DNA of 60,858 nucleotides, filler included, from Guillardia theta CCMP2712 (taxonomy: Eukaryota > Protista > Cryptophyta): assembly GCF_000315625.1 (NCBI RefSeq). It is 3 parts of 3 records of this genome, joined end to end, with 100 filler letters (N's around TTAATTAATTAA, not from the genome) between each part and the next. Parts side by side here need not be neighbours in the genome. Positions count along the whole stretch, not along the records: positions 15,663 to 44,322 come from NW_005434382.1; 2 more parts are not named here. The stretch is one strand, 5' to 3'. The position numbers and the translations under genes are program-made. Shown one piece after another: positions 1-60,858 of the stretch (its first letter is position 1; every line of letters begins with the position of its first letter). The notes beneath the pieces are model-generated. The model was not told the DNA's origin, did not search any database, and worked only from the letters and a program-made list of their open reading frames with translations.

Positions 1-3000
1 AGGTGCGAGTGTCTGGCGGGCTGGGCGGGAGAGCGATGTAACGTGTCGGCGGGGGCGGCGGGGAGCGGGAGCTGCGGGGAGGGCTTCGCGGGGCCAGGGT
101 GCCGGGCCTGCTCGCAGGACGTGTACGGAGAGAACTGCTCGGCAGCCTGCAAGGCCGGGACGACCTGCAGCGGGCACGGGCGGTGCAGGGGAGTAGACGG
201 GAGGTGCGAGNNNNNNNNNNNNNNNNNNNNNNNNNNNNNNNNNNNNNNNNNNNNNNNNNNNNNNNNNNNNNNNNNNNNNNNNNNNNNNNNNNNNNNNNNN
301 NNNNNNNNNNNNNNNNNNNNNNNNNNNNNNNNNNNNNNNNNNNNNNNNNNNNNNNNNNNNNNNNNNNNNNNNNNNNNNNNNNNNNNNNNNNNNNNNNNNN
401 NNNNNNNNNNNNNNNNNNNNNNNNNNNNNNNNNNNNNNNNNNNNNNNNNNNNNNNNNNNNNNNNNNNNNNNNNNNNNNNNNNNNNNNNNNNNNNNNCAGG
501 GTGCCGGGCCTGCTCGCAGGACGTGTACGGAGGGAACTGCTCGGCAGCCTGCGAGGCCGGGACGACCTGCAGCGGGCACGGGCGGTGCAGGGGAGTAGNN
601 NNNNNNNNNNNNNNNNNNNNNNNNNNNNNNNNNNNNNNNNNNNNNNNNNNNNNNNNNNNNNNNNNNNNNNNNNNNNNNNNNNNNNNNNNNNNNNNNNNNN
701 NNNNNNNNNNNNNNNCAGGCCGGGCGCTGTGCGTCAACGGGTCCTGCGTGTGCAAGGAGAGCTTCACAGGGCCTCGTTGCGAGCGATGCGCGGCGGACCT
801 CTACGGGCCCAACTGCTCCGTCTACTGTACGGCCAACGGGACTTGCAGCGGGCAGGGCGTCTGCCGGGAGAGCGACGGGGGCTGCGAGTGCGAGCTGGGC
901 TGGGGAGGGCGCTGGTGCAACGTATCTAACACCTCCGCGACGGTAGCGGCGCCGTCAGGCTGTCTGTCAGCCCGAGACTGTAACGCTACAGCAGGCCGGG
1001 CGCTGTGCGTCAACGGGTCCTGCGTGTGCAAGGAGAGCTTCACAGGGCCTCGTTGCGAGCGATGCGCGGCGGACCTCTACGGGCCCAACTGCTCCGTCTA
1101 CTGTACGGCCAACGGGACTTGCAGCGGGCAGGGCGTCTGCCGGGAGAGCGACGGGGGCTGCGAGTGCGAGCTGGGCTGGGGAGGGCGCTGGTGCAACGTA
1201 TCTAACACCTCCGCGACGGTAGCGGCGCCGTCAGGCTGTCTGTCAGCCCGAGACTGTAACGCTACAGCAGGCCGGGCGCTGTGCGTCAACGGGTCCTGCG
1301 TGTGCAAGGAGAGCTTCACAGGGCCTCGTTGCGAGCGATGCGCGGCGGACCTCTACGGGCCCAACTGCTCCGTCTACTGTACGGCCAACGGGACTTGCAG
1401 CGGGCAGGGCGTCTGCCGGGAGAGCGACGGGGGCTGCGAGTGCGAGCTGGGCTGGGGAGGGCGCTGGTGCAACGTATCTAACACCTCCGCGACGGTAGCG
1501 GCGCCGTCAGGCTGTCTGTCAGCCCGAGACTGTAACGCTACAGCAGGCCGGGCGCTGTGCGTCAACGGGTCCTGCGTGTGCAAGGAGAGCTTCACAGGGC
1601 CTCGTTGCGAGCGATGCGCGGCGGACCTCTACGGGCCCAACTGCTCCGTCTACTGTACGGCCAACGGGACTTGCAGCGGGCAGGGCGTCTGCCGGGAGAG
1701 CGACGGGGGCTGCGAGTGCGAGCTGGGCTGGGGAGGGCGCTGGTGCAACGTATCTAACACCTCCGCGACGGTAGCGGCGCCGTCAGGCTGTCTGTCAGCC
1801 CGAGACTGTAACGCTACAGCAGGCCGGGCGCTGTGCGTCAACGGGTCCTGCGTGTGCAAGGAGAGCTTCACAGGGCCTCGTTGCGAGCGATGCGCGGCGG
1901 ACCTCTACGGGCCCAACTGCTCCGTCTACTGTACGGCCAACGGGACTTGCAGCAGGCAGGGCGTCTGCCGGGAGAGCGACGGGGGCTGCGAGTGCGAGCT
2001 GGGCTGGGGAGGGCGCTGGTGCAATGCTTCGAATGCTTCTAGTTTGACTGGATGTTTTTCTCTGTCGAAATGTAGCTCAGGTCAATATTTTAGTTTTGGA
2101 TGCAAGTGTTTCTCTTGCGCTGCTCGTCAGTGTCCGGATATGCATTTTTTACATGGTTGTGGTTTGGGGCATTTGGGCGTTTGCTCACCATGTTCTGTGT
2201 GTTCTAGCTCTCAGTATGTAACTCGCAACTGCTCTGGAAATGCGGACTCAGTATGTCTGAACTGTAGTGATCTTCCATGCAAGTCAGGATCTTATAGGTA
2301 TGGTTGCTCGAATTTCCATCAGGGGTCATGCTACCAATATCCTTCCATTGTTTCACAAAACAGCTCAATTCTTCCATCATTCACAGGATCGTCGAGCATT
2401 CATCTTCTGGTTCACTCTGACCAAATATACCCATTGAATCCTGTGGCGATGACTTGGTCTCCTCTCACAGCTCAGATTGATCCATCATGGTCAATTCAGA
2501 GCAACAATCAAACAATTTCCTTGATTCTGCTTATTTCGTACCCTGTTTATTTGGAAGGAAATTTTTCAATTTTCATATCACTCTGTGGTGGCAGATTGGA
2601 TTGTCTCAGGTCAGTAACCCTGTATGTGCGAGTCATCAAAGTTTTTCCTTTGGCTCTTTCAACACTCATTCCTTCGTTCGGATATACTTTCAGCGAGGTA
2701 GATCTCAGAGTCACACTGCAAAATGCACCATCTTCGTTGAAAACGGATGATTTGAAGATATATTTGACAAATCAAGATGGAACTGACCTGAACTATGGAA
2801 GAGTGAGCGCAGTTTCTGCTGTCGCTTCCGAGCCCTGTGCTACATGTACAAGCACATTTGTGATTAGCTTTCGAATGCCTGCTCTGATTCTTCCTTCAAC
2901 AGTGAACATTCATTTAGATTTTGCTTCTTCTTTACCAATGGAATCATCCGATGTGTGCAAAGTGGATGAGAATCAGGCTCATTGTGTCCTCAGTGGGTTC

Positions 3001-6000
3001 CAGTATCTGAAAGCTCGATCTCCTTACATCCCATCTACATCGATACAGCCATCAACGAACATTCTTACATCCAATTTGGGTGGAACGATTAGTTTTCATA
3101 TCAACAACGTGCCTGGCGTGATTGCCTTGAGATCGGGTCCTTCTATTGAGATCAAACAGTTTAATTGCTCTGATATCGTAGTACAATTCGGGTGGATACT
3201 TTCTTCGAGAACAATAACTGTTCAACCGTTTTCCTGCTCAAAGGATGGTCCGATGTACAGTGTTGGAACGTTACAATTAAGCCTCATGCTCACTGATCAG
3301 TTCTCGCTTGGACAGGCGTCTATGTCTGTCTTTGACTTGCTGAATCGTAGTGCTCCATTAGCATCATTCGAGCCCTTGGTGTTCTCAAATCCTTCTCTCC
3401 AAAGAATCAGTCGAATATCATCAAGCAATGGACAGGTCTCTTCTCTGAGTGGAGGGCAGCAAGTGATAAAACTGCCTCAATCTAAAGATTCTCTCTTGTC
3501 GCTAACGATTTCAAATATTCCAACTATGTCAACATACTCAGTCTGTATTGGAACCTTGAAGACTCGTATCAATTCTGAACAATATTTTAGCACAGCGCAA
3601 CAAGCAGTCCTATCCTTACAAACACAGGCACCACCAAAAAATCAGACTTTCATTCGAGGCATGATTTTAGAGGGAGCTAACGCAACATGCGATTCGCAGT
3701 ACTGTCAAGTGAATCCATCTCTTTGCTTTTCCATGGAATATTACAATGATCAGGTACCTTACATCTCACAGGTTTCAATTTCCCAAGGAACTGACTTTGG
3801 CGGAGATCAAGTGAGCGTGCAGTTTCAAAATTTCCCTGTCATCACAACAAGTCACCTGATAGACGCGTCCATCCAACCAGGCAATGTGGCAGCAAGTGTG
3901 TATCTTGTTCAGTCAAATTCTTTCATAACGCAGATTATGCTTACAACCCCAAGGTATAACTTAGGCAATGCAAACGATGCAAGCGTACAAGTTGAAATTA
4001 CTCTGCTGACCAATCCAATGTCCATTTTCAACTTTAATTTCCTTTACGTTCATACACCTGCTGAAATTGTTTCTGTGTTTCCAACGCAAGGACTAGCTTC
4101 TGGCAAACAGACGGTTTTGATACAAACAAAATATTTTCCCATCCCAATGAACATTCAGAAATGTATTTCAAATCAGTCCTACTGTTTGACAGTAACCTTT
4201 GGATCTGTTGCCCTTGATTCCAGATCAGGCAGTGGCAGATGTGACTCTGAGTACGGATCCTTCAAAATCCTTTCTACCTCAGACAATCTAAACTTGTACC
4301 TTTCTCTTTGTACTCCATCCATGTCAGGGCAGTCAGCGAGCATCATTATCTCACCAGCAGGTTGTAAGTCCCCCTGTGGATCTTCTTTGTCTACACAGCT
4401 TCAGCTGTATAGTGCGGCTCCTCTGCAAGTCTCTCCTCCATCAACGACTAGGGGGTTTACCGGCTCAGCGATTCAAGCCGATCTGTACGTACGGAATGTT
4501 CCGGCCTCTTTTTCCCTGGCAAATGGCAGCTCCATCACTTTGACAATGAAGTCAAGCGTGATGACAGACTTGACAGTGAAAAGCGTATCTCGATACTCGG
4601 GAACAACTTATAACGTGCAATACACCATTCCTGCACAATCAAATGCGAGACAAGTTCTCATTCAAGTTATGATAACCTCGTCTGGCCAAGAATATAAAAT
4701 TTCATTTCCCTTTCAGTTTGACAGCAACAATGAAGTTCTCCTTACGTCACTACAACCATCGGAAGCTCCAACTTCTTCGACAGTAGCTGGTCGAACTCTT
4801 CAATATCGAACACAAGTCAGCCTGATGGTGACTAACTTTCCCATGGTGAATTTGAATCAGCTCGTTGTAACGCTCGGTCTACTCAATTGCTCGAATCTTT
4901 CTCTTGTTCCCAATTGTGCCGCTCTATCACAGTGTCATCAATGGCGGATAACGGCATTGCTGCCATCGAGTTACTCGATTGGAAATCAGTCGTTGAGCAT
5001 ATTCACAATTGAAAATCAACGTCTCAGTCGCAAAATTTCGACTTCTGTTCAGTTTATAACTCCTTGTGACTTCGATAGTTTCTGCGGAGACATGTATCCC
5101 GATTACATCCGGATATTGCAATTCGCGCCGATATCATGCAGCAATCAATTTTGCATTCCTGGTTATGAAATCCCTGCGGCGAGAGTTGACTTTGTGACTC
5201 CTTCGCAGTTCAACCTTGCGACTGAGCAGACTATCCAGATAGCGTTGGAGAACTTTCCGGCAATGAGCATCTCAGACTTTCAAGTCTCTCTCGATACCAA
5301 CGAGTTTCAAGTGCAACCGTTGACCTACAGACTTCTGTCGGGTAGCAGTCTGACTGCAAGCAATGGCGTTTTGAAAGTATCACTTCCTGCAAGCAGCTTA
5401 ACAGGTTCAGTTACTGGCACGTTGAGCTTGAACGTCGCTGGCTCTCATCAAAGTTCTAAAGTGCAGTCAGCAACCTTCACTCTCGAGATTTTACCAAAGC
5501 TACAAGGTCATATCCAGGTATCAAGAACTAGCCCTCAACAAATTAGGCAATCTGAAGTGCTGCAGCTCAATGTGGATTTGAACAACATACCAATGTTTGA
5601 CTCGTCAAGTTATTCCTCCGCAGCTCCCTCGTGTGCTATCAATGATGACCCCGAAATTCAATGCCAAGCCTCCGTCCAGTCTTCGAGCATTAGCACAACG
5701 AAATTATGGCTGAATGCTCAGCCACCGGGGAAATGGAGCCCTGGCAACATGTCCATTTATCTTTCATTTCCGTTTAAGTCCTGGATGTGCTCTTGGTATG
5801 GATTTACGGGGGAATGTGGGGATGCGATCTCGAGGTACCTTACAGCATCCATAATATTACGAGTCGAGAAAGATCCGCCGCCTTCCATATCCTTGCAATA
5901 TCCTTTGGAGGGACCACAATTGTCTGTTCAAGTTTTCGTTACGACTGAAAATTTACCTTCCGGTCTTTCACCCTCGCATTTCAATGTTTCCTCATTGCAA

Positions 6001-9000
6001 TCAGACAAGAGTATCAGCGCAAGTATAATCGATGTTGTCTCGACATGTTCGCGGGCTGGTTGTACTACTTACAATTCCATCATTTCAATCACAAGGCCAC
6101 AAAATTTTACCGGAAATGCTTATTTTCAGTTGGAAGTAATCGATCATATTATAACATTTTCGTACAGGTTTCTTGGAATTAAGTACCCAAAAATCCTGAG
6201 CCTCAGTCCAGAAACGCAATACATTTGCTCGGATTACTCAACATCTCAACGGGTGACTGCAGTATTGAGCAACTTCCCAAATCCTTCTTGTGCCCTCAAG
6301 TCGAGTTGTGCCACGGAAGCATCGTCTCTGACAGTTGCTGGTGTTTCAGCCACTGTTGATAGTTTGTCTGATGCTAGTGGAAATCTGGTGGTTGATTTAA
6401 GCATAGCGTGCAGCAATACGGTTAAGACACTTTCAATCGCTCTCAGTGTTGCATCAGGTTTGTCCGTGAATTTTACATATTCATTCATACCTCCACAGGC
6501 TGTGTTGTCTACTTGTAACGTGCCTGACACTGGAGGAAACGTATCCGTTGGAGCATGGGGTATACGAGATGAGAAAGGAATTTCAGTCACAGGACTATCT
6601 GTTGCGTTTGGGCAGTTGTTGGCGAATCAATACAGCTTTCTAGTGGGCCCAACAGCTTTGACAACGTATGTCCAATTTCGATTACAAGTACCATCGATGA
6701 ATCCTGGAGTTAAGGTTGGAAGGATTTCAACCAACACCTTCACTTATCCGATGCTTTTTGCACTGAACGTCTACGGAACCCCTAAGGTTTCATTTGTAAG
6801 CGTAAATGACATCTCTGTGGATGGCCGGACTGACTTGAGCTTGAGTGGAGATTCGGCATACCTGCTGACTGTTATCGTGTCGAATCTACCAACAACTTCG
6901 ACGACAAACCTCAGGTTAACGATCAATTCACGCGTATGCAACTGTACTGTTGCAAGCGTGTGTAAAATCAGATGCGGAATTACGAGTTTGATAGAGACGG
7001 ACTCTGGGGTGCAAATGACTATCATCGCACCATCATCCAAATCATTGTTTGGATATGTGTACACAGGACCTGTAGAACTTTCTGTGCAGTATACCGGACT
7101 ACCATCAACACAAACCCTATCGCTCTTGCCCAGCACCTGCGGGGAGTACTCAGCAAGTGCCATGACAACGTTGAACTATTACATTCCAAGTCCTTCAGTA
7201 CTTTCTGTCCGCTTCTGCAAATCTTGTAACCGCGTGAGGGCCTTGTGCATCGTGCAGGACCTTTGCTCTAATCAAGTAGTCCCCTCACAAAACTCGATCT
7301 CGTATACATCACTTCAAGATTCGAACGCAGACAATGTGCTGGAGATTGTCGTGGACAACTTATACGTTTGGATACAATCAATCCAAGTGATTCAAGGAAC
7401 TTTAATCACTCCTGCTCAAGCAGTTTTCAGTTTCAATGGATTCCAAGGTCAGAGTGTCACAGGTGTCTCATTGATCAAGACACACGATTCGAACAGAATG
7501 AGCTTTCAGGTAGGTGTACCGAGTTCACTCCCGATTGGAGCCCTTGAGGCAACCATCTCTCTTTCTACACCTGCCTCTGTACCAATTTCAGTTCCTTTCA
7601 CAATCAGCGTGGTTGATGACAGGATGTCACTTGCGTGCTCAGGCAGCGGATGCATTGCTTCTACTGTTTCAGCGATACCCGTTGCTCTTGTTGCAGTAGG
7701 AATGCCATACAAATCTATTGACTCCGCTCGTAACGACTTGTCAGTGACAGTTGGAGGTTTGACAGCTCCTGAAGTCAACTTTCAAAGCATCAATGCCACA
7801 GGCTTATACCTCACGTTCGTCCCTCCGGACTTCACTTGCGCTTCTTGTTCGCTGCAAGCCGGCAGTGCTTACGTGAGCATTCTTGTGTCATCTTTGTCAG
7901 ACTCTAGCATTTCAGTCTCAGCTCGATTCTCGTACTGGGCCGCGCCGGAGCTGACGAGCGCGAACTTCGAGAGTGATGGCAGTTCCATCAGCCTCTCTTT
8001 TGACCAACCAACCGATCAAGCAGGAATGGACAGCTCTTACACTTCCTGCAACTTTGTTCTGACCTCTCTAGATGGACTGGGAGCATCGCCAACCTGTCGC
8101 TGGGTATCGAATGTGAAGCTAACGATTCAACTTGGTCAGAGTGCAAGCATCACACCTGGAAGTATCATACAAGTACAAAACATTAGGACAGTGAATAAGA
8201 TCTCTCAAAATTCGCTGTCATCTGCGACAGTAGGATCTCCACAGAACCCAGTTCGTCCGTTCGTGCAGCTCTACGGACCCCAGAAGATCGATGCATGTTC
8301 AACCTTGATCATCCAGACTTCGACATCCAGCACCCGCTCACTCGCCTATCAGTGGAGTTGCCTGAATGATGACACCTTGAATAGCACTCTAGCTCAGTAT
8401 CCTAGGTCTCAAAGTAGCTTGACGTTTGCTGCAGGATCTACAAGTATGAAAGTTGGAATCAACTACATCATAGCAGTGACAGTCATCGATTTCATGGGGA
8501 TCTCCAGCTCACAAGCGACCATCAATGTGATGAGAATCCAGAGTCCCATCCCTCAGGTCAAGTTCACGCCGTCATCACCTCTGACGGTCTCACCTAATCA
8601 AGACATTCTTGTGACAGTCGGGGCTGAATTCTCGCGGTGCTCACTTACAGAGGATAACATTGTCTTCTCATGGACGAGTTCTGCAGCCAATCAGCAGCTC
8701 AGGAGATATACCAGCCAAGCAAACAGTATCCTCTGGGTTCCATGGTCAGCTCTACAGTCAGGACAGACATACACTTTCACGCTGATTGTATCTCAACAGA
8801 ATTCAGTAGCTTCAACCAATTACACCTATCAAGTGGTCACCTCTGCTCTTCCTTTGATAGCGACCATCGCTGGAGGCTCGCAAACTTCGGTCCCAGTGAA
8901 CACTTTGCTCCAGCTTGACGCGAGCGGCTCACGCGACCCCAACCTTGCAACTGACGCTGCTCGGAATCTGCAATATTTGTGGAAATGCACTTATGTGGTA

Positions 9001-12000
9001 TCCGGTGCAGCTTCAGCATGTGTTGGGAATTCAGGACAAGCGATTGGATTCCCCTCGGACTCTCAGATTGTCGTGAACACGTCTATGATAGGAGGAACAA
9101 GTTTTTCACCCTATCAATTCACTGTCAATGTCCTCAAGCCTGGCTTCAACCCGACCTCGGCTACTATGACCGTACACGTGACGCGCCCGAATACGCCAGT
9201 GGCAAAGGTGTTCCCTTACGGCGATGTGCAGCGATTTGACTCAGTCATAGCAATCAGCTCATCGGATCGCCTGGCTCTGCAAGGAACTTGTGACAACCCT
9301 GCAAGCAGTCCATCATGGAAGATTGTACCGAATCCCAATGTTGATGCCGCCGATTTGAACATCTTTCCTCTCGGATGGAGCGAGTATGACTTCATTGTCC
9401 AAGGATCTGCTTTCTTAGTTGGAATCAAGTACAACTTGACCTTGGCATGCAAGTTGGGAGCTCTTGCTGGTGAGGCGATGCTCACAGTACAGCTCAATGC
9501 TCCACCTTCTGGTGGCTCGTGCACAGTATGCCTGCAACCCCAGGGTTCGACGTGCACGACGCAAGGGAGACCTCTCATTGACACGTTCGTGATGTCATGC
9601 TCTGGTTGGACAGGAGTGAACGTACCTCTCACTTACTCCTTCGGGTTCTCGATCCTCTCCTCAGGAAAGACTTATTGGTTTCCGCCGTCCATGATGAATT
9701 CCATTCAGATGCAGCTCCCTCAAGGTACTATCTCTGTCATTGCCAAGATCACAGACAGTCAAGGTGCCACAGCGCAGAGTCAAGTCGACACAGTAGAGGT
9801 CGGATGGTCTCGTCGAAGAATGCTTGCACAGGACTTGATGAGCGTCTGGGGACAAGTCAAGGCTTCTGTAGACAGTGCGATGAAGAAGGGAAACTTGTTT
9901 GGTGCCAATCAATTGATCTCTGCTGCTGCCTTGCAGGTCTCTTCACCGAAGAGTGCTGAGTCAGCTGTTGCCTTCATGTTGCAGACTCTATACTCAGAGG
10001 CAGACGCAATGCTGCCCTCTGAAAGCTACTATTCTCAGGTACTTGATACGATATCAGCTGTTACAAACGTTATTGCTTCTAGTAGCAATGAGGTGATTGC
10101 CAACATTACAACACTGCTAGAATCCTTGATAACAGGTTATCAAGGTTCTATTCAATCGAGTGTGACACTGCAGACCGCTGCCGACATCTACAGCTCGTGC
10201 TTGCTCATGAAGCATCAATTGAATGAGAGCGGAGCAAACTTGCTCTCTTACATGCTCAACGTCAGCGAAACGTTTGATGGAAGCCTGAAGCTGTTCTCTC
10301 AGTCTATGGTTCCAGGGATACAGAACGATCTCACCTCCAGTCTTGTGGCATCTAGTATCCGAGCTAATCCTGCACGAACAGCTGGCGTGCCAAGCCTTTT
10401 TGTCTTGCCGATCCCACGCAGGTCTGAAGAGAATCTCAAGTTGAAGAATGTCTCAATGATCTTCAATGCAAACCCATCGGCATCAGGACAAGAGTATTTC
10501 CTGTCAAGCCATGCGTTCTCGTTCAATGAGGTTCTCTACAACCAGTCTCTCCTATCTCGTTCAGATCTGATACGCACTTCACTTCATTCTACATCTTGGG
10601 GCCAAATGCTGCCTTGGTCAGCAGTCCGGATCCGGATCCCGATCTTCATATCAAAGCTGTTTGGCTACGAGAGAGAGATGGCTCGGTCTCAAATTCGTTG
10701 TGTTGCAGTGGAGCAGACAAATTCAGGCTTGGTATGTTCAGCTGACGTGTCAGAGTTCGATCAAGGAGTGCTCATCTGTCAGTGTAACTGGACCTTAGTC
10801 CGAAGAAGATCCATCCTCAGCTCTTCCAGCAATCTGCAAAGTCCCCTGGTGGTGTTTGCGGCACAGGAATTAGGCCTAGACAGCTGCATCAGACAGTACG
10901 ATTGCAGTGATGGATACTTTCTGGAGGGATGCGACACAAGCACCTCAAGTTCAAGTTCTGAATGCAAGGTGTATTACACAGCAACTCAATACTTCCCATG
11001 CAGCAACAGCAGACAGGCATCCTGTAGACGATGTTCTTCGAACTGTTCTGCTGGCTTCTTTATTTCCAAGCAGTGCGAGGTAAACTCCGACGTCGGCTGT
11101 AGTCCATGCGGTGCTGGGACATTCTCTGCAAACGGCGAAATCTGTCGTGACTGCCTCAAGGGAACATTCTCAGATTCGCAGGGACAGTCTGCATGCACCA
11201 GTTGCAGTCCCGGGTACTTCACCGACAAGTCAGCGTCGCATGCTTGCTCCATGTGTCCACCGGGTTCCTTCGCTGCTTCTGAGGGCTCGACCCAGTGCAC
11301 TTCATGCCCGGACGGAAGCAGCACGGCAGGGTCAGGCAGCACCTCGCAAGCGGATTGTGAGTGCTCCCCTGGTCGCTTCCTGCTGAACGGAACATGCACT
11401 CCATGCCCAGCAGGAACGTTCAAGGATGTTCTAGGTAACGGAAGGTGTCAAACTTGCCCTCTCAACTACACCTCGAGCGCTGGCTCTTCGCAGTTCTCAG
11501 ATTGTCATTGCGACCCTTCGAAACAGGATTGCTCCAACTGCAATGCTGGAACCTACCAGGAGGGCACCAAGTGCTCGCCTTGCCCCTTGAACTCATACTC
11601 ACAGCCGGGCAGTTGGCTCATGACTCAATGTTTCTGTAACAAGGGATATGACAGCCTGGCTCCTTCAGGATGCAGCGCCTGTCCGGCAGGGAAGTACAAG
11701 GCAACGAGTGGCAATGATGGATGCAAAAGTTGTGATCACAATACAACCACAACGATGTCGGCACAAGCTTCTTGCGTTTGCGTTCCAGGTTACTATGACG
11801 CAAGTGCCTCGGGCAAGTGTAAGGTTTGTCCAGCAGGGACGTACAGTTCTCAGCGCTATGGGGCATCTTCTTGCCTACCCTGCTCTCAACACTCAACGTC
11901 AGCGCCGGGAAGCGCGTCGGTAGCGAGCTGTTTCTGCCAGCCAGGATATGTCAACTCTTCCCTCGGATGCAAGCCGTGTCCTGCAGGCTCATATCAGGAC

Positions 12001-13804
12001 TCAACCACGGGCGCATGCGTCTCATGTCCTGCCAACCACCTCTCTGCCCCGGGCTCAAGCAAGTTGAACGACTGTTACTCATGCAAGACCTGCGGTCAAT
12101 CTCAATATGTTATAGGATGCAATGCAGACAACTTGGGAAATTGCAAGCAATGCACCTCCTGCTCTTCCGGACAATATCTGGTTCAAGACTGCAAATGGAA
12201 TATGAATAGAATATGTTTTAACTGCACTGTTTGCTCCAAGACAGAATATGTATCTACTCCGTGCTCTGAGTCTTCCGATACAATCTGCAGTTCCTGTATA
12301 CAGGAGAATTGCAAGAAAGGGTATTACTGGAGTGGATGTGATGGTATTTCTAAAGGAAGATGCATCAAGGGGTCTACATCAAGCTTTCAAGTGCATCTCT
12401 CCACAACAGCTCAGTTTTCTTATGAGTACCAGGTGCTATTTATCAAAGCAGTGGCTGAAACGGCTCAAGTCAGTGTTTCCGATGTGATCTTGTTGAGCTT
12501 TCAGCAGCTCAGTAGAAGAGCAAGCTATTCCTACAGCATCGAGTTTTCTATTGTCAACTATGCTTCGACGCTGTCCGAGAACAAGTTGAATAACAACATC
12601 AAGAAACAAACAGGATTCGTGGGAATCTCCAACTTGAAGGAAACCTCGCAGGCAAACAAGAACTCCACGAGTGCTGCTGGAGGGATTGCAGCCGCCCCGA
12701 CAGCGACGTCGAGTGAGAACAAGAGCAGCAGCAGTGGAAGTTCATCCATTGTCATCATATCAGCTGCTGCTGGTGGTGGTGGGGCTTTCTTGGTCTCTAT
12801 TGCAATCTACATATTGTACAGAAGACGGGTAGTCATGAGGAAGCAATCATCTCATCCCAGTGAAGATGTGCAGACACACGATCAGACTCAAGCTCAAGCC
12901 AACACAGTCTCAGACTTCGACAAGAGGTTCAAAGTCGAAAGAGTCGGAGACGCACGGTCAGATGTCGATAGAGTCGGAGATGCCCATGCAAGAGTTTCAG
13001 ACCACTGCGAGATCATCTCAGATGTCGAAAGGTATTCTCAACCTTCTACCATCTACTTTCTGACCTCGATGAATCAGGTTGTCCGATAGAAACTTGGAAA
13101 GCCATGGCGATGGTTCTCCCTTTGATTCTACCGAGGCTTTCAGTGCTTCGGGAAACAGCTTTTTCCCTTACACATGCGATCATTTGATAGATGCAGACAG
13201 CAATTTGAATTTTCAGCAGTGCTTCAAAGAGGAGATCGAAGAGGTCGAAGAAGATGACATGCTTCTTACTGCATTTCACATTCAGAACAAGTAAATCTAC
13301 CTCGATGATGCCTTATGTTCTGACTGCTTTCTGACAGGATTGCGAATCTCGATGTGGAGAAATCGAAGCATCTCGCTGAGAAGCAGCTTCGCAAGTGGAA
13401 ACGAGGTCACTCTAGCGCAGGGACAGTTGCGGTTGACGCTTCTCTTGTCTTTCTCACCTCCAAGACCGAGGCTGATGACACCTCATGCGGTATCGCTGCT
13501 GCTCGAACAAGACGGCTGAAGACTATGATGGGCCGTAAGTGAACCACAATTCATCCGCGTCGTCGTACCCACAACAAACCAGTAAATTGATGAATCATGT
13601 CAACACATAAGTGTGTATGGTATTCAACATAATGAAACTCCACCGTACAATAGACACCCATCAGCAACTGGTGACCATGCCATCCGATCTCATCAGTCCC
13701 GCCATGTCATCGCTGCCCGTAGAGTATTTGACGAGGGGCCTTCAACATGCCATGATGCTGGCAGCGACTCTAGTGAGAGAGAGAAAGCCGCAAGTGGCTC
13801 ATAA
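1..13804 (+). CDS. Giant cysteine-rich single-pass membrane protein (EGF/laminin-like repeats, IPT/TIG-like domains, REJ/PKD-like region, GPS-like motif, GCC2_GCC3/TNFR-like repeats, one TM, cytoplasmic tail); 5'-incomplete
   Basis: Frame is open from the window start to ~13031. EGF-like CxCxxGWGGxxC repeats at 1-2022; IPT-like PxIxxVxPxxG motifs at ~2650-8000; REJ-like region at ~8250-9810 (YQWSC, LDASGSRDP, NAPPSGGSC, PLTYSF); CxxCPxGTF repeats at ~11000-12370; TM IVIISAAAGGGGAFLVSIAIYILY-RRR at ~12748-12828. GT-AG introns 13032-13077 and 13291-13337 join ORFs 13079 and 13354 in frame. The 13613-13804 ORF is the likely last exon. Confidence 0.85.
717..2022 (+). repeat. 276-bp (92-aa) coding tandem repeat, ~4.7 near-identical copies
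   Basis: Units start at about 717, 993, 1269, 1545 and 1821 and give identical shadow ORFs 276 nt apart. A different EGF-type unit is seen at 1-210 and 497-598. Confidence 0.95.
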
Positions 13805-14533
13805 CCTAGATCAGCCCAGACGTCCCGGTGTAACCGTGTGTACTGGAACGGTTGCAATCGGATGTTTCCTTTCTCTTACCGTACTTTCTCTTCCTTCTTC
13901 CTTACTCTCCTCATTCTCTTTCTCAACCCTCTCACTTCCATTTCTATCCTCTCTGTCACTCACTGACACTCAGGCCTACGGAAATTCATAAATACGGGGG
14001 CTTACTAGTCCCGGCACTGCGAACCAAAACGCCCCTTAACTTGCCAAGTCGATCAAGTTTCAAACCGTTTCGAGGCTCTGTCCGATCATGAGCAAAAACT
14101 CCCGGTAGTAGCGGCTCGCCGGTCACTGAGTCAATTTCAAGGCTGGCACTGCAGGCTTGAGCGGCGGCCGCCTGCCACCGGCGTCCGATCACCGGCGGGC
14201 CCGCGGGCGGCGGCCCGGGCCGCTCTCCGGGTGAACGTTCACTCGGATCGCCGGACGGCCCCGCCCGAGCCTGTTAGTCACTCTGAGTTGCGGGCCGGGC
14301 CGCCCGGCCGCCGACCCGGGCGGCCCTGGCTGACTCGGCCTTCGGGCCTGCCAGGGCCGTGTGTCGGACAGTCCGATACGGTCTGTGATCGGACCGACTT
14401 AGTGAGGTAGAGCTTAATTTGAAAATTTCCCTTTAGATTTCGGAAGTTTTCTTCATTTTTCAAATTGTTTATGAATGAAGATGCGGGCAGTTATATTCCG
14501 TTACGATTGCCCGGGAAGGACCGAAGAGTCGCG

Positions 14534-15138
14534 ATGGTAAGTGAGCGGTTGTGGGAATGCAAGGAGGGGTGGGGATGTTGAGTGGGAGATGCTCATGGGC
14601 AGAAGACGCATTGGAACAGGAGGAGACGAGGAGGAAAAGAGGTGGAGGATGGGAAGGATCTGATGAAGGGGAGGGATAATATGGAGCTAGTTTCGCTCCA
14701 ATTTGCTGGGATGCACAGCTGTTAGGATATGTGCAGGTTGAGATTTAACAGATTCATGCAGATCACAAAGTTGGTCCAACAAATGCTCCAGTTCACGGGG
14801 ATGGGAGGGCCGATGGGTGTTTACGACGAGTATGATACGTGAGCATAGGTCTGTTTGGATACTTGTAACTGACTGGTGTTGGTTGCAGCGGAGTATGCGG
14901 AGACGGGGGCACAAACTGTGTCGCGAGAGACAATGAGGGCTACTACGGGCTGAAAGGAGTCGATCCTTCTCTCATTGGCGACGACGGTGAGCATAACCCA
15001 AAAAATTGTGTTGACGGGTGGGTTTCTCAGGTCAGTATGTGATGCATGTTGGTGTTGGCAGGTTCGGTTGCTTGTCCTCCAGCCTTTGATTGCAACGGAG
15101 TAGCTCCTCAGTTCTGGCATCCAAACAACTACATCTGA
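14534..15138 (+). CDS. Small (~94 aa) multi-exon hypothetical protein, absent from the ORF track
   Basis: ATG|GTAAGT at 14534. Exons 14691-14720, 14762-14838, 14889-14986 and 15062-15138 are all GT-AG and phase-consistent, giving MFRSNLLGCTAITKLVQQMLQFTGMGGPMGVYDEYDTGVCGDGGTNCVARDNEGYYGLKGVDPSLIGDDGSVACPPAFDCNGVAPQFWHPNNYI. Confidence 0.6.
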
Positions 15139-15562
15139 GGAGTGCATTGTAACAACAGTATCTGGTGGAGCATCGAAGGATGACATGGGCGCGGCATTTG
15201 GGTTCAACATGTAGTTTTTGTCATAGAAAAACAGAGCAAAGGCCTTGAAGGGGTCGAGCTGTGATTACCATCGCAGAGCACAAACTGAGCAAGACAATGA
15301 AAATGTGTAGGAAATGGTTTATGCAGCATTCACAGGCATCCTACTTCTCTCTTTTTCAAAATTCAAAACTCTTCCAGGCCCTTACACAATCGGCTGCGGG
15401 TTTGCCTCTCCTTTGACCCGCTTGCTCTTTCCTCGTGCTCCAACCCCCGTCTTGCGGAATACCTGTGTATGGCTTCAGCAGAGGAGGGAGGGAGGGAGGG
15501 AGGGAGGGAGGGAGGCAGGGAGGGAGGGGTTGAACAGCTAAGGGATTTCAAAGGTGCAAGTG

Positions 15563-15662
15563 NNNNNNNNNNNNNNNNNNNNNNNNNNNNNNNNNNNNNN
15601 NNNNNNTTAATTAATTAANNNNNNNNNNNNNNNNNNNNNNNNNNNNNNNNNNNNNNNNNNNN
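15563..15662. other. Assembly gap with artificial TTAATTAATTAA linker
   Basis: N-run, 12-mer with stops in all six frames, N-run; total 100 nt. The same structure occurs at 44323-44422. Confidence 0.9.
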
Positions 15663-17613
15663 CTCGACGCCTTCGCCTCCAGCTCCCGCTGCTCCTGCAG
15701 CAGCCTCGCTTGCTCCTCTTTCTCTCGCGTCACCGACGAGATAAACTCGTCCAGCAGCACCGCCACCACGATGTTCACCAGGATGATCGTCGCTATGATC
15801 ACGTACGAGATCGAGAAGAGCGCCACCCGCCGGTTCAGGTTCCCTGCCTCCGCGTCGTCCGGCCCAACCTCGTCGAACAGCGTCCGCGATACCGAGCTTG
15901 CCCACGAGTCTCCCGTCATGATCTGGAACACTGCCATCCTCTCCGTCAGTCCTCCCTCCCTTCCTCTCCCCCTCTTCTCCTCTCCTTACTTGTGCTGTCC
16001 CCTCAGTCCAGCCCCGTCCCGCGTCCCCCGCCCACCGCGTCCACACGCCCCCATCCAGCCCCGCAGCAATGCATAAAACACTCCCGTCAGACNNNNNNNN
16101 NNNNNNNNNNNNNNNNNNNNNNNNNNNNNNNNNNNNNNNNNNNNNNNNNNNNNNNNNNNNNNNNNNNNNNNNNNNNNNNNNNNNNNNNNNNNTGCCTGCC
16201 CTTCCCCTCATTCCCCTTCCCTCCCTTTTCGTTCCCTCTTCCCTTCCCCTCCTCTGTCCTGCCCCTCTCCTCCCCCGCCCTGCCTCTGCTTACAAGAGCG
16301 ACGCGCTGAAGGACCCGAAGAAGTTCTTGTCGTAGTCCTTGAACAGATGCGTCCCCAGGATCGCGTAGAAGCACGACACCAGCAGCAGCAGCATGAACGC
16401 GTTCATCAGCGGCACCACCGCCCTCCCCAGCGCCGTGATGATTCTGTTCAAGCTCTTCACCTGTCGGAACACAAGCGCTACCCTGTACCTCCCTGTCAGC
16501 CTCCCGTCTCCTCACCAGCCTCGCCCCTCCCTCCTCCTTCCTCCTGACCTGAAGATCCGCACAAGCCCCAACACCTTCAGCTGCGGGTCTGTCTCGAAGC
16601 CAAGCGAGACTAACGAGACAACGACGACCATGAGGTCCATGATGTTCCAGGGGTCTGAGTAGAAGGGCTTGAAGTGGTTCTCGGACATGGCGAACGCTGC
16701 TACCGACACCTCTACTGTGAAGAAAGCTGTAACAAGTATCCCTACCGTCCTCACAAACACTCCATCGCTTGATGATGCCTCGGGCAGGCTCTCGGCCTCG
16801 TACACATCCACGAAGAAGTTGAGCAAGATCAGCACTGACATCACTGCACGCACCCGTCAGTACCGACGTGTCTGCCTTCCCTCTCTGCACTTCCTCCTAC
16901 TCTTGCTTGTCCTGCTTCTCCTCCTGCCTTCCTTCTCACTGCTTACCTATGTGTGTTGTCCGCGCCTTGATCAGCTTCTTCGCCTTGAAGCGCAGCCACA
17001 GATACTTGCTGTCCCCGATCTCTTGCAGCTCTTGCTCTTGCCGCTTCGCCTTCATCGCCAGCTTCAGCCCCGTCGACATGTCCTTGTGCCATTCAAGGCA
17101 CTCCGCCTCCGTCTTCATCCGATACACGTACGTACGCCCGGAGTTGTGTCCTCCCTCTACCGTGCGGATGATGAGGCAAAGCTTCTCCTCGCGCTCGCTC
17201 TTGTTCTCCCCCTCCATCATCAGCTGCACCACCTCATGCAGCGGGATGTAGTCGATCACGGTCTCGTCGTCCTCGATGACGCCATCGTCGTTGAGGAAGC
17301 AGATCATGCGGTCGGTGAGGACGACGCCTTGTGTCTTCCATGTGACGACTGTACCAGCGATCTTCTTCTCGAGGATGCCAGATCGAAGCTGCTTGCCGCA
17401 TTCCTTCAACACGAGCTCTTCAGACATGCTCCCATGTGTGCTATGATCGTTTGCTATGACCTGTCCAAAGGAAGGTTTCTGGTTCTCATTTTGTTGTTCC
17501 ATCAGCATCCGCATGCTCGCAGCCTTCTTCATCTCGGCATTGCTCTGCATGTTGGATGATTTCCCTTCCTCGGCTTTCCCCGACATCGTTCGCGACATCA
17601 GCGCCGCAGCCAT
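15663..17613 (-). CDS. PH domain + single-domain 6TM voltage-gated cation channel (Ion_trans), copy A; 3' end lost in gap
   Basis: PH motifs RSGILEKK...WKTQGVVLT...GRTYVYR...ECLEW; S1 VMSVLILLNFF; S2 FFTVE; S3 SDPWNIMD; S4 KVLGLVRIFR; pore FQIMTGDSW; S6 ILVNIVVAVLLDEF. Confidence 0.85.
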
Positions 17614-17879
17614 CTCGCGCCTGTCAAGAGACTACCCCTTCGCCCCTACCCCCTTCTTTCACTACAACACACCTCTATTGGTGCCTTTCGAACATACCCT
17701 ACCCCCTCTGTTTGTCATTCGCTCGGTACAGATTTGTATCTTCCACCCCACCCATTGCCTGCAAATCAGGAAGCAACTTTTTGAGAAAGGGTACCCTACC
17801 CCAGTTCCCTTTTAATTCTCCGACATGTACCCCTTCCTCTACGTCGCTGACTGGCTGCCCTCAATATCTAACATGCTCG

Positions 17880-18460
17880 AACATGATTGAGCGAGTAGAG
17901 CGAGCTTGTCTTGTCTCTCAACATGATTGAGCGAGTAGAGCGAGCTTGTCTTGTCTCTCAACATGATTGAGCGAGTAGAGCGAGCTTGTCTTGTCTCTCA
18001 ACATGATTGAGCGAGTAGAGCGAGCTTGTCTTGTATCTCAACATGATTGAGCGAGTAGAGCGAGCTTGTCTTGTCTCTCAACATGATTGAGCGAGTAGAG
18101 CGAGCTTGTCTTGTCTCTCAACATGATTGAGCGAGTAGAGCGAGCTTGTCTTGTCTCTCAACATGATTGAGCGAGTAGAGCGAGCTTGTCTTGTCTCTCA
18201 ACATGATTGAGCGAGTAGAGCGAGCTTGTCTTGTCTCTCAACATGATTGAGCGAGTAGAGCGAGCTTGTCTTGTCTCTCAACATGATTGAGCGAGTAGAG
18301 CGAGCTTGCCTTGTCTCTCAACATGATTGAGCGAGTAGAGCGAGCTTGCCTTGTCTCTCAACATGATTGAGCGAGTAGAGCGAGCTTGTCTTGTCTCTCA
18401 ACATGATTGAGCGAGTAGAGCGAGCTTGTCTTGTCTCTCAACATGATTGAGCGAGTAGAG
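17880..18460. repeat. 40-bp tandem minisatellite, ~14.5 copies
   Basis: ACATGATTGAGCGAGTAGAGCGAGCTTGTCTTGTCTCTCA repeated head-to-tail with rare substitutions and no spacers. Confidence 0.95.
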
Positions 18461-18688
18461 CATGCTTCTCACGGATGGACCAGGCAAGCATCCTTGGGGA
18501 CGATGAGACTGAGAGATAAACCACGTTACTTGTTGTATTTGAAAAACGTACTTGAGCATCAACACAAAAGTCAATGAAAAAAATGTTGTTTTCATGCTGC
18601 AGAGGAACATTATGGCAAAATGAGCAGCAAAGGGAGGAAAATTGAGTCGGGGATTGTGATGTCGATGTTAACAGAGCCATTACTATTG

Positions 18689-21600
18689 TCAAAACACTGA
18701 TGACAACTGTCGCTTTGGTTTGTTCGATCGGTTCGACTGAGGTCCGGCATCTCGGGTCACAAGCAGGTAATCAGTTGTGCTGGTGGTCTTGTTGCTGCCC
18801 CTGATACTCTCTCTTCGAGCTCGTTCAATTTCCATGAGACTTGTATGAGTTCCGCCGCTTGCTCCCTGATAGTCCCCCTTGACAGCTTCAGGCCCCCTCC
18901 TCGCCTTCTCCTTGCTGCCGTTCGCCTTGACGTTTGTGATCCAGTCATCCAGGTCCTTGCGCGTGAAGGTCGAGTTCGCCCTCGGCCTTCCATTTGCTTG
19001 AGCGCGCGGAGCTCCTCCTTCAGACGCTCTGCCATTGGTGGGAGGAGGAAAACGGACAGAGTTGTAAAGATTCTGGACGACAGAACTCATACAGCAATCC
19101 AACAGATCGTACGACACCTGAGACTCCGGGGAATTGACAGATCCGATGCGGTAAGGCCCAACCACTTGACTTTGATTCAACTGTAAACATGTCAGAAAAG
19201 TACAACAAAAAGAAGCATTAGCAGAGAATACATCGTTCAGTGAACCTCCCATGTTCTGTCACCGCAACAAAAACCATCATAAGGGTATAAACAAACAACT
19301 CAGATGTTCTTACAGCAACATTCCTCGATTTGCTCGGCAACTGTTTGACAACAGCAGGCGCATCCAAAGCAGCCTCTCTCGCCCCTCCAATCAACCCCCG
19401 CAGTTCCGAGATCTGATCCCCTAGCTCCTTGCACATCCTCTCTACCTTCTCCCCCACCCCCTCTACCTCCGCCTGCTGCTTCTCCATCTGCTTCATCCCC
19501 GCATGGATCTCGTCCACCGTCATCGTCAGCAGCTTCAGCATGAACAAGATCGAGTGATCCCTGTACCCCCACCCTTCCCGTCAGACGCCGCCCTCCTCCC
19601 TCCCTCCCTCCTCTTGCCCCTCCGCCCCATACACACCCTCTGCTGATCCTCGTCCCTCCCCCTCCCCCTCCCTCCCCCTCGCTACTTACTCCTTCCTCTC
19701 CGTCTCCGACATGGCGTTGGCGACGCATCGCTGAGCGTATCGCTTCAGCTCTCCCTTCATCCTGTACCGCCAACACCATCGTCACCGCCCCGCGCCCTAC
19801 GCCCCCTTCTCTCTCCTCTTCCCCCCCTTCCCCCCTCTCCCCCCAGTCCTGCCTGCCCCTCCTCCCTTCCCCCCCTTGCCTCACATGGACTGGAACTGGT
19901 CCGCGTCGAACTCCCCATCCTCCTTGCAAAGGTTTCCTCCCTCCGTGATGATGTCATAGTCGTCCAGCGTCAGATGGATCGGCGTCGGCAGCGGGAGCTG
20001 CTTCAGCCCCGCGTTCAGCTCGTGGAAGTCCAGCCCGCCGCCCCTGCCGCCTCCTCTCAGATGGCAAGTCGCGAGCTCCCCTTCCCTCTTCCTGCTCCCC
20101 TACCCTCATCTGCCTTCTGCTGTCTCTTCCCTTCCTCTTTCATGCCCTCCCACTGCCTCCCTCTGCCTTACCCGTCGGCGTCAAGCATCGCGTACAGCTG
20201 CTTGATCCGACTCGACAAGTCCACGTTGTCGTTGAACGACGAGATCGACACCAGCAGCGGGTCCAGCACCCCTGAGATCCTCGACGCCTTCGCCTCCAGC
20301 TCCCGCTGCTCCTGCAGCAGCCTCGCTTGCTCCTCTTTCTCTCGCGTCACCGACGAGATAAACTCGTCCAGCAGCACCGCCACCACGATGTTCACCAGGA
20401 TGATCGTCGCTATGATCACGTACGAGATCGAGAAGAGCGCCACCCGCCGGTTCAGGTTCCCTGCCTCCGCGTCGTCCGGCCCAACCTCGTCGAACAGCGT
20501 CCGCGATACCGAGCTTGCCCACGAGTCTCCCGTCATGATCTGGAACACTGCCATCCTCTCCGTCAGTTCTCCCTCCCTTCCTCTCCCCCTCCTCTCCTCT
20601 CCTTACTTGTGCTGTCCCCTCAGTCCAGCCCCGTCCCGCGTCCCCCGCCCACCGCGTCCGCACGCCCCCATCCAGCCCCGCAGCAATGCATAAAACACTC
20701 CCGTCAGACCCTGATCCGCCTCCCAGCCCCCAGCCCTCCCCCTCTCAGCCTTTCTCTCCTGCTCCCTGCCTGCCCTTCCCCTCATTTCCCTTCCCTTCCT
20801 TTCCCTTCCCTCCCCTTTCCCTTCCCTCCCTTCTCCATCCCCTCCTCTGTCCTGCCCCTCTCCTCCCCCGCCCTGCCTCTGCTTACAAGAGCGACGCGCT
20901 GAAGGACCCGAAGAAGTTCTTGTCGTAGTCCTTGAACAGATGCGTCCCCAGGATACCCTCGAAGCTCGACACCTCATCCATCAGCATGAACGATGGACCT
21001 CTCCTGCCACACCGCTCTCCCCGGGGCCGTGATCATCCTCGATCAAGCTCCTCACCTGAGCAACTGTGTCGACTACGCTGTACCTCGACTGTCAGCCTCC
21101 CGTCTCNNNNNNNNNNNNNNNNNNNNNNNNNNNNNNNNNNNNNNNNNNNNNNNNNNNNNNNNNNNNNNNNNNNNNNNNNNNNNNNNNNNNNNNNNNNNNN
21201 NNNNNNACGAGCGAGACAACGACGACCATGAGGTCCATGATGTTCCAGGGGTCTGAGTAGAAGGGCTTGAAGTGGTTCTCGGACATGGCGAACGCTGCTA
21301 CCGACACCTCTACTGTGAAGAAAGCTGTAACAAGTATCCCTACCGTCCTCACAAACACTCCATCGCTTGATGATGCCTCGGGCAGGCTCTCGGCCTCGTA
21401 CACATCCACGAAGAAGTTGAGCAAGATCAGCACTGACATCACTGCACGCACCCGTCAGTACCGACGTGTCTGCCTAAGAAGTTGAGCAAGATCAGCACTG
21501 ACATCACTGCACGCACCCGTCAGTACCGACGTGTCTGCCTTCCCTCTCTGCACTTCCTCCTACTCTTGCTTGTCCTGCTTCTCCTCCTGCCTTCCTTCTC

Positions 21601-22204
21601 ACTGCTTACCTATGTGTGTTGTCCGCGCCTTGATCAGCTTCTTCGCCTTGAAGCGCAGCCACAGATACTTGCTGTCCCCGATCTCTTGCAGCTCTTGCTC
21701 TTGCCGCTTCGCCTTCATCGCCAGCTTCAGCCCCGTCGACATGTCCTTGTGCCATTCAAGGCACTCCGCCTCCGTCTTCATCCGATACACGTACGTACGC
21801 CCGGAGTTGTGTCCTCCCTCTACCGTGCGGATGATGAGGCAAAGCTTCTCCTCGCGCTCGCTCTTGTTCTCCCCCTCCATCATCAGCTGCACCACCTCAT
21901 GCAGCGGGATGTAGTCGATCACGGTCTCGTCGTCCTCGATGACGCCATCGTCGTTGAGGAAGCAGATCATGCGGTCGGTGAGGACGACGCCTTGTGTCTT
22001 CCATGTGACGACTGTACCAGCGATCTTCTTCTCGAGGATGCCAGATCGAAGCTGCTTGCCGCATTCTGCTAGTTTGTATTCTTGCTGTTCTTCTCCGCTG
22101 GATCTCGGTAAGGAGCTTGTTTTCTTCAAACTTTCGTTGGCTTGCATATTTGCGTGCATAGGGTCGTCCTGTCGACGAGAAGATGCGAAGAATATTGCTG
22201 CCAT
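18689..22204 (-). CDS. PH domain + single-domain voltage-gated cation channel + EF-hand + coiled coil, copy B (multi-exon)
   Basis: Nearly identical to copy A from ECGKQLRSG onward. Additional exons encode an EF-hand-like motif (LYAMLDADG..GGLDFHEL) and a coiled coil (19218-19547 ORF); probable terminal exon in the 18689-19252 ORF. Confidence 0.8.
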
Positions 22205-22277
22205 TTTGGTCTTCTGATAGAGTAGAGGAGACAAGCGGGGTGGGGAAACGAGAAGAGCAGAGGAGAGGATCGGATGG

Positions 22278-22459
22278 GAGAGAGGAGAGAGGAGAGGAGG
22301 AGAGAGGAGAGAGGAGAGAGGAGAGAGGAGAGAGGAGAGAGGAGAGAGGAGAGAGGAGAGAGGAGAGAGGAGAGAGGAGAGAGGAGAGAGGAGAGAGGAG
22401 AGAGGAGAGAGGAGAGAGGAGAGAGGAGAGAGGAGAGAGGAGAGAGGAGAGAGGAGAGG
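22278..22459. repeat. (GAGAGGA)n microsatellite
   Basis: Perfect heptamer run upstream of channel copy B. Confidence 0.95.
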
Positions 22460-23210
22460 AAGGCAAGGGAGAGGAAGGCAAGGGAGGAGAAGAATTTGAG
22501 TCTGAAAGGCAAGAGCTGTAGGCAACGCGTCAGGCTTCTACCATTGACTAGGCTTCATGACTACCACCCTTGCATTCGGGCGCCCTGGACCACCCCTGAT
22601 CCCGTGAGGTACCCTTGGGTATAAAACTGATAAGCACCCTTACTGCACACCTCAAAAGGACCCCACCTAGAGCACCCCCACGTCCACTGAAGACAAAATT
22701 CTTTTTGATAAATCGCAAGAAACGGTACTCTTTCTGACCGTGGAAGTTTAATTTTCCGCTTGAGTAAAGATAGTACTGGAGAGTTGAACATTGAGTAAAC
22801 GTTTCTATTGTTTTGTCACACATCGGAAGAATCTGCTACAGTGCTGCTAGAACCGTACCGTCAGGTCAAAGTGCTGTAACGGCCATGTAACGGCCTGCAA
22901 CTGGACAGAATCCGGTGAATGTTATCAAACACTCAGATTGGGAAGTTAGCCGGACAGAGGGCACGGCACTACTGCTGAGCCGCGTACCGGCGACTCTTCA
23001 CATAATGGCGGATGATGTGAGTACACAGCGATCACTGGAGGCGAGGAGGAGGCGAGGAGGAGGAGAGACGAGGAGACGGAGGCTTAGGGGGGCGAGGAGG
23101 TGTGAGGAGAGCAATAAAGGCCCATTTGAGTTCTTTTCTAGTCATGAATTTTCCGAGTTTAAGCAGATTGTAGCATATACAGCTTACAACCCGTGAAATA
23201 AAATTTGCTG

Positions 23211-23288
23211 ATTGATCTGGCCGCGCTATTTAAAGAAGTTAAATGTTTCATTGATCTGGCCGCGCTATATCAAGAAGTTAAATGTTTG
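23211..23288. repeat. 39-bp direct duplication
   Basis: ATTGATCTGGCCGCGCTAT..AAGAAGTTAAATGTTT occurs twice in tandem. Confidence 0.85.
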
Positions 23289-23424
23289 TGTATGCTGAAA
23301 TTTCAAGAAAACATAATTCTACTACTGCTTTCTTCCCCCCCAAAGCGATATGGAAATAGTGCATTAGACTTGATATTTACTTGCAATCAGCTTTGAGTTG
23401 TTGTGCTCCCTTCCAAAGTGACGA

Positions 23425-24290
23425 ATGTTGCAGGCAGGTCAGCCCCTGCGCGCATCAGGCGAGCTTCAGAAGCAGCTGCTTGCTCAGGTCCAAGTTTGTA
23501 TTGATGACGAAGATTGTTCAAGTGTGTGATACACAGGAGATCGTCAAATTGCGGAGAGAAGTCGCTTTGCTCCGAGCCTCTTCCGTCCCACCCGAGGCCT
23601 CCAAGCATGACGAAGAGGCGGTCAAAAAGGTGCACTCACACTAAAATTATCTGCATGACCTACTTGTTGCATGGCTGTTCAGCTGCGAGAAGAGATCGAG
23701 ACACTGCAATCATTGAAAGAGCAAACTATCAAGAATGTTAGCTCTGGTGTTCCTGTGCACCACCTCTTGACACCTTTGATAGGCAAACGTTCAAAAAGCA
23801 GTCTTGAACAAGGAGATTTTGACTCTGCGATCAGAATTGCAGGCAATCAAGGAAGAAAATGGATTTCATGTATGTAATCTGCGTCAAACACTCCTCCTAA
23901 ACTTGATGTCAGGATTTGGATCTTAACGAGATGAGAGCTATGGAGGCGCCAGAGACCCAAAAAGTTTACCAAATAACGTGTATCAGCACATCTGACGTTT
24001 TCATAGGAAATTGCAAATTCACTTTTTCAACGAAAACTCTTCGAAGAAAACTTTACAAGAGTGATACGAGATCTGCGCAAGGAGCTTGAGCAGGTAGTCT
24101 TCAATTTCATGCATCGAAAAGTAATGCGGCAAACAAGAACGATCTAAAGAAGCTTTCACAAACCTACCTTGCGTCCAATATTCAGACTACAATTCAGATT
24201 AGCAATGAGCGTATTGAAAAGGTGCTTGAGAATAATCACATCTCACATCCTCAAGCATTCTTTGGTGAGGCTGGTTCTAGGTGATGGAAG
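23425..24290 (+). CDS. Multi-exon coiled-coil hypothetical protein (boundaries approximate)
   Basis: Exon-like segments EIVKLRREVALLR, LREEIETLQSLKEQ and ILTLRSELQAIKEE separated by short GT-AG introns. Confidence 0.45.
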
Positions 24291-24319
24291 AAGCAGCTCA
24301 AGTTCCTGTGGAAAGCCGA

Positions 24320-26073
24320 CTGCATGTTGAAGCGTAAGGCTTGTAATTGAATCTTTCGTGCTTTCTGAAGATTCCGACATGACAGACTTCGTATTCTCAT
24401 GGAAAATGCAAAACTGCGAAAGGTTCTGAATGATTATTCGGTCATGAGAGCAACTTCGTTGATGGGAGCATAACGATGGTCTGCAGTCTGGAGTGCTGCG
24501 TAATACCATGGTGAAGATGAAGGTACAGCCCCTCGTATCTTCCTTGAAAGAGAACAGTCGGCCACTAATGATGAATGCGTAGGAGGGGGAAACATCACAG
24601 AGCTTTGGTTCTCTTCTTGGCTTATGATGACCTAAACATTTATTCATCTTGTACGAGCAAGAAGTTCTTGGACGAAGTGAGAATGTGTCCTTTCATGATG
24701 ACCAAACAACTCTAGACTACCTTCACCTTCAGCAGCACCTCCTCCGCTTTCGCTCGAAGCACTGAGCATTTCATCAACTCGAGTAAAGGATGCACAGCAC
24801 AACACCTCCCCAAAGTTGTTTCAGCTTCATCTGCGCTTTAGACCATGGAGTTGGAGGAGATACTTTCGATAAGGATTCCGCAAGTTTCTCATAAACAACC
24901 TGTGATTCATCTTAGCTTCTAGCCAGATTCTTTAGAATTCTACCTGATTATTCTGAAGGACTGCCTCAAGGTCCTCAGGTGATAAGATAAGCTCGGTCTG
25001 CTTCAAGGCATCTTGAACTACTTTCTTGCTGCAGCAGTTGTATTCAGTATCGTTTCAGGCAATAGCAGCCTGTCATACTCCAGTCTCCCTTGTCCATCCG
25101 TGTCAATCTTGCGGAAGAAATCGAGCCACTCATCCTTCACTCGCACGGATCTGAGAAGGAGATGAGCCGTGCAAACTGACGCCAACATCTATCAACCTTT
25201 CATTCTCCATTCTCATCGCCCAGAGATCTGCCCACAACTGCACAGTAATTCTCCTTGCGCGGGAAGGATCGGTCTTGACCGCAGTGCTGTACAATTCTGC
25301 AGCACCTGCAAAATCATCGCGAACCTGGATCCAATGAGTGAAACTTGTGACTGGCTAGATGAGAAGGAAACCGTGGAAAGAAAACATGCGTAGCCACAAA
25401 GAGCATCGACGTCTTTTGGATTGACTGCCAGGACCTGCATGAAAGAAGAATTTAACCTCAGATTCCCAGAATTCATTCAATCACCTGCTTGTATCTTTCC
25501 TCCTGCTCCGTCCTTCCGAGCCTTTGGCAAATTTATTGAACGATCAAGAACAAAACACGCATTGACCTTTCTGATCGACCAGGATTCTTATCCATAGCCT
25601 GACGGAACTTGCTGCTCCAGTTTACTTTCTTGTTTTGTTTCTGAACGCCAGGAGTCAAAGAATGATAGGCAATAGGAGTTGGCATCTACAACTCTCTCAT
25701 GATTCCTTGCTATTCCATCTCTCTTTACCACATACACTCAAGTAAAAGGATGACCTCAATCCCGTCGTCAGCTTGCATTCTCAAAGGCATGGTTCTTGGG
25801 GTAGCAATAACATAGCCCAAGGAGCCCCAGGAAGGAGGGCAAGCGCTGCTCGCCGCCAGCATCAAGTGGAACCTGTCAATTGGTTTGTCATAATCCCCCA
25901 ACTCTTGTTCTCAGATAAAAAAATCCTGAATATTCTGAATAATCCAAAGTCGTAACTAAAACCACCACAACTCTTCTCAATAGGTTCCATAGCTGTCTCA
26001 ATGTAATCCATGATTCCGTCAGCAATTGTCTCATGCATGCTGGTCCATTGACTTGTAGGACATCAGTTTTCAT
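24320..26073 (-). CDS. Multi-exon protein with TPR-like and EF-hand-like segments (boundaries approximate)
   Basis: YKQ/VLAVNPKDVDALCGYACFL is TPR-like; WLDFFRKIDTDGQGRL (~25085-25135) is EF-hand-like. Confidence 0.45.
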
Positions 26074-26598
26074 GTCTCAGCCACTTTTCCTTGCTTCATT
26101 GCATTCAACTTTATAGCGCCCCGACATTGTCTGCGTCATTTGTTTGGCCTATTGGTTGTGGCTGTGAGTTTTTTTCTCTGCTCCCGCTTTCAAAGCTTCA
26201 TATCGTCTGTTCTACATATCACTACATCATCCTATGTCTTGTGTCCTCCTTCCCTCTCCTCTCCTCCGCATCTTTGACCTGCTGCCTCCATACTGCCTTC
26301 CTCGATTCGCATTCTTGGTGCGCCCTGTACCACCCCACCCCCCGATATTGAGGTTGTCAAGCTTTTACAGACCCCGACTACCTTGTGAACCCCCCTTTGC
26401 AGGTTTCATCGGGGGGGGTGATGAGGGTGATGAGGCCGTTGACGAAACCTACATACCGGGAGGGGAAGGAGAAGGAACGGGAGGGTTGAGGAAGGGAGGG
26501 AACAGAGATGAAGGAGAATGACGACCAGAGCAAAGATGTGAAAGAGGCTGATCATTCGCATTGTACTTGTGATCCAATCATTCACATTGTACAGGTGT

Positions 26599-29500
26599 GA
26601 TGGCGTCCAAGACTAACTCGAGCCCTTATCTCTGGGGGGCTCGTACAGTCTCGAGAGGAAAGGTAACATTTCACTCTCCTCTTCTCTCTTCACATGATCT
26701 CAGGCGGCCATGAATGCTACACCAAGAGCAACAGAACAAGTCTCAGGTCCTCCTCGCCTACATCAGCATCTAACTTCTGACTGAGTCCCAGCTCCAATGT
26801 CCCGAGCTCATGATACCAGGGTCTGCATCATTTCTTCTTCGTCCGGCCAACACTGACACAAGTCTCAGGCTGTCAACGCCGTCAGCATCGCCAGGGGAGG
26901 GTTCACGTCCCTGAGCTCCTGGAAGCGAGCTGCGAATCAGCTCATCCGCCAGCTGTACCGGGCCAAGGTCAATCTCAACCTCGTGCTCCTCGCCCGTGCT
27001 CTTGAATCGTTTTCCTGCATTGCATATCGCTTATCTGCAGCCTCTTCCTTTCGTCTGATCGATGTTGAAGCTCATTCTCGGAGACCTTGTCGAGAACCAA
27101 GACGTAGATCCACTTTGCGTTGTGGACGATGCGGTGAATTTGTTCTTTGCTTTCTCTGTTTGCTTCTTTTGACCCCCGTGCTAAGGGCGACTTGCACAAC
27201 GACGACATTCCTGCGGAGGCCTTGCATGCAGCAGGAAAGGCTGATGAAGATCTCAAGGACAAGCTCAAGGTACTGCGACTGTCGCGAGTCTCAGCTTGAC
27301 AGCCCTGCATCAGCTGGCGGAGAACATCGTTCGCAAGCTATACGCGCGAAGGTGAAGAGATGGGCAGCTGGCAGCCTCTGATGGTCTTCAGCATGGAGCT
27401 GACCCAGCAAAACAAGTATCTGAGAGAGGAAAACGAGCGATTGAGCCAGGAACATATCCCACCCTCTCTCTCGCTCTGCCCCCCCTCCTCCGCATTCTTA
27501 TTGTGTAATGCTCCTCAAAATCTATTCTTCCTGTTCATTTTCCTTTTCACTGGTTTGATCGAACTTCGCCTCAACTTTCGTCGCTTTCTCTTCTTTGACA
27601 ATGATACAAACACAACAGCTATCAGTCGAAAGACCTCGGTCGACCAGCGGATTCAGTGAGATTCTGCATGGTGAGGACCTTGGCCCTCGTCATCGTGCTG
27701 ACCTCGAGCAGAGCAGAAAACAGACACGAAGAGGAGGGATCGACCCTTTACGGCTGGCGCACCCCTGGCGAAGAAGGAGGAGATAGAGCAACGCGTGAGT
27801 GAACAGCTTGTCAATTCCATGTTCTTCTTATCTTGATTCCCTCTGAGTTTATTGCATCTCTCAGCGAGTCATGTCGGCAGAGCCACAGCTGGGTAGTCGC
27901 AGGTATCTACGAACTTTTTCACCGCCTGCTCAGCAGCCCTCACCTCCAGGGGCGCGAGAGCCTCAACAGATGGGTGGGAGCTTGGAGGACAAGAGAATCT
28001 AGCGGAGCTGGAGAGCGCGCTGAGATCCAGCAGGAAACGAGAAGCGAAGCTTGAAAAGTGAGGATGAGGAGGGCAGGGCAGGACAGATGCCTGCTGATCT
28101 ATTGGCAGGGAACTAGAGCTCAACAAGGAGCTGGAGGTCCTCGTGTGGGATGGGAAGAAGGAAATGTTGATGGGAGCGAAGGGCTAAAGTTGACATGTCA
28201 AGCAGGCTGAGCAGCTTCTTGCGAATCAAACGATTGCGAAGATGAAAGAAAGACTCAAATCTGCCAAGTTAGACCTGAACCCTTGACTTCTCTTGCATCC
28301 TTGTTTACCTTTCCTCTGTTTCTTCATTCTGTTGATGGCTCACCTTGGTTTCGTTCCATTCTTTTGGCTTCTTTCTACGCTCGTCTATTTCTTGTTTCTG
28401 CTTTTTCACATTTTTCGAGCCAACTGGTTGCCGCTGACTCAACTTACTTTGATTACGCCAGGACACTTCTACTGGATCTTGCAGGTGATGTCAAGTAGCG
28501 GAATAGGAGGAGGAGAGAGATGGGACGTTTGAAGGGAGAAAAGGAGGATGACGAGATTGGCAGGTCAGCTACAGGATCTCAAGGACGACAACGTCAGACT
28601 GCAAGGCAAAATTTCAGCAGCCGATAAGCTGACAAAACAGAAACTAAAGCAGGTAAAAAAAAACTCCTCATGAGCTGAAAGCTCCTCCCTTGCTCTATTC
28701 TCATTGATTCCTTTGTCATTAGCAGCTTCTCTTGACATCTCTCTTTTCAGTTCCTTCAGCATAGCAACGAAGTCATTGCCGGACTGCTCACTCTTGTGGT
28801 TGTCTGCCCTTCCTTTCCGGCTATGATTTCACCAGCTGCTCTCCTCTTCTTTGTTTTGTTCCCTTTCTCCCTTCTCAATCTCTACATTTGATTTCTTCAC
28901 AGCCATCTGTGACTCTGCGATACACCTCCTTACCTGCTATTGCTATCCTCTTCCACTTCTTGTCGTCAAGCGATGTGTACAGGAGAAGGTGCCTGCGTCT
29001 TCGAAGAGGACAGGAAGTGGTCAGGATCGAAAGGTGTGGCTTGAGAGGATGAGGAGATGATGGAGGAAGAGCCGAGGAACTGAGTTGAAAGAGGGTGACA
29101 ATGGAGCAGGATGCAGATGAAGTGGCACGGGAACAGCAGCTTCTCCTCCAGCAGATTCGTCAGAGTTCTCACGCCATAGGTATGTCAGTGATGTCTGGAT
29201 TGCCCACTGACGCCTCGCAGGGGATTTGTCAGAGAGCATGTTAGGAGAGAGGAAAGAGCTCCCATCTGATGAAAGCGACGACGAGAGCCTTGGAGAAGAC
29301 GCCTTTACCACGTGAGGGGACAAGAAGGATTGAGATGGCGGTAGCAGATGAGAGGAGCAGTCAGATAGAGCTAGTGATAGCACAAGGAGGAGATAGGCCT
29401 GCTGCGAACTTGGCAAGTCGGATGCAGGTTGGATTGGAAGTTTGATAGGTAGGAGGACAGAAGGAAGAGTCTCCAGAGGAAGTGTAAGGGGAGGCAATAA

Positions 29501-31520
29501 CATCATCGCAGTTCTCGTCTTGTTCGAACAGTTGAGCTCATTGCTCTGCAGCTCTCGTACGTCTCACTTGACTCATTCTCCTCGTCCTTTTTTGTCCCTA
29601 CCTCGTCCTTCCTCGATTTCTTTCCTGACAACAGGCAGGCCTGCTGGAAGAGTTGAGCTCTTGGAGGTCATGCGAGACCTGTGAGGCTCTTGTCTTTCTC
29701 TCTATGAGCTATCTCCTTACCCTGCTCTTCTCCTCTTCTCCAGTTTCCTACCTCTCGTTCTTCTGACCCTCGTTTAGCTTTCAGCGCTTTCACCTCGTCA
29801 AGATGGAAATGGACGCGCTCCTTCAAACCCACGAGGAGGTGAGTACCTGCCGTTGCTTCTTCTCCTGTTCCGATGCTCAGCTGCTACGGGCAGTTTCGAC
29901 AGCAGACCGACGCGAGCATACGTCAGGTCGAATAATGCCCGCGTTTCTCCTGCTCTCGACGCCTCCTCCTCCCTTCGTTATCCTTTCGTTACCATGGCGA
30001 TTCCTTTTTCTGTGCCCTCCACGCAATGTCTCGTCCTACTCCTTGTCTTTCTTTCAGTTCCCTCTGTACCATGCTTCTTTTCGCTTCTGACATGCTGGTT
30101 CAGCTGATGATGGAGCGGTCAGTACTACGAGGTGTGATCGCGGATCTTATGAGGAAAGATCACACGGGAGGTGTTCCTCTTGATCCTGACCTCATAGAGG
30201 CCGAGGTAACTTCCTCTTCCATTCCTCCTCCTTTTCTTCTTTTCTACTCCTCTCTTCTTCTTCTTTCCCCTTCTTTCTTCCTCCTTTCTTCCTTCTTTCC
30301 TCCTCGTCTCAATCGTTTCTTCTTTCGTCCTCCTCTATCGCGACTTATCCACCTCCCCACCCCTTGCAGGGCTTGGCCTCGCGAAGCGATGTTGCTCTTG
30401 TCCAAGCGCAGCTGGAGGTAGAGGCGATTGAACGGGTGAACTTGTTATTTTCTGTTATGCTTGGCCTCATGCTTGGCAGCTCGAGAGGGAAGAGGAGGAG
30501 AACGAGGACGAAGACGAGGAAGAGGGACTAACGTCCGAGGATGCAGAGGAGGAGGAGAATCAGGGTCATTCCTTGACCCAGGAAATCTTGTTGTAAACTG
30601 GAGAGCATTTCTGACCCTCATTGCAGACCACAAAAGAACTGACGGGTAACATTGCCTTCTCGCCGTCGGCATGGAAGGACGATTTCCTTACCTCCAGTTC
30701 GGATAGCCTGAGGTTGGAGGAGGGACCAAGCGCTGCACAAGTCGGGCCAGGAGGAGTTTACATGCCTGGGGAGTGGCAAGGCGAAGAATCCAAGGAGGAG
30801 GAGGAGGAGAAGAACGCATCGTCAGTGAGGGAGCTCAAGAATGATGACGGGACTTGGTTCATGGTGAGGATTGCTCGGGTGCACGAAGGTGGTTGGAAAT
30901 GGATTGGGAGAGATAGGGTGGGAGATGAAAGGAGGAACAAGGTGAAGGTCAGGATGACTTTTGTTGCTTGCAGGGAGACGTTCGCTCGGGTCGACCGCAT
31001 GGGCATGGCAGCGAGACATACCCTGACGGCTCATCCTACGAGGGCCAGGTCTACTCCTTGCGCCCTCACGGCAAGCAATGAGTCAATGCTTCTCAGTTTC
31101 ATACTGGTCATCGTGATGGGCATGGAGCCTACTACTTTCCAGACGGAAGTGTGCTGGAGGGGCAATGGAAGGACGGGGTGAGTGCGGACAGTGAGTAGGA
31201 GGAAGCTGACTTCATTATAAGCTGCAGCATGGCGTTGGCATCATGCGATCTGCTCGGACAAGGGTAGTCAAAGTTTGTACTTTTTCTCCTCCTAACATTC
31301 GGGTAGGATGAACCTGTCCTTGTCAGCTCCAGCAATGGTGTAGTCGAGGTACGTAGTGCCAGAAATGGCGTAGTGGAGGAGAGAATCGAGCTCGAGCTTA
31401 TTTCTCCTCTCGCAGAGCTTCCTTCCTCTACATGCAGGTCGTGACACGGCTGCGCTGGACGAGCTCCAAGTGCAGGTGCCTTGCCCTGGGTTCCTGTTGA
31501 CCTCTTGACTCTATTCTGAG
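26599..31520 (+). CDS. Long multi-exon coiled-coil hypothetical protein (one or possibly two genes)
   Basis: ATG at ~26599 (MASKTNSSPY...). Many short exons with heptad-rich content (MELTQQNKYLREENERLSQE, LQDLKDDNVRLQGKI, LMMERSVLRGVIADL) between pyrimidine- or purine-rich introns. Confidence 0.4.
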
Positions 31521-32057
31521 GTGCTGGAGGCGCTTGACATCGTCGCATCGAAAGTTGCAGAAGCTCGAAGTAGGAACGAAGAGGAGCGAAGTGAACAAGC
31601 CGAGAGAAACGACGTGGAATGAAACATACTATCCGAATGGCATATGCTCTACAAAAACCTGGCCACCGTTGCTCCTTTTCTTGGCTGGTCGGAGGTGGAG
31701 GGCCCTGAGTCAGCGCAATTAGTATCGGGCCGGCTTGGGTTGGACCGGCGGGCCCGGCCGAATCAGGTCCGGCCCGGCCCGGAGTCCGATCGTGCCTGCA
31801 GCGTTCTCACAAAGAAGTTCGTGGTTAAAACATTCATGGGTGGGGTGGATGGAATCTTCAAACCCGGATGAATGATTTCAGTAGGTGGGTAGGGCGACCC
31901 ACCTACCCCGATAGCACGGTTTTCTAGTATTTTTGATGTATAATCGCATACAGGGAACCTCGGAAAGGGGTACTTTACCCGCAGGTACCCCCCAGGCCCC
32001 AAACCCTCTATAAGTTGGGAAGGCAGGCCACCAGGAAGTGGCGAAAGCGACAGCACT

Positions 32058-34013
32058 ATGCGCAGCAAGGAGGACGACACGTTGAGTAGTGACGAAGCGA
32101 GAGAAGAGGAGCAGGAGGTTCAGCCCCCGGCGATGTCGAGCAGAGTCTCGCCCTTCTCGTGCAATCACCTACACTATCATAAACCGGTACCCATTCAAGT
32201 CCCGACCAACTGCACTTTCAAGGTACTCACCTTGACGGGGATGGATAAGATGCATAGAGGGAGCAACCAGACGCGTCACTACCTCGTAAGAAAAAGCAAG
32301 AAAGGAGGATACACCCCCTCTCTCAACATCAAAGATGAGAAGCTTCTCGCGATCCAGCGAGATGCATGCTACGACATCTTCACTCATGTCAAGCATACGG
32401 CATCAAAGCCACCACGAGCTAGAGGACGATGCTTCCTCTGCTTCTTGCAAGGAGACATGCCTGCTCATGGCAGGAGGCGCATCTTCATCAAGCAGGTGAT
32501 ATGCAATGGATCAGGTATGGCGGGAGAAGGAAACTTGGAGCAGACCTTCTTTTTCGGAGTCTGCGAGCGATGCAACGACGAGAGGAACGACCGGGTGCTC
32601 AAGACTGTGATATCGAACGAGCTGCATGCTCAGACTGCCAGCTACCTCATCTATGATGACACGCTCTTGTCGGTGCCGCGCGAGCCTAGGCAGAAAGCTA
32701 GCCTTGCGGGAGTACAAACACCTCGCATCTGCAGCTCCAGCGACTCGGACTCGGACAACGTCCCGATCGCGAGGCTGGAAGAAAGAAGGCACGAAAAGAC
32801 GAGGAAAAACGACAGGAGGCTAGAAGACAGGAGGAATCCAGGACGAGGCAAGATGTCCCCTCAGACGCCTCGCCAAGATCCATCAAGCACTAGCGGCTCC
32901 GACTCGGACAACCTTCCGATCTCTCGGCTACAGGAGAGGAGGAGTGCGAAGCGAAACCTGTCAGCTGCCCTGAGAGCTGATCTTGCGGATGACACTGAGG
33001 ACACAATGAATGCGGCATCTTCCGGTGACGACAATGCCGAGCCAGAGGCCATTCCTCGAGGTTTGCATGGTGGCAGGTACAGACGCAGGTCTCCTTTGAG
33101 CGATGACGATGACGAGGAGGAGGTTGGTGAGCAGCAGATACAGCAGGAGCAGGAGACATCAGAGCATGATGAAGACGACAATGACAACCAAGAGCAGGTG
33201 GACAGCACGGCGCCCGTAGCTTTGATTTGCAAGCCCGTCTGGCAGCAGCCTCAGAAGGACGACCCGTTCGCTCTCTCTGACGACGATGAGTCCAGCAGCA
33301 GCTCCGGGATCAAGGGCCCTTCGAGTTCGGCATGGCCTCCGTGTGCGTGGGCACCAGCACGTACGGGGATGCTAACTCCAGGAGTCTCGGGCGGCTCTAA
33401 GGGGCTGCCTATAACGAGCGCGATGAAAGAGGCTAGGCCGTTCCACATGCCTCGAAGCACAGATAGGGAAACCGAAAAAATGGAGATCAATGCAAGGGTC
33501 CCGGAAGTAGGAGGAAGCGGAAGGCTGCTAAAGGAGAGGAGAGGAAACCAGAGCATGGAACATGAGGAGGTGCGGCGGAAGAGAGCGAAGACGTCGTCAG
33601 GAGCAGACATGCCGGTCAGGGAGCTGCAGGCTTGTGCTCCGGACGTCGACGCGAGCAGCTCTGTTAGTCGGCGGCAAGTCCCTGGGACCGATGACGGAGG
33701 GGATGCACTTGGTGATCAGGGTGCTGCTGGAACAAGCATCACCAGAGGGAGCACAAGCATCACCAGAGGGAGCACAAGCATCACCAGAGGGAGCACAAGC
33801 ATCACCAGAGGGAGCACAAGCATCGGCCAGGGGCAGCCAAGATCGGATGAGAGGATGCTGGCAGGGATTGGGGAAGTCTTAAGGAGCCTGGAGTGGGGAG
33901 AGACAGGAGGACCAGGGCTGTCGATGCTGGAGCAGGTCAGGATGCTCAGCAGGTTTACCAAGACCTACGAGGTGCTATGGAAGGACTTCACTCATGACAA
34001 GCCCTGCGAATGA
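32058..34013 (+). CDS. Intronless 651-aa hypothetical protein: Cys-rich N-terminal domain followed by an acidic/disordered region with internal repeats
   Basis: Uninterrupted ORF; CFLC...C...CERC cluster; SDSDN(V/L)PI(A/S)RL twice; TSITRGS tandem repeat. Confidence 0.65.
   Translation: MRSKEDDTLSSDEAREEEQEVQPPAMSSRVSPFSCNHLHYHKPVPIQVPTNCTFKVLTLTGMDKMHRGSNQTRHYLVRKSKKGGYTPSLNIKDEKLLAIQRDACYDIFTHVKHTASKPPRARGRCFLCFLQGDMPAHGRRRIFIKQVICNGSGMAGEGNLEQTFFFGVCERCNDERNDRVLKTVISNELHAQTASYLIYDDTLLSVPREPRQKASLAGVQTPRICSSSDSDSDNVPIARLEERRHEKTRKNDRRLEDRRNPGRGKMSPQTPRQDPSSTSGSDSDNLPISRLQERRSAKRNLSAALRADLADDTEDTMNAASSGDDNAEPEAIPRGLHGGRYRRRSPLSDDDDEEEVGEQQIQQEQETSEHDEDDNDNQEQVDSTAPVALICKPVWQQPQKDDPFALSDDDESSSSSGIKGPSSSAWPPCAWAPARTGMLTPGVSGGSKGLPITSAMKEARPFHMPRSTDRETEKMEINARVPEVGGSGRLLKERRGNQSMEHEEVRRKRAKTSSGADMPVRELQACAPDVDASSSVSRRQVPGTDDGGDALGDQGAAGTSITRGSTSITRGSTSITRGSTSITRGSTSIGQGQPRSDERMLAGIGEVLRSLEWGETGGPGLSMLEQVRMLSRFTKTYEVLWKDFTHDKPCE
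33730..33823 (+). repeat. 21-bp coding tandem repeat (~4.5 copies)
   Basis: ACAAGCATCACCAGAGGGAGC units encoding TSITRGS. Confidence 0.9.
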
Positions 34014-34317
34014 GAACAAGTACCGCGCATAGTTGCTCCTGGGCGAGAACTTGAACAGATTTTCACATGTGCGCAAGGGAGTTTTGAACGTTGACCCTCG
34101 AAATTGGAGTGCTCGTTTCGTGCATCAAAACTCACGAGAGATGTCCTATCCGAGGGCACCTCACGATACTGAACTTTTCTGGGCCTTCGACGGGAACCAA
34201 GGCCATTGATGCCTTTTCTACAAATCGTCATGGCATTCCCAAGAAGCAGCAAGGGATCCGACAGTTTTCTCAACACGTTGAATTCAATCAATTCATACCA
34301 TAAAGAGGATTTACACA

Positions 34318-35300
34318 ATGACAGCAAGAGGTGGACGCGAGTCCAAGGAGATAAGAAGACGGCCAGGAGGGGCAGCGCGTTCTCGCCACGGTCAACTACA
34401 GCTGCTGAGCTTGACTGAGCATGAGGCCTCGGTGTATGTCGACCAAGAGGAGAAGCTGAAGAAGAGATTCGAAGAAATCGGACTGATCGTAGACTCTGTG
34501 CAAGGTAGTAAATCGATGATGTGGAAGGCCCTGTATAAATCTTCCGAGATAGCGAGTGCTTGCACTACTCTCTGATGGAGGCCACCAAAGTTCACCCTTC
34601 CAACCAGTGCCCCATCCACCTCGCACGAGGGGTCGATTCCCCTGAATTGAGTAGCGCCGCCAATCCATACTCAGCTATCCAAGCTATTACTTGGTCTCCA
34701 CCAACGAGGAAGAAGCTGTTCCAGTGGAAGAAGACGACATCTCCATGCTGCCCTTGATGCGAGGGAAAGGAGGAAAGCTGGGTACATGTCCAGCTAGCCT
34801 GGAAACAATTTGAGCTCATGGTGGCTCTAGCACACAACAGAGTAATGAAAACAATCAAGAGAAGCTTGACACAGAGCTGGAAGAAACAAAACATTGAGCA
34901 TGAGAGTTGGTGGCAAACACCAATCTGAATGGGCTCTGCTACTTCAGAGGGTCCAATCGCATTGTGCTAGCGGAGATAGCACGAACTTCAGAGTTCACTG
35001 GCGAGGGAAGCAGCCTGGCAAATCTGAAGGCGAAGTTTCAGGAGAAAGAACAGAAATATGCAGCACTGCGGGCAGAGATGACAAGCCTAAGCGAGAACAC
35101 TAAAGTCATACTGGCCACATTCAACCTGCTTATGGACAAGGATATAATCGACAGAGTCATGACCACAGCTGCTCGAAGTGCAGCACATGCTATGAACCTC
35201 AAGGAGACTAGGAGACACGGCCAACGATCCGATACGACGGTGAGATACAATCAAGAGACTGATAGGGAGCAGGGTGCCAGAATCGTGATCGGAACATACC
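34318..35300. mobile_element. Decayed, rearranged non-LTR retrotransposon remnant: ORF1-like piece (+), ORF2 N-terminal piece (-), CCHC + RLE-like C-terminus (+)
   Basis: FEEIGLIVDSVQGSKSMMWKA matches ORF1 LEEQGLIVDQTQDSRSLIFKA at ~40620. EYGLAALLNSGE at 34637-34672 (-) is identical in amino acids to 42479-42514 (+). Also CP*CEGKEESWVH...AHNRV and GLCY...IVLAEIART...EKEQKYAAL. Confidence 0.75.
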
Positions 35301-36940
35301 GCCCTCCGCTCAGCCTCGTCTGCTGGACTACTCCATCTACACATTGGCTCTCATCTAGTCCCATTGAAGGAGTCTTTCTGCAAAGCTCATTCTCTCAAAA
35401 TATCTAGCACAAATGCAAGGATCAAGAATTTCTCTTGCAGCACCTGCTGAATTAGAGGTATATTTGCAATTTTATGGATCATTGGGATCAATATCGGTCG
35501 TTCCAACAATGAATTGAGAGTGACGCAAACATGCTTAACTGCATGAGTTGATATCAACTCTCTTACAACATTCATGTAGCACAATTTGTCATTTACAACC
35601 GACTACTACCTATTAAATTGGCATTTCATCTAAAAGGATTCCTTGTTTTTTTCGTAACGAAGACATGAAACCAATCTATTGAAGGTAACGTAGTCTCATC
35701 TCTTTTTCGCCCTCCGAAACAAAACAGCTGAGAACAAACACAACTTTTTTGATTTTTTGGGGGAAAAAATAAGGACCTTTAATCCATCCATCTTGTTTTG
35801 AGCTGATTATCTTGCTGATTTTCTTGTTTTGAGCTGATTTTCTTGCTGATTTTCTTGTTTTGAGCTGATTTTCTTGGGGTATATTCATATATTTTGTTTA
35901 CATTCTCGCATTCACATCATTCTTGTAGCAATGTCGCATTCTTCCTTCACGTCGGACTGCCAGTTTCTTTTGAACGATCTCTCCGTGTCAAAATAAGCAA
36001 ACCAATCTGAACGGGGTTCAGGGACATCGTATTGTGCTATTGTAGAGGCACCAAAAAAGTTCTGAAAAACTTCTAATGCTGTTGGATCTGTCCCGAGAAT
36101 CTCCGGCAGAGGAACATCCTGACACATCTCGACACCGAATGGTTTGATACAGTTGAGATATTGCCACGGTCCTTGATCTTCTTGAACAATTCAGATGGGA
36201 ATGCAGAAGAGCAGCTGAAAGCGAGCTTGTGATGCGGGAGAGCAAGGTGTTTTTGTGTTGCTGGAACAAAGTGAAGGGTCCGAGCGGGGTTGGGCGGACT
36301 TGGTGGAGCAGTGGAGGAGGTCGAAGGAGGGGCGCAATGAGTCTTGCTGACAGGTACATGTGCGTCTCAATAGATATATTGTGGGGTGGGGTGAAGTGAC
36401 TTGGGGGTGGTTGTAGGGACGGGGGCGGGTAGTAAAAGCGGCGGCGGTTCGGATGCAGCCGAGGGTCGTCGGTACGAGAGATCCACCTCTCTATCTCGAG
36501 GAACACGTCCAGTCATGCATGGAACCTCATGAGACGATGTGCAGCGCCTAACTCTTGCCGAAAAGATTCTTTTTCATTGTGTGTGCTTCAGTCTTATCCC
36601 TGATAAGTTCTCTTTTCGTTAACGGTAGTCGTGTTGCCGAGGCCGGGCTTTGGAGTTACAGCTGGGGCCCCTAATCTTCTTTGAGTAAAGACAGCCTAAA
36701 AAAGTAGCTCGACATAAATAGTCACTCCTGATTGTCCTCGTACTGCTTTTTAACTTAACTTTGAGTAAAGCAGTCACAGGCTGCAAAAGAGTCCGATCTG
36801 CCCTTTGAGTAAAGAAAGACTGAAATAGTAAGACTCTGAGACCGGGACTCGGGCATGGGCCAGGACTAGTCTCGCTGGCACTGCCGGGCCGGGCCGAACT
36901 GCATGCAGCATGATCTGACTCATGGGTTAATCCTAGCCCG

Positions 36941-37023
36941 GGTTTAGGGTTTAGGGTTTGCCCGCTTTTCAGGCCCGGGCACTGAGGCCCGCTTATTTCA
37001 GGCACTGCCCGCTTATTTCAGGC
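36941..37023 (+). repeat. Short interstitial TTTAGGG tract followed by GCCCGCTT(A)TTTCAGGC repeats
   Basis: GGTTTAGGGTTTAGGGTTT followed by three copies of a 15-17-mer resembling the 19-mer at 39.75-40.09 kb. Confidence 0.75.
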
Positions 37024-37226
37024 CCGTTTCCCGGTGACTCAGCCGTTTCCTTCAACTCCGCAATGCACAAGTCGGAGAAGCTGTACCCGGGCGCGGCGTG
37101 ATGTGCCAGCATCCGGCGCACGCCGATTCGGATCGATCATCTTTTCAAGGCTCCGATTCGACAGCCGATTCGATGTATCTTGCGTGTCCGCGTGGGGACG
37201 AGGGTCGGCCGGGTCATTGTTGTACT

Positions 37227-37915
37227 ATGGCGGAAGAGGTGAGGGTACAAGCTCGCGCCTCCTTCAGCCGATCGACGGTAAAATGCTCGCGCAAGAATGC
37301 AGGAGACAGGGAAGCTGATAGTTTGGCACAGAAATACTACATCTCTGTTGGAGACGCATCCTATGGTCGATGTAGAAAGAAATGGGAGGATTTTGAAGAT
37401 CTTTATGATTCTCTCGAATTAAGATATGGCAAGCTGGATATTTCCTTTCCGGTATATGCGACAAGGTGCAAGTTGATATCTGAAGCTATCTGCGGCTGCA
37501 GTCGTTCTTGCCATCGATGACATGGATTCACAGGAAAAATAATACCAAAGCCGAGGCTGTAGAAAAGAATCGCAGAAACTTGGAGAAACTTCTGGAGAAA
37601 CTGAGGGCTCACCCTAAGCTTTCACATGATTCGGATGTGATTTCGTTTTTGCACCTTGTTGATGTAAAAGAGAATGTGGACTCGGACGATGGTGCACCAA
37701 GCTTATCCCTGCGCGACAAGCCTGGACCGACTCCGTTCACCGTGGAGTCAAAGCCTGCTTCTGCTTGTCATGTTGATGAAGGAGACCAAGCAGACGACGA
37801 AACATTACCAATTGATAGCAATTCTACATCGAATACCCTTCTGCCATCATCACTTGAATGGAAATCAACTCCACAAGCAGCCGAGCCCAAGAATTCTATA
37901 TGGATTGGTCGATGA
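37227..37915 (+). CDS. PX (Phox homology) domain-containing protein
   Basis: KYYISV...RKKWEDFEDLYDSL...FP|LPS...EKNRRNLEKLL...HP...SDVISFL; intron ~37452-37501. Confidence 0.7.
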
Positions 37916-37975
37916 GGATGTAACATAATAGAATTTATCGAAAAGCACACCACTCTTGTTCACGAAACCTTTGCA

Positions 37976-39006
37976 TCAGTTCAGAGGTGCAGAGAATTCC
38001 TTTGTGAGCTCTTCACTTTTCTTCCAGAGCTGCTCAGCCTTCTCTGCATCCTCAGCTAAAGGATGAGATGTCTTCATGACTGCGCACCTAGCATAATATT
38101 CTCCTGGAACCAAGCTAGAAGGAGGGGCAACACAACAGAATGTAGAAGTTGCAGCTAATTGCTCATGGGAGAAGAGAATCATCCCTCCTATCGCTCGATA
38201 AAGACCGATCAACACACCTGACAAACCTTCCTTTGCCAGGCCAGTTGGACCAACGCCGGGGTGAAGAGAGACAGCAATGATGTCAAGCTTCTGATCATGA
38301 AATCGTCTGGCAAGCTCTTTTGCCATCAAAATATTGCTCAGCTTCGATGCGCCATATGCTTCCATCCAACTGTATTTTTCTGGATGGGTCCAATTAGAGA
38401 ATTCTTGGTCTGGATTAGGAGCACTGCGATGTAGCTCGGAACTGACGCAGATAACGCGGGCAGGTTGCGAAGCACGAAGCTTGTCCATGAGCAGTTGACA
38501 GAGAAGAAAGTGCCCTAGGTGGTTGATTGCCCACGTGCTTTCGTGTCCCTGAGGCGACAAGCGAAATGGTTGTGCCATGACCCCGGCATTGAGAACCAGA
38601 AGGTGAAGAGGACAACCAAGCTTTTGAAATTCTTTGGCATAGTTGCGAACGTTTTGCAAGTCCTCCAGATCCAGAGGTACATCGGGTATCATCTCCACGG
38701 ACCCTGCGTTCTCAGCATTCCCTAACTTGTCCTGTATGCTCCGAATTGCTTCCTTGATTGCATCCAACCTTCGCCCAGCAAGGATAACTCTCGCTCCAGC
38801 TACCGCCAAAGCATGAGCAGTCTCGAATCCTGCACCGTTGTTGGCACCAGTCACCTGATTTCTATGAGTCCAAGACAGTAGCGAGGAGTTGATATATGAT
38901 ATATGCCTCAAGGACTTACCACTGCAACTTTTCCCTTGATTGGTCTTCCATCCTTGCTGTATTCCTTGACAACTTCCAATGCTCGCTTGCCGCCAAAAAG
39001 TCCCAT
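37976..39006 (-). CDS. Short-chain dehydrogenase/reductase (retinol dehydrogenase/WWOX-like)
   Basis: Exon 1 MGLFGGKRALEVVKEYSKDGRPIKGKVAV splices to VTGANNGAG; LVLNAG, NHLGHFLL, catalytic YGASK, SLHPG. Confidence 0.92.
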
Positions 39007-39062
39007 CTTATTTCGTCAATAGAGTCAGCACGATAGAGAGCATTGCCAAAAAATTCTAGGAA

Positions 39063-39069
39063 CATACAC

Positions 39070-39110
<41 letters not shown>
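39063..39110. repeat. (CA)n microsatellite
   Basis: Direct reading of the sequence. Confidence 0.9.
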
Positions 39111-39404
39111 GAAAGCGTTCTGGAATTTTGAAAAGGCACCAGCTAAAAATCCGAAACAGGGATCATACATATCACAGTAGTGGGAGCCTATTACTTATAT
39201 TCTTTCTAGTTCCTCGGTGTGCTACCCTTCTGTTCTACGGTCACCTCCCCCCCCCCTCCCTTCTACCGCTCCTATGCTCTTTCCTCCACCTTCGCTGGTT
39301 CTAGAACGTGTTGCAAGTAGTGCTTGCATGTCCGCTTTTCCAAACGTTCACTTAATAAATTAAGTAAATCCCAGGTCTAGGCTTCAGTTGAGACACTGCC
39401 AGGA

Positions 39405-40090
39405 GGGTTTAGGGTTTAGGGTTTAGGAGCCGGCCCTTAGTAAGAGCAGCCGGCCCTTAGTAAGAGCAGCCGGCCCTTAGTAAGAGCAGCCGGCCCTTAG
39501 TAAGAGCAGCCGGCCCTTAGTAAGAGCAGCCGGCCCTTAGTAAGAGCAGCCGGCCCTTAGTAAGAGCAGCCGGCCCTTAGTAAGAGCAGCCGGCCCTTAG
39601 TAAGAGCAGCCGGCCCTTAGTAAGAGCAGCCGGCCCTTAGTAAGAGCAGCCGGCCCTTAGTAAGAGCAGCCGGCCCTTAGTAAGAGCAGCCGGCCCTTAG
39701 TAAGAGCAGCCGGCCCTTAGTAAGAGCAGCCGGCCCTTAGTAAGAGCAGCCGGTCCTGGCAGGTTCCTTATTTCCTGGCAGGTTCCTTATTTCCTGGCAG
39801 GTTCCTTATTTCCTGGCAGGTCAAATCACATTAGGGTTTAGGGTTTAGGGTTTAGGGTTTAGGAGGTTCCTTATTTCCTGGCAGGTTCCTTATTTCCTGG
39901 CAGGTTCCTTATTTCCTGGCAGGTTCCTTATTTCCTGGCAGGTTCCTTATTTCCTGGCAGGTTCCTTATTTCCTGGCAGGTTCCTTATTTCCTGGCAGGT
40001 TCCTTATTTCCTGGCATAATAGGGTTTAGGGTTTAGGGTTTAGGGTTTAGGGTTTAGGGTTTAGGGTTTAGAGGTTCCTTATTTCCTGGC
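39405..40090 (+). repeat. Composite array: three TTTAGGG tracts interleaved with a 20-bp repeat (x16) and a 19-bp repeat (x3.5, x8, x1)
   Basis: TTTAGGG at 39405-39427, 39831-39863 and 40020-40071; AGCCGGCCCTTAGTAAGAGC at 39428-39753; AGGTTCCTTATTTCCTGGC at 39754-39821, 39864-40015 and 40072-40090. Confidence 0.95.
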
Positions 40091-40166
40091 ATGCAGATTT
40101 GCGGTACCCCTGCGCTGGTGGAGTAAGAGCCGCCAGGAACGACGGAAGCTTGGGAAACCATTGAGA

Positions 40167-42314
40167 ATGCTCCGAAGCATGTGGCCAATATCTATTGTGA
40201 ACCCTGACGAGATCGTGCAGTACCGTACCTCCAGCTACCTCAAGAGGCAGACGGAAACTGGAACGATGCCGTCACCAGCTGAGCTTGTGCGACGACTGGA
40301 TGACTTCGCAAGGCAGAATCCCAAAAGCAGGACGAGCAAAGCTCTGAAAGCCAAAGAGATATCCTTGGAAGCCTTAGCCGAAGCCATCAGTCACACATGC
40401 AGCTTTGCTGAACCTTCACCACTGGAGAGTCTGAAAGGTCTCGGGCAGTGGGGTGATGATGCCAGGCAGTGGTACCTGTCCGAATTTCTAGCAGACAGGC
40501 AACGGCAGATGGAGGCCAGGTCTTATGATGACCAGGGCACGAGTGTGCAGACGATTACCATGAAGGTACTAGGGATACCTGCATACTTCTCCAGACAGGT
40601 TGAAAACTTATGCGTCAAGCTGGAAGAGCAAGGCTTGATCGTAGATCAGACGCAAGACAGCAGGAGTTTGATCTTCAAGGCTCCCCTCAAGCCTGACCTG
40701 GCGAAGGCAGAAGAGATCCCAGCAGTGATCACCTTTGTCCGCAACGAGGCGGCAGAGAAATTCTGGAAAGGAGAAGGTACCTTTAAGGTGGCTGGAAGGA
40801 GGATCCTAGCAGTGAACCCAGCAGCCAACCCACCGATCTCGTTCAAGATGCGACCAAAGAAGGAGAACATGGGCAGAGTCGGAATCCTAGCGGAGGTGGC
40901 CCAACTCCTTAAGCTCAATGATTCGAGTACAGGTGATATATGTGAGATCTACAGGCAGTTGTGCTTGAAACAGGGCCTAGCAATTATCGACCTGATCCCA
41001 AACGCGGGAATGACAGTGAACCTCCCCCCCAAGAGGAACCTGCCGCCAAAGAAGGTGTTTGCAGCGGTAGGAATAGACACAGTCAACCAGAACAGAGAGG
41101 TAGACTGGATCGCGACTTGTTCGAGCCTGGAAGTAGCGGACATCGTCCTCCAGGCATTCGATCGACATGGAAAAGATCGAGCAGGAGTCACTTTGGGATT
41201 GGTCTCAGAGAATGACAAAATACTGAAATGGTTTTCAGTTCAAATGGAAGCAACGACTATGCTCAAGCATACGAAGAATGCTGTGCGACAGGAGGCGGCA
41301 ACGGCAACGGGGGCAGAGATGCTGTACTCAGTGCAAATCTCCTCCCCAGTGCCATCAGGGAAGTTCTCTCGAAGTGAGATTGAAAAAATCTGCGCCAGTG
41401 ACGAAACGGGCAGAGCCAAAGTCATCCGAAACATCCGGAGGTCTGTCGCATGCTGGGACCCACAGGTTGAAAAAGAGCTGCAACGGGTACACATCCAATG
41501 TGACGCAGAGACGGGGATGTGGGATGGGTCTGGAATTATTCTCAGGCTACGAAGTGAAAGGAGTGCAAGAAAGATGATGGCTGAATTCCCCACACACCTT
41601 CTCTGCTGGCAAGGCACAGTTGAGATCCAGACGACAGCAAGTAGTCTGAACCTCAAAGTGTCGCCTCAGGCAACACAGGATCAATCTGACCAAGCCAGAT
41701 CACAAACGCCGGGAACCAGAGCAGGCGGAACCGTGTGGAAAGAGATTGAACTGAACTCAATCATCAACGAAACAAACCTGCCCGACGCGGAAGCAGAGGT
41801 AGTAATTGCTGAGATCAAGACAGCTATCGCGGAAGTAGTTAACAATGACCTACAACAGCAAGGAAAGACCTTACTTCGTCTTGACGATGCTGTGCACGAC
41901 ATGCAGGTCGCCTTAGACAGTCCAGGCAACGCGTCCTTCTCCACGCTGCAAGAATGGGCTGATAAAGGCACTGGAGCGACATGGGATACCCAGAGTAAGG
42001 GCTTCAAAGAGCGAGTCCAACGAATCGTTGAGAAGCATACATGGAAGGTCGCGAAGCGCAAGCAAAGCGCTTTTGCCCCCAAAGAAGAGAAGCAGTTTAA
42101 GACTGACCTGCTCTTCATTGCATTGAATAAATTCCTAGAGGAGACAGTAATCTCTTCGGTAGGAATGCTGGGAGATAACGACGAACTAAAGTTCATGTTG
42201 AGCACTGAACTACAGATGAAAGAGGCCGGAATGGAAGAGGAACCGGAGGAAGGGAGCAAGGCGGACGACGCAGAGGGGATGTCACTAGACTCCCCCCCTG
42301 CGGCACAAGCTTAA
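40167..42314 (+). CDS. Retrotransposon ORF1 (RRM-like, no CCHC knuckle seen); start codon uncertain
   Basis: ~715-aa intronless ORF with RRM-like MKVLGIP...AVITF...FKVAGRRI and an acidic C-terminus; located upstream of the APE ORF. Confidence 0.75.
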   Translation: MLRSMWPISIVNPDEIVQYRTSSYLKRQTETGTMPSPAELVRRLDDFARQNPKSRTSKALKAKEISLEALAEAISHTCSFAEPSPLESLKGLGQWGDDARQWYLSEFLADRQRQMEARSYDDQGTSVQTITMKVLGIPAYFSRQVENLCVKLEEQGLIVDQTQDSRSLIFKAPLKPDLAKAEEIPAVITFVRNEAAEKFWKGEGTFKVAGRRILAVNPAANPPISFKMRPKKENMGRVGILAEVAQLLKLNDSSTGDICEIYRQLCLKQGLAIIDLIPNAGMTVNLPPKRNLPPKKVFAAVGIDTVNQNREVDWIATCSSLEVADIVLQAFDRHGKDRAGVTLGLVSENDKILKWFSVQMEATTMLKHTKNAVRQEAATATGAEMLYSVQISSPVPSGKFSRSEIEKICASDETGRAKVIRNIRRSVACWDPQVEKELQRVHIQCDAETGMWDGSGIILRLRSERSARKMMAEFPTHLLCWQGTVEIQTTASSLNLKVSPQATQDQSDQARSQTPGTRAGGTVWKEIELNSIINETNLPDAEAEVVIAEIKTAIAEVVNNDLQQQGKTLLRLDDAVHDMQVALDSPGNASFSTLQEWADKGTGATWDTQSKGFKERVQRIVEKHTWKVAKRKQSAFAPKEEKQFKTDLLFIALNKFLEETVISSVGMLGDNDELKFMLSTELQMKEAGMEEEPEEGSKADDAEGMSLDSPPAAQA

Positions 42315-44322
42315 TGGACGCAGGAACAGGAGGAGACGAGGGCAGGTGGGACAATTGGCACAAGGGTGAGGGGGAAGGACAAGAAGGTGAGAAAAACAAA
42401 GACAAAGAAAATCAAAAAACGACACAAACATTCGACCTCGTAGGGGAGATCCCCTGGAGTCGAAGGGAACAAAACAGAGAATATGGATTAGCGGCGCTAC
42501 TCAACTCGGGAGAAGCTGGCTTTCTCTCCGAAGATGTTGTGGAGGCGATAATCCTCGAGGCAAGCGAAGGTATCGAACCATTGGAAGACAGATTTCAAGT
42601 AGCATGGCTACGAGACAAGAGGTACGCGAACGCGCAAACTAGAAACCAGGTCGAGTCGCCGAGAGGGACTATTGTCCTCCCGAGAATAGTAGCTTGTTTG
42701 AGAGATCAAGAGGGGAGGACAAAGAGAGCAAAGCGACTACTAGCCGGGGCAGCTCAGCCATTCTTATTCCCGTGCGTAGAGAATGGCAATCATTGGATTC
42801 TACTAATGGCAGATTTTGACACAAAAAGAATACGCATTGTTGATTCACTCAGCACGGCTGAGAGAGACTTGGGGATTGTCAGAAGTCAAAGGGAGGCACA
42901 GTTTCAGCTGGAAGGCGCACAACGAATGGACTTAGCCACACTCGCGGCGACGATTGTCACGGAGGCATTCAGCGACCAGCTATTGTGCGAGGATTTCTTC
43001 TGCTTGTTCCCTTTGCTTTGGGAATGGCCAGAGTCGCACGGGCAGGTGCAGGGAGATACTGTTGCATTTGCTGCTGATCGCAAAGACAAACAGACCGACA
43101 CAACGAGACATCTCAAAAACAGGTAGGCAGCAAGGCGTCCCCCCACCCCAGCAATGGCTCGAGAGGATGAGGCACCGGCTGCTGGATGCGCTTTGGGTGG
43201 AGGATCCAGGAAAAGCGCGCATGCGAGAAACGATCAAAGGCATCTGCAGAGCTTTACAACACGCGCAAGATAAAGGGTACAAGGAATGGCAAGCAGCAGA
43301 GGTGACCCAGGCACAAGAGATGGAGCAGGGAGAGCAAGAACCGTGGCAAGCGAGAAACATGGTGGACCTGCGGACATATGAAAGGTCAGAACAGATGGAC
43401 TCACTACCGCCGCAGGCCACATCGCTCCCCCCAGCGGGCAAGCACAAAGAACAAGCTTCGAACGATGTAAGGGGAACTAGGGAGGAGGAGGAGACGCACT
43501 CTCCGGCAAGAGATCGAAGGGGAGTACCACATCAACTTCAATGGGCCAATAGGGAAGAGGAACAAATACTAACAACAGGTAGAAAACCTCACAATGCAAT
43601 TCGAACAGAAAGATCAGAGCAACCATCATGGGTGGAGATGCACAGAAAGGATAACACCCCAGGCAACATCATCTCTCAAAATGTTAATGGGTGCAGCCAG
43701 TTTGTGCTGAAACACATCTTGGGATACCTGATTGAGACATACCAGCCGAGCGTGGTAATGCTGCAGGAGGTCTTGGTAGGGGGGAGGAGGAAAGAGATAG
43801 CTCTCCGAACGATGATCAAGAAGGAATGGGGATGCTATCGAGTATTTATCACGAAAGGCACGGGGGGCGGGAGAAAGGGTAAGAGTGACCTACGCCTCAT
43901 GACATTAGCGCATGCTGACCTTGCACCTCGCCCCCCCCTGCCATGGCACTTCGCCATGGAAGAGGAGCGCGAGGTCTCCCAAAAAAGAATACAGGTTTTA
44001 CACGTTGGCCGCAAAAAAGAAACAATATTGTTGGCGAACGTACATTTCCCTATCGCATCGGAGGGGAGGGACCGAGACAACATGTGGAAGGCGCTGAGCC
44101 AGATGCTCAAGATGGACCCAAACATTAAGCTCAGCATCGTCGGAGGCGACTTCAACGCATCTCGAAAGCTTGCAGAGATCTGCACGAGAGTAGGGTACGG
44201 GAGCAACTCGAACGTGCACCGCGCAGATGAGGAAATGGAACGAAACTTAAATGAGCTGGGGCGATATCAGATGGTCACCTGCGAAAAGATGAGCAGAAGC
44301 AGTTCGCATTCACCTCTCCACA
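42314..44322 (+). pseudogene. Retrotransposon ORF2, N-terminal part: Ulp1/C48-like protease + APE endonuclease; frameshift near 43065; truncated by gap
   Basis: PCVENGNHWILLMADF...IRIVDSL...QVQGD is Ulp1-like. SQNVNG, VVMLQEV, LANVHFP and VGGDFNA are APE/EEP motifs. Confidence 0.8.
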
Positions 44323-44422
44323 NNNNNNNNNNNNNNNNNNNNNNNNNNNNNNNNNNNNNNNNNNNNTTAATTAATTAANNNNNNNNNNNNNNNNNNNNNN
44401 NNNNNNNNNNNNNNNNNNNNNN
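44323..44422. other. Assembly gap with artificial TTAATTAATTAA linker
   Basis: Same 100-nt linker structure as at 15563-15662. Confidence 0.9.
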
Positions 44423-44527
44423 AGGAGGGAGGGGGGAGGGGGGAGGGGGGAGGGGAGAGGAGGGAGGGGGGAGGGGGGAGGGGGGATGAGAGAGGAGGGA
44501 GGAGGAAGACTCGAATGAATCTACCTT

Positions 44528-47489
44528 TGGAGGGTTTTGTCTGACGAATGTCAATACGATTGATGATAAGAATGAAGTTTCATGACATTCCTGCAAACAT
44601 CAATGTGATAAGAATACAGAGAGCGGAAGAAAACGACATTCAACGATAAAATATTTCCTCAAACAATGATGCATTCAATAGCATTCATCCTGATATCAAA
44701 ACACCTTGCTTCACAAACACATCTCATCTCAAAACCTCTCACATCTCCAAACTCGCCATCTCTCATCCTACCTCCATTGCATCTCTTACGAGCTTGCAGA
44801 CAAAGTTGACCTTGGACATGTTCGCTGCAGACGGTCAGAGCGAGGAGAGCAAATCAATGATCATTGTCACCTTCACCCCTCTGCTGTGTTTGCTTCATCG
44901 GAACAAAATCTTTCACGTACTTATACATCGTTTCCGTGACATCTTCTTCTTTCAACGCAGCGATAAACAGACTGAGCAGGTGAGATGAATTGACCTGCAC
45001 GTCACACGAGTCACGACATCCATGTTGAACACATTGCAACACAACACTCGTTCACCTCTTTGACAATCTTCTCAACATTTTCTGCAAACGAGCGCGGATC
45101 GTAATCGTGCAGGAGATTCATATCGATTTTGTGCTTGCGCATGGTGAGCAACACGTCCAGGTACTTGCTGCAGGAGAGGAGAGAACAACAATGGTGTACA
45201 ACTAACGACTGCGGATGAAGAATCTCTAAATTCCCTCGGGGCAGCAGCAAAACAACTTTCTGATCGTTAAGAGGAGCAGTGACGAGCTGTGCTCCGCGCT
45301 CCAACAGGCGCTGGTCGTTCGTGGCAGCCATGGACATGCTGCTGGAGCTCTTGACGGAAGAGGAGGAGGAGAAGAAGGAAAGGGGCACGAAGACTAGATC
45401 GCAAGATGCAGTCGTGTAGATCAGATGCTTGTCATGCAGGCAGCAGGAGGTGACTGACTCTGCCAGCGGCTCCTCATTCACGAGAAGTTTCCCGCGCTTG
45501 TTGATCCCAATGATCAGCTTCCCTCCTCCTGGATCATGTGAGATCAGAGGAGGAGGAGGAGGAGGAGGAGGAGGAGGAGGAGGAGGAGAGAGGAAAGGAG
45601 GAGGGCGAGGAGGAGAGAGGAAGGAGGAGAACGAGGAGGAGGAGAGAAAGGAGTAGGAGGAGAACGAGGAGGAGGGAGGGAGGCAGTACCTCGAGGAATC
45701 ATGAGCTTATTGCAGGTAGTCGCCATCTTTCCTATGCTCTTCATCGTGATTTTTTCCTGCTCACCAGCGCACTCCGCCTCCAAGACTTGACCATCTTCTA
45801 GCTGAACGAGGCAAGCGTTCCTCCCCTCCTCCCTCAGCAGCCGTGAAACAGGAGCAGACGTGTCGATCTTCGCTCCCACCTCCATCCTCCATGACTCTCC
45901 CTCCCCTCCCTTGAGCAGGACGGGGACGAGAGCAGAAGACTGACAGCAGATAGCAAGCAGCACCCTCCCTTTCAGCCACAGAAGCTGAACGATCCGCCTC
46001 GTTCGATCCCCTGCCACCTCCACCTCGACCGCGGGCACCTTGCTCCACCTGCTGCTGTCTCCTCCTTCGAACGGCCTGCCAAGGATCTGCAAACTCCCGT
46101 CTGAGCAGAGGACAGCAACATCCCCAGCTGGACTCCAGCAGACTGACGAGATGGGGACGGGAAGCTCGACGGTGACGGCAGCCATGGGGGGAGGAACCAG
46201 CATCTTGCCGAGGGGAGTGAGGAGTAATTTCTTGCCGTCAATCATCGCGATTGTCTTGAGATCTATAGCAGACGTGTCTGCCGACCCGCTCAACATCTGG
46301 TGTACATCTCAGTGAGGAGAGGGAAAGGGAGAGGGAGAGGGAGAGGGAGAGGGAGAGGGAGAGGGAGAGGGAGAGGGAGAGGGAGAGGGAGAGAGAGAGG
46401 GAGAGAGAGAGGGAGAAGGGGAGGGAGAGGGGGAGGGGGAGGGAGGAGCCAAGATGACAGCAGCGACACAGGCCTTACCATGCTGTCAGAGGGGCTCAGG
46501 TCGAACCTCCAGTCAAGGGTGTAAACGTTGGAATCCTGGTGATCAAAACCGACGACAACAACATTCGGGTCATCGTCACTCCACAACATCCAAGGACGAC
46601 AACAAGTGCTTGACTTGGTGCAGGGCAAAAACTCTTGCTTCAAGTACCAATGATAGTTCGAACGATGCCACAACTGTACCTTGCCACAACCACCTCCTTC
46701 CTCCCCTCGCAGCGCTACCGCCAACAAACTTCCATCTGAGTTCCAGCACAGACTCTCCACCCGCCTCTGCCCGTCCTCCTTCAGCAGGGAGAATTCGTAG
46801 TGCCTGAGGGCGTTGGGCTCGAAGAAAATGATTTGCTTCCCTCCGCTTCTCCGCTGACATGCGGCGATAAGAGAGCCGTCGGTCTTGAAGGCAACACAGT
46901 CGTCCATGTCCTGCATCACCTCACTCTCTGCCTCGATGTTCCCCTGTCTATCAAGAACCAAGACGTAGGACGAAGACAAGTCTTCCGTCTGCAGCAGGAG
47001 CACGAACTTCATACCGTCTGCGCTCCAGGAGACCGAGGCTCTAGCGACTCCCTCGATCTTGAGCTGCTCGAGCTGCTTCTCGAAAACGATGCCCCACTGC
47101 ATGTTCAGAGCGATGAGTGTGTACGAGGCTGTCAGGCACAGGACGATCTCCCCATCGGGGCTGCTCGAAGTGCTCAACAGCCCTCCCGCCATGTCCCCGA
47201 CCCGTTCGAAGCTGCATGAGTCCAGGTGGTATACCGACAGAGCGCCATGCTTGTCTACGAGGAGAACACCCTCCACCTCGGGAAGGACAGCGATGTTCTG
47301 AACGTCCTCCACAGGTGCCTCATGCATCGGATCTCCACCCTTGAGTGAGATGCCGAGGAGACGGTCATCGTCGGTGGTGCAGAAGAGCAACGAGTTGGCT
47401 GTGTCGAGAGCAGCGCTGGTAACCTCTGCTCCATCAAGGGCATGCTCGAGTCCGAACTCTCTTCCAGCAAGAACGATAAGATTGTTCAT
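44528..47489 (-). CDS. ELP1: Elongator complex protein 1 (IKI3/IKBKAP family), multi-exon, 3' part lost in gap
   Basis: FFEPNALRHYEFSL, VQLWHRSNYHWYLKQE, VPPPM, ERGAQLVT...LLLPRGNLEILHP, MRKHKIDMNLLHDYDP, LFIAALKEEDVTETMY, SKVNFVC. Confidence 0.93.
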
Positions 47490-47624
47490 GCTGTCCTACC
47501 GCACTGTAATCCCGTGGTCGTTCCTGCGGAAATTTATCGATGTGCACTCCACCTCCGCACCCCAGGACACTTCGTCTGCTGTGCTTCTTCCTCTGCTCCT
47601 GTCCTCTTGCCTTCTCTTCCTCTT

Positions 47625-47755
47625 CTTGTCTTGTCTTCCTCTTCTTGTCTTGTCTTGTCTTGTCTTGTCTTGTCTTGTCTTGTCTTGTCTTGTCTTGTCT
47701 TGTCTTGTCTTGTCTTGTCTTGTCTTGTCTTGTCTTGTCTTGTCTTGTCTTGTCT
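47625..47755. repeat. (TCTTG)n microsatellite
   Basis: Direct reading of the sequence. Confidence 0.95.
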
Positions 47756-48299
47756 TCCTCTTCTTTCAGGGGCTTTTCTCTCCTTTCATCGTCATATCCG
47801 CCTAGTGCACATGCCAAATTTCGGTGGCCGCTCCTAAGCTCCGATGATCCGAGGCTCTCAGTGTTTGCGGCGGCCCGCCCGGCGCCGGGCCGGGTCCGAG
47901 TCGGGGGTCGGACCCGGTGACACGGGTACGAGTACTACTACGGGCAATTAAAGTTTTGAGTGGGAAAAAGATTTTCAGCAGAAATCTTCGGGTAGGTTAA
48001 GCATATTAAAACGAGGCCGAAAACAACCGGTCATATTGAGGTCTATACTACGCGTGCGAAACCAACCGTTTCGTTTCACAATCAAAGGACCACCCATCAC
48101 TTGGATGTAAATTGAGAGGGTGGTATAAAAGTATAGTATATTCTGACAACATACAAATAGATATAAACATCCCAATACCTCATACCCTGTAGTAAAATCT
48201 CAGTACATGGGTGGGTCCAAAACGCCAAGCAGAGAGGGGTGGAGAAAAAAGTCCCACATCCCCTCTTTGACCGGGCCCATCCGGGGTGTCCGGGGAGTC

Positions 48300-50003
48300 A
48301 GCCCCGAAAGCCTACACCTACTCCGCCCTCCTGCCTGACGACTAGTATCCTGCCCCGAAACCGGGCTGAGCCTACTCCGCCTCCTGCCTGACGGCTATCC
48401 AGGCTGCTCCGCCTCCTGCCTGTCGACTATCCTGACCCGACAGCCTGCTCCGCCTCCTGCCTGACGACTATCCTGACCCGACAGCCTGCTCCGCCTACTA
48501 TCCTGACCCGACAGTCTGCTCCGCCTCCCGCCTGACGACTATCCTGCCTCGACAGCCTGCTCCGCCTCCTGCCTGACGACTATCCTGACCCGACAGCCTG
48601 CTCAGCGGCTCCGCCTCCTGCCTGACGACTATCCTGACCCGACAGTCTGCTCCGCCTCCTGCCTGACGACTATCCTCCGCCTCCTGCCTGACGACTATCC
48701 TGACCCGGCAGCCTGCTCCGCCTCCTGCCTGACGACTATCCTCCGCCTCCTGCCTGACCGACTATCCTGACCCGGCAGCCTGCTCCGCCTCCTGCCTGAC
48801 GACTATACTGCCCCGACAGCCTGCTCCGCCTCCTGCCTGACGACTATCCTGACCCGACAGTCTGCTCCGCCTCCTGCCTGACGACTATACTGCCTCGACA
48901 GCCTGCTCCGCCTCCTGCCTGACGACTATCCTGACCCGACAGTCTGCTCCGCCTCCTGCCTGACGCCTATCCTGCCCCGACAGCCTGCTCCGCCTCCTGC
49001 CTGACGGCTATCCTGCCCCGACAGCCTGCTCCGCCTCCTGCCTGACGGCTATCCTGCCCCGACAGCCTGCTCCGCCTCCTGCCTGACGGCTATCCTGCCC
49101 CGACAGCCTGCTCCGCCTCCTGCCTGACGACTATACTGCCCCGACAGCCTGCTCCGCCTCCTGCCTGACGACTATCCTGCCCCGACAGCCTGCTCCGCCT
49201 CCTGCCTGACGACTATCCTGCCCCGACAGCCTGCTCCGCCTCCTGCCCTGACGGCTATCCTGACCCGACAGCCTGCTCCGCCTCCTGCCTGACGACTATA
49301 CTGACCCGACAGCCTGCTCCGCCTCCTGCCAGACGACTATCCTGCCCCGACAGCCTGCTCCGCCTCCTGCCTGACGGCTATCCTGCCCCGACAGCCTGCT
49401 CCGCCTCCTGCCTGACGACGGCTATCCTGCCCCAAATCCGGGCTGAGCCTGCTCCGCCTCCTGCCTGACGACTATCCTGACCCGACAGCCTGCTCCGCCT
49501 CCTGCCTGACGACTATCCTGCCCCGACAGCCTACTCCCCCTCCTGCCTGACGACGGCTATCCTGCCCCGAAACCGGGCTAAGCCTGCTCCGCCTCCTGCC
49601 TGACGACTATCCTGCCCCGACAGCCTGCTCCGCCTCCTGCCTGTCGACTATCCTGCCCCGACAGCCTACTCCGCCTCCTGTCTGACGACTATCCTGCCCC
49701 GACAGCCTGCTCCGCCTCCTGCCTGTCGACTATCCTGCCGCCCGACAGCCTGCTCCGCCTCCTGCCTGACGGCTATCCTGCCCCGACAGCCTGCTCCGCC
49801 TCCTGCCTGTCGACTATCCTGCCCCGACAGCCTGCTCCGCCTCCTGCCTGACGACTATACTGCCCCGACAGCCTGCTCCGCCTCCTGCCTGACGACTATC
49901 CTGCCCCGACAGCCTACTCCGCCTCCTGTCTGACGACTATACTGCCCCGACAGCCTGCTCCGCCTCCTGCCTGACGACTATCCTGACCCGACAGCCTGCT
50001 CCG
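48300..50003. repeat. ~1.7-kb minisatellite (~40-bp unit with variants) inside the MULE
   Basis: CCTGCTCCGCCTCCTGCCTGACGACTATCCTGCCCCGACAG repeated with substitutions and indels. Confidence 0.95.
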
Positions 50004-51646
50004 AGAATTGGGATGATTGTGTAGCTTGAACAATGTTCGTTGGTTGGTGATGTGATGTTTTTGTTTCAGACTTGCCCCCACGTCTGCGCTTCTTCGCATC
50101 GCAAGTGCGTTTGTTATGCCCCCGGCACTTGCAGATACTACATTGCTTCTTCGAACGGCCATTCACATTGTATTGCGTATCAAGACAATTTCCAGGTTCT
50201 GTGTCATTGTCATAACTGTAATCGTCCATTTCATCCATACTCTCGGGTTCTGACTCTGGCCGAGTAACCCTCCTTTCTCCCCGCCTGGGTTTTTTGCATT
50301 TGGGTACATAATCAGGGTCTCCTCTAGATGCCTTCCTGCCTTCCATCTGACCAGGTTTGCAATGTCTGGCCGGGTGATGACGGAATTCGTCATCATCAGC
50401 AGGGCTGAAGTCATGAATCAGTGGAATAATACCGACCTTGAAGCCTTCATTATCAGCGATGGCAGCAATCCAGGTATCTGCTAACCAACAGTTCTCGTAC
50501 TTCGAACATAACTGTCCAGTTTCACACTGGACGCAGTTGACGAGTATTGGCATTGAGCATATCTCGCCTGGGGTGCAAAGGATTAGCAATCATGACCGAG
50601 CGAAATGGAAGACATGCACCCAGTGTCGAGGCTCGATTTGGTCAAGGTACTCCCACGCCACTCGATCCATTTTCAACTTCAAGGCGAGCAATATAAATGT
50701 TATGCAGTGCAGCGGAGATGCCAGTGCGTTTTTTGAACAACTTCTGAATGACTTCGGCTGTCATACGTCGATGAACACTGCCTCCAATGTCCCTCCTGGA
50801 CCCTTCGGCGATAATAGAACGGAAAGGTTTGGAATGAACTAGATAACTCGCTCCGGCATTTCCCACGGAAGAGCACAATGTGCTATGGTATAGGGTGCTA
50901 TCCTCCATATTGATGGTAAACTTATCCTTTTTGTGTTGCTTGCCCCTCTTGACGATGACTGTGTACCTGAGAGAATGCAATGAGAGGAAACGACATGAAA
51001 GCAACAAGAATGATGCTCACGGGCATGTAGAGCAGGAGCAGCGCATGATATAGCCGGTCATGCCATGGAGTTTTTTGCTAGGAGTATTCTTGATTTGCTT
51101 GTTGTAATCCTTCAAGTTGATATGTTTAAGGAATCTTGTACATTCACGTCGTTTGGAGAACTGCAATCCGCGCAACGTCATGACATGGTCAGATGGAGGT
51201 TCCTTGTTGTATGATTCTGATTCAGATGAGGAGACACATTCGTCTTCACTAGTCCAAAAGCAGGAGGGCTCTTCCCCGATTGATATGGATTGATAGTTGT
51301 GGCTTGCACAACTATCATCTTCAGGCAAAGATGTGTCCGCTCCGTGAGGAAGCAACGGATCTGAAGGGTCATTCCATGTGTGAGGAAGGGGAGGTGATGA
51401 TAATGAAGAGGTCGGGGCATCGAAGATGAGGGCATAGAGCCGCTCGACACGCTGGATCAAGGACAATTGTTCGGGGGGTTTCATACCCAAGCAACGAAAT
51501 ACACGTTCAACAATGACAATGTACGACGCATTGGTAGGGAGGTCGAGCTCCAGCTCTTGTTTCACAGCACGTAGCTTGGCACTCATCCTGAGCCTCCTGG
51601 CCTTTGTCGAGCCTTCCTCTGCCTGCATTTCCCGCGCTGGGTACAA
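49978..51646 (-). pseudogene. MULE transposase remnant: N-terminal zinc-binding DNA-binding-like region, AWEYLDQIEPRHW motif and C-terminal CCHC knuckle; DDE core not seen
   Basis: LRGLQFSKRREC...YIMRC...CP/YTVIVK...H; out-of-frame VAWEYLDQIEPRHW at ~50590-50661; CSICKCRGHNKRTC. Confidence 0.75.
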
Positions 51647-52390
51647 CTAAATGTAAAATCGAAACGTTTGGTAGCGTTTTGTGCAACTTATTATAAAGCA
51701 CATAGTATGCAATGTATAAGTAATTATGAAAATTTTAAAGTATCGTGACCTGTCAGCAATCGCCCGAAATCTTTGATTTTTGTTGATTCACCTACCCTTG
51801 ATCTTTAGAAAACCCCTAAACCTACCTTAGAATTTTTGCTGAAAATCTTTTTCCCACTCAAAACTTTAATTGCCCGTACTACTACCCTACTAGTGACCCG
51901 GGCCAGCCTCGCCATCGGGTCGGTTCGCGCAAAATTCCGTTGGGAAGAGGGAGGGGTGGGGTCACATAGAGTGTACCTTCACCTTACTACCCGTATTTTT
52001 GTGCGCAAAGATAGGGGTATCATGACCCTAAGTACCCCCTGACGTCTGGACTGCAGAACCCGCCGTTTTAGAGTACCCCTCTCTCCTAAGCAGGACCCCT
52101 TCATGATAAGATACACCCTTTGCCAAGGGACCACCCCCCCCTTTCTGCATCATGGGGAACTATTTGAAAATATGGTAGTCATCGCCATTTAAATTTCATA
52201 GTTTAATTATTATTTTAAAGAAGAATATTTCAAATAATTACGATACATTGAGAACCTCTCAGGCATCTACCCTTGTAAATCACGACTTTGACTACCCCTA
52301 CCCCACTCAAAATGACCCCCTACTCCGTCTCTATCCTGCAGGATTCCCCGACAATGCAAGCTCATTTTGAGGCAGAGGTTGAGGGTGGGA

Positions 52391-52427
<37 letters not shown>

Positions 52428-52680
52428 GGATCAAGATCATCAGGAGGATCGAGAGGAGCAGGAGCAAGAGCAGAGGGAGCAGGAGGAGGAGCAGGGACAT
52501 GACAGGAGCAGGAAGGAAAGCGAGGCTTATTTAAGGTCAAAAGTAGGGAGAAAGCAATAGGACTCGAATGTATGATCAGGTCAGTGAGGTCAGTAGACAG
52601 GTCAGCTCAGCACAACAACACAGCACATCCGAACACTCCAGGAGTTGATGATACTTCATACACTCATGCGCTGACTGCAG

Positions 52681-54237
52681 ATGGTGCATACGCTGGATGG
52701 AAGCTCGAGATCAGAGACGTCCAACGATGCTCTTGCCGTGCGTAGCCCGTCGTTCAAGGGTACTCCTGTATCAAAGAAGCGAACGGGAGAAGCAGGAGCA
52801 GGAGGCTCGGCAAAGAAAGCGTCTCCGTACGGAGTGAGGAAAACAGAGTTGAAGAAAGTGAAGAGCTTCACAGAGAAAGAGCCGCTGTCGGTCATTCTCA
52901 ACGTCTATGATCTTGTATGGGATAGAGATTCGGAAGGAGGACGCAACGCGGGACTCGCAGATCTTGGCCTTGGCTTCTACCACACAGGCAGGATAAGACC
53001 TGTTAGACCTCTCGCGCTGACGGCGATGGCAGGGCTGGAAATCTGGGGGAAGGAGATTTCCTTTGGGCATAGCAGGAGATATCGCTCAGGCGTGTTCGCA
53101 GTGAAGCCCAAGAAAGCGCAGGAGTACATGCCTAACACAAGATACAAGATGTCGATAGAGATGGACAGCATCTTCATGTCTCGTCTGAGGTTCCCTTCCA
53201 TCTCCTCCTCCTTGCCACCTCCTCTCCTCGCCACCTCCTCTACTTCTCCTCCTCCTCCTCTCCTCCTCTCCTCCTCCTCTCCTTCTCCTTCTCCCCCTCC
53301 TCTACTCTCCTACTCTCCTCCTCCTCTCCTCTCTTCCTCTCCTCCTCCTCTCCTCCTCCTCCTCTCCTCTCCTCCTCTCCTCCTCCTCTCCTCCTCCTCT
53401 CCTCCTCCTCTCCTCCTCACCTCGTTTCCAGCATGGACAAGCTGCTCTGCAGGCTGGCCATGAAGTACACCTCTGACAGCTATGACGTCGTGAGGAACAA
53501 TTGCAATCACTTCACCGACGATCTGTGCATGGCGATATGCGGCAAGTCCATCCCAGAGTGGGTCAACCGCCCTGCGAGGATGGGAGCTTCGGCCCTCGAT
53601 GCCCTCCATGCTCCCCTCAAGGCCATGAACTCTTTGGTCAATATCTTCAGGACAGAGTCCGGATCGGTACGAATTGAAGGAGGAGATGTGAGGATGGCAA
53701 AAGAGGGGGAAGGGGGTTGGAGGAAGAGGAGAGGAGAGGAGAGGAGAGGAGAGGAGAGGAGAGGAGAGGAGAGGAGAGGAGAGGAGAGGAGAGGAGAGGA
53801 GGAGGAGAAGGAGGAGAAGGAGGAGAATTGAAAGTGTTTATCAGGAGAAGGAGCGCTCAATCGACCTCGAGCGGGAGATATCGAAGATCGCAGAAGTTCC
53901 TGTAAACGCAGAGAACATTTCCTCTAACCCCTCTCAATCTAAGGCCTTCGACACCTCTTCCTCCTCCTCTTCCTCCTCCTCCTCCTCAAGTGAGCAGTCG
54001 ATGAAAAGTTGGATCTCTTCGCAAGTTCCCGACACGTCTGTGATGATGGAGGAGAAGGAGAACAACATTAAGGTTATCATCTACTGCTGTCCTCAAGTTG
54101 GACGTGATTTCTCTTTTCAGGACAACACCATGTCCACCCCTCACAGAAGACAAGTCACCTGTGGAGCTGCTTCGACGAGCACGTCTAGTGAGGAGGAGCT
54201 GGAGGGATCAACCTCGCCCCCGCCTCCTTCGCTGTGA
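52681..54237 (+). CDS. PPPDE/DeSI family (C97) desumoylating/deubiquitinating isopeptidase
   Basis: VILNVYDL, GFYHT(G)LEIWGKEISFG, YDVVRNNCNHFTDDL, IPEWVNR; multi-exon; 3' end approximate. Confidence 0.88.
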
Positions 54238-54578
54238 GTCTTGAGGACCTTAGTCGTCTCCTCTCGCTGATTTGGCATCAAGGCTGGACAATGCTGTCAT
54301 ATCTCGCGGAGACGTTGAGAAGCTATCGCAGCGAGGATATACAGTCAAGGCAATCTGACGACTTTCCTTGTTTTATTCCTACTTGTGCTTGAGATTTATT
54401 CTTTTCTATATTACGCTGTTTTTGTATACAAATACGGGTGTGTTTAGCTTGCCGTATTACCAGTTCACATTTTCTCTTGTTGGTACCAGTCAATACTTCT
54501 GCTTCTCTTTCTTCCTCCCTCCGCCTCCATATCGTCTCGCCCATACACTCAGCCGGCGCTCTCGCTCTTCCTCCTCTG

Positions 54579-56450
54579 CTAGATCAGAATCTTCCCGTCT
54601 CCTACAGGAATTCCTCGTCCTGACTGCAGAGAGATGTTGGGATTCTTTTGACAGCTCCACAGATGTCCGTTATGCTCTCCACGATTCTGAATGTCCCTGA
54701 AGTAGAAGCCCTGAGGCCGATAGGGAGGGCAAGTGAACGTCTCATGGCACCAGAGGCAGCGGATCTCTGACAAGAGCCGTCACCATGTCATCCCATCGCA
54801 GAAGGGAGGGGGAGGGAGAGCAAATAGGTAGAAGAAGGCGAGAGAAAGGAGACGAGGAAAATGGTAGAGGAGGTGCCGGGACCTGTTCTACTGATGACGT
54901 TTGCGGTATCTTGACAATGGGTCTACCGATCGCATGTCAATCACGGAACAAGATCATCGCACTCTAAGCTCACATGCACTAATCGTATCATTTCTGCCAG
55001 CTCCTTAGCATGTAGCTCCGGATGCTTTTCTGGGTCGATCCCACGTGCTGACAACGGGGATCCTGCGGTCATCTCAGCCTCAAGACATCAGGTGAGACTC
55101 TTTCGTCCGCACCGATCGAGCTCCCGTTGCTCTGCCCTTGCCGTCTTGCTCGACTGCTTAGATTCCCTGGGGTGGCCTGGACTGAAATGTTGACCACTTT
55201 CCTCGCTGCAGAAGTGTTCAGAACCAGGGGCAAGTGAGAATGCGGAGCTACCTTCACTACACGGCGATCGCCCCAGGATCTCCCCGTCAATATCCCACTT
55301 CATCGATGTCACTTGTCGGAGAAACAACTTCGTACCATGATCTGACCTTGTTCATCGGTCTGGGAGGAGTCCAGAGGGTCTGAGGGGGCTGAACAGCTTG
55401 GTACTTGTTTGAATCAGTCGAGAAACCTTGACGCGATGTAAGCTGTTGCAAGGAGATGTCAAATTTGTCATACCGATGTCAGCCTTGACTCGAACGTCTT
55501 CCGGCTCCATCAGAAACACTGCGAGATAAAAGGTTTACCAGACTTCAACACCATGACAGCAACAGCTGCTGCAGATCTTATCAGGTGAAGTCATATCACA
55601 CCTCGGTCTAACTCCGGCTCGTCTTCTTTTGGGACACCCTTCGGCAGCCATGTCAGCTCCTCCCATACCACCATGGTCATACTGACCGGCCACTTCTCCT
55701 GCTCGCTGCCCTCGGAGCAAGACTCTGCAGGGGACGGACCTGGAGCATGTTTCATTCCTGCTGATCATCGCAGGTGTGCCTGACCTTTAGCAGGCGCAGG
55801 CTGATCGATGATCTTGATACGCCTGGAGCTCTCTTGATAGATAGCAGGCGATGAGAGCGGTAGGATCTGAATGTCCTTCCTGGTCGCCAAATTCTCCATG
55901 TCTGCAAGAGCTGGTCATCCGATCGCTGCAAGATGCTGAGAGCCTACCAGGTCCGCTGATGCTCGAGACTTTCTCTCTGGCAGATAGTTCTTCCTCCTCC
56001 CGATCTTGTGTGCTTCGAGACGTTTCACTCACATTACTTTATACCAGATGTTGTTTGGTTTTACCTTGCATTTTCTTCGTGCAGCGCGATTTTGTACTGC
56101 TGCAACGTTGCATTGTCTTGCTCTGCCCTGTGCTTATTGCACTGAGCATCAAGCTCTTCGAGCAATTCTTTGATTCTTTCCGCCAAGTCACATGCAAGGT
56201 TTGAACACAACCGCATGGTTTTACCGTCTTTGTTGGTTCTTGATCACAAACGCCATCACAACGATTCCTATGAGCGCAAGTACTGCGACTATGAAGGCAA
56301 CAAGGGCGAGGATGCCCTCAGTGTTCATCTTCCTTGGCTGCTTCTCACTTCTAGCGCCTGTCTGATGCACACCCTATCCGCACATATCTCAAAATGTTGT
56401 TGTCGTTCGCTCCAGGGCTTTTCGAGGTTCTCTGTCGCAGTCTCAGAGCT
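54579..56450 (-). CDS. Hypothetical multi-exon protein with a hydrophobic helix and a coiled coil (poorly defined)
   Basis: GILALVAFIVAVLALIGIVVMAFVI (~56245-56320) and ERIKELLEELDAQ segments; no recognisable family. Confidence 0.3.
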
Positions 56451-57908
56451 GGAGTCTTCAGCTGTGCTCAAGTTTCTCTTCTTCTAAGTTTCTATGACTG
56501 CATGTTGCAGTCAGGTATCACACCAACTGTCCCTCCCCCCTCATAACTCCGACCTCCATACCTGCATTTTCGCCACGGCGCGTACCCCACCCCGGGTCCG
56601 TTCACACCCCATCGAGTACCCTACCCATCTTTGCCTCCAACGTTCGCTACTTTCCTCACCCCCCCTCCTGTCCTTGTACAGCTAGGGTACCCTACTAGAG
56701 ACTTATTACCTCCACCCCCAAATCCCTCGCCGAGTCCGTGTCACTGAGGGCGCNNNNNNNNNNNNNNNNNNNNNNNNNNNNNNNNNNNNNNNNNNNNNNN
56801 NNNNNNNNNNNNNNNNNNNNNNNNNNNNNNNNNNNNNNNNNNNNNNNNNNNNNTAAAATCATACGAGGACAAATCAGGAGCCGCCAGCGGATGCGATGAT
56901 CGGACTCGCAGGACGCCACGACCGAGGCTCCCGGGCCCGGCGGTGGGGCCGCCGCGAGGCGCTCTCAGACGGTCGGCCGGCCCTAGTAGGCCCCGCCGCG
57001 GGCACGGCGGCGGCGCCGAAGGCCGGGCCGCCGCGGCCCCGGGCGCGGCGCGGCGGCACCCCGGCGACCGTCGGAGTCTCGGATTCACAGTCGGATCACA
57101 ACTCAGTGACTGTTCCCCGGGAAGTTCGGCTACTCCCGAGTGCCAGGCCGCGGCCGGGCCCCGGCCAGACTCTCAGGGCCGGCGAGGCTCGGCATTCAAA
57201 ACCGACTCGGATCGGACCCGGCCGCTCGTACCGTACTCCGGGCCGCGGCAGTACGGTAACGTACGGTAGTACTAACTAAAAGAGCTGACCGTTTCTAGCC
57301 GTTATTCGGATCTCCTTGAAAATCCACGGAAATAGCTTCAATAATGCGACATGGAGGGAGGGGAGGAAGAGGAGGGAGGAGAGGAATGCAGAGAGGGGTG
57401 AAGAAGGCGAGGACGTGCAGAGGAAGAATCAACATGAGAGACTGCGGCAGGAGGAAGGTCATTGAACAGGGAAGATAGGGTCGCAAGTTGCGAGATGAGA
57501 TGAGTTTCGCTGTTGTGACAGAAATTGAACTAGGCGGAGTCCAGAGCATTGCCAAGGCAAAGGAGGAAGAGAAGAAGGAGGAGCGAATCTTGCTTGAGGT
57601 TTGAAATGTCTGGATCCTCGTTTGCAATCATCTTGTTGCTGATCACAAGGCACAGGAGGAAATGGCCTCCGCGTATTGAATTTCCGTTTATCATGTCGAA
57701 CATCAACCTCCCTCAAGCTCTCCTCATCTGTTGTGCCATAACCTTGCTCTCCGCGGCATCTTCACATGTGAGTTGTGATCATGGACAGCATGGTGGCTCA
57801 ACCTTTGCAGGCTGCGGAGAAGAGAGGGCATGACCAGCCATACAGTCACACTGCCGATCATTCGCACGCCATGGAGGTGGGGCATGCTTCGAAATGCCTT
57901 GCGACTCT

Positions 57909-58018
57909 GCTCCTGCTATGAGATGATGTTACTCCTGCTATGAGATGATGTCGCTCCTGCTATGAGATGATGTCGCTCCTGCTATGAGATGATGTTGCTC
58001 CTGCTATGAGATGATGTT
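57909..58018. repeat. 22-bp tandem repeat, 5 copies
   Basis: CTCCTGCTATGAGATGATGT(TA/CG/TG). Confidence 0.9.
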
Positions 58019-58022
58019 TTTC

Positions 58023-60780
<2,758 letters not shown>

Positions 60781-60858
60781 TCTCCCTCCCTCCCTCCTCT
60801 CCCTCCCTCCTCTCCCTCCCTCCCTCCCTCCCTCCCTCCTCTCCCTTCCTCCCTCCCT

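Follow-up and report, generated by a model that had tools for sequence, protein, structure and literature searches.

The DNA analysed here (60,858 nucleotides in all; hereafter the window) most probably captures the proximal margin of an array of non-LTR retrotransposons specific to telomere repeats at a Guillardia theta chromosome end, a family that would insert only into the TTTAGGG telomere repeat and stack head-to-tail at chromosome ends. We give this explanation as a whole, including a predicted role of ORF1 as a multi-RRM RNA-binding protein, a probability of roughly 85%. Judged by domain architecture, the elements are Dualen/RandI-type LINEs. As far as we found, a telomere target looks to be unreported for the Dualen group or for the cryptophyte branch of life.

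The array begins beside a host gene and runs to the end of the contig, with the following features:

37976-38911, minus strand: SDR gene, on the host side of the first tract.
39405..39427, plus strand: first TTTAGGG tract, GGG plus about 3 units, bordering unique host DNA.
39428..39833, plus strand: "mini-element" 1, a 20-bp array (AGCCGGCCCTTAGTAAGAGC, 16.5 copies), followed by three 19-bp units (GGTTCCTTATTTCCTGGCA) and a short tail resembling a 3' end, with ..ATTA directly before GGG.
39834..39863, plus strand: second TTTAGGG tract, about 4 units, ending in TTTAGG.
39864..40021, plus strand: "mini-element" 2, eight 19-bp 5' units, then TAATA directly before GGG.
40022..40071, plus strand: third TTTAGGG tract (7 units; last letters TTTAG), which is target DNA on the 5' side of the long copy.
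40072..40166, plus strand: 5' end of the long copy, one 19-bp unit and unique 5' UTR.
40167..42314, plus strand: ORF1, 715 aa, with its ATG at 40167 and no Pfam family.
42314..42976, plus strand: start of ORF2 and N-terminal part of the Ulp1/C48 domain, with its His (NHW) and Asp (IVDSL).
42977..43057, plus strand: inverted patch, a private defect of the window copy, which replaces the C48 Gln/Cys segment (QQTDxxNCG) and breaks the frame.
43058..44322, plus strand: further ORF2 sequence, read in the frame of ORF 42954, comprising a linker and then the APE domain from about 43620 (NVNG, LQE, GDFNA).

The TTTAGGG-associated, intronless, two-ORF LINE in SART-like orientation described in the original prediction can be read directly in the window. 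The tracts at 39405-40071, all on the plus strand, alternate with the 20-bp and 19-bp tandem arrays and are followed by ORF1 and ORF2 on the same strand. The two frames meet in a stop/start overlap, TAATG (UAAUG), in which the A at 42314 is common to the ORF1 stop codon and the start of ORF2. The Ulp1/C48 motifs and the APE motifs after them, also part of that prediction, are present; their Pfam scores in this copy are weak and under the curated cut-offs (Peptidase_C48, 16.7 bits; Exo_endo_phos, 15.5 bits), and sister copies pass these cut-offs.

The window copy is a damaged one. Its ORF2 is not a single open frame, being interrupted by the inverted patch (77-81 bp), whose source lies about 4.4 kb further down ORF2, and the normal C48 Gln/Cys segment is found in every other family-A copy examined and in contigs of four public runs. 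The long copy has a single 19-bp unit at its 5' end, compared with 4 to more than 20 in other copies, and the contig end at 44322 cuts ORF2 before the APE C-terminus, RT, CCHC finger and restriction-like endonuclease (RLE).

The whole element was recovered from other genomic copies. The autonomous families A/A' and B are about 10.5 kb long and consist of a 5' array of 19-20-bp repeats (different for each family), ORF1, ORF2 and a 3' UTR that ends in the box TCTAATAAAnTCnA and an (ATA)n or (CTA)n tail, with no poly(A). ORF2 is about 2,500 aa long (2,482-2,575 aa) and encodes, in order, a Ulp1/C48 protease, APE, RT, a CCHC finger and an R2-like RLE; the RT anticipated after the APE is thus present in other copies. 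The uninterrupted family-B ORF2 (2,482 aa) matched RVT_1 at aa 1147-1400 (121.7 bits) and, N-terminal to it, Exo_endo_phos at aa 429-612 (33.2 bits; cut-off, 24.5), together with weak Pfam matches to zf-RVT and C48. Peptidase_C48 rose above its cut-off of 20.7 in C141 (24.0 bits), and the C48 His/Asp/Gln/Cys residues are kept in families A and B and in P0001 and P0002.

Both endonuclease domains of ORF2 appear to be conserved and intact, judging from their residues. The APE catalytic motif set is complete (N, E, D/N, D, DH), and the CCHC finger (C..C..H..C) and the PD..E..R..K..KY motif are invariant across 9 relatives. When an AlphaFold model of the C terminus (pLDDT 73) was compared with known structures, R2 proteins took all of the first 7 places (E 1.7e-6 to 1.9e-3), and PD-(D/E)xK cap-snatching nucleases came next. 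RNase_H gave no Pfam match at E <= 1 in the family-B ORF2, nor did the RNase H of relatives give a BLAST match in these elements; hhalign against RNase H returned an alignment that is collinear yet falls short of significance (E 0.066) and does not conserve the catalytic Glu and Asp, so this domain is either lost or degenerate. Pfam found no SET domain in ORF1 or ORF2, and SET plus UCH was seen only in a distant relative (L055).

The predicted fold of ORF1 has a helical N-terminal part and, beyond it, several RRM-like modules, of which that at residues 384-498 stands out most clearly, as the description of ORF1 as RRM-like had suggested. NCBI annotates the ORF1 copies merely as hypothetical proteins. 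G. theta MMETSP transcripts cluster with the family-B ORF1. An ORF1-only element of about 3 kb (family C) has its 3' end box and arrays in common with the autonomous elements, and is therefore a HeT-A-like non-autonomous partner.

Could these sequences be no mobile family at all, but an assembly or annotation artefact or a subtelomeric host multigene family? Contigs do break inside the elements, and the hypothetical-protein labels would suit such a reading. We consider it extremely improbable, however, as it is already refuted by domain content and independent assemblies: the elements number more than 60 copies in at least 3 diverged families with RT, APE and RLE, and JGI and ENA contigs, assembled independently, show these structures too, as do contigs of runs from 11 studies.

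The association with telomere repeats is far above chance. Four consecutive TTTAGGG units occur 811 times forward and 964 times in reverse in the genome, compared with 0 for the reversed control pattern, with the reverse matches at contig starts and the forward matches at contig ends. In other copies, too, the 3' junctions lie close to contig ends and enter TTTAGGG at a fixed register: GGGTTTAGGG directly follows the exact 3' end in 26/38 cases, all in one register in which (NTA)n, ending in ..TA, abuts GGGTTTAGGG without poly(A). This was true for 17 of the 26 family-A/A' 3' ends and for 9 of the 12 in family B, where one of the nine has a variant first unit and the register is otherwise identical. 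The other 12 exact 3' ends have no telomere repeat within 40 nt; some are truncated by contig ends, some are internal fragments, and some may have longer tails. At the opposite side, full-length 5' ends, marked by the family-specific 19-20-bp arrays, directly follow TTTAG(G). The loci examined contain 31 distinct telomere tracts; an element 5' end comes after 29 of them, and an intact element 3' end comes before 12.

These junctions bear on the possibility that the elements accumulate passively, inserting unspecifically and surviving only at gene-poor ends while repeated breakage and telomerase healing supply the TTTAGGG tracts. Since TTTAGGG directly caps 3'-truncated copies (L015, L046, L001, L003 and L011), healing does occur, and the few old fragments that lie internally would also fit. 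Healing predicts random internal caps, however, whereas the 26 exact termini lie at one register after an intact (NTA)n, and full-length 5' ends come directly after TTTAG(G). Moreover, host genes come to within less than 1 kb of the first tract, leaving no gene-poor buffer. We therefore regard passive accumulation as unlikely and favor targeted insertion into the telomere repeat.

Targeted insertion is also consistent with where the copies lie. Elements are arranged head-to-tail at contig ends with 2-26 TTTAGGG units between them, and because the sense strand is continuous with the G-rich strand, their 3' ends face the chromosome tip. Of 63 ORF1 matches, 36 are located no more than 25 kb from a contig start, all 36 on the minus strand, and the plus-strand matches on contigs of known length are all within 30 kb of the contig end (8/8); a few degraded copies lie far from contig ends. 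The genome assembly is fragmented exactly at these repeats, so array lengths and terminal structure are as read from broken contigs. An environmental contig (L056), which represents an independent assembly, runs from unique DNA through a telomere tract, an ORF1-only element, a tract, an autonomous element and a tract to the next element, with junctions identical to those of G. theta; L052 has the same element ends.

Head-to-tail arrays at chromosome ends with a gag-only partner recall Drosophila, and raise the alternative of attachment to chromosome ends without an endonuclease, as in HeT-A/TART or EN-deficient Penelope-like elements, in which the chromosome's 3' G-overhang primes reverse transcription. 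Under this process the element's sense strand should be the C-rich one and its 5' end should be distal, but here the sense strand is the G-rich one and the 3' end is distal. Because element orientation already contradicts it, and telomere repeats lie on both sides of elements that conserve two apparently intact endonuclease domains, we consider end attachment very improbable.

From the junctions only, we infer site-specific cleavage, the nick site and the nuclease responsible. Within double-stranded telomere repeats, one of the two endonucleases would nick the C-rich strand, either at CCC^TAAA or at most two bases beyond it, and the freed 3' OH would prime reverse transcription at the (NTA)n tail, perhaps assisted by base pairing between the primer and a read-through GGGUUUAGGG on the RNA. 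Cutting of the second strand would follow, and the 5' end would be joined through microhomology (AGG). Telomerase would continue to add repeats distally, supplying fresh targets and healing eroded copies, and the family-C element (same 3' box) may be mobilised in trans.

The chief natural cases of mobile DNA at peace with, or useful to, its host are the telomere-specific retrotransposons, and to our knowledge the well-studied ones come from insects in every case. The telomere habit is known from the fruit fly. It is also known from the silkworm (SART1/TRAS1, PMC7265360). The present elements would extend it to a cryptophyte alga and to the only LINE group to have retained both the ancestral (RLE) and the derived (APE) endonuclease, and would allow the question of which nuclease determines target specificity to be studied in a natural setting. 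They would be an independent replicate of the Drosophila partnership of autonomous and gag-only elements, and would provide a compact element that targets precisely and lives alongside active telomerase. More speculatively, telomerase and a Dualen community of autonomous families and a conserved gag-only partner might jointly build and maintain G. theta chromosome ends, with one endonuclease responsible for the C-strand nick that primes reverse transcription and the other for the G-strand cut, and with the C48 deSUMOylase-like domain acting on telomere chromatin. We consider this combined proposal less probable than not; if true, a telomere symbiosis like that of HeT-A/TART or SART/TRAS would have arisen independently for a third time, here for the first time both outside animals and within the deep-branching Dualen group. 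For the genome itself, the assembly breaks at many chromosome ends because of these elements, and dozens of annotated "hypothetical proteins" are LINE ORF1 copies.

Full copies end in a CCHC finger and an R2-like RLE, and are therefore classed as dual-endonuclease, Dualen/RandI-type LINEs. The original prediction of an undescribed lineage or domain combination is not supported, because the C48 domain and the same order (C48, APE, RT, CCHC, RLE) have already been described for the cryptophyte Dualens Dualen-1_GCr, Dualen-5_CCu and a 2,543-aa Tara Oceans ORF (Lescot et al. 2016, PMC5029228). As likened by published description, our elements match these in domain order, ORF2 length class and cryptophyte host, and their architecture belongs to a described family. 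The more distant relatives (nearest non-self) carry RNase H, APE, or UCH plus SET (L055), domains that match the published description, in which Dualen-1_GCr likewise has RNase H and UCH/SET (PMC5029228). The Guillardia elements differ from Dualen-1_GCr in having no SET and no detectable RNase H. The published cryptophyte Dualens were reconstructed from transcriptome and metagenome data, and the paper reports neither insertion sites nor a separate ORF1 nor a telomere link (PMC5029228).

Chlamydomonas reinhardtii Dualen/RandI elements also combine APE and RLE in one ORF (Kojima & Fujiwara 2005; Dualen-4b_cRei, PMC9977147). Their insertion sites are dispersed, with long target duplications (active Dualen-4b_cRei, PMC9977147), whereas the Guillardia elements are confined to TTTAGGG and have a separate ORF1 and an N-terminal C48. 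Set beside Chlamydomonas Dualen/RandI, the Guillardia RT is roughly equidistant from R2 (2.9e-22) and L1 ORF2p (1.4e-18), about equal scores in a comparison that covered PDB entries.

The SART-like orientation, with the sense strand on the G-rich strand, is one of several features shared with insect telomere LINEs, and the UAAUG overlap of family A also occurs in SART1. Like SART1/TRAS1 of Bombyx mori (R1 clade; PMC7265360), the elements have two ORFs and sit at a fixed position in telomerase-type repeats. SART/TRAS elements, however, have APE only, poly(A) and an R1-clade affiliation, in contrast to the APE, RLE, C48 and (ATA)n or (CTA)n tails seen here. The APE profile matched archaeal ExoIII and L1-EN in the PDB, with TRAS1 and R1 endonucleases absent among matches at E <= 10; these features do not fit R1-clade membership, and the telomere habit is therefore convergent with that of SART/TRAS. 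The intact-looking APE does not fit the NeSL clade (Ulp1 and RLE), as NeSL/Utopia-1_TSP elements have no APE and target spliced-leader or U2 snRNA genes (PMC4640811).

Head-to-tail terminal arrays, and an RT-encoding element with an ORF1-only partner sharing its 3' sequences, are common to these elements and to HeT-A/TART/TAHRE. Drosophila has no telomerase repeats, and HeT-A/TART/TAHRE belong to the Jockey clade and are attached to the chromosome end with the 5' end distal; in Guillardia, by contrast, 3' ends face contig ends and TTTAGGG tracts flank both sides. MoTeR of Magnaporthe is CRE/SLACS-like with RLE only, and Zepp of Chlorella has APE only and poly(A), clades that differ from that of the Guillardia elements; we know of no dual endonuclease or C48 domain reported for either. 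In setting they come close, being non-LTR elements concentrated within or next to the telomere repeats of microbes that have kept telomerase (MoTeR cited in PMC4640811).

The unique DNA of the window ends at 39404, where it gives way to a telomeric array, and the features of this region are as follows.

37976-38911, minus strand: host short-chain dehydrogenase (SDR) gene, in the unique DNA upstream of the array
39405-39427, plus strand: first TTTAGGG tract
39428-39833, plus strand: mini-element 1, a 20-bp array (x16.5), three 19-bp units and a short tail ..ATTA
39834-39863, plus strand: second TTTAGGG tract
39864-40021, plus strand: mini-element 2, eight 19-bp units and TAATA
40022-40071, plus strand: third TTTAGGG tract
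After 40071 and before ORF1, plus strand: 5' end of the long copy, one 19-bp unit and then a unique leader
40167 (ATG) to 42314, plus strand: ORF1, 715 aa
42314-44322, plus strand: ORF2, from a TAATG stop/start overlap to the contig end

Both mini-elements (39428-40021) comprise nothing but 5' repeat arrays joined to a handful of bases from the 3' terminus, and each is followed by its own TTTAGGG tract. The 20-bp unit that opens mini-element 1, AGCCGGCCCTTAGTAAGAGC, also stands before a family-A copy on contig C133 (locus L043). The UAAUG overlap between ORF1 and ORF2 in family A is also found in SART1, in which it supports translational coupling. Elsewhere in the window, and unrelated to the element, there are a 40-bp tandem array (17880-18461; 14.6 copies, 99% matches), a (GGAGAGA)26 tract (22277-22458) and a 651-aa ORF (32058-34013) that matches no Pfam family and contains a 21-bp repeat.

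Searches of the whole genome (87.1 Mb, 669 contigs) returned over 60 matches each for ORF1 and for the APE endonuclease, belonging to several families. Families A, A' and B are autonomous Dualen-type LINEs with both ORFs; family A is about 100% identical to the window copy, A' is 85% identical in ORF1 and 68% in APE, and B is 39% and 41% identical, respectively. Family C carries ORF1 only (32-34% identity).

A pattern search for four consecutive TTTAGGG units found 811 forward and 964 reverse matches versus 0 for the control, with the C-strand orientation at contig starts and the G-strand orientation at contig ends; TTTAGGG is the true telomere repeat of this genome. By exact-pattern searches rather than a full census, the 3' terminus of families A and A', ..GAGTCTAATAAACTCAA(ATA)n, is directly followed by GGGTTTAGGG at 17 of 26 genomic sites of the exact 17-mer, in a constant register, and that of family B, ..TCTAATAAAATCGA(CTA)n, has the same telomeric continuation in 9 of 12 3' ends, the first unit being variant in one of the nine. 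No poly(A) tail was present at any of these A/A' or B 3' ends. The approximately 50 extracted loci contain 31 distinct telomere tracts, each 2-26 units long. Of these, 29 are followed by an element 5' end, nearly always a family-specific 19-20-bp array that starts after TTTAGG, TTTAG or TTTAGGG, in many cases overlapping it by AGG; a single 5'-truncated copy occurs as well. An intact element 3' end precedes 12 of the 31. Thirty-six of 63 ORF1 matches lie less than 25 kb from a contig start, all on the minus strand, and on contigs whose length is known each of the eight plus-strand matches is less than 30 kb from the contig end. This strand bias indicates that the sense strand continues the G-rich strand, with the 3' end toward the chromosome tip. 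The originally proposed check, whether other copies join TTTAGGG at a fixed register and near scaffold ends, thus comes out positive for the 3' register and for the placement near contig ends.

The same arrangement occurs in independent assemblies. A 14.4-kb ENA metagenome contig (L056; 82-90% identity) runs from unique DNA through (TTTAGGG)8, an ORF1-only element, (TTTAGGG)8, an autonomous element (ORF1 712 aa, ORF2 2,573 aa) and (TTTAGGG)8 to the next element, with the same junction sequences as in the genome. A JGI contig (L052) starts inside a 20-bp array and ends ..AATAATA GGGTTTAGGGTTTAGG AG.

Some loci depart from the regular pattern. Arrays of opposite orientation face each other in C72 (431-441 kb) and point apart in C176 (1.7-12 kb; L045, with a 100-N gap), and could mark two chromosome ends that fused end to end or were wrongly joined in scaffolding. 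At L048 (C90, 6285-9716), a Ty3/gypsy-type pol ORF (RT_RNaseH, Integrase_H2C2, rve) lies directly upstream of and overlaps a 5'-truncated family-A' ORF2; here an LTR element has inserted into the telomeric array. At L047 (C26, 4040-4118), a family-B 3' end (..TAGTAGTAGTCGATTTTATTAGAATG), short and inverted, adjoins telomere-like repeats of degenerate sequence, immediately proximal to the first regular tract. At L005 (C214, 960-1066), a 16-bp variant repeat (GGGTTTAGGGTTTGTC or ..GAC), present seven times, separates unique DNA from the regular TTTAGGG tract.

At about 3 kb, family C is a complete element. It has a 5' array, an ORF1 homologue of 715 aa and a 3' UTR (about 420 bp) that contains 74-bp repeats, and it ends ..TCTAATAAACTCACA(TAA)n TA followed by GGGTTTAGGG. 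It is present in about two dozen copies, the majority of them with open frames, and an intact one is present in L056. The family has no ORF2, and the 3' boxes CYTTTAGA and CTAnnnTCTAATAAAnTCnA(NTA)n are common to all families; family C is therefore best read, from its sequence, as a putative non-autonomous element that relies on the ORF2 of families A and B for its mobility.

Family B retains unbroken ORF2s of 2,482-2,504 aa, with the following domains.

aa 148-260: C48-like (Ulp1-type protease) region
aa 429-612: Exo_endo_phos (33.2 bits)
aa 1147-1400: RVT_1 (121.7 bits)
aa 2262-2299: zf-RVT-like finger

A reverse transcriptase thus follows the APE. Its scores against R2 (2.9e-22) and human L1 ORF2p (1.4e-18) are near equal. 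The APE catalytic motifs form a complete set. Families A and B, as well as two environmental relatives, keep the C48 catalytic residues (His, Asp, Gln and Cys). Neither Pfam nor BLAST found an RNase H domain in ORF2, and hhalign gave only a collinear, insignificant match without catalytic residues. The conserved C terminus reads C..C..H..C and then PD..E..R..K..KY. When the last 350 aa were modelled with AlphaFold (pLDDT 73), the first seven structural matches were all R2 retrotransposon proteins (E 1.7e-6 to 1.9e-3; the best had a TM of 0.52, normalised to the model, over 274 columns), and PD-(D/E)xK cap-snatching nucleases came next. ORF2 thus carries an RLE endonuclease beside the APE. Two such endonucleases are the defining trait of Dualen/RandI LINEs (PMC4640811; PMC9977147).

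In the window copy, all of the C48-like and APE motifs originally named are present in ORF2; its own Pfam scores are sub-threshold and those of sister copies are above threshold. Its reading frame shifts between the C48 and APE parts. Alignment with the copy on contig C141 showed that 42977-43057 is a 77-81-bp segment matching, in reverse complement, ORF2 sequence that lies about 4.4 kb farther downstream, and that it stands in place of the segment that codes the C48 Gln and Cys (QQTDxxNCG). The normal segment is found in all other family-A copies examined (C141, C214, C26, C181, C17 and C133), and the normal 77 letters stand at the same joint in contigs of four public runs, so the patch is private to the window copy or to its assembly. 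It could be a template-switch scar, a gene-conversion scar or an assembly error. An intron was ruled out as the cause of the frame change at 43126, where caggtaggc occurs; the 81-bp inverted patch accounts for it. The public-run data are assembled contigs in every run. Contigs from X3, X8 and X9 (guessed to be RNA) lack 360 nt, 43366-43725, that are kept in X1 (guessed to be DNA); the joined form is absent from the genome assembly, and its flanking sides are short in two of the runs. Since the skipped segment is bounded by CT..AC, or GT..AG on the minus strand, it suggests, given these guessed run kinds, a spliced antisense transcript over the C48-APE linker.

ORF1 has no Pfam family, and only 25 relatives were found among 1.84 billion representative proteins; a protein-atlas search gave nothing useful. 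Relatives in the annotation are GUITHDRAFT_153341 and GUITHDRAFT_107162 (G. theta CCMP2712), which match G. theta MMETSP transcripts and point to this cryptophyte as the host. A model built from 19 sequences (pLDDT 70) matched tandem-RRM proteins such as Prp24, raver1 and HuR (Foldseek E 2.5e-5 to 1e-3), and residues 384-498 superpose on whole RRM domains (Z of about 8, rmsd 2-3 A, about 80 residues). The RRM-like character first proposed for ORF1 is borne out at the level of the predicted fold.

Junction register, orientation and array structure are observed, and from them we infer the remaining mechanism. Because the sense strand is joined to the G-strand with its 3' end distal, reverse transcription must be primed by a 3' OH of the C-rich strand, which only an internal nick in duplex telomere DNA would produce; this requirement rules out priming from the terminal G-overhang in the style of HeT-A/TART. 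The downstream flank always opens with GGG, which would place the nick at CCC^TAAA; should the last TA of the tail come from the target, the nick would lie up to two bases beyond this point. Either APE or RLE could make the nick, and reverse transcription would start at the (NTA)n tail. Since the elements sit before telomere tracts, any transcript that reads through would carry GGGUUUAGGG at its end, and this sequence could anneal to the nicked strand. The 5' end may be joined by microhomology, in keeping with the AGG overlaps and with the variability of 5' ends inside the arrays.

Several 3' (distal)-truncated copies are capped directly by TTTAGGG, in ORF2 (L015, minus strand, about 3980), in an ORF1 (L046, 2683) and in 3' UTRs (L001, 1327; L003, 1044, and L011, 1278, both minus strand). 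These look like the outcome of terminal erosion and then telomerase healing, in which case telomerase would be active and targets would be regenerated continually. A role for the elements in chromosome-end maintenance is possible.

The feature is real and its architecture is already known. Cryptophyte Dualens were described by Lescot et al. 2016 (PMC5029228), where Dualen-1_GCr has SET, C48, APE, RT, RNase H, CCHC and RLE and a related Tara Oceans ORF of 2,543 aa has APE and RT; a 2025 paper also lists LINE/Dualen among cryptophyte repeats. The domain combination singled out in the original prediction is this same architecture (PMC5029228). More distant relatives, 25-32% identical in the RT, carry RNase H, APE or, upstream, a UCH + SET ORF, which fits with the cryptophyte Dualen group. 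Searches of published papers found no link of Dualen, or any cryptophyte LINE, to telomeres; Repbase Reports may hold prior annotation. New for the Dualen group appear to be telomere-repeat specificity, a separate multi-RRM ORF1, 5' arrays, (NTA)n tails and a gag-only partner. Among PDB hits at E <= 10, the APE profile found archaeal ExoIII (3e-4) and L1-EN (5e-3) and did not find the TRAS1 and R1 endonucleases. NeSL/Utopia elements share the Ulp1 protease and RLE but are themselves without APE. In behaviour, the closest elements are Bombyx SART1/TRAS1 (PMC7265360), although they are of separate descent and, unlike SART/TRAS, the Guillardia elements have an RLE, a C48 domain and non-poly(A) tails. 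Drosophila HeT-A/TART, also of separate descent, come closest for the gag-only partner and the arrays.
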